Shown: positions 1 to 64,000, counted from the first letter of the stretch. The stretch: 64,000 nucleotides of DNA from Parasitella parasitica NRRL 2501 (GCA_025201805.1 MU619272.1:1-64000), one strand, 5' to 3'. A program made the numbers and translations. Notes: generated by a model from the sequence alone, not told the origin.

Positions 1-136
1 GTTAATCAAAACCTATTATATTCTCTCTTATCTAACATTTGCCCAAACATTGCATAGTGTATATCACGTGTTTTTCCTCCATATTATACTTGCTGGTTAC
101 CTACTATTGAATTCTACATCTGACAGAAGAAAGGAC

Positions 137-207
137 GCGCGGTTGGTTAAGTGGTATAATCTTCGCCTGCCACGCGAAGGGCCGGGGTTCGATTCCCCGA
201 TCGCGCA
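137..207 (+). tRNA. tRNA-Gly(GCC), intronless
   Basis: Full cloverleaf: acceptor GCGCGGT/ATCGCGC+A, D arm GTTA/TAAT, anticodon arm TTCGC-CTGCCAC-GCGAA, T arm CGGGG-TTCGATT-CCCCG. A T-run (Pol III terminator) follows. Confidence 0.96.
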
Positions 208-965
208 TCTTTTTATTAAAAATGTGATGTATAGTGCATGTAGCGTTTCAATTCGCATTTGTAAACTCTTCTTGTGTATTTACACCATTGCCAATGTTTT
301 TCTTGATTTAAAATAAAATTATCAAATCAAGCGGAACATTTTATCATTGTTATATTTGATACAGTACATCTATTAGTAAACAGAATTAATCATGAATTGT
401 CTGTTTAGGAAATTATCTATATTCTAAATTACGAAGGTAACTTCTCTAATGGTCAGCTAATTAAATACGGTATGAATAGGCTCTACTCTGACAAATACTG
501 TTTTGAAGCCTTGTTTGACAGCTAAATGTCCAAGGTATATATAGATTGATTCATGTAGATTTAGTCAATATTAATAAAGTTGTTAATTTTGTACCTGGTA
601 AATCAATGGTCCTAATGATTCTCTGTTTTTATCATATATAATTAGCCTCTGTGCCCTTTTCAAGATCTAGCATAAGAATGGCCCTTATTTATACGTTTTC
701 AAAATTATTTCTCATTTCCAATTCAAGAATTCCATAATAAATATAACAGCCCTGACTCATGTGTTTTCTAGAAGGCAAATTTCGTTCATCGTGCCTTACC
801 CAAGAGTAGCACAATATGCTGTCCTGCATTAATGAGCAAATTTTTATGCACTTTAAGAAGTTTGCTTAGTTCTTTTTATTAACAGTTTATAAAAAGTATG
901 TTCCTACTGCAGGCTATATATTACATACATGATGCTAGCAAAATTATACATGTCTGAAAGATTAA

Positions 966-3267
966 CTACTGCTGACGACGAAAAAAGCTTTTCCAACATT
1001 GAGATGGTCTAATAAAGCCTCTGATCAATGTAAAACGACAAGACGCTATTGTGCTCTTTTTCTTTTGCTTCTGCTGGGATATTTGCTGTTGTTGAGAAGT
1101 TAAATGGTGATGTGGTGGTGCTGGAGGCGAGGTACGACAAATATTATTCAGATAATCTAGTAGGTTCTGCGCATATAGTTTAATGCCTACTTCACCAAAC
1201 AATAGTTTTGGTACGGCCACTAGATATCCTTTTGTGCCCTTTTTCCCTGTTTCTTTTTCAGCTTGAATATAAAAATGCATTCTATCAGTGTCTTGATCAA
1301 GATAACCTGCGCAATAATTACGCATCCCCATCAACTTTTTATTGGCTCTCTGTACAAATATACATGGAAGCGTGAGTGAGTTGATCAAAACATATTTTTT
1401 TGTCGCATGTAAAGAGAATACGAGAAATTTACTTACAGAGTTTCCATTAGGAGAGAATTTGAAAAGCTCATACATTCTCTCTTCAATATTTCCATCAAAT
1501 GTCTCATAAGAAGAATTCTGATTTAGCACGGCTAAAAGCACTTGAGGAGGTGGGGCATTTACAATGGCGCTAGAGATAATCTGGACCATAAGATAGGGGT
1601 CGCCTTCCTCTTTTGTCGTCATATCCTTGGAAAATAGTCTTCCAGCTCCACAGCAATGTACGTCTCCACCCAAAAACGTCACTCTTCTCGATGTTTCCTT
1701 TGCGTACGTTTGAAGACGTCTGATGAAATCTCTTCTTTCAGCTATGTGGTTACTTGCAGTCCAATCTATACATTGGGTGAGGAAAACACAGAGCTATAAA
1801 CCACATTTTACAGACTTACGATCATTCATGTCATCCAACAGCTCGGGATCACCATTCCATTCATTCAGCTGACCAGCTATTAGGTTCCCTAATGTGCCTG
1901 TCTTTCCCACCAGTGTCGCAATGTCAAAACTGGCAACGCTCTCCATTGCTCTTTCAAATAGTGTCAAGCGAGGATATATTAGCGGCACGCCTGTCAACAC
2001 CATAAAATGCTTGACGGTGGACGGCATGCGCCTATACATTTCTGTAAATAATTTATCATACGACTTTTGGGTGCACACTTGACGTTTTGTGCGCTCGCCA
2101 CGTGCATCCAGTGACAAAAGACCAATGGAAGGACCAAGAGTGGTAAGGATATGATTGCACGTGGGCAGTTCACCGCGAATCATTCCATCTCTCTCTGCGC
2201 GCTCTATATTGGTGTGATTCTGGAATGCGTAGTAAAACCGTGATGCATTGGCAAAGAGCACTAGATCCCTGTTAGCGATTTACTTGCTGTTTTTGGTGGG
2301 ATTAATTTAATAGACAAGTTTACCTTCAAAGCAGTCAGCAGATTGCATATCAGCAGGGTAAGATCCATAGCCGTCAATGATATCCTGTAGGTACTGAGTG
2401 TTTAGTATGCAAGTATGTATGTTGTCTTTTCTTTATCAATTTCATTACGTGATCATCCCACATGTTGATTGACGGAATTTCTGCATATGCTTGTGCTTGA
2501 ATTGGACTTTTTTCAAAACTACACATCATTTTTTCTGTAAATCATGCATACGCAAAAAAAAAAGTTCGTCTGTGCGTTTATTACATGTCTTACCTGAAAT
2601 TCTCAATGTAACTCCAAAAGTAAAAATGCTCAAAGCCGTTTCGCATAGACTGTGGAAGCTTCATGGCCAGTCTCTTTACTGGGACTTTTTCCTTCACCCA
2701 TGGCTTCATGAAATCCTCATGAATTAGTCTGTCTTGATACAGTTGGTCACCGCCACCAAGCATGACGTGAAATGGCATCACATGGTGTCTATCAAGAACG
2801 TCTTGCCATAATGGCGCTTCTTTTTCTGCAAATCTTTCCTTTTCTGCCTGAGAAATGTCTGAAAATCCGTTGCAAGAATAAAACATGAATCGCATGGAAT
2901 CTTGGATTGCTGGCAAATGAAACTGAAACTGCTTCGTTGGTACTGTGAAAGCATCGCTAGTGTAGGACGCAGTTTGTGGTTCTTCTAGCAATGGCAGTAA
3001 CAGCTCATAGCGCCAAAAGTAGTACTCATTTCGAAATATGTCAATGGTTTCAACCTGAGCAGGATGCATAATCTTCTCTTTGTGAGTCTTGTTGGATCGT
3101 AATAAAAGAGTCAGTGAAGGAGGACGAGATGAGTCGATGACAATGAGACATGATCCTCGCCAAATTCTCTTTTCGTAGTCGATTTCCATGTAGCGCAGCA
3201 GAGGGCCGCATAAAATGCGTGCTACTGATAATTTCTTTTGCGTTGTAGTGATTTGAGGCTCAAGCAT
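966..3267 (-). CDS. PhoD-like metallophosphatase (YGR266W-type), multi-exon
   Basis: Motifs GPLLRY, FYSCNGFS, HVMLGGGDQLY, NMWDDH-DIIDGYGSYP (spliced), FLGGDVHCC and QIISSAIVN, spread over ORFs 2590-3267, 1794-2261 and 966-1682 joined by GT-AG introns. Confidence 0.88.
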
Positions 3268-3490
3268 TTGAATTTAGATTGTAAGTTTTTTAAGGGTAAG
3301 GGAAAGAGAAGCTATCCCTTTTGATTAGATGATGACATATATAGCATTGGGAACCTGTTGATATGTCACAAGCATCATTATTCAGTTGACATGTTTGCAA
3401 GTTGTGATATGGTGGATGATCAAATATTATTTCATACAGCACAAAAGAGACAAGTCGATTTTTTTATTAAGTATATTAGTATACACTAAT

Positions 3491-4736
3491 TTACTTTGAA
3501 CTTTCAAAGGCAGCCTTGGCCTCGTTAATCTTGTTGAGACGTTGCTTCTTGTTGAGGGAAACATGTCTGCGGTAAGGCTTGGCAGGCTTGCCCTTCTTTT
3601 CAGTGAGTTGTTGCTTGGGGTTCTCACGGATAGCTTCATGAGCTTCTGAGTACATATCCTCAACCTTATCTGAGGAAATACCCTCCTTGATGAAAGTAGC
3701 GAATTGCTTCTTGTAACGCTCTTCATCTTCTTCTTCGAGGTATTCCATGTATTCAGCGACGTGAACACCGTAAATGTAGTTACGGAGGAGTTCGTCATCG
3801 TTAGTCTTGGTTTCAATATCGAAGCCAGGGAAACGGTTACCGTTGTGGGGGACAAAAATACCACCGTCGGAAGCTCCCTTCATGGCACCAAAGACACGAG
3901 CACCAGTGGAGGTACGAGCAAGACCAACATCAAGGAAAGCCTTGAAAGGGCGAGCACCATCGTCAGCAGCTTCAATCTGTTGAACAGTGCCATCGGGCTC
4001 AGCGAAACCTTCGTACTTGTCAGCAAGACCGAGCTTGGTGAGAGTACGACGGGCAAGGAGAAGACCAGTAGCGTAGGCAGAAGCCCAGTTGGTCAAACCA
4101 CCCTTGACGCCATAACGGGGAAGTTCATGAGCATAAGCTGCAGAGAGGACAAAATCACCTTGGAGCTTAGCGTAGATGATTTGGCAGACAATGTCCTTGT
4201 TAGTGAAACGAACTACCAATCTATACTTGGGAGAGTTGTACTTGTTCTTGGCTTGGACAACGAGTCTCTTACGAGCATAGTAGTCAGTCTTACCCTCTAA
4301 ATTAAACAACATTTGCATTAGATAAACGTTGTCAAGAACTCGACACCAACAGAATCAAGTGTAACTGTGTTGGCCGCGTGAATGATCAGCCTACACACTA
4401 CACTTTCTATCCATATGATAGATCGAGCCTCATAGTAATTGCTAAACGGCGTACCTCTTCTTCTACGATACTTGACTTGATAACGCTTGAAATAAGCCTT
4501 GTTCTTTTGTTGCTTGACGAAAGGCTAAATTTTGTGTTTATCAGTACAACGATATTCGCTGCTTTAAAAAGCATGGATGTATACGAGCAACTCTCTTTTG
4601 GGTCTGTAGTGTATCTCGCAGCAAGGCAACCATTAGATGTCCATCCATTATTGATATCCATCCATCAGTTGTCCATCCCGACAGATAAGCATATACAGAT
4701 AAAAGTGATTGCTATGGTCAATCTTATACATACCAT
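3491..4736 (-). CDS. RPL5: 60S ribosomal protein L5 (uL18); exons 4734-4736, 4455-4524, 3491-4296
   Basis: Spliced [36 protein letters not shown], plus [15 protein letters not shown] and [11 protein letters not shown]. Strong codon bias. Confidence 0.97.
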
Positions 4737-5237
4737 TGTTCGACGTTGCTTTGTAAAGGAAGGATCTATAAAATTCAAACTTTTCACCCGTTAATATATT
4801 GCTGAGATGAGTTTCAAAATTTCACGAATACAGCAACCAGTATGTTTGCCCAACGCTGCTTGCATTTAGATCAAGCCCATTGCCAAAAATGCCACAAACT
4901 GGAATTATGTCAATTTCTTGTTAAAGAAACAATAAATGAATTTTATGCAGATAAAATCATGCTGCTTTCTACTGGGATTGTGTATGAATTTCTCATGGTT
5001 CGATCATATTTTGTGGATAACTTGTATATGAGAATGAACTGACCCTTTAAATGTTAATCTATCAGGTCGATTGCATGCATTTCAAGGAGTTATCTATAAT
5101 GAAGTATTTTTTATCAATATTTAACCAATATTTTGCTTTTGTATTTAAGTGATTCATTTTGCTATCCCGCAATCCGGTGAAGCAATCAAACAATACCAAA
5201 TATTGCGGAGGAGAAAAGTTTGTTCATCTTCTTTACC

Positions 5238-5827
5238 ATGCCAACGCATACTGGACCAACTGAAAGATCACCACGATGGCAATTTCGAAAAAAGAAAAAA
5301 CTAGATAAGAGACGGAAAAGGCGACGGGAAGATTTAGAAACAAATAAATTTACTACGGTGTCCACAACAAAAGAGCCTGATGAATCCTTACTCTGGACTG
5401 AAAAACAGAAATACGAGCAAGATAAGCGTAAATGGGAACAGAGAGAAGCCAAATTCAAGCTAGTCGAACTAGCTAAACAAAAAACCAGAGAAAAAGAAGG
5501 AAGAGCAAAGGCATTGACAAAAGTAATATTGAATTTTAACAAGACATAAACCGACTGTCTAACTAAAACTGTACAACTAGAAACGATGGCAAGATACCTT
5601 AATGACACTGCCAATACTTGCTCCTTCCTTTTCGATCAATGACGATGATAAGGTATGCTTTTTTACGTAATTATGCCTAGCATGATTTGCTTATGCTCTG
5701 TTTTTAGACTTGCACCAAAAGTCCTTTCAAGACATTTGTGCAGCCAGCGAACGATGCCAGTAGCTCACCATTGAGAAAGGCTACCTACCGAGAGCGATTT
5801 TTACTAAGAAAACAAAGCAAACAATAA
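5238..5827 (+). CDS. Small basic/coiled-coil protein (158 aa; exons 5238-5522, 5581-5652, 5708-5827) resembling the ZRSR2/Urp N-terminus
   Basis: Two canonical GT-AG introns keep the frame open to TAA 5825-5827. Motifs FRKKKKLDKRRKRRRE and WEQREAK. Confidence 0.65.
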
Positions 5828-5916
5828 CTGCACTTTTGCTAGCCAGTTTCATTCATATTCACTCAAATCATAAAACTCATTGCGAATATTATAACTCAAC
5901 CATATCAGTTTTTATA

Positions 5917-5944
5917 CTTTTTTTTTTTTTTTTTTTTTTTTTTT
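5917..5944. repeat. Poly(T) tract of about 28 nt
   Basis: Seen directly in the sequence. Confidence 0.9.
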
Positions 5945-7055
5945 GAGAAGGCTGAATTTGCAGATCGATGAGCGCATTGTGTGATGAGCATTGATCTAGA
6001 TAAACATTCAAACAAATTTGTAATTTGAAATAGCACAATAAATGTCGAGAATGATAGAGGCAAATATCTCCTGCATAAAATCCAATAACCAATTTCAATT
6101 ATACATGGTCCTCGTTTTGTTTGCAAGATGCTTTGCTGCAATAACGATGATGAAAAAAACAGGGGAATCACGAATGTATTAAATCAAGTGGTTTGGTGAT
6201 GAGGTGCATTAAGTGCCATGTATGAACCAAATCACTACAAACTGTGTCGTTAGTAGAAAAATTTAATGGTGATTTTCAAAATATGGATTGCTTGTAGCCT
6301 TTAGATCTCTGGAGTCTTCAAATGAGATTTAGACATGAACATATAAATTTAAACGTGATTTTGTCTCCTGCCGAGCTTTATAAAGATAATTACCCTCTTG
6401 AAAGAAAGGCGTGTATACATTTGTTTCGAAATTTAGGAACCACACAATAGAATAAAGCCTATACAAACGCATTTGGACAATCACAATCCATCAAAGCAAA
6501 GTTACCGAATAATTTAAGCTTTTTTTTTTTATCGAGATAATCTGGATTACTTTAGACTTTTATAAATCGTCATTTTTCGCCCTATACATCATCGCTTTCC
6601 GTACTGGACCCAGAAAACGCAACTCATCATCTTCTTTGCAAGTGGTAATCTTGTAACATTATGTTCTTTTTCCTCACAACTATATTGAATCAGTTAGGAC
6701 GGATCCTTTTCCTTATACGTAGCGTTACCCGCTCGATAATTATACCAATTTCACACAATCCTCTTTTATACATGTATTCTGCACTCATAAAACAATCCGA
6801 AATTGCCCGAGTTTTTTATCCGTGTTTCCACAGTGCAAAAATGGTGAAGCTGAGATCTTGTTGGGGGAGAGGTGTTTTGATAATCGCCTCTATGTGGGGG
6901 AGGGGGATGCAGAGATAAATGCAACTGTTTGGCCGAATATCAGAATTAAATTCATATAAGTAGAGGATCCTTTTTGATGTTTCTATCCTTTTACTTCTCG
7001 TTTGGTTTCTTTTTTAAATTACCAGCTCGATAACACATACATTCGTTCAAAAACA

Positions 7056-8072
7056 ATGTCAAACTCCAATTTAGACAATTATACCGTATTCAAGCAAGAT
7101 GGAAGCCAACAGTTCTATTGCAGATGGTCCACTGAAGAAGACATACTGCTATCAACGGCAGTAGCAAATCATGGACCTCACAAGTGGACGTTGGTGTCAA
7201 AGTTGATTCCAGGAAGGACTGCAGTGCAATGCTCGACTCGGTGGTTTGGTGCTTTAAAGTAGGCGTATAAATTCATCATCGTTAATCCAAGCCAAAAAAC
7301 TAATTCTTTCTGAAATAGCCCAAACATACTTAAAGGAAAATGGTCCAAGCATGAAGATCTTGCACTGACTCAGGCAGTGCGCTACTTTCAGGCAATCATG
7401 TCGAACATCCCATGGAACAGAGTTGCAGAAAACATCCCTCATAGAACGGGCATCCAATGCCAAGCAAGATGGACGGAGGCACTTGATCCCGCTGTTCGCA
7501 AAGGCAGATGGCATCCTGAAGAAGACAGGCAGCTAAGCGCTGCCATTGTAAAATACGGCTGCTGCTGGATCCGAGTGGCCAGCATGATCCCCACTCGCAC
7601 CCAACGCCAATGCCGTACTCGATGGAATCAGATACACTCGCAGCATTTGAAAGCAGCGTCCACAGCAACTCGAAATGACCCCCAAGCAGCAGTAAAAAAG
7701 CCTTTTAATTTCAATTTCGTGCCATCCATGACAACAAATGGACAACAACCGCTTGCTAATAAGGACCCATTCATCGTTATCTCATCATCGCCGACAGTAG
7801 ACGATATCATTGCTAGCAGTAATACTTGCCAATTTCCATCAAATGCCTCTATAAGCAGCAGCTCTTCGTCATTCTCCTGTGTATCCGATTCATCACCAAC
7901 ATCCATCATATTCCCGATCTCACCTTCTACATCAAGCAGCAATCTGCTGCATCATGAAGCCCAATTATTTCCAGCTATGAAATCATCCAAGGACAGCCTT
8001 GAATCTCCAACCGAATTCACGGATAATCTAGAGTTTGAGTTTTTACTGGATTGCTACACTACACAGCAGTAG
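7056..8072 (+). CDS. Three-repeat Myb transcription factor, 2 exons
   Basis: Three W-spaced Myb repeats (RWSTEED...QCSTRW, KGKWSKHED...QCQARW, KGRWHPEED...QCRTRW) and a Ser-rich C-terminus. Confidence 0.92.
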
Positions 8073-8492
8073 TGAGCTCATTTATGCCTATTATTAATTT
8101 CTTTCATCCCTTATTATAAGCTACACGCACGCACTCATTCCATGCTGTTATAAGTTATTTTACAGTTGTATGCTTCATCGTTTTCATTTATATCATCACT
8201 AATTCAATCATAGTAAAGAAAAAATTCGTTCGTTTGCACTTCCAAATATTGGCCGTGGTTTTCCTCCTTTTTTTCTTTTTTCTTTTTTTTTTTTTTAATA
8301 TTTCTTGAAATGGATACACATGGACTGTTGGGAAATGAGCTACATACAAACATATATGTACATAATTGCGATCGAGATACGGCAACTCACAGTTTACCAA
8401 TATGGAATCGACTATAAAAACTTTAGATGAAGCCTAATTAAGAGTATAACTATGCAACTCCTCAATATTCTGACCATTGGTAATCTGCAATT

Positions 8493-11400
8493 TCAAACAA
8501 ATCTAGGCAGCACGTCTAAGCTTTCAATTGGGCTAGTATCACTTAACTTCAGGGCATAGATCAGACTGTTTTTGGCATCCAACAGGTTTTGCTGATGTGT
8601 GTAGACCTTGCTAAGGAGGTACCTATTTTGTAAGACGACATGTCAAAAAATCACGCTATGCGACATTCATGTACTGTCATGCATCCTTACCATGCCTCTA
8701 TTTGATTCCATCCAAGTCCTCTGGTTATCTTTTCCAACAGCTGCTCGGCTAATTCAAATTGACCCATTTCAACATACATCGATGCTAAGGATATATGCGA
8801 TGCTATATGATCGGGGTCTATGGACAATGCTCTTTTAAATGCATCTACCGATTGTTCTTGCTGCTGTGCTCCCTTTTCCGTGTGGATGAATGCTGCAATT
8901 GTACCGATCTGGTTCCAAACATCTGCATCGTAGCCATGCGTCAATTGATCTGCTTCCACAATTGTTAGAAATGCTTCTCGATATTGTTTCGCATTAACGT
9001 ATGTTGCACTTGTCATGGTCCAGATTCTATTTAAAATGCACTGCCATTGCTTTTGCCATTGATAAAAATAGGCATCTCTTTCTATTGCCGAGGATGTACG
9101 AATCAAAGACTCTTGCTGCTGCTGGAAAGAAGAGGAGAGTTTCTCTTTAGAAAGGGATGGCTTTATGTGGCCTTTTTTTGTGCTTAAACTGCTATTGCTC
9201 GCACGGTCAGAGCAGAGTGTGTTATTGCGAGCATTGTCTATTTTTATATTAGTGACATCCCATATAAAAATTAGTACGCATACCGTTCTTGGTTTCATCA
9301 TCGGGTGGTAATTCAACAAAAATTGATTTTGACGCTGATAGTCTAGAGCTACTGGACCGAAACAGAGATTTAGCACCTAGCAAGTTCTTTGGCATCTTGG
9401 ATTCTCGCTTCTCTTTTTTATCCTTTTTGAGCTTATTTGCTACCGGGAAGCTTAGCAGTGGGTCATCCATGAATTGCCGTGATGTTTTGATTGATTTGCG
9501 ATGATTTCTGGGGCTTTTTCCCTCTGATGATGCTTCTTTCTCTTTCTCTTCTTCGTACACCTTGAACAGAGCAGAAGAGTTTATAAAATCAGCCTCTTTG
9601 TGGTCATTGTCCAAATCAAGAATGTCGTTATCCAACTGCTGCTGCTGTAATGGCGGTGGTAGTGCAAAATTACACGAGTTTAGGCTATCCTTATCTTTAT
9701 GGCTATCAGCTGCCGGTATAATGCTGCTAAAACTATGCATGCTGCCACTGGCATTGCTAGTTGCATCTTGTCGCTGTGAACTTAAGACGGAAGACCTACG
9801 GCTTTGCTTCGGTATCTCTACCACTGCATCGGGACTAAATGACGTTTCAAGGCTCATCTTTTTAGATAGTTTGGCGTACATATCAAGTAGATCTGGGTAA
9901 ACTGCGAGTGCCGCCTCTGCCCCTTCTAACATCTCCAACAGACGAACTTGCGTCATGCGCAGCTTCATATAGGCCACTGCATGACCGAAAAACTTTTGTC
10001 CTTCTTCAGTGTCCAATGAGAGGACCAAACCATAGTCTTGCTCATTACCGAAATCCTCAACCATGTTCAAATGATACCCCAGAGCAGCTTGTATCAGCTG
10101 CAGTGACTTTGGAAGAGCGTGGAATTGGCGAGAGGATTGAACCAGCGAAAGCAAATGCCAGCTAGGAATAAAATCGTCGCGAAGCTTGATGGAACGCTTT
10201 GCTGAGGAAGCAGCGGATAACATGTCTCCTACAATAGCTTGTTGAAGCCCCAGTTCGTAAAACGTTTGCCACGATCGCGAATCTAGTTCAGATGCTCTTT
10301 TAAGAGATGCAATCGATTCTATTAAATACATGGATCTTTTCTTTTCATCGGGGCCTATTTATATAGTATGCATTAGCTTGGACATGAAAAAAAAACAAAA
10401 AAAATTAACAGGTAGACTTACATTGTGATGCGTAAAGGCCGTAAGACACCCCTTGTACCCTTCTACTTTGGGCCATCAATGAACGCCATTGAGTAGCCTT
10501 TTTCTTTTTCAAATGCTCTGATTCCTCCAACAACGCGACTGCAATGTCGCTGAGTGCAGACGCTTCTTGTCCCTGCCTGTGGTGCTGACCAAATAGTTGC
10601 TGTGAGGCAGCAATGATGATTTTAACAACGTCAAACTCCATGTCGCTCTCATATGAGCCGACAGGGGGTTTCTTACGTGGAGTACATCTGGAGACAGGAG
10701 TCTGATCGTTGTCCTCTGATGAAGACAAGTCGTCTTCTTCTTGGTCTTGAGTTCCCTGCAATGATTTGAGCTTTTTTTCCCAGAAAAGCAGGCTGTCGTT
10801 AACGGACGATAATGATTCACTGGCAATGTACTCCAACCGATGTTGAATTGTCTCTGCCACAGTTCCTGGATATGCATTTTCATCTTCGCCATCACTGCTA
10901 TCCGAGATATACTGCTGCTGCTGCTTACAATCCATGTCAAGTACATGTGGTACATTCAATAATCCCAGATATTCAATGAGAGCAAGTCGAGCCTCTTGCG
11001 CTTGTCCCAATTTCAGCAGCGTGTAAAACAAGTGGCGCATCGTACACACACTGTTGAACGTGAATTTGCGGGCTTTCTGCAAATATCTCAAAGTGCGTTG
11101 TGTGTAATCGGTGGGTCCCCACCCTACGGTGTCATGAGCAGTAAAAAGCAGGTTTGTCAGCTCGAGTGCTCTGTGATTAAGATCAGTCGGGTTTTTTTTG
11201 TGATATTCGTTGGCAAACACAGCAAAAAGGCTTTGGAACTGTGCCATAAGCTGGATAGTCTCCTCTAACGCAGCGGCTGAACACTCGAATAGCGTGGTTT
11301 TGCCTGTCTCAGAGAACACAGACTGGGCAGGCAAAAGAATGGGAGAAGCAGGGCTGGGAGATACCGCATTATGAATAAAAATTTTGCACTAAAAACATGT

Positions 11401-12692
11401 GTACATAGTACCTTGTGTACTCATCTTCTGGCGAAGCAGGTACGTACACGCCTTTCTGATATGCTCTTGTCAGATATCGGATGTAATGCCGAAATATAAT
11501 CCACCGCTTATGGATTCTCCACTCTGGTGGCCAATGGGTGCTGCAATAATGCAGATATGTGCGCATCAACTTTAGCGTTTGTTTCACTGGGCCTCTTTTT
11601 CATTGTTATTATTATATGCTATATCTCTAATATTGTCTGTGTTACTTACTTTTTTCGCAGCTGTAGCAGTACCAATCGATAGAGACATTCTTCTAGCCAA
11701 AACGACAGGGATTTGTTCTGCTCTTGCGGGTGCTGCTCTGCGACTTTCAGCGCACTCAGATAGCAATCCAATGCGTCTGAATAATTGCCTTGAATTTCAT
11801 AGCACACGCCTTGGTTTGCCTTAATGTTAGTTTGCGCACAGACGTCTTTGTACAGACTAACCTTTAATCACCCTTGCTTGTACTAACAATACCAGACCAT
11901 ATCCTGCCTCTACATCTTCTAGTCTCAATGCCACTTGTTGCAGCCATTCCAGCGCTTTCTCGTACCGTCCCGTTTCAAAGTAGATTCTAGCCAAGATGAT
12001 TTTGGAGAACTATGTGTTTGGCTTTTGGGTACGTTGAAAAGAAGTCAAAAAAGTGTGCTGCTTCGTACCTGAGCTTGCCAATCATCTGGTGTTTCTAATT
12101 CACCCGATTTAATCCGCCTCTGAATGACATCCAATAATCTGACTAAAACCAATTGTACCTGAGAAGGTAACAGTCGGGGAGCAAGCGAAATGTTACTGGG
12201 ATCGTCCAACTGATAAAATATATCAGACTCCTCTGGATAATTGCTCTTCGCAGTGGATGCCGTCCCAATTGATGATGGTAAATTACCAAGGTTAGAAGAA
12301 GAGCCGATAGAATTTATAATCTGTCGGTTTCTCCATTCTCTTGTTGTAGCTGTGGCTGTTGCCGCAGGCGCTGTCGGTGGCGAGCTTGGCGATGGCAATG
12401 TTGATGATGGCAGATCAGAAACATTGGTGTCCGTAACCGCAATCTCTTGGCGAATCTGCCGAGCAAGCAGGATGAATTCGGCCTCCATTCTTGCAGTAAA
12501 TTCAAGCACTGCGAACAAATGATTAGCCAAATAGTATGCTTATTTTTCGTTTGGCTATGCCAAAAACAAACCTGATTCATAGGGGTGATATTTTTTGTAT
12601 CTTCTGGCTAATTCTGGGATGTTGCTCCATTGCTCGCTACATCGGGCTACGTCTAGGTCTATGAATGTCTGTAGTCCTTTTGGGTTCTCCAT
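8493..12692 (-). CDS. YPP1: Ypp1/TTC7-like TPR scaffold of the PI4KIIIalpha (Stt4) complex, multi-exon
   Basis: N-terminus MENPKGLQTFIDLDVARCSEQWSNIPELARRYKKYHP. Multiple TPRs (PSWHLLSLVQSS, FKRALSIDPDH, RGLGWNQIEAW). Ends PIESLDVLPRFV. Confidence 0.8.
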
Positions 12693-13439
12693 TTTGTTAT
12701 GTAACGAGAGCAAAGAAAACAAAAAGAGAGAAAATAGATGGGGATTCTTAGACATCTGTGAAAAATCAAAATCTGGCAGTAGTGGAACACAAACTAAATG
12801 TGTGAAAATTTGTCCAGCTCCAGAAAAAAGCATTCCTTCACGTGTTCCAACACTTGCCATGAATACAACAAATCGAATTATCTAGTATAACTAACACTTC
12901 AAAATGCAAATTCCGGTATGATTGTTAATGGCTGTTTAGCTTAATTTCTCTGCTTTTTCGGTGTTGAAGTTCTTCTGACATCTTCATCCGCTATCAGTAA
13001 TTTTTAGGGAGTATTTCTCTGTTCGAAAACACCAACATGGCAGCCATTTATGCTAAGCATGTTGTTGCTCAATTGAAAAATATCCATTTGACTTGTCGTC
13101 TTTGTATCGAGCGTTACTCGAAAAAAAAAAACCAAAAAAATAAGCTCAGTGCAAGCTTGTTATCTCGTACTTGCGAGAAAGCTATCAAGACATGCTTGAC
13201 AATCGCACTGTTCATAATCCCTTAAATTTCTTTTAAGAATACCCATATTTTTTCTTTTTAATTCTTTAATCTACTTGAACATTCAACGATAAAAGGTCAT
13301 GCGAGAGTTAAGGGTGTAAAGAAGAAGAATATTAGGCGATAAGAAAGGTTTATTACGGCAAGTGGATTTGTCACAAGAAACGATATAAGGAATATGCATT
13401 AACTATATACTAGTTCATAAGATATACAGGGCATCCACT

Positions 13440-14239
<800 letters not shown>

Positions 14240-14366
14240 TCAAGAGGAGTTATATTTGCTAAATTTTTGGGTTGGTCTCTTTAGACCAATGAGGGAGGGA
14301 TACATGTATCTTGTATTATTTGAAAACAATTTTCTTCGTTTGTCAAGTGCTTCCTTTTTCACTGAA

Positions 14367-15182
14367 ATGTATACGTAATGTATTATGGTTTGCTGTGCAA
14401 TCGTTTTATGACACATATTAACCAATGGATGTAGAACACCAACGCATGACCAAGTCTACGTACCCGAGACTTTGCTGAAAAAGCTAAAGACTGTCGAGAA
14501 GACAGAAACAGAAAAGCAACTCATCAAAACACAAACACACAAAGAGAATCGAGATACCCGCAAAGCCATCTTCAAAAAAGCAGACGCCTATATAAAAGAG
14601 TATAGACAACGGGAGAGCGATGATTTGAGGCTGCGCAGACAAGCCAAATCACAAGGCAACTTCCACATTCCAGCACAACCACAGCTACTATTCGTCATTC
14701 GCATCAGTGGCATCAACGATGTTCACCCCAAAGTAAAAAAAGTGTTACAACTATTCCGCTTACTGCAGATAAACAATGGCGTTTTCATCCGCATCAACAA
14801 GGCAACATCCCAGATGCTTCAAATCATTGAGCCCTACGTTACCTATGGCCCTCCCAACCTGAAAACCGTCAGAGAGCTTGTTTACAAACGAGGCTACGCC
14901 AAAAGCAGCGGCCAGCGATTACCTCTTTCCGATAACAAAATCATCAGCGACAATCTAGGGCAATTTAGCATTATCTGTGTAGAGGACATTATTCATGAAA
15001 TATTCACTGTTGGACCTCATTTTAAACAGGTCAACAATTTTCTTTGGCCCTTCAAGTTGAGTAACCCCAATGGACATAAAAAGGTATCGTGGAAACCTAG
15101 AAAGCTTAAGCATTATGTGGAAGGCGGTGACGCTGGTGATCGTGAGTTTGATATCAATAAATTGGTACAATCCATGAACTAG
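14367..15182 (+). CDS. RPL7: Divergent 60S ribosomal protein L7 (uL30) paralog; 8-nt first exon, then a single large exon from 14435
   Basis: VPETLLKK, LRLRRQAK, LFRLLQINNGVF, ELVYKRGY, NNFLWPFKL, EGGDAGDRE. Confidence 0.88.
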
Positions 15183-16645
15183 CAGCTATTCATTGAATAT
15201 ATATTACGAGTTGTACAATAATACCCTCTTTGTTACTCCTCTTTGTAACTGTAAATAATGTAATAAAAAATGATGATAGACCGTAATCCAGGCTGTATAA
15301 AAGCAATGTCTATACATGAAAAAATGGCTAGATAAAACAACGACTTTTGTATAAAAAAATACACATAAATGCTTCTAACTTTGCATCAAGGAAAACCAAT
15401 TCATTTTCTATACTTGCCTGAACACCGCCACAATCAGGGCTATTTGATACATACATTATTTCCACTGAGCAACGCATATATCTCTTATTTATCCACAAAA
15501 TTTGTTCTTTTTGACTGAAATAATAGCAGCAATGATATGGCCAATCTTTCGGGCTATTCAATAAACCAGTTTGTTTCTTACCATCATGATAACCACCGCC
15601 TTTTCTGCTAAAATTCAAAACGAAGACTTCTTCCAATGATGAAACCTAGCCATTAAATGGTTTACGAACTTAATCCTCGCCATGATTATACTAATTATGT
15701 GTTTATTACAAATCTATTAATTACTCTCTCGAAAACTGGTGATTGGTATAAAACAAAAGCTATCATCATATATCTGCCCTTGTCGTTTGCTTTAATCTTT
15801 TATTTTTATATGCAAATGCTAACTTTCTTGAATAACATATATATATACACTTAATAGAGCATATAGAGAAAAAGCTGCTTCAATTGTCAATTGGCCGATA
15901 TACCATAGAGAAGATAGATAGAAAAGGATTCGTGGGTTGTTGCTTAAGGCTGAAACCATCATACTGTTTGCAACAAAAATGAACATCGGATTTAAGATGG
16001 TAAAAATGGCATCATCGAGAACGCATGGATGCTTTAGAATTTTTGTGAGAAATCTGTCTTGATTGTTAGAAATTCTTACGAGTGATCTTGTTTTCGTTCT
16101 TCTGATGGCTGTACCACCAAATTTGAGTTTTTTTTTCTTTCTAGATATGAGCCATATATCAATGTACGCGAGATAATACATGTGGGACCCTCACATGTAT
16201 AATATAGGTTTATCTCTTTAGCAATCCCAAACTATGGTCGATCTCGAGGGTAAGTATATCGTGTTCTGAATATCTCATGATGGCGTTTTAATAAATTACT
16301 ATAAAGGGTGACATTCCATGTTATAGTGATTCATAAACCAAGTGCAATATATGAATTCTCCTACGTATTCCTGTTTTGAGCATTTTACTTATTGATCAGT
16401 TGATCTTTTCATTGTTATTCTACATTTTGACTTTTTGCAGCATACAGCCGAACTGTAAATTGTTTCGTTGGAACTTTTTGAATGTTCTAACAAAGAGGGC
16501 TGGATCCTTAATTTTTCATTGTTGTATACGGATATCATTAGCACCGTCGATCAAATTAAAGGAGATGCGAGAGGAAAGAAAGAAAGTCTAATTAATGCAT
16601 TTTAATCATATACTGTTAATGGGGGGGGGGAGGGGTTATTAAATA

Positions 16646-17143
16646 TCAGATGGTTCTGGACAACTCTTCTAGCATATCGTGTAATATATTACTTGCAGCT
16701 ACCTTTTGTGCTAATTCTGTCAAATCCTATTGTCAAGAAAGGCATCTGTTAATCCTGCAATGCGGTTTGCATCTTCTTTATTATACCTTTAAAAGTATGT
16801 CTTGCTCATCAGGTAAAGATAAAAATCTATAATTTTTTATGATGTACAAGTATAAATCGTTGCTGAGGAACACATTTTGTAACAGTTCTTTAAAGAATCT
16901 ATGTAGTGCATGCGATAGTTCGTCTGCCGAAGGTATAATGTAGCCACTTTGATGATGTGCTCTGTCTTGTAATTCTCTGCATTCTTGCGGTTGCAACAAA
17001 CTCAATTCTGTTTCGATATAAACACACCTATCGGCCGACTTCTGAATAAACTCGACGTCCCAATTCTTCACAACATCAAGCTTTGATTGTTCTAATAGTT
17101 CTGTAAAAGAGATGATTGTTTTTAAAAGTTCTTCATTATCCAT
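16646..17143 (-). CDS. FANCF: FANCF-like protein, N-terminal domain only (145 aa; exons 16787-17143, 16646-16726)
   Basis: Residue pattern matches the remembered human FANCF N-terminal ~145 aa along its whole length: FTELLEQS...VKNWD, LSHA...LLQN..L, LLKDLTELAQKVAASNIL. Confidence 0.7.
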
Positions 17144-17243
17144 GTGTAATTATTTATGTATATGTAGAGAAGAAGGAAAGCCTACGGTATAGACTGGAGA
17201 TACTGTATCCGTATGATGTGACTATTACAACATAAGACGGACA

Positions 17244-18209
17244 CTAAAAGCGTTCATCTAGAACACGAAGCTGTACAAATGTCTTGAGTGCCTTTTCATA
17301 GACACCTAAAAAGATACTTCCACCGATGGAGATCCACATGACACGGGGACCAACACCTGAAAACAAGGCTCGGGGGCCCTCTTCAGTAGCAATTCGTTTC
17401 ATGGTAGAAATAATACCATCATAATGTTTTGTGCTTTGATTTTTGGTGGACAACATGATACGAGTTTTGCAAACATCCAGAGGCGTAGTTGCACCAGCAG
17501 CAATAGCGCCAGCTAAGGAGCCCATCAATGCAGCTTCATAAGGCTCAGTGCGACGACCTTTGACGGTAGCATATGTACGTTTGAAGTATTCATACAAAGG
17601 AAATTGGATACATGTAAATGGAATTTCTCTGGCTACAGTTGATAGAAATCCGCGATACATGCCCAAGACACCTTCAGTACGTAAAACATGCGAAACAGCA
17701 GCAGATGTCTTTGTGAATTGTTTGGTTTGCATACGCTGTTTGATGACTTCGGTAGGCACGCGCACTGTGCAAGCAACAGTTTCGCCACACGAAGCAGCTG
17801 CCATGTGGATGAGTGGTGCATATTGAGCATTGTCTATAGTGGCCCCCATTAAGCGTTTAGTAGCCTCATATGTGACGAAAAATAACGATGCTGATCAAGA
17901 CAAAATGTCAGTTTGATTAATAGACGTATCTACATCAATTACCTCCAGGTGCGCTGCCAATGACTGCAGTTAATAATCCAGAGTAAACGCCTCGGAATCC
18001 ACCTGAGGCTAGAAACCCTTGTTGAGATTGTAGTCTAGTTTTAATAGTATCTATCGTTTATACGATCAACTGTCAAAATTGTTGAATTGGGTGGGGAAAT
18101 AAATCTTACCTAAGGGAAAAAGTGCTGTATCAACTGCAGTACCGGCGCAAGCACCAGCAACCAAGGCCTGTTTCAAGTTGCCGATTTGATGCGAGTTATT
18201 TTCACTCAT
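17244..18209 (-). CDS. SAM5: Mitochondrial S-adenosylmethionine carrier (SLC25A26/Sam5), 3 exons
   Basis: [79 protein letters not shown]. Confidence 0.93.
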
Positions 18210-19023
18210 GAAATGGTATATATTCTGGTTTTTTTTTATAAAAACCAAAAAAATTGTAAATTGCCCCTTGTTCCACTGGAATAAACCAGACACACAGTTG
18301 TTGCAGTTTGGTAAGCATTTGTGCTGGGGGTGATCTCCGATCAAAAAAGAGATTGTAAGCATCTGTAGTGGCACAGACGATTAAGAGAGCTTTTTTTTGT
18401 TTTTAAATTTATCCAACCCAACACATTGGCTCTCGATTAGTACTTTTATGTAGAGTCAATATGCTTCTATCATGAAATTATGGAAGCATATTCTTGACAT
18501 GTGTTATGAGCATTCCTTGCCCTTCTTCTTTCCTCAGGTGTGTTCGGGATGCAGTGCCTGATTGTTAAATGATTTGTTGCTAAGGATCGGGATTTATACT
18601 TCAAAATGTGTCGATCTTGATTGCTGTCAAATCAGGTATCCATAGCAACAATGTCCAGTTTAAATTGCTATGCATATTTTGGTTTTGTGTGTATCTTACA
18701 TAGGAGGGCCATGCACAAGGAGGAAAAGGAGTTAAAAAAAGATCAAACGATAAAAAACACACATCACCCCCTTCCTCCCACATTAGCTCAGTGCTGTACA
18801 TATCATATGTATTAATTTAACTAATAGATGTGCATCGTACATGACGAAAATAAGAAAGATCTCGTTGACTTTTACTGCATTTAATGCAACTTATTGATAA
18901 ATGATAAAAACAAAGAATTAACTTTTTATAATGGAGTGTGAAAACTGGAACACGGTACCACTCTAACTTTTTTCTCTAATATATATTTTTTTTTAGTAAT
19001 TTGCTATAATCTTTATCCCAACA

Positions 19024-19968
19024 ATGAACACTAGAAAGGTTCCCAACAAAAGTCTTCTCTGGCTAAAATCAACCCTAAAAGACAGCAAGGACTTCAGGCA
19101 ATATGTTCATCAAAATTTTAGTAGTATAAACGAGATGGAACAAGCGCGTTCGGGTGGGCTATTGTACCAACATGAGATCGCCAAAAGAAACAAGAAGCTC
19201 AATCGTTACTATAATATTGTACCTTTTGATAATAACTGCATCAAATTGACAGACACACGATTGGGCTGTACAAGCGATGACTATATTAATGCAAGTTGGA
19301 TTGTAGCACCATATGATATCCCCCAAACCTATATAGCAACTCAGGGTCCAACATCATCCACGTTGGTCGACTTTTGGCGCATGGTAATTGAGAAGCATGT
19401 GCCTGTAATCGTGTGTCTGACACCACAGATCGAGAATGGTATAGAAAAATGTGGCCGCTATTGGCCATTGATGGACGAGGAATTGATATTGAAGGCCGTA
19501 AATAGTAATATAAAGGTAGTGGTGAAGAATATTAAAAAGGAAAGAAAGGACACGGAAGCGGATTGTATTGTAAGGTCTATATTAGTAGAGTTTTACTATA
19601 ATGGCCAAGACGAGGATATATTGATTGAACAAGCAAGAGTGACCCAGCTACAGTTTCTGGGATGGCCAGATCATGGTGTTCCTAAAGAAACCAACAATGT
19701 CATTGCATTGATTCAGTTAACACGGCAGTTGCAAGAAACAAATAAGCCGGTGTTGGTCCATTGCAGTGCTGGCTGTGGGAGAACGGGCACATTTTGTGTC
19801 ATTGATTCAGTTGAAGCATTTTTAAGAATGGGCAAAAATTGTTTGATAGACCCCGTCTTTGCTATCACTGACGAATTCCGTAAACAGCGAACCACGATGG
19901 TCCAAGCAGAATCCCAATTTGCTTTTTGTTACAAAGCTCTGCTTGACTTTATCAATCAGGAAGAATGA
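19024..19968 (+). CDS. Classical non-receptor protein tyrosine phosphatase, intronless
   Basis: NRY, DYINAS, YIATQGP, DFWRMV, WPDHG, HCSAGCGRTG and the Q-loop QAESQF. Confidence 0.95.
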   Translation: MNTRKVPNKSLLWLKSTLKDSKDFRQYVHQNFSSINEMEQARSGGLLYQHEIAKRNKKLNRYYNIVPFDNNCIKLTDTRLGCTSDDYINASWIVAPYDIPQTYIATQGPTSSTLVDFWRMVIEKHVPVIVCLTPQIENGIEKCGRYWPLMDEELILKAVNSNIKVVVKNIKKERKDTEADCIVRSILVEFYYNGQDEDILIEQARVTQLQFLGWPDHGVPKETNNVIALIQLTRQLQETNKPVLVHCSAGCGRTGTFCVIDSVEAFLRMGKNCLIDPVFAITDEFRKQRTTMVQAESQFAFCYKALLDFINQEE

Positions 19969-20844
19969 ATTCCTCAAAATAAAAAGTAAATAAAAGACAC
20001 CTCCTTTTCACTATGGTAATAATAATATCTGATCTGCTCCAATTTTACGCTGAATACACGTTGTACAAGAATATATGTATAGATTTATAAAAAAGGAGCA
20101 TTTATTCACATTAGGAGCTGTCATTTTGATTGTTTTTATTCTTTTTGGAGCAGGGAAAGGGAACATTTGGTAATATAATAATAATATAGGAAATAATGAA
20201 AATTGTGTAGCGTGAAATACCCCCCTCCCTTCATCTCTCCTTTGCGATACACATATTGATCACCACCATGATGAGTTTGTCTACAGTATCTATGGTATAG
20301 GGGGGGGAGTAATCAAGAAATTAAGAAATATACCATAAACCCCATTGTTTCCCTTTTTTCTATTCGATCGATGTATTTATATTTGCTATCAGGGAATGCT
20401 GATCTAATATATAAACCTTATAATATTTCATTGTGGTCATATGTATATATCTTGTGTGAGTGCGTGCCAGTTTTTCTCAGTGGGTAAATGATAGAACCCT
20501 TTCGTTTTTTGTTGTCAGTTAAATAACTTCAGGAGCCAACATTCCATATGTAAGAAAAAAAAAGAAAAAGAAAATAGAGATCAAAGACATTTGTTTGCCT
20601 GTTTGCTTGTTTGTCTGTCTATATCATGAAATACAATCTACATTTGCTCCTAACAGAATCCAAATTTTAATAAAATGTCCATGATGAATTACACAAGCAA
20701 TCCCCATCCCATTTGGGTCTTTTGATAGACGCCCCTTAATATTTGATTATTCCTTTAGCATTTAAATAGTCGGGTTATTTTCTGCATTTATCTATTTTTC
20801 TCTCTTTTTTTTTTCTTTTTTACTTACATCTTTAGAATTTAATA

Positions 20845-21924
20845 ATGGCATATCAACATCAAATCAATTTCATCAATAACCCAACAATAAAGGAAGAGTA
20901 TCCTGCTCCAATTCAAACCACCACCTCTCACTTGTCACAGCATCCATTCCATCCTCTATTACTCGCAAACTACACTCTTGGAGAGGAATTAGGCTCTGGA
21001 GGCTATGGTTTCGTCGTGTCAGCTTTTGAAAAGAAGACTGGCATTGAAAGAGCTATCAAATTCATTTTTCGCAACAAGATTCCTGCACACAGTTGGGTCA
21101 AAGATCCAGAACTCGGTCCAATTCCTATGGAGATCTACATTTTGAAAAACGTTCGTCATTCCAGTGTCATTGGCTATGTAGATTCGTACCAAGACAATAA
21201 TTTTTGCTATCTTGTAATGGAATTGCATGGCACTTCATGGTCATCCACATCGACTGAATCTGAATTGTCGTCCCCAAGATCACCTGCATTATCAGAAACT
21301 TCTTCTTTTGGTAGCACAAACTCTTACTGCTCAACTCCTTCAGAAGAGTATCCATCCTTTTTGGAGCAGCAACAGCCCGTCATCAAAAGACGTACCTCGT
21401 GCGATTTATTTGAATGCATCGAGCGTCATAACAACTTTGAAGAGCCTCTTGCCAGAATGATTTTTAAGCAGATTGCATCCTGCGTTGCCCATTTGGACTT
21501 GCTCGGTGTTTGCCATCGTGATATCAAAGACGAAAACATTGTCATTGACGATAAATTCCAAGTAAAGCTCATTGACTTTGGCTCTTCAGTCCTATTACCT
21601 CGTCATTTCGGAGACAACAAAAACTACCTATTCAACCAATTCTACGGCACTGTCAGTTTCGCCTCACCAGAAATCTTATTAGGCAGACCCTACCGTGCTG
21701 AACCTGCAGAAATCTGGTCCCTTGGTGTGCTACTTTACACCATCTTATTTGGTGAGGTTCCTTTCCATGACTCTAATATGGCAATTGCTGGCCAGTTTGT
21801 TCAACCCAAAATTAATGTATCTCAAGAATGCTTCTCTTTAATCTCTTGGATGCTGAGTCGTTCTCCCGAACACAGACCTACTATCCACCAAGTACTATTA
21901 CACCCTTGGTTTTCCAACGCTTAA
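20845..21924 (+). CDS. PIM/PASK-family Ser/Thr kinase without PAS domains, intronless
   Basis: GSGGYG, AIK, PMEIYIL, HRDIKDEN, IDFGS, FYGTVSFASPE, IWSLGVLLY. Confidence 0.92.
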   Translation: MAYQHQINFINNPTIKEEYPAPIQTTTSHLSQHPFHPLLLANYTLGEELGSGGYGFVVSAFEKKTGIERAIKFIFRNKIPAHSWVKDPELGPIPMEIYILKNVRHSSVIGYVDSYQDNNFCYLVMELHGTSWSSTSTESELSSPRSPALSETSSFGSTNSYCSTPSEEYPSFLEQQQPVIKRRTSCDLFECIERHNNFEEPLARMIFKQIASCVAHLDLLGVCHRDIKDENIVIDDKFQVKLIDFGSSVLLPRHFGDNKNYLFNQFYGTVSFASPEILLGRPYRAEPAEIWSLGVLLYTILFGEVPFHDSNMAIAGQFVQPKINVSQECFSLISWMLSRSPEHRPTIHQVLLHPWFSNA

Positions 21925-22385
21925 ATCATGGAATCAAACAAAATTACTATACTGAACTCCTTACTTTATCTCCCTTTTATTAATTTATACACACACAATC
22001 ACACATTTTTAATGAGCCAATTTTTTTTGCATACATTACACACAAACCACATAATTTGCATGAATCTATTTTATACCTTTTTCTTATAAGCACACATTTT
22101 TCCCCCTGTCATCCTCTTTTTCATTTTTTTCTGCTTCTTTTTTTCTCGTTTATCCTCCCTCCATTCAAAAATTATTAATTTCTCTGCAAAGAAAAGGAAA
22201 AGAAAAAAAAAAAAAAGAGAGAGAGGTACAACAATATACCATTATGCTCCACAATTTATTGAATCCTTAAACTTTACAACCACCCATTCTATGACGTTTT
22301 TTTTATATTAATTCCATCTCTAATCTGTACATACATATAATAATAATTCCCAATAAATGATAATCCTTTATTACTTTTTTTTTTT

Positions 22386-23200
22386 TCAATTGCTCTTCTT
22401 CTTCTCCCAAGCTTTTGCCAATTGTCTGATCCTCTCGATCTCGCATATACCTTCCACCGAGTCATCCTCCAATGCTTCAAATACAGCATGTGCAATATCG
22501 CTATCCAAAAGTGGACGGTCCGTAAAATACATTGCTTCTTTAGGGACATACGATGTAAGGGGTTTGAGAATGGCAGAGCCTACAATCAGTCCAAGTGCCA
22601 AGGGAAGCATCAATTGACGGCGATGATAAGAGTAAATCAGCCCTATTCCATGCTGTCAATAAGATTATATCGCTTCTAGATTTTTTTTTATCACATACCT
22701 GGTCGAAGTACTACAACTCGGATCTTGCTTTTGAATACATCTCCCAATAATGCCTCTTCAGCTTCGCGTTTTGCTTGGATGTAACGCTCGTTCAACAGAT
22801 ATTTTGGAGGGGCATTAGCAGCCGAAAAGTAGACTAAGCAGCGTCTGTTGATATCGTCGTATTTAGAAGCCATCGTTTCAGCAATCGATATGGCAGCATC
22901 CCTGTTCAATCGATCATAGGTACCGTTTGCTCCGTACGTTTTGGATTGATCAAGCAAGGTACCTACCGTATGCACCACGTTCGGATTGGTTTCAAAAGCG
23001 ACTTGTAACGAGGTGGGGTCCAGCGCATCTCCTTTTATAAATGTCACGCCTTCTTTGCTGCTTTTGGCATCGGCGGTACGGGACAAAGCCAAGATATGAT
23101 GATTGTGATAATAAGGGAGTATCTTGTTCTTCTGAGATTCTCTGATTATTGCAGAGCCCATAAGTCCAGTACCACCAACAATGAGTAGAGAAGAAGCCAT
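22386..23200 (-). CDS. COQ11: COQ11-like atypical SDR / NAD(P)-binding protein, 2 exons
   Basis: LLIVGGTGLMGS, VVHTVGTLL, TYDRLNRDAA, YIQAKREAE, VLRPG. Confidence 0.75.
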
Positions 23201-24052
23201 TTTATTGCAAGGATTTGAAGAATAAACAGAAAAGAAATGATGAAATAACTTGAAGTATTTATCTATCAAAAAGATCAACAAATGACGTACTTTGTTTTTA
23301 ATTGTTTCCAAGTGGTTGTACTCGGAAGCCCATTTTTCAGCTTTGGGAATACACAGCATCTATATCTGAAAAAACGAATAGTTATGGGCTACAACTGACG
23401 CATTACGTATCCTTTCCAAAGCCCTTGCACTGCCACCGAATTTTCTTAAAGCAAGCAATGAACTGCAAGGTGCAATTGACATGGCACCAGAACTTTGTGC
23501 GTAATCCAAGACTACGTATCGTACAATCTACCTGTAATATTTGAGGTGATATGCTTGAAGATTAATAGATTATAGGACGCTAATTCTTTGACCAAGATCC
23601 TTATAAAATAATCTGGTTACAAAGGTCAAATCCGTCATGGATGAATAGCTAATTTTGTGGGGTATTTTAAAGATTTCAAAGGGTTTGGAAAACTGCTAAA
23701 GATGTAACCCTGTATTATGGACTTGTCTTGATTTGTTGAATAGACCGTTATTGCAATTTTTGACATTTATTTAGAAGATATACTCATGTCAGAAACACAG
23801 CTCAAAGTGCATTTGAGTACCATAGTAAATATAAACTGGATACGCAAAATCATGCAGTTTCAACATTATGCAATTCACTCAAACTTATTATGTTATATAT
23901 CCTTCATTTGGCAAGTTTTACGATTATGGGTTATGATACATTATGTTGGTTTTTATTAGCTATTTCTTTTGGTGATAATATAACAAATGCATCATGGTTT
24001 GCACTACACTTTTTTTTTTTTTGGTTTGTTTGTTTGCTTGTTTGAGCAGTAT

Positions 24053-24761
24053 TTACTTGGTAACTACAAGGATATAGGGAGCGTCATCAGTCAATTGACC
24101 GGAAAAAAACTTGACCTCTATAAAAACTTACCGCCAATTACGCCACAGGCCAAACGATCACCAGCATTACCAGTGGTCAGGGAGAGTTCGACTCCACCCA
24201 AACCAAGATCATCTTCATCAGCATGAACAATGACAGTGCGACTATAAAAGATTTTGTAAATATCCACATATTGTTTTTTAAAGATGGCAAAAAGCGCTTA
24301 CCCAATGATGGAAAGAGGACCAATCAACTTCAAATGAGTGTCTTCAACTTTCAAAGTGGCCTCACCAGCTTCGTTAGCGACGATGTTACCCAAATCACCA
24401 GCATGGCGAATTTCAGCATCGGGAGCACCGTGAGTCTTACCGGCAGGGTTATAGTGAGGACCGGCGGAAATACAACCTAAAAATTGTATTAGTCATTCAT
24501 TTGACAAAACGCGCAATGGCGAATTTGAAGCATATGTTGACTATGACCCTCCCGCCTTGGACAGTCAATCGAGTCGATTTTAGGTTATCAAAACTTACCA
24601 TTAGTGTTGTCTCCAAATTCGTGAATATGGAAACCATGCTTTCCGGGCTTCAAGCCAGTGAATTTAGCGTTAACGAGAACGGGGGCATTTTCAGTTTCTT
24701 GGGAGAACTTGACAGTACCAGAGACACCATTACCCTTGAGAACAGCAACAGCGTTGACCAT
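24053..24761 (-). CDS. SOD1: Cu/Zn superoxide dismutase, 4 exons; not in the ORF track
   Basis: [63 protein letters not shown]. Confidence 0.97.
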
Positions 24762-24844
24762 TTTGATTTATGTAAAATGTGAAATTTAGTAGCAAAAGGA
24801 AAAGAGAAGAGATAAAAAAAAAAAGGAATCTCAATAGACGCTCT

Positions 24845-24943
24845 CTTATATAGCAGAAAAAAGACGTGGGGTGGGTCAGGGTATAATGTTCTTACTTGAC
24901 TCTTCGCGTCATTGATGTTTAGTAAGCTAGCTCTTTAGCCAAT
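24845..24943 (-). promoter_or_regulatory. SOD1 promoter: TATA box (~24846-24852), Yap1/AP-1-like TTAGTAA (24919-24925), CCAAT (24939-24943)
   Basis: Consensus motifs 85-180 bp upstream of the SOD1 ATG. TTA(C/G)TAA is the Yap1/Pap1 response element. Confidence 0.5.
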
Positions 24944-25135
24944 AAAAAAGTGCATGCATTACATCAAAAAAGTTAAGGTTTGCTGGTCATATTTATTCGT
25001 GTGCAGTATATTTGAAACAGGTTTGTTTCATTCGCTGCTTACCATTTGTTGAATATAGTATTGATTTTATTGTAAAAAAAAAAGAATGAGATAAATACTA
25101 AACAGAGAATGTAGCTTGAAATTTTACGGGAATAT

Positions 25136-27421
25136 CTAGTTTCTTTGGTAGCCATAAGAACGATAGCCGTAATTCTTCTGAGGTTGGTTGGTTTGGGATA
25201 CCAAATTAGTGGGACTTTGCGAGCCAATGTTGGTATTGGAGGTTGAGGGGTTTGATACGCCAGATGTCATTTGTAATAAGAGCTGAGCCAACGCAGGATT
25301 CCCTCCAGCAGCTGTGTTTAATAATGAAGCCATGGTAGGCTGTTGCTGAATAGGCTGTTGCTGGATGGCAACTGCTGCAGGAGCTATGCTGTTGGGCATA
25401 CCAGTGGTACCTAAACTATTAGCCAAAGTAGCTAGCAACTGAGGTATTGAAAGCTGGCTAGACGTGGTAGGAGTAGAAGTCGGTGGTGGTAAAGATACTG
25501 CAGCTGACTTGATCTTTGCAAGAGTGTCAGATTGAATCAGATTATAAATGGTAGCAAGGCTACTGGGATCAATATTAGGAGAAGTAGATAACGGCGGGTT
25601 TTGTTGGTATGACGATTGAGTTACATAGTTGGGTTGTTGTACCGGCAGCTGTTGAGATGGGGATTGGTATTGATAGCCTCTTGCAGAATTATAATATGGT
25701 TTTTGTGAATAAGTATTATTGTTGAATTGAGATTCGGGTTGACGTCCGTAGGATGGGCTATTGTATTGAGATCCATTGCTATAATTGTACGAGCCGCGAC
25801 GCGTTTCTGCAGCACCAGAAGGAGTATTGTATTGAGGACGTTTTTGCTTGTATCTCGATTGAGGTTGTCTTAATTCAGGGTGAGTGTTTTGAACAATACT
25901 GACAGCTTCATTTGGTGTAACGCTATCATATTCTAGAAAGAAGCAAATGTTAATAAAGCCTATATTTGTATAAAACAAACACTACTACCATCATAACGAA
26001 CGCCATCACCATGGTCGACCGGCGCAAATACTTGGAGGTAGACCTTACCTTGGCTTGAGTTCCTGCCGTCAATTAAAACAATCGCTTTTACACCTTCCAA
26101 TACCATTTGCTTTACTAATTCATCGCGAGAGTAGTTTGCATAATTGAGTATAGCAGTATTCGTTTGAATGTTCGCTTGAGCAAGCAAGCTTTCAATGTAA
26201 TTCCTCAAGCCGTGATCATTATTCCAAGAAATAATCTGAACAGCTGGAGCCTCATTACCATTACGCGCAATGATTAAAGGACTATTATTAGTATCATAAT
26301 TGTATCCGGCAGCAGCAGCAGAATTAATGTGTCTTGCATAGTCAGGGCGATAATTATTCTCTCTTTGATATACATTGTTGGGATTAGAAATGCTAGGCTC
26401 GTTATTCATTCGATGATATTCAGGGCGATAGTTATCTGTTCTCTCAGTATCGAAGCCATTACTATGGTGATTATTGGCAGTAATCGTGTTGTTACCATTG
26501 TATTCGCGTTGACGGTTTCGATGATCGTTCATTATTTTGGGCTCACGACCGTTTCTGCTTTCGCTGTTTCGTCTCTTGTTGGCATCACGGTGAGGAGGGG
26601 AGCGACTACAGCTGCGACTCGTGTTATTATCGTGTTTATTACGATGCCCTTGATTTCGTCGTCGACCTTCATTCTCAGAAAGTCTGGCAAATTTAGGCTT
26701 TCTCTTACAAATCTCCAAATCTGGGAGACAAGGAAATATATTAGTGCATCTAGGGAATATAATTTAAATCCAATCAATACTTACTTAATAATACGTTTTT
26801 AAAGGTCTTGTAATTTTCAGCTTCAACAGCACGAGCACATTGTTCAGGATTCTCGAAATGAACAAACCCAAAAGTGCTCTTTTGAACAACTTCTAAAACC
26901 TCACCATACTTGCTAAAATAATCCATTAACTCTTGTTTACTTGTGCTTTTTGGCAGTTGATGAATTAACATGCGTGACTCAGGAATAACCTTATTCCAAT
27001 CGATGTGTCTTTTGGCCAACGTTTGAGCAGGTTGCTCGGTATTGAGTCTTGCTCTATTGTTAGCATTCAAGGTAGAATCACTCTTTCTTCTACTACTAAG
27101 AAGAGAGTACTCATCAAACTCATCTAAGACTGGCGGCTGTGTTTGCTGTACGTTGGCTTGTTCGCTACCTTGACATTGATGATGATCGTTCTCAACAGCA
27201 AGTTCTTGATTAGTATCTGCAGCTTCCACTTTCACTTCAATGCCGGTAATATTTGTAGGGATAGGAGTGACAGTAAAATCTCGACTACCATCTGTATTAC
27301 CATCATCACTACTTTTACTAATGTTACTAGGTTCGTTGGTACTACTGCTATTAGCAAATAATGCTGAAAAAAAGTCATCTACGACTGATGGACTATTTTC
27401 GTTTGCATGGGGTTCAGTCAT
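25136..27421 (-). CDS. RRM plus anticodon-binding-like domain protein with Q/N-rich tail (NCOA5/Nab3-like), 3 exons
   Basis: RRM (FSKYGEVLEV..TFGFVHFENPEQCARAV), an RS-rich linker, the domain VQIISW...QMVLEGVKAIVLID...LQVF, and a low-complexity C-terminus. Confidence 0.75.
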
Positions 27422-28018
27422 CTTAATAAGTCTCGTTTTTTCTTTCTTTTCACACACAGAGAGATTGATACAGACAGACAACAAGGAAATAGGCGACTTA
27501 TATATACTGGATATATATACAGAAAGGATAAAATGTTGTAAAATAGAGTAAAATGTGTAAAATAAACGGGATATCTGGCTACTTTGATTGATTAATCCGA
27601 CTTTTTTTTGTTTTCCTTACAAACTTGTGAAGGGGCAAGGTCCTAAAAGCGATTTTTGTTTATGAATGAAAAAAAGAAAGATACAGAAAAATTCTTCAAG
27701 GCTCCTTTTAAAGGAGTAATTAGCCATATGCTACGTCACGAAGCACAGTATATCATCCTTGATAGTTTAAATGTTAGAGACTAGTGTCAATAAACCGAAA
27801 AAAAAATATCTGCTGAATTCTTAAGGTATAATCTCTTGATTGACATAAAGATAGCTACTTGCATTTGTTCTTGAATTCTTCATAATTCTTTGAAATCTAT
27901 CACTATTTCGCATTGCCATTTAGCGATGGTCACGCAGCAGTTTTTTTTTGAAGATAAAGAGATTAAAAAGCTCAACTGGTTTAACAGTTCCAGTCTTTGC
28001 AAAGCCATAAAATTCATC

Positions 28019-31000
28019 ATGGACGATATTGAAAAGTTGGAACATCTGTCCTTGGTACAGAAAGTAGTCAGTGAGCTCTACAATCATACAGGCTTACATG
28101 AACAAGTTTTGGGTAGGTTTTGTTTAAACACACAGCATCCGTCCATCTAATATATTCCAAAGCTGAATTTATTATCCACCTTCACGACGAGGCAAAAGGA
28201 TCTCTTTCTGATTTCAAGAAAATGCTTAAAGATTCTGATGCGGATTTTCCAGAAGCTTTTGTTGAGAATTTAGATCGCATCATCAAGACTTTAAAACCTA
28301 AACGCAAGGTACATAGGGAGGAGAATATGGATACAAAGGCACAAACATTCCCAGGGTTAACTGTGCAGGATGATCCTGATTGGCAAAAGAAGAGACAAGA
28401 AGATACGGCGGTTGCAGATGATATGTTGGCAGAATTAGAGGGATTCAAATCAACAACGGCACCCGCTACTGAAGGATCTCAATCGTCAGCAACTAAGCGC
28501 AGACGCCAAAGTCCCTCGCCCGAGAGAAGACACCGTAGACACCGATCCAGATCTAGATCACCTGCACGTAAAGACGATAAACCTGTCATTTACAAAATTT
28601 ATGATGGCACAGTAACCAACATCAAGGATTTTGGTGCTTTTGTTCGCTTAGAAGGTGTCAAAGGAAAAGCAGAAGGTTTAGTGCATGTTGGTTCTTTGGT
28701 TCAAGGGCGAGTCAACAATCCGCGTGATGTAGTAAGACAATCGCAACCTGTTAAAGTTAAGGTGATGTCCGTGGCTGGAAACCGAATCAGTTTATCAATG
28801 AAAGATGTTGATCAACGAACTGGCGAAGACCTGACTCCTAATTTGCGTGGTAGATCTCAAAGCGAAGTTGAAGAGATGACTTCTCGAAACCCTGATAGAC
28901 CTTCCTTCATGACTGGATCAAATTCGAATCCAATAGGCGCCAAAGGTGTCGAAGATATACCTTCTCGATCCGTTAAACGCATGTCTTCACCAGAGCGTTG
29001 GGAACTAAAGCAATTGATTGCTTCCGGTGTTGTTGATCCTGCCGACTATCCTGAATTGAATGAGGATACTGATTTCTCTGGTAATGTGGAGACAGAAGAA
29101 GAGATTGATGTGGAAGTCCGTGAAGAGGAGCCACCGTTTTTGAAAGGCCAAACTAAACAAACACTGGATTTGAGTCCAGTCAAGGTTGTCAAAATTCCTG
29201 ATGGCACCATGAATCGTTCTGCTCTAGCTGGTGCTTCATTGGCAAAAGAGCGTAGAGAACTGAGGCAGCAGCAACAGCAGCAAGAGATGGACGCGGTACC
29301 CCAAGATGTGAATACACCTTGGTTAGATCCTATGGCTGGTCCTGATGGAAGACAATTTGCTCAAGATGCTCGTGGTTCAGCCGCAGGCTCCAAACCAGAC
29401 CAAGTGCCCGAATGGAAGAAAGCAACTTTTAATAACGCCACTACCTTTGGTAAAGTTACTAGCTTGTCAATTCAAGAACAACGCGAGTCTCTTCCTACTT
29501 TTAAGCTTCGCTCTTCGCTTATTGAAGCTGTTCGAGAGGTAAGTGTTTGCTGATTCACATCGACATTTTACTTATATATCTGTAGAACCAAATGTTGATT
29601 GTCGTTGGTGATACTGGTTCCGGAAAAACCACTCAAATGACACAGTATCTAGCTGAAGAAGGGTTTGCTAACAACGGAAGAATCGGTTGTACTCAACCTC
29701 GTCGCGTTGCTGCCATGTCTGTTGCTAAACGTGTCGCTGAAGAAGTTGGTTGTCGTGTAGGCCAAGAAGTTGGTTACACTATTCGTTTTGAGGACTGCAC
29801 TAGTCCTGAAACTCGTATCAAATACATGACGGATGGTATGCTTCTAAGAGAATGTCTTATCGATCCTGAAATGAGTCAATACTCTGTTGTCATTCTTGAT
29901 GAAGCTCACGAAAGAACCATTTCCACTGATGTACTCTTTGGGCTACTGAAAAGAGCAGCCAAAAGACGCCCCGATCTCAAATTGGTTATCACTTCTGCTA
30001 CCTTGGACGCTGATAAGTTTGCTACCTACTTTAACAATTGCCCTATCTTCACTATTCCCGGTAGAACGTATCCTGTCGAAGTTTTGTATACAAAGGACCC
30101 CGAAACTGACTATTTGGATGCTGCTCTCATTACTGTAATGCAAATCCATCTCTCTGAACCTCCTGGCGATATTTTGCTGTTCTTGACAGGTCAAGAAGAA
30201 ATCGATACAGCTTCTGAAATTCTATTTGAGCGTATGAAAGCGCTCGGAAATGATGTACCAGAGCTGATTGTGCTACCGGTTTATAGTGCTTTACCGTCTG
30301 AAATGCAATCTCGTATCTTTGATCCTGCTCCTCCAGGCAGCCGTAAGGTTGTTATTGCTACCAATATTGCCGAAACTTCTATCACTATCGATGGCATCTA
30401 TTATGTTATCGATCCAGGGTTTGTAAAGCAAAACAAATGGGATGCTAAGCTTGGTATGGATTCCTTGGTTGTTGTTCCCATATCACAAGCTGCTGCGAGA
30501 CAGCGTGCTGGCCGTGCCGGCCGTACTGGTCCTGGAAAATGCTATCGCCTTTACACTGAGACCGCTTACCGCAACGAGATGTTACCCAATACGATTCCTG
30601 AAATTCAATTGCTCAATTTGTCAATGACTGTACTAACTTTGAAGGCCATGGGTATCAACGATTTATTGCATTTTGATTTTATGGATCCACCTCCAGAAAA
30701 TAATTTAATCCAAGCTTTGGAACAGTTATACGCACTTCAAGCCCTTGATGATGAGGGTCTTTTGACTCGCCTTGGTCGCAAGATGGCTGAATTCCCTTTG
30801 GACCCTCAGTTGTCGAAAATGCTAATTCAATCTGTGGATTTGGGTTGTTCTGAAGAGATTTTAACTATTGTTGCTATGCTGACTGCGCAGAATGTATTTT
30901 ACAGACCTAAAGAGAAACAGGCCCAAGCAGATCAAAAGAAGGCCAAGTTTCATCAGCCTGAGGGTGACCATTTGACACTTTTGACTGTATACAATGGCTG

Positions 31001-31635
31001 GAAAGGAAGTAAATTTTCAAATGCCTGGTGTTTTGATAATTACATTCAAGCTCGCAGCATGAAACGCGCGCAAGATGTAAGAAAACAATTGCTTGGTATT
31101 ATGGATAGGTATGTAAAGACTGCAGTTAGATCTGAAGTAAACTAATTGCTGTTGAATATGCAGATATCGCCATGATATTGTTTCTTGTGGCAGAAACTAT
31201 ACGAAGGTCTGTAGAGCTCTAGTATCTGGTTATTTCAGAAATGCTGCAAAGAAAGACCCTCAAGAAGGTTACAAGACATTATTAGAAGGAACCCCTGTGT
31301 ATATCCATCCTTCTAGTGCGCTATTCAACAAGGGCCCTGAATGGTACGTTAATTTGCATTTTAAATGAATTCCATATATTTATGTTATATCTAGGGTTAT
31401 CTATCATGAGATTGTCTTTACATCTAAGGAATACATGCGCGAAATCACAGCAATCGACCCTAAATGGTTGACAGAAGCCGCACCTACTTTCTTCCGAATT
31501 GCAGATGCCAACAAGATTTCCAAACGCAAGAAACAAGAGAAAATTGAACCACTATTTAATCGTTATGAGAAGCCCAACGAATGGCGTCTCAGCAGAGCCA
31601 AGCGTGGTGGACGAATCAGCCAAACGTTTGGTTAG
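28019..31635 (+). CDS. PRP22: Pre-mRNA splicing DEAH helicase Prp22/DHX8, 5 exons
   Basis: S1 domain, [44 protein letters not shown]; C-terminus [16 protein letters not shown]. Confidence 0.97.
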
Positions 31636-31689
31636 ATTTCTGTGTTTATTTCAAGTAATCAGTTTGATAATAAAGAGCAAAGGGGATAG

Positions 31690-32393
31690 TTAAGCACTTG
31701 ATTTGCGATTGATGTAAAAATAGTAGTAAATAGCTGGTGCTCCAGGTTTGTCATTTGGTTGTGGCACATGGATAGGAATGCGTTTCTCTGTTTTCCAGAG
31801 AAACTGCTTTTGATCATCAGTATAGAATTCTCTTTCACCAGAGAAAGATATAGATAACCAATACGCATTTGGCTCTGCAACAGATAACATTTCATTTGAC
31901 AATCGCTTTAATTGAGACTGATTCTCATCATCTCCACATGCAATTGTATCAACTAAGCCTTTATCAATAATAATCGAATATTGATGTTTTGGAAGGTAGG
32001 ATTTGAGATTGTACAAACAATTGCCAGAGATCCATGATATGTCTGAATAATTTTGGTTTTGTCGTTGTTTTTCAACTGTTACAGACTTCATGTATTCTAT
32101 GACATTTTCTGCATAGTCGACATTTACAATGTTTTTGTACCCAGAGTCTGCGATATCAAATGCAAGCTCAGAATTGCCACACCCTTTTTTTTAAAAAAAA
32201 ATTAATTCTTATGTTTAATTTTGCAGACACTTCTATTACCCAAGTGAAGAATGTCTTTATCTTTGTCGAAATAAGGCTCAAGCTCTGTTTTGATGTTATT
32301 CCATGTAAGCAACCATTCAAAATGCTTTTCTTTTTCAAATCGAGTTTCCCAATACTTCTTCTCGTGGAAAGGAACAGCATTCACTTTGGCCAT
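31690..32393 (-). CDS. EEF1AKMT4/METTL13-type class I methyltransferase, 2 exons
   Basis: YWETRFEKEKHFEWL, motif I LHLG-CGNSELA (spliced), NVDYAENVI, IIDKGLVD. Confidence 0.85.
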
Positions 32394-32543
32394 TTTTCTA
32401 TTATACCGCTTCTTTGTTTAATAAGATAAGGAGAGCTATTCACCCCAACATATTTATACGTTATGATACATTTGAAAACGTCACGCAAGCAGGAGCTAAT
32501 ATAGCTTGATTTCAACGTCATAGAGCATACATCTAATACATGT

Positions 32544-33356
32544 TTATTTCTCCTTTTTGAATTTGACTTCAATGTTGCTTATACCAACAGGCTCTCCTGA
32601 CTATCAATCACAAATAAAATGAGTCTTTCAATTGTAATATGTCATTTTATTTTACCTTTTCATCATACTCTGCCCATTCACCTTCAACAAGATCGATATC
32701 CTCAAAATCGGTACCTGATTCAGTACCTTTGCATGTCCAACCATTCTAATAAAGGTTTATTAATGAGTGTAGATCAATATTTGCCTTGTATCAAAAACAT
32801 ACTCTTGGCTCAAAGCCAACTAGGTCTAGACCACGGCAATCGAACTGAGCTATTTGCTGAAATTTATTATTTTCCTCAATTTCATACTTTCTAATCTTGA
32901 AAGAAGGTTCGAATTCTACATGAAAGGATATTTACTCAGCATTTGATTGTTAAAATGATTTCTGACTTACGAGCAGTGAGATCCCGTTTACAGAACTTAC
33001 ACCGCATCACTAAGTTCGCGGAACCACGAGAAGAATTCATATCGTATGAATCCTGTATGAGTACTAATCAACAACACAATTCAGAAGACTTATATTTCGG
33101 CTTTTTACATGTCGATTAAAAGAAATCCATGACTCATCAACCTCGTGACAACTAGTGCATTCAATCTATCGTAATATTAAAGTTTTATTTTTGGGCAAGT
33201 GGTCTTCATACAATACCTTGAAATGCCATTCATAGTCCTCGACAGGAACAAGATCAGTAACGTTCTCAAGTTCTGCTTTAATGTATAATCCTAATTTCTA
33301 TTGTATCATATATAAACACCAAGTTTGATACAATTCTTGTTTATACATACAACCAT
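32544..33356 (-). CDS. CZIB: DUF866 / CXXC zinc-binding protein (C1orf123-like), 7 exons; not in the ORF track
   Basis: Spliced MVKLGLYIKAELENVTDL...FK.ECTSCHE...SRGSANLVMRCKFCKR...FDCRGL...ESGTDFEDIDLVEGEWAEYDEK. Confidence 0.9.
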
Positions 33357-35393
33357 ATACTCGTTCCAATATTGTAGTTTATATTCAGATACAATATGAA
33401 AAAAATTTCACTCTAGTTCACAATTGCAAATGAATCTAGCGAAGTCCTACAATCACGTGATTTACAGTGAATTTAGCGACCACATAATGCTACGACGAGC
33501 TTGTTTGTACACTTGCAGGTGCTGCTGTGGACCTGATTTCAGTTTTTATTATATAAGGGCTTTTTTAAAGCAAATATGTTGTTGCATTCTTATAATATCA
33601 CATGGTTACTGTCGGTTTTCGCCTATTAATTGAAGGTTGAATCTCATCTCAATTCCAATATATTGACACTGACATTCAAATAGAATTGTATAAAGACTTT
33701 TAGAAACCAGGACCAGAGCAATCCTGGCTTCCTTTTCAATCTTTAATAAAGACCCTACGTTCTCCGTGATACAATCGCTTGTAGTCTCTTTATATAATTG
33801 CCTTTGGAAATAATCGTTATTCATATAGATCTCAGTTACCCTGTTTCAACTCAGTTGTCATGGCAATCGTTCCTGATCGGATCTAAGGTTAAATATTACC
33901 AGTTATTATTCTAAATAGTAATTAGAAGTATTCAATTTCCCCCCGTTCGTGTGGTCCTCTCTGTTGGGTTAAAAAAGATAATAAAAAACCAAATGTTAAC
34001 GAGATACGAAAACTTAAAGATACTTTATTTAAGATCGAAATTGCATCTGCTATTTATACTTTTTACAACTACATAAATTTATGGTGACTTATTTAAATTA
34101 CTAATTGACAAGACTAATTCACAGTGACAATCTACTTGACAGGGTACGATATGAGGTTATACAGCAAGGGCTACACGTCTTTGATCTGACAGTGCCTTAA
34201 CATTTATCCTGGTGCTCAGTGTTATATCAATAACATGGCAAGGTCTCACATCAGGATCTCAGATCAGTCCCAGGTGTTGTATCCATATAAAGGCTACATA
34301 TGTCATATCTAACTTAGTCATGATATTAATTGTTGGTAATTCTTTTATAAATAAGGAATAAGCTACAAGTTGTAATTGGACCTCTTGCAAGGTTCCAGGC
34401 TTATTCAAAGAATACATCTGGGATGCCGGGAAGACATCCTACCCAATCTTCTCTTTAATGTAAAATAGAAAGATAGGTCTGTCCTGGAAATGCTGTGATT
34501 TAATAAGGTTTGATACTTCTGGTCAAACATCAGATGTTATGTGGATAAACATTGATTGGGATATATTCTAGTATAAATAGAGATCATATCTTTCGTCAAT
34601 AAAAGTCTTCAGTTTGGTATCTGGTTTTATTCAGAAAAGTCTTTATTACTTTATACAGATCATATTTACATAACATTACGCTGCGCCCTTTGACACTATC
34701 ACAACACCTTATTTATAACTCAATATGGCATGTTCATGGACAATATATACAGTCTATCGTTCCATTCTCTAAATCACATCATGTCCCACACTTGTATCTT
34801 ATCTGGTGTGAACTACTGGCAGTCTTTCACATATCATATTGAATTAGTAAAGCAGATCTTAGTTCTTGACTAAGATCCTGAGAATAAAGCATTGATAATA
34901 AGAATTATACCATTAATATTATACATTTAAAGACGATTGTACAATTTGAGTACTCCACATTAATTAAACACTGCTTACTGCTTTCCCGTAAAGCTTTATT
35001 TAATCAAGATCAAGTTATTAAATCAGTAACTTAAATTAACTGTATTTTACTTTACTATAAGTAAGGTCAAGTTCAAGTAGCTAAACAGAACTCCATTTAG
35101 ATCCACTAGTATATAAACCATCATTTTTTCCATGTAATAAACGAGATCTTTACCTGATTAATTCACAACCGTTTTATTTGAATAATTTCTCATGCTGATA
35201 AATCAACCGCAGCGTATCATTTGAACTCATTTAGCATCAAATGGAAACACAATACAGAGATAGGGTTTGCTGCCTATAGCAATTGCAAAGCATTTGTTAA
35301 GCCGCCACGTAATTTCAAACCTTGTATGAAAATGTACGGTAATTATCAATTCGCTCTAGTGTGAACGAAGATTTCACCGAAATTCAATTTTAT

Positions 35394-37261
35394 TTAAACG
35401 ATTACACAATTTACAGCTGCATTAATTAATCCTGCTTCTTCAATAGTTTGATCAAGCACATCAATTAATTGAGTACGATTAAAAACCAACTATCCACAAA
35501 AAGGAAAAAGAAAAGGAAAAGGAAAACAGTTAGTGTATCATTGGGAGACTAAAAGAAATGAAATACCTCAAATTGTTGATTAGCTGCATCGGATACATCT
35601 GATTTAACAAATTCGAAAATACTTCGCACAGGATCTGTTTTTAAGAACCGTCTGATGGTTCTACTTCCATCTCGCATTTTTAATTGAATTCTTGTAGAGT
35701 TGGCTATATTTGTTGTCTCATCTCTCTTGACAGGTTTTATGCCATCAAAAGCTGATCCTGCCCTCAGCTCTTCCTCTTGCTGTTGTTCATTCTGTTTAAT
35801 AGGTGAAGATCTTTCGTTAACTTTTGTTGACTCATTTGTCGGCTTTGGCTCAATGTCCATTTGAGATGCTTCTGGTGAATCAGATACTGTGTCCATACTG
35901 GGTCTGTTCAAAGATGCTGCAATAGCTGCGTTTAGCTGTTCCTCTTCGCTCATATCTGAAATGTTCTATATATATATATCAACAATCATTAACTACTGAT
36001 AATGATGATTTGTAAAGAAATGTATCACCTTTGCTTTTTTAGGGCGTTTGAGAATGGTTGAGGAACTATCAGCTGAATTTTCTTCCATAAACTCAGTAAC
36101 ATCCATCATAAAGTCTGTAGGAGATAACGCTTTTTCCCAAACTCTAATGCGTTCACCCGTTCGAGCATCAATGATCGCAATATGAGGATAACCATTAACG
36201 GTGTAATATGTGTTATAACGTGTACCGTCTGCACTGGTGTTGGTGTACTTTTTGCCATAATAATAAATTAGAATTGCTTAAAATAAAAGATGAATAAGTT
36301 TATCTTACCTGAAGAAATATAAAGGATTCGTTTAGAATATCTTTGACAAACCGGTCGCTCCACAAATCTCGATTTAATATCTGACAAGAAAATTCAGTAG
36401 GATCTTGCACATTAATCATTAGCCACTTATTGTTTTCTTTTGCAGTCTCTCTAGCCTACAAAGCAGAATCACTGAGTCAATAAACCATTCCAAAATTCCT
36501 CTGTGAAAATGCGTACGTTCTCGAAATTTCCACAGAACATAATATCGAATGGTGGCCTGAATAAATCGGCTAGTCTTTTGGCTTTCGCAGTTGCAGGACT
36601 ACCAAGAGTTTCAGTAGAGGGACCTGATGAAGCCCTTCCGGTGACTATACTACACTGTTGAATATATCTCATGGTACAAATACTCTTTAATTTACCTTCA
36701 GAGTTTAATCTACTTAAGAAATCCGTTACAGATCCAGTGGCAGAATCACCTTGATTAAATACAGAAGGACGACTTCCAGCTAAAAAAAAAAAAGCAATTA
36801 GTTGATATGTGTGTCTGTATTTAGGTATTTGCATTACATCCATTATCTCTTCTAGGCCATATGGAAGAAGGGTATGAGTCGCTTACACTTCCACCAGCCA
36901 AAATATCCGTTTTGGCAGCAATAGGTTGTCTGACTTCTTCTTGTTCTTGCATTTGTCTTGCAATTTCTTCGTCTGTCATTACGTTGCCATGGTCTGGATG
37001 CGATGGCTCTTGTCTAGAAGAAGAGCTGGACGAAGTAACAATTGCCTGTTGAGAGCCGCTGTTTTCCAAATAAATACTGATGGCTGAAGCTACATCATTT
37101 TCTGCAATCTGTAAGGGAATTAAATACTTTAGCCTTCCTTCTATAATTACGCGTGTGTATTTCCAAAGATAAGTATTTTTTCATACCTCTAAAAATGTCA
37201 TAGCTTCTGAAGGTGTAGCACCTGTAACTTCACAGAACTGTACAATATCTTGGTCGCTCAT
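35394..37261 (-). CDS. UBX5: UBX domain protein Ubx5/UBXN7 (UBA-UAS-UIM-UBX), multi-exon
   Basis: UBA (FCEVTGAT), LADLFRPPFDIMF, UAS (EFSCQILNRDLWSD, YPHIAIIDARTGER), UIM (SEEEQLNAAIAASL), UBX (TRIQLKMRDGSRTIRRF). Confidence 0.92.
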
Positions 37262-37749
37262 TATTGTGTTGTATATATATAATTATATATAAGTATACTT
37301 CAAATAAAAAAGAAGAAAAAAAAAATCGGTTTTCAATTATGCTTTCTGCTGTACCGTTACATGCAGAGTGCGTCAGATCAGGGATAGTCACTGGATTACC
37401 TGTAAATCTATCATAGCAGTGACTTTAGAGTGCTGTAATGGGATCTGCTACCCGTTGCCTAGTTGACATCAAAGGCAAAAGGGTATTATTATCCGATTTT
37501 AAAGGATTCCTTTATACTCGTTTCAAGCAGACAAAAAACTATATTTTACCATTTAAAATAGTCGATAAAGTACATAGAGTATAGTAAGTTCTTTATTAGT
37601 TCGTTTACTTCATAAAATTTGAAGAACTGACAAATATTTAGCGGGCAACTCGACGGAAGCTATTTTCGCATAAAGGTCCAATTTCGCTAAAGTATAAATG
37701 TACAAGTGCAAGAAGCTGGCATCTTCTATTTGAGATATTGCGATATGTA

Positions 37750-38821
37750 CTGTGCTTCCGTTCTCAATTTACCGTTTGTTTGAAAATACCACCCACCTTT
37801 TCGAATAAATTTTGGACACTTGTGGCAGGTTAAATTTCACAGAAAAATCAGCCCAAGTTAATCAGATATATGAAATTAGCCTGCCCAACATTTCGAGAAC
37901 AAATTGCGCACTTTGATCAAATATTAAAATGACTGCAGATATTCCTTATTCAAGAATTCAAGAAACATATCGATCGAGTGCTGGATGAAATTTTGTATGC
38001 GTTCAGCAAAAACATCTTTTGAATCGAGTGCCTCTGCATCTGTCAATTCACTTTTTCCGATTCGGCCCTTCAACTCTTCAAAAGGATTGAGTTCAGACGA
38101 GTAAGGGAGGAACGATAGCTCCTCTCTAAGATGATGTGCTCAACAACGTCAGGGGGATGACTGGGGGGATTATGCACAGGCGTAGCATTCTCCCATCAAG
38201 AGACAAATGATCCAGGTCTATCCTTCATAGCTGCACTCTTGACGTTCAGTTTACTGTCATGAAAAATGGTAGTTTAACATGAATTAAAACATCAGCATCA
38301 AGGATATATATGCTTTGCTAAATTGGTGAAGGTAAATGGAGAAGCGTGTCAATAATCTCTTCTTTTTTTTTTTTTACAAATGATGGCACCTCATAGCAAT
38401 ATCAGTATTTCGCCATTTTTGCGTTTCACACATAAATTTCTTGATGCCATATTATGTTGAAATTTATTATCAGTATTTGAAGATCGGGCGTGTAAAGCAA
38501 TCATTTCTATGGTGTTAAGAGTAAATGAAGAGCTATGATTGCATAACTGTCTCTAATATTGATGTTCCCTTGGTCTTGACCTACCATCTTTGACAGTAAA
38601 TTGAATGTCAAATGTACACTCGATCGGTGTATTAAGTTTTTGAACAAAGAACCTTTGTAGCCATTTTAAAATTTGTCTTCTCGAAATGCTAAGCAAGTGA
38701 ATTTCAAGCATATGATCAAACTTGGTCAGATTTTTTTTTTTTTTGGCAATTCAACCAGATGCAAGTGTCAAACAGTGGGCGGCATTTTCAAACATCTGGT
38801 AAATTAAGAGTTGAGGCACAG
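37750..38821 (-). mobile_element. Internally deleted, degenerate Tc1/mariner (IS630-Tc1) transposon with long TIRs
   Basis: Ends TA|CTGTGC...GCACAG|TA. Diverged inverted repeats 37750-37980 and 38617-38821. Internal transposase relic FLPYSSELNPFEE (~38070-38112, minus strand). Confidence 0.85.
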
Positions 38822-39750
38822 TACTAAATATGGATACTTTTAATACTGGCATCAAGAGTTTAAAAGGTTTTCATGACCAAAATGTATTTTACTGTTGTAT
38901 AATAACATGAACACGCCCAGGAGAACATGTGAGCCCAGCAATCCCTATTGAGCATTATCATATATATATCCCAAACAAAATATGAATAAACAAATATCTT
39001 TTATCCCCGTTAGTTATTCTTTATCAGTTTTAGTAACTGAGCAAGACGTTGTTAGAGTTTTTATTGTCAAATAACAAATTCCTATTTTATATCTTTCCTA
39101 TTGTCAGGTTAATACATAGGCCCACGCAACATTATAGACAGAAACGAACATGATCATATACGGTATTAACCGAATGCTAAATATTTCAAATATTCTTTTC
39201 ATACAGTTTTTATTCTATTTTATATTATCCTCTATCCATTATACTTTATTCTTCATATCTTATCCTTCTATTCTTATATAATTGATGATTGCGCCCGCCG
39301 CTTGATTACATTCAATAAAAAAGAATATGTATACTTCAATTATTTGCTTATTGTCATCAATGAAACATTGATGTGATCGTATTTGTTGGCCTTTAAACTG
39401 TTGCTCATTCGAAAGAAGAGATTAACCGATAACGATTGTATCGTTTCATTTCATGTTCGTTTTGTTTGCACTTATACTTCAGAAGCCATGCAACACTAGC
39501 AAAGAGGATGAATGTTACAGTGCTTGACTCAATGACCGAACCCTTGATCGCGTACACTATAAATACACTATCTAATGAAAGTATATAACATTCTCTTTTT
39601 GGTAAAAAAAAACCCCCCAGAAACCAAGGAAAAAAATCATGTTTCGGGTAATCAAAAATCATGCCAAAAGATTTTTGAATTTGTAGGTTGATGTATTGAA
39701 TGTATGAATGTTTATGTATAACTATAAGTGAAAAACGAAAGTAACGTAAT

Positions 39751-40625
<875 letters not shown>

Positions 40626-42153
40626 TTAATAATATGAAGGTCAAGAAGAAGAAGAGGAAGTGTGTTCAATATCGCGTTTGATATACAATGCAAGACGAGA
40701 GTCACTTTAACCCGGGGTTTTATTCAAGATTGTAGTTTGAAACGGCATCCAAAAATGCTTTGAAACATCAGTTCATGAATGTGTTATAGAACAGCCGCCT
40801 TCAATAGGTATGTGATATGTTAGACCGACAGGGTTGAATTGAGTGACGTTAAGCTTTTGCCATGAGCGACCCGCCTCCTTGCAATCGAGCATCGTGTAGT
40901 ACAGTCTAATCTGTTGGATAACTTTATATTCTACTCGTACCATTACAAGCACAGACAGGTTTCTCATTCTATTTTGTATCACCCGAGCCGCCTTTCGAAC
41001 ATCAGCCAATACAAACAATAGCATGTGGAGAGAACGTCTAGATTACGTTATGAGTTTGAAGTGGATTTTGATCACAAAAGAGCAATCGAGCATAGACGCT
41101 TGTGTTTTAGATCAGATATTATTAGGATTGGATTTCTTGCTATGTTTGAGCATAATCCCTTTGACAGAAAATAACGAAATGTGCAAAAAAAAAGAAGCAT
41201 AGTACTTACGTTGAGAAAATACCAGATGTAGATGGTTCGAGTGATAAGATCAGTTTGTAATCAGAAGCCTCAATTTTATTCCGTTTCCACAATTGTGAAT
41301 TGTAACTTATTATTTATCGAACGAGGAGACCTGTGGTCTATGATTGTATTTATATTCTTACACAAAATGTGTCTACTTGTCTAGGATTTCTCTTGAAGTA
41401 CGGTAACTTAAAGACGGCAAAATATAGATTTTGCAAACATCGGCTGTTTATATATAGAATTGTTATTATGTTCAAAGCTTAGTATAGTGCCACAACGAAT
41501 TGCCCTTTTCCTTTTTGTTCTATAATCCAACAATGGTGGTAATACATATTCCTTGATGATAGCAAACCATGCAACTTGTATGGATCTAAAGAGAGCTGCT
41601 AGCACAAATATGTGCAAGTAATTAATAAAACTCATTAGAAGTACCAAAAATGGCGATTTTTGTATGGGTTAATATCAAGAAAATAGGTAATTATTTGCTC
41701 ATAGATGCATGCTTTTTTTATTTATCAAGTCGTATTATCTTCGTGAGAAGACCAGGTTCTTCTGAGTAGTATTAATCCCCATGGAAATAGTTGCATTGCG
41801 CGAGAAATCGTCATGGTTCTCCAATGTAATGGCACACTTTTTTTTGTCACGATTACTACTGCAATAAAAAGGAGATAGTCGTTGTTTCGTGGAGGGCGGT
41901 ACAGTTACAGTTTTCACACAAAATGCATAACATGAGATCATGTTGTTCCTTAAGGCGTAGTATTTGTGCCTGAGATTCTTTATCAATCCAGAACTTTAGG
42001 CGCTAATACAAATGCAAGTTGGCACAATACGTTGATTTATTGACGTATATTTCACCGTTTATTTGATACAGCTAGGATGAAATATTGCAAGGGGGGGTTG
42101 AGTCATGAACAAAAGTAGAAAAAGGTAAAGATATATACATAAAAAAAACAAGA

Positions 42154-43070
42154 TTATTGCTCATATCTCTGAATATTTGGTACGCCTTTTAATGGGTCGA
42201 AAAAGGCTGTGGGAGAATGGCGAAATCTACCGAACCCTTCCAGAGCCTCAAATTCATCCTTTGTTAAATTGTAAATGGAAGTGGGAGGCGTGTGTAGAGG
42301 TAAATTAGTAGGATGGCACAGATCAGCGACAGACAGTCTTCTTGTTCTTTTCAATGGTGGTGTTTGGAAGATGATACCGTCATCGTCTTCGTTATCAGAC
42401 GAAGAAGATGACGACGAAAAGAGCTGTCTCTTGGGCGATGAAGAAGATAAAGAGACTGGAGAGACAAGACCACAAGGGTTTGCTGAATGATGCTGCGTTT
42501 GCATGAACAATGACTCACCATTGACAGTAAGAGAGGATCTGTTTTCATTTGCACTTGTTTGTTGTTGTTGATCTTGCTGCTGTTCACACGCAGCAGTGGG
42601 TGTATTGTTTGTGCGCTTTCCATGACGAGCTTGTCTGGTCTGTGCTCTTGTACTTGAGCGAGCATTGTCACCTGCGCCGTCTTTGTGATGATCATCCTTG
42701 GAATGAGTATCCGCCGTGTTGTAATGGTGGCTATTCTTATGTGTCTGAGTATGTTGCATCATATTGTCAAATCTGCTGAATGCTTTTTTACATTCAGGTA
42801 CAATGCATACAAAAGGTTTCTAAGATGCACATCAGATCAAATCAAGTTAGTTTTTCAATGCAATAAAAAAACTCATTATTTAATTTACTTCTCCAGTGTG
42901 CTTCCTATTGATAAAATGTAATGTTGGTTACCGCTTTAAAGCATTTGGAAAGGCTTTTACCTTGCATGGCGTGCGAGATGTTCGCTTCGAGTAAATATCA
43001 TATTGCATTCGCCGTAGCCTTTGCATTGAAACAGCTTGGGTCTGGAACTTTTTGTTCGTTTTGGATTCAT
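42154..43070 (-). CDS. Two-finger C2H2 transcription factor (Usv1/Rgm1/Rsv1-like), 3 exons
   Basis: Spliced [57 protein letters not shown]. Confidence 0.88.
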
Positions 43071-43389
43071 TTGTATTTAGAAAAAAGAGAGAAAGATGGA
43101 GGAAAGAGAGAAAGAAACAAAAGAGAGTGGGCAAAAAACAGGTCTAGTTATACACACCTGTTTTTTTTGTTTTTTTTTTGTTTTTTTTTAGATTAGTCGT
43201 GGGTGTATTTAAAGGAGAAAATGGTCCAGGCACAAGCTTTTTTCCTGCTGTTCAAAAAGCTAGTTATCGTCATAATGGCGCAAGTCCGTTTTCTCATTCC
43301 ATATCATCCATGGAAACTCATCTTGCGAATAACAACTATAAAAATCCTATAGTTGAGCTAAATGTAACCATTTTCTATTTTCTTCATCT

Positions 43390-44180
43390 TTACCTTGGTT
43401 CTTCACCATCCTCTCCAGCATCGGGTGCATTCATACTCTCACTTTTACACGAAAAGAATATCATCCGTTTTAATTTTCGATTGAAAAAGAAATAATTTAT
43501 GGACCATCTTTGATATACCGTCAGTCGCTTTTTATCAATCATAGTTTACTGTACTCACAAAAAGCCCTCTGCCTCCTCATTCATTGGGTCATCGTCCACA
43601 TCAGGGTTGAAAGTATAGGCATCGCAATCATCCAATTGAACAATTTCGTCCAGAATATCCCATAATCTTCCATGTTTGCTGTTTAGAAAAGAGAATGTAT
43701 TTATACGAAATGGCTCACCTCAATTTGTTCACTATCACATCGTTTCCCAAGTTGAATAACGTTGTATTGACAGAATTCATGACCATTTCTACGGAGGGCA
43801 GTTTCAGGAACTGATCAGGCCTCACGTCTTCAAAATCGTGCTCGGGGAAAGCAGCGTTTAGGGTGGCTAATAAGTAAAAGAATGTCTTGCGAGGAGCTGC
43901 TTCGGTCAATCTACCAAAAGGCGAAATAACTTGTAATTCATCAGGTGAGACGGAGCCAGGCGCTGACAAATATGTATTGTATCTATCTTCAAGCTTTTTG
44001 TATAGTTTTTTGTCTGTGCCAGCAGATTTGCCTGTGGAATAGTTCAATAACCATGTTAATCAGCAGCCAGTACAACTTACAGGAGTACGCCTCTACTCTC
44101 CCCGTTAATATACACTCAGATGTTTTCCATGAAAATGCACTATTTATTAAATCAAGAGAATCCACTTCCAGGAATTTCAT
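43390..44180 (-). CDS. MAF1: RNA polymerase III repressor Maf1, multi-exon; 3' end uncertain (a further exon to ~43260 is possible)
   Basis: MKFLE, GRVEAYSCKSAGTDKKLYK, SPFG, RKTFFYLLATLNAAFPEHDF, WSINYFFFNRKLKRMIFF. Confidence 0.93.
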
Positions 44181-44497
44181 ACTAGTTGGATGTTTACTAA
44201 AGATGTCTGAAAAAAGGAAAGAAAAACAAAGAAGCCCTCTTCTCGCTCTTCTCTTTGAGATGCTGCATGCTTATGATATCATTGGTCCAATCAATGGCCT
44301 CAGTGTCACTTGACTAAGGATTTAATCTGCCGTTGCATTATCTCTTGTTGCTACGTGCACTGGGATGTCTGTCAGGTAGCCCAAATCAGATGGTTTTAAT
44401 AAAGGGAGAAACATTCCTCGAGCATAATAAATGTTTGCTTGATCTGCCTTTTTATTGCCTTTTACCTCTCTCTTTCTGCCTCTTCCTACTATCCAAA

Positions 44498-45625
44498 ATG
44501 CTCCACTCTCTTCCATATGAAATTATATTACTCGTTTTGATGAGGTTGAACAACAGAAAAGATATATTTTCCTTTTTGGGGACTTATCGTGGATTCTATA
44601 GTCTGATCCGAGACGACTCGTTTTGGCGTGATCTTGTCAAGAGAAAATACGATATTAAATACAACATCAACAGCAAAAATCAGTCGTGGTGGGAGTTGTA
44701 CATCTCTGGAGATGCTAATCAAATGTGCTGTCATCTGCAAGACTACAATGCCAGGTCATTAGAAAGCAAGCGCAAGCTCTTATGGGAATCAATTCAAAAC
44801 CTGAATAGACTATGCTGCAGAAGCGTACAATTTGAACAGTACGGATTGTGTATGGAACCTCAGTGTGAATTTGTAGGCTGTGGAGATGTGTTTTTTGAGG
44901 AAAGTGAGTCGTATCCTGGTCATTTAAGAGCACATCACCGCCAAGCACGCCACAATGTCATTCTGAAGCTTTCGCCCCTCAATTTCATGGAGCTGTGGTG
45001 CTACAGTTGCGATGGTCCAGTTAGTATATGTGCCCATTGCATAAATAATAGCAATCCATTCATTGCATTGATTTCCTAGATAGGGCACTATGGAATTCCG
45101 CTCGAAAAACCCGTGTCCGAGAAATACATGTGCCAAAAAATATTGCATTTCATGACAGCTCTGCCGAATCACAATGATCCGATACTGAGACATAGTATAG
45201 TTGAAAGAAGAAGGATGATAGAGCAAAGGCTGTCGCTATTTCAGCAAAACCATGATTTCTCTTACTTGATCGAGAAAAAATGGTTTACAAGATGGATAGA
45301 TTTCTTGATAGGTAAATCAAATGAACTGCCAGGCCCATTGGATAATTCCATACTGTTTTTTCCTAATGACAAGCAAAAGTTAAGGCATGATTTGATCATT
45401 GGATGCGATTACGAGTTGGTGGGTAGAAGTATTCGTGCCTACATCGAAAGAGTGTACGGGCTACAAGATGGATCAAACATTGTATCTGGAGGTAAAAATA
45501 ACAGCAATTTTTATCACAACAAAAAAAAGTATATATTCAAACAAGAGATGATAGATGACTATTTGGGCCAACCATTATATCGAGGTATATCACAATCTGC
45601 TCTTCTTCACAGAAATTATCATTAG
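44498..45625 (+). CDS. F-box + ZnF-UBP + DUSP protein with no USP catalytic domain; intron 45020-45079, possible in-frame intron 45492-45545
   Basis: F-box LHSLPYEIILLVL...DDSFWR. ZnF-UBP CCHL...CMEPQCEFVGCG...HLRAH...H...LWCYSCD. DUSP YLIEKKWFTRW...PGPLDNS...DYELV...YG. Confidence 0.82.
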
Positions 45626-45627
45626 CA

Positions 45628-47165
45628 TCAAAATCGAGAGTAATTCTTAACCAAAACTCGAACAATTTGCATTTTTTCTTGCTTAAATAAATAGTCTTTC
45701 TTTTGCCTTTTGCGTCTACTACTATTATGATCGTCATCTTGATCTTCTGTTTCATCGTCGTCGTAGCTTCTTTGCCATCGCTGGTTTTTTAGCTTATTAT
45801 AGGGTGATATTCTGTTTTTGGGATTTGCGGGTCGTAAAATGCGACTCCTTTGATGATGAATGTCGTGTTTTACAGATGGTTTTTTGACAAATGTCGTAGT
45901 GTCATTAGAAATATGGCTTTTCTTTGAAACCTTGAATACTGCTTGAGATGTGCGACGTATTTTTGTAACACCTTTCTTGCCATTAGAACCATTAACTCTC
46001 CTGATGATGACTCGAACCGTTTGAGCTTGCTTCCATAATTCTCTTTCAGAAGTTGTTTGTATCCGAACAACGGGATGTTTGATTTGAGCTTCGAGTTCCT
46101 CTTCGCCAGATGTAATTTTTTTTATCTGAACGATGGGATGCTTTATCTGAGCAAGCAACTCCTTCTCTATAAGGTTCGGCTCCTCCTCAAATACGGGCTT
46201 CTCTATTTGAACAATGGGGTGTATTATCTGAGCATCAAGTTCTTCATTCTGCGTAATAGTTTGTTTTTTCTGAGCGATGAAATCCAGCTTTTGCTTTTCC
46301 TTTTTGGCCGATTTAAGCAAAGAGGAGGAAGAAGGCGAAATAGTTTTGTTGAGCGACTTTGGTTTAAATTGAGACACTAGTTTTGCTCGACTTGGCAATC
46401 TGATTTGTTGTATCAATTCCTCGCGGAGAGCTTCCTCCTCCATTATGAGATCATATTTGCTTATGGGTCTAGTCTTGAAGGTGGAGATAGTAGAGTGCTT
46501 GTCAGAGGGTTTGTGCTTGGATGTAGAGGCTGTTGGTGTAAATGTAGACTTTGAGCTAGCGTTCAAGTTGGAGTGCGATAAAAAGTACGTGTTGCTAGAA
46601 GATGGCTGATCCAAACTGATGGGTGAATCTAATGAAGTGCCCAAGTCTCCATTGTTCTCTGTAGCTGGATCAGCCACAATGAATCCTAACAGAAAAGATA
46701 AGTCATATGATATTGCCATATCAAAATGATAAAGCTACCTCTTGATTTCTTTCCCTCTACAACATGAACCCTTTCTCGATACATTGCTTCCTGATTGACC
46801 TTGTCTCTGATGTACTTGCCAAACCTTCTTTCAAAGGATGGCGTTTCATAGACGTTACCAACACCAATCAACGACCCTTGACATTGCTTTGCTTGCCGAG
46901 GCCACAGGTTAACTGTCAAATCTACCAATTTTTTGATATCTTCGTCGCTATTTATTTCTTCTAGCCATTGCTGACCGTGTTCAGGATGCTGTTCTAGATT
47001 AGTGAGATATTGAGCAAAATTGGAATTGCGAGCTCTATATTTAATGTATCTCACTAATCTAGATTTGCTAATTGGAAAAGCTGTACCTTGATTTGGATTT
47101 TGGGTTTGTTTTTGAAGCTGTTGAAAATACTTTTCGTACGCTTTACATTCTTCGGAAATAGACAT
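45628..47165 (-). CDS. Uncharacterised basic, probably nuclear protein with internal AQIxHPIVQI repeats, 2 exons
   Basis: ORFs 46686-47165 and 45628-46719 are joined in frame by a GT-AG intron (~46686-46738). Confidence 0.7.
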
Positions 47166-48380
47166 GATGTGATGATTTTAGCAAAAAAACCAAGAGAAGA
47201 TCCCATCGCAGAATGTACGGTATGCTCACTTCGTGACTTGTTGGCGCCTAAACATTTGTCCACTATTGCACTTACTACAAGTGAAAATGTCCTCTATTCT
47301 GCCATGATTTGTGTTTTGCAGTCTCTCAAGACTCGGTACAAATTTCTGCTTTACCTTTCATTTTACATAGTAAAGAGAGTAACATTTTGAGATTGTACCG
47401 TCAAACGGCACAGTGCTGCTCTCTGTAGTCGAGAGTAAAAGGTTGCCAAAGACTAGATTTTTCCTAATCCTCACAAGTTTCTTGTTCTTCAAAAGATACC
47501 AATAATCTCAACTGCAATGCCTCCCATCTCTGTCTGGATAACAAGCCATACAATGCCGATCCATCTTAGCCTTCTGCTGCTCTCTTTGCCATATGACAGA
47601 TAATGTTAATTTGCCAATTCACAGAGATTAAGGTTGTGTTACGCTTGGTAGCATTTACTGCTCCAACGGATCTGGTAGCTCTTCCAGACGAAGAAAAAAA
47701 TACTCTGCTTCTTCTGAGCTACAGCCTCCACAAGAGCCGATTTCACATCGCCTCCTCCTCCTCCTCTTCCACTTCTGCAATATTAAAGACTTGATCTGAA
47801 GATTCTCTCACAAACCATATGGGGTATAATGATGAAGCAACGTTGGCGATACTGATTTCAAACCTCTTTGTTAAGCTTTAATTAGAATCTGTTTAGAAAC
47901 TAGCCAAGAAAGCTACTCTCGGTATCATTAACTGTAGACCTTCAACATAATTGCGTGTAAAGTTATGACCCAAACCGCGACCTGCGCCCCAGATCCTCTG
48001 TAATGATTATCATCAACTCAATTATTCTCAACCACTAATGCGTATGCGTGATTAAAGTTGATGAATACACATGTTATATAACCAAATGCACAGAAACATT
48101 TTTGAGTGTTTCTGTATAATCATCTCCTATTAGAATGAAGATCATTATTCATGCAGGTGTTTTTTTTTTGTAATACTATTACTGCAAAGTACTTGAATGA
48201 TGGCAATCACTGTAGCTTGAAATTATTTTTAAGGGTCTACCTCTAAATTACAGCTTCTTCTTCACTATATACGCATTGTAAGTGTCGCCTTTAATCTAAG
48301 CCTCTCCTTTTATAGTTTATATACTTTACATATTTTTCCTATTTTAGTTTCCTTCTCTTGTTGTGTGTAGACTAAATAGC

Positions 48381-49746
48381 ATGCCAACAATAGCTGCAAA
48401 GTTTACTGCAGATAGTGAAAAAAGCCTAATAGTGACAAACCCCACTGCTTCTACAGGTAAAAAAACTAAATCATATGTCCATTTTGTTGCTGGAGGGTAA
48501 TACATCAATTTAAAATAATGCAAACATTCGTTTAAGCGGTTCCTCTTTTGACAGTGTTGGCGGGCTTGTTGGTGCAGTTTGCACATCTCCACTAGATGTT
48601 GTGAAAACTCGTTTACAAGTAATGCTTTTACTTTTGAAGAAAATTAATTGATTCAATGCTCAGTTATTTTGCACACGTAGTCGACATTTTATCAGCAGGG
48701 CATAGAAATGGGCGTCAAGCACACGGGACACATTTGGGGACATTTTGCAGAAACTGGTAAATTATTAGCGTATGTTCGATATATCTAGTTGATATGCATC
48801 GTGGTTCTTAAATCATTTTATTAGGCAAATAAAGCAGATCGAAGGATTTCGAGGATATTTTAAAGGACTTGGACCAAGTCTTGTTGGCGTAATTCCTGCG
48901 AGGTAACAAAGAAAAACAATACGGCGAAAAAGAAATTTGTTCTGACTCGGATATGCTCGCAAGAGCAATTAATTTTTATGCGTATGGAAACGGCAAAAAA
49001 TATTACAGCCAGCTTAATCATGGAAAAGAAACGGCTATTGTTCATCTTGTCTCTGCTGCGACAGCCGGTAAGTTAGATTGCAGCATTCGTGCTCGTGTTA
49101 CTGTATAATAATAGTTATGATTATAGGCATTATAACCTCTACGGTGACAAACCCAATATGGGTGGTGAAAACTAGATTGCAGTTGCAAGGAAAACAGCGA
49201 ATTTATATCAGTAGCTTTGATTGCACCTTGAATATCGTAAAACAGGAGGGTCTGAAAGGTTTATACAAGGGTATGGGTGCCTCTTATTTGGGGGTCGTTG
49301 AAGGCACCATTCAGTGGGTTATTTATGAGAACCTGAAAAAGCGGTGGGCACACTCTCCTGCCCAAATGGAAGATAAATTGATTGTAGGCGGCAAAAGTGC
49401 GCAAGGTATGTATACCTAATCTATTGCTCAAGGATAAAACAGTTGGTAATGTTGTATGAAAGCTTGGTTTGGTAATTTAGGTGCAGCAGCGGTGGCAAAG
49501 CTAGTTGCCGCTTGTATCGCATATCCACACGAAGTCATAAGAACTCGATTAAGAGAACCTATCCCTAAAAATGGTGTTGCCAAGTATACAGGCCTTTTAC
49601 AGACTCTAAAGTTGGTGCTTAAAGTAGAAGGCGCTGGTGCCTTGTATGGCGGCATGTCTGCTCATTTGATGCGTGTTGTACCAAATGCAGCAATCATGTT
49701 TTTTTGTTACGAAGCTATTTTACATCATTTTGGGCAAAACGAGTAG
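48381..49746 (+). CDS. RIM2: Mitochondrial pyrimidine nucleotide carrier (Rim2/SLC25A33/36), multi-exon
   Basis: HFVAGG...TSPLDVVKTRLQ, GLGPSLVGVIPARAINFYAYGNGK, TNPIWVVKTRLQL, YPHEVIRTRLRE, HLMRVVPNAAIMF. Confidence 0.93.
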
Positions 49747-50134
49747 ATGGAGCACATAAATTCATATCAATTTGTACATATTCAGTTATAATAATATACA
49801 TAACCTCTCCCTTCCTTTTCCTTAGACAACTCAACCATTGAATTAAAAAAAAAAAGACATTAGCCACTTACAGCGTACATTTATCGTGTGTCAAGTGCAA
49901 TGCTTTTTATGTCTTGCACATATTTCGCACCCTTAGACCAGAAGCTGTTTCATACAAATTATATTCATAAAGGTATATTGAGATGATTGTGAACGTCAAT
50001 AGGATAATTCCTATATACGCAACATTGTGATTATTTAGAAAGCTGTGTTGATCGATATGTCTCCACCCATAATTGGACAAGATAGTTTTATTTACCAAGT
50101 GTTGATTTAAATAAACTCCTCATTTAAAGATTTT

Positions 50135-50734
50135 TCAAAAAAGTTCATAGAATGCTGTACAAATGCATGGAGATGATTGGTAGGTAGCTAGGTTTTCCTT
50201 GCCCTTAAACTTACTACGCTTGACTTTATTCTTAATTTTTGCCCAAAACTGTTCGATTGGGTTGAACTCTGGAGAATAGGATGGAAGATAAAGAGGCTTA
50301 TAGCCTCTCATAGTTATAAGTTCATCTATTTCTTTAGCAGTGTGAACAGACGCATTTTTAGCGACTATGTACTGGCCCTTCATCTCAGGGAAACGGTCTA
50401 TCTCATTTATAGTTTTCTCAAGAAGTACAAGGTAATAGCTAGTAACAGTACCTCTAAGCATATACTTTTTGTTATTAGATGGCGTTTTTTTTTGCAATTA
50501 TAAAAATCGATCTTGATGCGCTTGGAACATTCCTCTTGGGGGTTTCCGAACTCCATCAACAAATTTAGAAGAAATAACGCCCAAAATCGTATGAAATACT
50601 ACTCTCGTAGAGGGAGTGGTTACAATAGCTGGTTTTCCTTTTTCAGCCCAACCACCTGAAGGTCGCATGTTGATATTGGAAGCAGATTCCCCCACAAAAA
50701 CGCAGTTTTCAAGATAACTCACTGCGAGTGTCAT
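50135..50734 (-). pseudogene. Frameshifted Tc1/IS630 (DDE_3) transposase fragment
   Basis: NCVFVGES (first catalytic D changed to G), IVAKNASVH (second D lost), YLPSYSPEFNPIEQFW. Split over two frames, with no HTH region. Confidence 0.88.
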
Positions 50735-50826
50735 CTTACCCCAGTTGAGCTGAGCATTTAAATCAAGGATTTATTCGAAATTGGTACAAGTGATGATTGA
50801 AAAACTATTGATTTTAGTGCTGTTTT

Positions 50827-51457
50827 TTAAGGCTTTTTTAAATTTCTGCGTGCTTTCTTGAGTTGTTTTATTTCTTCGCTGATTTTATTTATTGCACGTT
50901 TGGTATTGAGCCTCCATTCACTACTAGATATAGGCATGGTAGCAGCATTGGTGACATCAGGATTGGCTTGTGATGAAGGTATAGGCGTAGTAGCAGCATT
51001 GGCAATATCAGGATTGGCTTTTAATAGAAATTTAGGCATAGTGGTATTGTCAGCAGTTTGAGCATTGGTACCTGAAGAAGTATATTGGTTATTAAAATTG
51101 GTTAACTGCAATTCATTTACTGATGTCATGTAGCCAGCAGCCATTTTTAGCAATGGATGTTCAATGCAAAATGTATGTCTTTTTCTAAAGTATTCGCTAT
51201 CCTTACCTTGCGTCTTTTGTATCTGTTCTCTGATCGCAGGGACAATAATTCTATCAATTTGATCCAGCCTCTTCTGTAGAGTGTCAACCTCGATTTTTCT
51301 TTCATGCAGTACGGATTTATCGTCAATAGATTGCCCAATGGATTCGAGTATGATTGATTTTTTTTTGAAAAGAGTAAGTTACTACAGTGCCATCATGTAG
51401 TTGTGTTGGACGAATTGCAAACTGCATATTATTGATGGTAAGGCCCTTGTTTGACAT
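50827..51457 (-). pseudogene. Frameshifted orphan ORF relic next to the Tc1 fragment
   Basis: Three overlapping same-strand ORFs in successive frames (51323-51547, 51147-51338, 50827-51153). No recognisable domain. Confidence 0.4.
50930..51050. repeat. 51-bp tandem repeat (2 copies plus a partial third)
   Basis: ataggc.t.gtagcagcattgg..a.atcaggattggctt at 50930 and 50981; encodes ANPDxxNAATxPIxSS on the minus strand. Confidence 0.85.
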
Positions 51458-51996
51458 CAGTATTGTAAAAAACAGATGCGCTTTGAATGATTGAGAAATG
51501 AAGATATAAAGCACCTGGAAGCAAAGAAAAGTAAACTTAGTAATCAAAAATTTGGTCAGGATATATACTCAAACTTTATGTATTTCTGAACCTCGTTCAA
51601 CAATTTAAGATTTAAACAACTTGGAATCTCTTTTACTGTATATCAATTTAAAATAACTGGGTGAATCTAGAAGTGGAATGCAGATCATCATAGTGAATGT
51701 ATTTCATAAGTACCGCTACACCTATACCGGATTCAATTTAGTGATTTTACTGTTTTAACTTATTAGATAATAATTTGATAGTACAAATAAAAATTTATCT
51801 TTATTTCTTCTAAATTTGTTGTAACCACAGCATTCTGTGAAATAAATATTGTTAAAAACTCGCATTTGATTTTATTATTGGCCCCCTTTTTTTTTCTTTT
51901 AAAAAAAAAGCCGCCCTATGGCGTTGAACTGTATCTTCGGAAATTTGACTTGAAAAGTTTCCTTTCTTTCACTTTTCATTATTCTATATAGTGAAA

Positions 51997-52708
51997 ATGA
52001 GATCAGATATGGATACTTCTCCAACAGCAACGATAGCCCCTCCTTCTACTGATTTCAGGACAGCAGTGATTAAAAATCATTGGGTAAATACCAGTGTTCT
52101 TAGCACATAAGCGAATGCAACTAAACACATTTTCTTTTATAGAATGATCCACCCAAGAAGGTAATAATGGCAATTTTGCAGTTTTTTATCATATAAACTG
52201 ATGCGTATCTCAAAGATCTTTCGCAAAAACTCGGGCGACTCGGACATTACTTTAGACGTTCAGGGTGTGTCAAACACTTTATCTAGCAAACTTGAACTTT
52301 GCAGAACAACCTTTGAGGTACGGCTATCATATGATGTTTCTTGTGCATTTAAATCAGGGCCATTTTCAGATTCTAATAAATTCTTGATAGTCTGGACCGC
52401 AAAAAAGGATTTTAGATGATACCAGTCGTAGAATTACAGTTTTGTTGGGGGAACTGGAAAAGAAAAAACTACCTAATGACGTTGTAAAATCTCTGCATAC
52501 GTTAACAAAGGGTAAGTAAAATGTATTTTCAGAGGAACATGGCAATTAATCAAGTGGGTATGCACAAACTGTAGCTTTAGAGGAAAATGACTACAGTAAG
52601 GCGCTAGAGGTACACACTCAATTGATGACAACGCAATATGAAAATCATGGAAACTGGCTTGTAGGATTAAGGCGACTCATTGATCTTACAGAAAAGGCAT
52701 CCGTATAG
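51997..52708 (+). CDS. SRA1: SRA1/SRAP-like protein (WNDPP motif plus Sec31-C-like helical domain), 5 exons; not captured by the ORF track
   Basis: Spliced KNHW-NDPPKK...KRILDDTSRRITVL...ALEENDYSKALEVHTQLMTTQYENHGNWLVGLKRLI. Confidence 0.8.
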
Positions 52709-53819
52709 AGGTATCGTCAGGGGGAGATGATACTAGTAATTAGAAATATTTGATACCACACTGGATCAGTGCATTTCCAACAAGCAAAGTATTACGGATC
52801 AGCAGATGAAAGCATCTGCATTGGCCGGCTATCTTTTTAAAAAATATAAATCCAAAGTTTTAAGAGGGCTTATTTTGATGGGCAATGAAGGGCATGAAGT
52901 TACATGTCTATACATGACGAATGTTCTTGCTCCATATGTGGTTCTTGATGGGTTTCGCATTTTAACTTTTCATAAGTAGCAATGAAAGTGGGTGTTTCGA
53001 TAGTGAGGGGTTACAGACAAAAATTCACAGAAAGCCTTTGATCGGCTAAATTGCTTTGAAAAATGACATAGTCCATCATAGCGTGTCAAAATTCCAAACA
53101 GCTGAAAACGTTTATTTGGATATATTGTAGAAAAGGCTTCAACTCCACCCTCGCCACATGCCAGCCGTTGTATCTGATCAAACTAGAATGTTAACGTAAT
53201 GAAGTGATTGTGGATTAGAGATGAAAGAATACACAAAGAGTTATATGCAATGATAACTTGGTTTCTTTACTCAAGATACATTTATGTGGGAAACAATTTT
53301 TGGCTGATAAAAAATAGCCGACGATCTCATCTAGACATCTTCAAAAGGCAGATCAATTTATAGAGCCACGCGTAAATGAAAAATAATGCTACCGCATGCA
53401 AATAAGGCACGTTTGAATGTAAAAGCATCAGGTTTACTTCAGCACATTTCCCCTTATACATATGGATAATCTTTAATCTAGCAATTGAAGGTTTTTTTTT
53501 TTTTTTTTAGCAAAATCCATCAATAGACGTTTCGGATAAAAACATGGAGGTTCTTTTAGATGTTTGGGTTATAAAAAACTACTCGGTACAACGATGTTTA
53601 AAGTAAAGCTGCCAGACACACACAACGAATACAATGTTGTAATAATGGATGTTTATATATCATACTTTCATTTCATATCCTACAATATGTTTCTCTACAG
53701 TTACTTTGTCGCTGCTAGTGACTACTCTTAACTTCAATTACAAACCTCCATGATCAACAATAGGAAGAAAAAAAACTTTTGCTTTTGTTCTTTGTAAAAC
53801 AACACATTCTTAGAGAACA

Positions 53820-55444
<1,625 letters not shown>

Positions 55445-56385
55445 GTTTTTTTTTATTTTTTGGTTTTCTTTTTTGCGTATGTAGATTGTATGGGATGAAG
55501 AGAAAAAAGCTCTTGTCCTATCATAAAGATATTCCACTTTAGACGAGTAGTTTTCGTAAAGATAAGCCTTGTTGATGGCGATAATTTATTTGAGACGTTT
55601 TGTTGTTGAGGTTGACAAATCGGTGCATGTGTTTGTATAAAGTATAAACGCCAAGAGTACCTCACTAACCAATGGATCGGTCGCTTTCAGCAGCATTTCA
55701 TGATAAAAGCAACTAATTTCCTTGTGCAATGAGAAAATAAATAGCGATTTCAGGTACCTTCATTATGCCTGGGTGACAATATTAGCTTATTTTTTTTGTA
55801 CCTTATTTGTACTTGAAAGCGAAACATTTCAAGCTGAACCGATGCCTTGCGTACCCACTTAATTAAACCCGAAATACCGTATTTGCATTTATCCATTTGC
55901 CTGTGTGTATGCATACAATCAATAAATAAGTTGAAATAAATTCCCACCCTATGTATACAAGGATATTTGCCTTTCATCATCATAATTTTTCTATACGCGT
56001 CTTTTATACAATTGTAATACCTGCTAGTTTAATATAAATTAATTAAATAAGGAACGTATTTTTTGGGCTAACGATAAAGATTTTTATTAATGTTTTTGGT
56101 CCTGAAAAGGAAAAATAGCTAGATTTGGTGTCGCATCAAGAAGATTCGTCCTGTCGTGTAACCGTAATCACGAAAATTTCATGTTACTGTGTATTATAAA
56201 ACGTTAACTATGGCTCATCTTTATTTACGTGGACCCAGTTAACACTAAAGTAGTCAATTTTAGCCACTTTGATTCGGATCAGTAGCGAAAAAAGGAAACT
56301 GCTTCAAACAGGGCCAAAAAAGATATAAAAAGGACAAATTTTTCCATCAAATGTCCAAATCAATCAATTTTAGTTCAACTTAACC

Positions 56386-56709
56386 ATGGGACACCACGAA
56401 GAATCATACAACAAGATCAGAAACACTGAAGTTGTTACTGAGGAACACAAGGCCGAATGGACCCATGAACTTCTTGGTGGTGCTGCTGCCTTTAGTGCCA
56501 TGGCTATGTACAACAAAAAGAAGGAAGAGGATGGTGCCCCCGTTGACCACGCTACTGCCAAGAACCTTTTGGCTGGCCTTGCTGGTGTTGCCGTCGATAG
56601 ACTCGTTGAAACCAAGGGTTTGGACTGGTTCGATAAACAAAAGGCCAAGAAGCATGCTGAAGAAGAAGCCCAAAAGTTGTACACTCAAGAGACTGGTTAC
56701 GAATTCTAA
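56386..56709 (+). CDS. CipC-like protein (DUF3759), intronless
   Basis: EHKAEWTHELLGGAAAF, HATAKNLLAGLAGVAVDRLVETKGLDWFDKQKAKKHA. TATAAAA upstream at ~56325. Confidence 0.92.
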   Translation: MGHHEESYNKIRNTEVVTEEHKAEWTHELLGGAAAFSAMAMYNKKKEEDGAPVDHATAKNLLAGLAGVAVDRLVETKGLDWFDKQKAKKHAEEEAQKLYTQETGYEF

Positions 56710-57509
56710 ATCAAGAGCAATCTTCAATGATTCCTTTGCCTCATGCATGTAAACCACTCAATAATCACCCAATTTCTTTTAAACATAAATAAATTGTCTA
56801 AAAACTTGTATCATTTTAAAAACAAATTGTACATTAAAATGCGAAAGCTGTTCCTAAAGTATGATGGTTCCGGACTTGGGACAATCTTGGGGTTGCTAAT
56901 GCCAGCCAGGTCGTTCCACACTCAAAGCTAATAAATAGGAAACACGATTACAACGACGCAAGAAAAGATAAAGGTAGGCAACATAGGTTTACGCAACAAC
57001 AATGACTGTGGCAACACTTGGCTTTCAATGATTATTATTCATGCTGCTGTCTACTATCTAGCGGCATTGTTCTCGCTTATTAGACACACAAACGTCTTGC
57101 TTTTTTGGAGGAATGTTTTAATATTGTTTAATAATTGTAGCCTTTTGGAAGGGTGTGGCTTTTCAATGGTCCCTTAACCATCGGAAATGACCATGAGGGT
57201 GAACTGACGCTATTCAGAGTGGACACCATGCTCAAAGTAAGAATACCAAATTTTATAGTGTAGCCATGGTATAGTAGGAGTGATTAGCCTTATTTTAGTA
57301 AAATGCCTTATACTTGGTGAAATTCATAGGGTGCCAGGGTCAAGAAATAAACTCTAGGTGCTATGTGTGATATACTTTGGAAGATTTTAGCAACTCAAAA
57401 TGGCCTACGCATGATAGTTTTATTTCTGAGCGTCGTTCACATAGCGTTGCAGTCATGAAAAAAGCTTAATAATTACGGCAAGTAGGCAGCATTAACATAT
57501 CCACAATGC

Positions 57510-58371
57510 TTATTTTTTATTAAATAGTCCCTTTTGGAGCCACTTTGGAATGGGCTTTGAAGAGCTAGATGAAGAAGTTTTAGATCCATTAGATAATTGT
57601 GGTTGAGGGGATGCGGTTGGAGTCAAATCTTGCTTCATGGCAAGGTATTCCTCTTTTAGATCTTTCCCGCCTAATGCAAAGTCTTGAGTTACAAGAACTG
57701 CTTCTAATTTGAACACTATTACCTTTTTCTCCCTTTTCAATCCAACCAAACAAAACATTAGAAGCAGGTGATAATCCAGCTTTGAATAGGGTGATCGAAG
57801 GCTCTACAAGCTTAGTCCTCGGTGGTAAGCAAAGCACAAATTTACGTTCGGGTGTTTCTAACAGAGACCTCACAAACTCGTACACATCAAAGACTAAATA
57901 CCAGTGAATATCCAACAAAACTGTCATAAAAAGTAGAAGCTTTACCTTTCTCCCTTGACTGAAAAACTGCATGTATAATTGTATGATCAGGCATTCTAAC
58001 ACGGATTGTCGTTTTGGGGTATTTTTTAAGTTTTTCTTGGTCCTCGCTGTCTCTCATCTTTTGAGTCTTTAATGGTCTATTTACAATGAATACATCTGAA
58101 ATCAAAGGATGGTTTCGAGATTTACCTGTTTTCAAGATTTTGTCGACGCTCTACACTTGATTGATATAATTGCTTGATCTCATTTGCCTCAAGTTTGTAG
58201 GCAGATTCAGGTAATTCGGCTGCAATTCACTGTTATTTAGTTGCACCAAATAACAAAAAAAAAAAAAAAGGCTGGTTGTCACTTACGAATAGAAGCTCCA
58301 TTTTTGGGTGGATTCAGAATTTTGAGTTCTCTATCAAAATCCTGTGCTTCTGTCCCTGTAGTTGATGCCAT
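57510..58371 (-). CDS. Short ASPL/TUG-C or PUX1-like extended-UBX protein, multi-exon
   Basis: DRELKIL, ELPESAYKL, PLKTQKMRD, KYPKTTIRVRMPD, CLPP loop, LFKAGLSPAS, C-terminal PKWL. Confidence 0.8.
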
Positions 58372-58503
58372 ATTTTTTTATATAAAGAGAAAAAGATGAG
58401 AAAAAGCACACGTATGCTTTCTCGCAGCTCCTGAAAAAGGATAACGCTGAGATTAAAGGTATGTCTTGCAAGCAACCATTTTATTTGTATTCTTGGATGG
58501 ATA

Positions 58504-59622
58504 TTACTGGTAAGGTATTTGCGAAAAAGCAATAGCACTGAATTCCTTCTCTTCTGGATTACGCTCAATTAATTGAGTCATTATTTTAGCAGTAGACTGA
58601 ATACAAACAAAACGACGTTAGTATTGCAGGCAGATCTTGATCCATTCATTTTCGTATTTACCTCAACAAAGTTTGAACATTTACCATGATTTATGGGGAA
58701 TGAGCGTAGTCCATCTAGCTCATACAGGTGATTATCAACCTCAACAAAACAAATAAAATGAAGACGAAGCTGTTCAGTGATATCAGGTGTCTATATAATG
58801 TTTTTAGTGTTATAGTAAGACTATAATTTCATGGCGCTTACTCCTGTTTGTCCTTCATGCGCACCAGATGCATGGATTTCTGCCAAATCCGCTGAATTTT
58901 CCAAATACTCGGCTCTTTCTTTGGGTGACATGTTGTAAGTATCTTGAAGTATAGTCTGGAATACACCAGGACCTACATACAATTATTATAAGTTTGATCG
59001 TGACACATATACGATCATTTGGAACCATTGCATACCCACTACAAGACGATCATTGTTGGCAATCGAATGAAGTATTGCTATCATGCCACACGCATTAGAA
59101 ATGGTTTGCTTGTAATAAATAAGTTTAGAATTAATATTCTGCTCGTGAGCTTTCAAATGAATTTCTTCTTTTTTCCTAAACTCTTTGTAAGAATCTGTGA
59201 TGGGGAACAGAAATATGATTGCGGTAACAGGCCGAGGAATCATGGCAAGAGCTTCTGGGTCAAATCCTGCAAGCATCAAAAAGACATTTTAGCTCATATT
59301 TTTTATTTCATTTGATCAATTTACCATAAATATCAGTGAAATTCCAATCAGGGCCAACGCCATTTTTATGGAGGATCTATGGAGATGAGTATATTTAATA
59401 ATCTCAATCATTTTTTATTGTTACGCATAAAACAAAACTACTTTATTCCAAACCTATGAGCATTAAGTTCTGTTAGTTATTAGTGAGCTGGTTTAGTACG
59501 CCTCTTACATCTGGATTAGCCTCTAGAGGAAGCCATTTGATATTCTTTCTTGTTTCAGCTTCTACATCTTGCACTAGCTGTCGTTTTAGTTTATCATTAG
59601 GTACGTCTTGTTCTGCAGTCAT
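58504..59622 (-). CDS. YUH1: Ubiquitin C-terminal hydrolase (Yuh1/UCH-L3 family), multi-exon
   Basis: [29 protein letters not shown] (catalytic C), LHFICFV (H), LYELDG (D), EFSAIAF. Confidence 0.94.
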
Positions 59623-62600
59623 TTTTATTGTATGGGATGAAAAAAGCAAATTTAATACAAAGAAGGGTATTACGAAATACATTTGTGCATATTTTAGATG
59701 GGATGATCATGACGTACTTGTTTAACATGTGTAATCTCTATTTATCACGATATTCTATTTTCTGGAAGAATACATAGCACATCTATTAAGTGGAGTTCTA
59801 TGCCATATATACATACCTGACCAATTTATTATCTAGTATAACGTATTTCAGGCTATGGTTTTCGAGCATTAGCTTAACAATTTCTTTGCACTGAAGTCGT
59901 ATGATGCAAGTCTTTCCTCAGTTTAAACTATAAAGCAAATGTGTGGTTTATTAAAGCCATTTGACATAAAAATAAATAAGTGCTTAAGTTAATCCGATCC
60001 TGTCGTGCCAATTTCTTGAAAAAGGCATAACAGATGATCATATAATTTTTTTTTTTTTTTTAAAAAAAAAGGAAATCCTTATGGATGTTTGAATAAGATT
60101 AGCTTCAAAATTTAGAACAGGTAGTAGATTCAATATAGATCAATTCTACAAGGCATTATATAACTAACTCTATTCAATATCTTGCGAATATAAAACATTA
60201 GATCCGACCCAGGAACGGTTGTCCTCACGGAGTCAAAATAATGGCAACCATTGTATTCTATAGGTACAATGAACCAAAAGTCGACCAGGTAACGGATGAA
60301 GGTTTTTAACCCCAAAGGTAAACAAATGTCAAAAAGTGAATTGTATAAAGATAATATAAAATAGACAGGAGGCACCTGAGGAGCCCTACTAATATACTGA
60401 GGCTAAACATTTGTATCGAATAGTCGTGTTATGCACCCAGAAAACTGCTGTTCGCTTTGAGAGTTTTGTGTATCGAGCCGTTTTTCAGTGTCATGGTTGG
60501 CCAGTCTTCATCGCTTCATATTTATGACAGCCTTGCTCCCCATATACTTGATTTAATTATAATTGAGAAATGAACACTTGATGGCTACAAGTGAGTATAG
60601 CAAGTGAACTTATTTCGCTTATAGAAATTATAACATTTCACGCTGACGCGTCTCATTTATTTTCAATTGATGTTGTAAAACTAAGCAGACAGGAAAAAGA
60701 CAATACAGGGAATCAGATATATATTATTAAATGAAAGCAAAGTTTATTAATTACAACTAGAATTGATATTGACGGGATATCATCTGCAGATAGATATTTT
60801 TTACAGCTTAAAAGCAAGAACTTTAGCTTCGTGTGCCATTTTTTGACTGATTTTTATAATCAAAAGTGCCCTGAAGACACCAGAAATAGTATCCATTGGG
60901 AAAAAACTATATTATATATGATTTTAGTGCAATTTGAGCATGATTTTTTTTCGATGCAAAATGACGGATTTTTTCGATTTTTTCCTTGTATCCACGCATC
61001 CAAAATCATGGATTATGCATTATTCTCAATTTGGACCTCAAAAATGCAACTTTTTACTATGACATATATTGGAGGAAAATGATCGTAAAAGACCATTCCA
61101 TGGTCTGAAAGACTGGGAATGCGCTTTGATTAAGCAAAATGTTGATTTTTTCCTTTTAATCTGTTTTTGAGGTTTTTCGGCAGAACTCTTCCCATAAGCA
61201 TACGGGACTTATGAAACAATACCATCGTGTAGAGCGCCCAAAAATACAGCTATTATCATAGACTGACAGCCATGGTATGCATAGTATCAGAGGATGATAT
61301 CTTGCCTCAAAGGAGTAATTTTGGTTTCGAATTGTCCAAATGGAGTTTCTGAAAGAATTTTTTCTTTCTGATTTTGGATATTTTTAATCTCCGCCATCAA
61401 AGATAAATGGTGTTTTTTTTTTTGAAGAAAGCATTAGCTTTGAGAAGCCATAGCTTGCCCAATTCAAAAGAAAAACAATTGAAATTTAATCCATTTAAAT
61501 GGTGTGCTTTTAAGCTTTCCAATGGTAGTACTTGCATGTCTGTACCTAGCCAAACGATATCACACTCCGATTTTGAAAAATACTTTGCTGAAAAAAGTCA
61601 GAAAAGTCGTTACCTTTATCTGATTTCAACTCAAAGAGGATAAAAACTTGCTCTAAGCTATGCAAATATGTAATCAAAAGTGCCTTATAGTCCAATGCAT
61701 TACTTTGTATTACTTTTTTTGTGTTTGACATTGCTGAACATTGTCTCTTACAGTTTTTGTCTTTTTTCTGACAATAACACACTGAAGTTCGCGTAGATCA
61801 AAAAAAAAAAAAAATCAGGCGCCTAAAATCTACACACACTTTTGAACCTTTCTAATATTATGGAAAAGATGGCTATTCTACTGTGCAACTGGATATAGAG
61901 AACCAAGCTTGGTATATATCTGATCCTTGTTTGTCATCTGATGAGTTGATTTTTGTATTATTAGTGTAAAATAAACCTGAATAAATGCCTACGTTGATTG
62001 AGAAGTAATAGCCAAGCTTATTTCACTATTTCACGGCTGAATGTAAAATGCATCATAATCCATTTGATGTGGAAATGCTCTTTGGATCAAGGCGATGAAA
62101 AAGGAGTGCAATTATTTTAGCTACATGTCTTAATGAATGACTCTTTCGAATTGTTAGTGTTTAGTTTGGTTGAGCTTGATGTACATCATGGATCGATTAG
62201 TCATATTCTATGCAATAATAATAGAGCTAAGTCAATTACATGATATAGCGCGCAATTATAAATACGAGCCTGTTCATTTTTTAAACAAATATCACGCATC
62301 TTGAAGCAAAGTTACGTACTCATTTGAATTGCGCCTATCAAAAACAATTTATCATTAGAATCCAACAAGAACATTCTCCCCTTTTCTTGAACCCCCTCTT
62401 TTTTACATGTGGGCTTAAATCAACTATCATATACATGTACATGTACATATGCAATGCAGTCAATCACCTGAGCGTTTTATTATTATAATGCCTCATATTC
62501 AACCAAACAGCACCCGAAAATTTGGTTTGCAAACAACGCTCTCCTCGTCTCCTTGAATCAGAGAAGTCGTAATTAAAAAAAAAAAAAAAAAAAGAAACGC

Positions 62601-64000
62601 TGTATAACTAAATATTTAAGAAACCTTACGGATCAAGTTAGAAAAAATCTAGTATAAAAAGAGGCAAATTTTATTTTATTATCAAAATTCCTTAAAGAAT
62701 TAAAAGATCAATTGGTGAACAAATGTCAACATAAAAAAAAACAAAACAAAACATAAAGTCGAAACATGCAAAAAAGGAATATTATTTATCACTTTTCTCT
62801 TCATAAACTCACTAAACATACCTAGTGGATAAAACGCATTGCTTTAGGAAGCTGTCATTTGTGAACATCTCCAATGACTATTTGTAACAATAGATAATTG
62901 TACACTACAAGTATGTTTTTTACATCTTATATGGCAGTTTATTATATGGAACGGTTTACAGCATTAGTTAGGATAAACTATCTGACCTCTTTTATCTGTA
63001 TGACAGATACTAAAGAAATAACCTTATTATATGAATTTTTTTGTTATCTTGGGCAAAAAAAAAGTATAACAGCATAGATCAGCCCAGATAACGGCAATAT
63101 AAAATATGTAACAGAAAGACCCTCTAAGCTACTGCAATGAGCTGCTTATTTATATATAACACCTTTTTTTTTGTGATATTTACGAAGAAATAGTTTATTT
63201 CACTCTTGAGCGAGAAATGATCTGCAAGCCCCTGGCAAAATAAACCTCCTGATCGGGTATAGTAAGAAGAGCGTAATTTTCTATTTATGATAGACACTGA
63301 TACATGAATGCATGCATCAATGGGGTACTTTTGGAATTTTTAAGATTTTTTCAATTTTAGTAAAAATTAGATATAAGATGGGCAATTCATAATGCAACAT
63401 TAATTTTGCTATGTTTATCAATGGTGTAAAATAATAAGACAGAAAAAGATAAATAGGTGGTGGGAAAGAAGAAACGAAGAGACACCAAAGATGGTTTGAA
63501 CTGATAAAGATAAACCTGATATACGTGTATACGAAAATAAAGCACTTGGTTTTTTGTACATGCTTCATGATAATAATAACGCATTTACATGACACTTATT
63601 TATTCCCTTGACATGCTTCTTTTTTCTTTTTAGCGACTTCAATTCACATAATCACATCTCAAATCAACAGTGATATACTCGCAGCTACACTAACAATTGC
63701 ATGTTTTGTTCATAATAAATATTTTGATGCAGTAAATAACTATCTGAGGGGAGAAGGGTACGCACCAATAAAGGAGTTGTATAAGATCATGTATGTTCAA
63801 ATGTACAGAGATTTTTATCTGTACAAAACAAGTAAATACTAGTGTTTTCCCAAGTTTCCCCCTGGAAATTTGCCTTCTAAATGTATTTTGAAAGGGGAAA
63901 AAAAGTACGGAAGAAAATAACCACATAGAGCGTAAAGGAGTTGGTAGCATTTTCTTGCATCTATACAAACAACAGAAGCCCCTGAATCAAGCAATAAATA

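Follow-up and report, generated by a model that had tools for sequence, protein, structure and literature searches.

A putative F-box receptor family of early-diverging fungi with a USP20/33-like zinc finger and a single DUSP domain, seen from a Parasitella parasitica locus

Introduction

Can the docking modules of a deubiquitinase be carried by an adaptor of the opposing, ubiquitinating machinery, and if so, how were they acquired? This question is raised by a small gene of Parasitella parasitica NRRL 2501 that lies in a 64,000-nucleotide stretch of DNA analysed here as a whole (MU619272.1:1-64000, hereafter the window). An earlier note, made from the sequence alone, had read the gene as an F-box followed by a ZnF-UBP finger and one DUSP domain. 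It had likened the finger and the DUSP to those of the deubiquitinases USP20 and USP33, and had proposed that a copy of such an enzyme lost its protease domain and was converted into part of an E3 ligase.

In human USP20/33, the ZnF-UBP and DUSP2 are substrate-docking modules (PMC13376213). The finger binds the motif [KR]xxL[NED], the basic residue of which touches Glu55 and Asp59, and shows no measurable binding of the ubiquitin C-terminus, and DUSP2 binds [FW]x[IL] through a hydrophobic pocket lined by F825, W828 and E829 (PMC13376213). Since both modules dock substrates in the human enzymes, the best reading of the window protein is an SCF (Skp1-Cul1-F-box) substrate receptor with deubiquitinase-type docking, which would hold its targets via the finger and the DUSP2-type pocket. 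By analogy with USP20/33, we put the probability of this reading at roughly 60%.

Results

Gene model and domain content

The gene is located on the plus strand and consists of two exons, 44498-45019 and 45080-45625, which together encode 355 amino acids. Exon 1 (174 codons, with the ATG at 44498) carries the F-box and the complete ZnF-UBP finger, and exon 2 (181 codons plus the stop at 45623-45625) encodes linker helices, the DUSP domain and a C-terminal helix. The 60-nt intron between them (45020-45079, plus strand), predicted from sequence and homology, has GT..AG borders (GTTAGT...CCTAG), with an in-frame TAG stop at its end. Exon 1 aligns with residues 1-172 of the annotated Mucor circinelloides orthologue P0043 (74% identity) and exon 2 with residues 173-329 (67% identity). 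Because the two exons abut without a gap on P0043, as they also do on the family alignment, the predicted 45019/45080 junction is supported by homology.

P0043 lacks 25 residues of the window's exon 2 (aa 138-162; window 45491-45566), a stretch that resembles the C-terminal helix of other orthologues and is probably coding in the window; the Mucor gene model would then lack it through a deletion or a splicing error. A second intron covering these residues was rejected, as no canonical GT..AG pair excises exactly that stretch. We also rejected the possibility that the gene is a pseudogene or a mis-modelled fragment of a longer USP: its frames are intact, its orthologues are conserved Mucorales-wide, and the contig holds no UCH match.

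The upstream neighbours, both on the minus strand, are exons of a Maf1 regulator (43715-44047, 95 bits) and triosephosphate isomerase (39836-40471, 268 bits). These are ordinary housekeeping genes unconnected with the F-box gene, and the gene context is uninformative. Downstream, a convergent 363-aa ORF (45628-46719, minus strand) is rich in Ser, Lys, Glu and Gln and has no match in Pfam. Its stop codon and that of the F-box gene are 3 nt apart, so that the 3' transcript ends must overlap if both genes are expressed.

Domain searches for the window gene were run per exon or on database orthologues. The F-box (44504-44641, plus strand, aa 3-48) matches PF12937 with 27.7 bits (cut-off 24.3) and has an LPxEI start and an FW motif downstream, giving the motif of about 45 residues by which F-box proteins are recognized; a second Pfam model, PF00646, scores 20.4 bits, marginally below its cut-off of 20.5. 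The finger, assigned to the USP20/33 type by PF02148, phmmer searches of the PDB and family profiles, spans 44726-45010 (plus strand, aa 77-171). In exon 1, the Pfam match to zf-UBP (PF02148) covers aa 122-172 with 32.7 bits (cut-off 22.7), and all twelve Cys/His zinc-ligand positions of the finger lie within this exon. The DUSP exon contains an RRR..E motif, followed by W..W and PGPLDNS. Its DUSP2-like domain (45257-45481, plus strand, exon-2 aa 60-134) matches PF06337 with 52.9 bits (cut-off 29.3; 54 bits in a genome-wide Pfam scan) and is assigned the DUSP fold. No match to the UCH catalytic domain (PF00443), whose Cys box and His box define the USP deubiquitinases (peptidase C19), was found with Pfam in either exon or on the contig. 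The architecture described in the earlier note therefore holds: the F-box-like, zf-UBP and DUSP matches that it expected from a domain search all exceed their Pfam thresholds, and UCH is absent.

Paralogues and USP genes in the same genome

We searched the genome (32.8 Mb, 450 contigs; window gene on contig C36) and found three further genes with the same layout, making four paralogues in all. The first (C83:91466-92584, L044) consists of three exon pieces and its finger has lost the GCG cysteine; the database protein P0015 from Parasitella parasitica matches it exactly over the three pieces. Immediately upstream of its start codon, a long run of N, representing either a gap in the assembly or a withheld stretch, is followed by a poly-A tract (L044:230-1423). 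The second (C25:270196-273423; L003:1456-2481, minus strand) is a single 341-aa ORF with a remodelled finger below Pfam zf-UBP detection. The third (C23:109399-112641, L004) is multi-exon and keeps Arg at the finger pocket position. Another database protein labelled Parasitella parasitica, P0001, shares 86% identity with exon 1 of the window gene, and P0048 and P0015, from strains under the same species name, are about 0.27 changes per site apart in the tree. These marked differences suggest considerable divergence between the deposited strains, or a mislabelling.

Genome-wide mapping placed zf-UBP at eight loci, the Pfam DUSP at four and USP genes at about 25-30 (37 UCH matches). Besides the window's own contig, no contig in the genome has both zf-UBP and DUSP matches, which leaves no other contig that could combine zf-UBP, UCH and DUSP as USP20/33 do. 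The sole DUSP-bearing USP is a Ubp12/USP4-15-like gene at a separate locus on contig C80. The earlier note had asked whether an intact USP20/33 exists alongside the window gene, and the genome has no canonical ZnF-UBP, UCH and DUSP enzyme. A Skp1 gene is present on contig C64.

An old, multi-copy fungal family

An exhaustive phmmer search with exon 1 over 1.84 billion representatives identified a family of at least 40 clusters at 50% identity, all of them at most 432 aa long and none of USP length. One of the 40 clusters, P0035 from a rotifer, matched through its F-box only and was rejected as a member. The named members come from Mucorales (Mucor, Rhizopus, Lichtheimia, Absidia, Cunninghamella, Phycomyces, Pilobolus and others), Zoopagomycota (Thamnocephalis, Basidiobolus) and Chytridiomycota (Chytriomyces, Borealophlyctis), with environmental contigs in addition; none of the named members is from Dikarya, animals or plants. 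Among 37 near-full-length members, Pfam detects DUSP in all 37, F-box-like in 30, zf-UBP in 24 and UCH in none.

In a maximum-likelihood tree, the non-Mucorales members form a basal grade. Within Mucorales there are three groups: a Mucorales-wide clade with the window orthologues, its sister clade, to which the C83 type belongs, and a more divergent one with the C25 type. The family is strongly conserved among early-diverging fungi and old, with an origin that we place before the split of Chytridiomycota, Zoopagomycota and Mucoromycota, and it is neither a one-off nor recent. A conversion from deubiquitinase to E3 as a local event, as the earlier note pictured it, thus has to be abandoned, given members in Chytridiomycota, Zoopagomycota and Mucorales and four paralogues in this genome alone.

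The earlier note knew of no F-box protein with this architecture, and our literature search likewise gave no paper on the combination and no published description of an F-box/ZnF-UBP/DUSP protein. The note had also held that an already described, widespread family would speak against it; the family is indeed widespread in early-diverging fungi, and the description is what the search did not find. What we report is thus a multi-copy, undescribed family of early-diverging fungi whose sequences public databases already contain. The Mucor 'dfl' F-box-like regulator (PMC12957363) was considered as the same protein and rejected, being a different one.

The named members are all annotated as 'hypothetical' or 'X domain-containing', apart from two that were automatically named 'USP33'. 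These two, P0030 (Basidiobolus ranarum) and P0032 (Borealophlyctis nickersoniae), both 335 aa, are listed by NCBI as 'Ubiquitin carboxyl-terminal hydrolase 33' and have no catalytic domain. Because the catalytic domain is missing and two of the three USP20/33 subfamily features fail, the label is an annotation error, and it looks like a name carried over from the best hit.

The zinc finger resembles those of USP20 and USP33

When exon 1 was run against the PDB with phmmer, the only ZnF-UBP structures matched were those of USP20 (6kcz) and USP33 (2uzg). Using a mixed profile built from 15 family fingers, we obtained 74.8 bits for USP33 and 73.1 for USP20, compared with 47.5 for USP49, 45 for USP16, 43 for HDAC6, 27 for Ubp8 and 19 for USP5. 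A basal profile from nine basal members left the ranking unchanged (USP33 72.6, USP20 68.9, others at most 47.6 bits). On these family profiles, USP33 and USP20 exceed every other solved finger in the PDB by 21-27 bits. In the alignments, the family and USP20/33 have C-x4-C between two zinc-binding cysteines, and USP49 and USP16 have C-x2-C. The earlier note had pointed out this widened spacing and had called the finger specifically USP20/33-like. Both statements are borne out, with USP33 at 72.6-74.8 bits, USP20 at 68.9-73.1 and USP49 next at about 47.5, and the proposed USP20/33 affinity of the finger is strongly supported.

In canonical ZnF-UBP fingers, the Arg after GCG binds the ubiquitin tail. 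The motif table places Asp130 at this pocket position in the window gene (codon 44885-44887, plus strand, in 'GCGD'), with a 7-residue insert after it. The window finger thus has both the C-x4-C spacing and the non-Arg pocket residue that mark the USP20/33 subfamily, and it departs from the fingers that bind the ubiquitin C-terminus, which are recognized by Arg after GCG and aromatic pocket residues. GCG-D and the 7-residue insert are confined to the window's Mucorales clade, where 11 members share this Asp without exception. Arg at the pocket position is found in the basal family members and the C23 paralogue only, and in the basal members GCG-R comes with LW and WCY, the canonical pocket set. 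The USP20 counterpart of Asp130, counted on the 6kcz alignment, is Glu55. Because the basal members read GCG-R, we interpret the window's GCG-D as a later Mucorales change that parallels Glu55 and was not inherited. The 'CG-D' of the earlier note is accordingly present in the window, and its value as a mark of USP20/33 descent is lost.

The pocket Arg of the basal members means that the ancestral ligand may have been the ubiquitin tail instead of a short motif. The proteins may then be ubiquitin-sensing F-box proteins, in which the finger recognises a free Gly-Gly C-terminus, either that of ubiquitin in unanchored chains or that of some other protein, comparable to the fingers of HDAC6, USP5 and USP16, and which act as SCF receptors or as Skp1-bound sensors of free ubiquitin ends. 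The intact LW, GCG-R and WCY pocket of the basal members and the Arg of the C23 paralogue agree with such a role, as does the overlap of the USP20/33 motif pocket with the ubiquitin-tail site of other fingers (PMC13376213). The window clade invariably has Asp in place of this Arg, together with the adjoining 7-residue insert, so that ubiquitin sensing suits the basal family better than the window gene, and we consider it quite improbable as an account of the latter.

The DUSP domain is closest to a USP20/33-type DUSP2

The DUSP structures in the PDB are those of USP4, USP11 and USP15 only, with no USP20/33 DUSP among them. The sole USP20/33-type DUSP reference was P0082, an environmental/metagenomic fragment of 330 aa, named 'ubiquitin carboxyl-terminal hydrolase 20/33' by its source and composed of a UCH end followed by two DUSP domains. 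With the DUSP region of P0032, a chytrid member, as the query, the one non-self match was P0082. The alignment to P0082 DUSP2 scored 60.5 bits at 38% identity and included the upstream RRxxE helix, compared with 30.8 bits for DUSP1. Similarly, a DUSP profile from the basal members gave 56.8 bits for P0082 DUSP2, followed by USP15 (39.6), USP4 (37.5), the genome's own Ubp12-like DUSP (37.3), USP11 (36.6) and P0082 DUSP1 (34.4). Run against the window's genome, the basal profile found the window gene best (54.8 bits; Ubp12-like gene 34.7), and P0082 DUSP2 as a query matched the window gene as its only locus.

A mixed family DUSP profile showed no separation of P0082 DUSP2 from USP4/15 (53 bits versus 52.4 for USP4), and the window clade's own profile gave P0082 only 29 bits, so the DUSP link to USP20/33 rests on the basal members. 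These comparisons make the USP20/33 affinity of the DUSP moderately supported and, as judged against the one P0082 reference, assign the retained DUSP to the DUSP2 type, not DUSP1. The earlier note's USP20/33-like DUSP thus stands for the basal members, whose DUSP is closest to the USP20/33 type, and is weak with the profile of the window's own clade. As to the note's concern that the modules might group with unrelated USPs, the USP20/33 link is strongly supported for the finger and moderately for the DUSP.

Directly before the DUSP domain lies an RRxxE(x)R helix (45206-45229, plus strand), whose R and E columns are nearly invariant in the family and which aligns with RRQQQEK of P0082. In this alignment the window helix corresponds to the DUSP1-DUSP2 linker of the USP20/33-type fragment. 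By motif-spacing mapping, the F825/W828/E829 spacing fits the WFREWE motif of P0082, and the family keeps its two tryptophans. The USP20/33 subfamily has two tandem C-terminal DUSP domains after the catalytic domain; the window protein has one DUSP.

A feature search of the ESM Atlas with the DUSP exon returned rotifer matches at chance level only. An Atlas fold search for the same architecture gave no cluster with it, returning generic USPs plus one cluster, comprising 56 proteins some 649 aa long, in which a DUSP is combined with RING-type zinc fingers (zf-RING_UBOX, zf-C3HC4). This cluster would add another putative E3 ligase with a DUSP, separate from the present family.

Such mobility of the DUSP among E3 ligases fits an origin by independent shuffling, in which finger and DUSP were joined separately behind an F-box, or in which a ZnF-DUSP protein took up a USP domain and so became USP20/33; in either case the protein could still act as an SCF receptor. 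New C-terminal modules are commonly acquired by F-box proteins, and the margin of DUSP affinity is moderate (17 bits) and gone with the mixed profile. Against shuffling, the finger and the DUSP each independently rank USP20/33 first, their N-to-C order is that of USP20/33, and deletion of a single block of UCH and DUSP1 yields the observed layout, including the conserved helix before DUSP2. We regard independent shuffling as unlikely.

Predicted structure and the F-box

We examined an AlphaFold2 model of the family member P0003, which is 44% identical to exon 1 and was modelled with a 21-row family alignment. The model (mean pLDDT 85.9, pTM 0.79) indicates that the three modules form one compact arrangement, in which the finger insert is the least confident region. 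Foldseek matched the C-terminal part to the DUSP structures of USP11, USP4 and USP15 (rmsd 1.9-3.6) and the middle to the fingers of HDAC6 and USP49. For the N-terminus, it returned weak, sub-threshold matches to Skp1-bound FBXW7, FBXO31 and FBXO3 (E 0.08-1.2, probability 0.23-0.66).

We infer Skp1 binding and ligase activity from an F-box of modest score (27.7 bits). That F-box scores lie just above the threshold, with 7 of the 37 members missing the Pfam F-box-like cut-off, and that non-SCF roles are established for some F-box proteins, would suit a protein that is not an E3 receptor. It could be a non-catalytic competitor or scaffold (a 'pseudo-DUB') masking the same motifs, or a Skp1 partner outside SCF. 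The N-terminal F-box is nevertheless retained in every clade of this old family, with conserved LPxE and W motifs, and Skp1 binding is therefore the simplest explanation of its retention. A function outside SCF appears very improbable to us.

Discussion

Our preferred reading is an SCF substrate receptor that uses docking modules of deubiquitinase type. In this receptor, the finger and the DUSP would dock short target motifs through the two USP20/33-type pockets, the Asp at the Glu55 position and the acidic insert would favour a basic motif over the ubiquitin tail, and the F-box would hand the docked targets to SCF, leading to their ubiquitination. The family may have originated from a USP20/33-like gene that lost a contiguous block of UCH and DUSP1 and gained an N-terminal F-box; the deletion would leave the finger, linker and DUSP2, including the helix that precedes DUSP2. 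As far as sequence comparison can tell, this loss and gain is most simply the route to the family, being the most economical one. The origin would date from before Chytridiomycota, Zoopagomycota and Mucoromycota diverged, with the paralogues multiplying later in Mucorales.

A more speculative extension, to which we give little weight, is that an ancient fungal SCF receptor line took both docking modules from a deubiquitinase, with an ancestral Arg-finger that may read free Gly-Gly C-termini, and that the change from Arg to Asp in Mucorales retuned it convergently. The Gly-Gly targets may be unanchored ubiquitin or C-terminal degrons. The change would be a parallel to the Arg-to-Glu state of animal USP20/33, with the finger turning from the ubiquitin tail to basic motifs as its ligand.

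F-box proteins and USP deubiquitinases belong to opposing arms of the ubiquitin system. If our preferred reading is true, docking modules of a deubiquitinase sit here on an E3 adaptor, and one recognition code would serve two opposite reactions. The family offers a direct test of whether recognition modules swap between the writers and erasers of ubiquitination, and its members are small, protease-free proteins for studying the ligand specificity of ZnF-UBP and DUSP2. It also flags a mis-annotation, as at least two members labelled 'USP33' cannot be proteases, and it adds an uncharacterised, multi-copy putative SCF receptor family to Mucorales, which include agents of mucormycosis. Recombination of modules is common in F-box proteins; the case of ZnF-UBP and DUSP is a clean and conserved one, with a function that we infer.

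Among known systems, USP20 and USP33 (VDU2 and VDU1) are the closest. The window family shares with their finger the C-x4-C spacing, the CPHL start and the twelve zinc-ligand positions, and in the window's clade only, an acidic pocket residue at the Glu55 position. The order of finger then DUSP is the same, and DUSP2 of P0082 is the nearest counterpart of the DUSP together with the RRxxE helix in front of it. In contrast to USP20/33, which are about 900 aa long, the window protein has about 355 aa, lacks the USP catalytic domain and DUSP1, and carries an N-terminal F-box. At the position of Glu55 in USP20/33, the basal family members carry Arg, and the predicted activity is the opposite one, ubiquitination versus deubiquitination.

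Like FBXW7, FBXO31 and FBXO3, to which the Foldseek matches are weak, the window protein has an N-terminal F-box followed by substrate-binding domains, but its substrate-binding part consists of a ZnF-UBP and a DUSP. The ubiquitin-tail-binding fingers of HDAC6, USP5, USP16 and BRAP2 have the same fold, and the basal family members keep their Arg, Trp and Tyr pocket residues. However, such fingers reach about 19-45 bits on the family profiles compared with 69-75 for USP20/33, and the window copy has Asp for the key Arg. Finally, the DUSP domains of USP4/11/15 and fungal Ubp12 share the fold and are the best structural matches in the PDB. These domains differ in being N-terminal, paired with a UBL and carried on an active USP, and those of USP4/11/15 score 17 bits below the USP20/33-type DUSP2 on the basal family profile.
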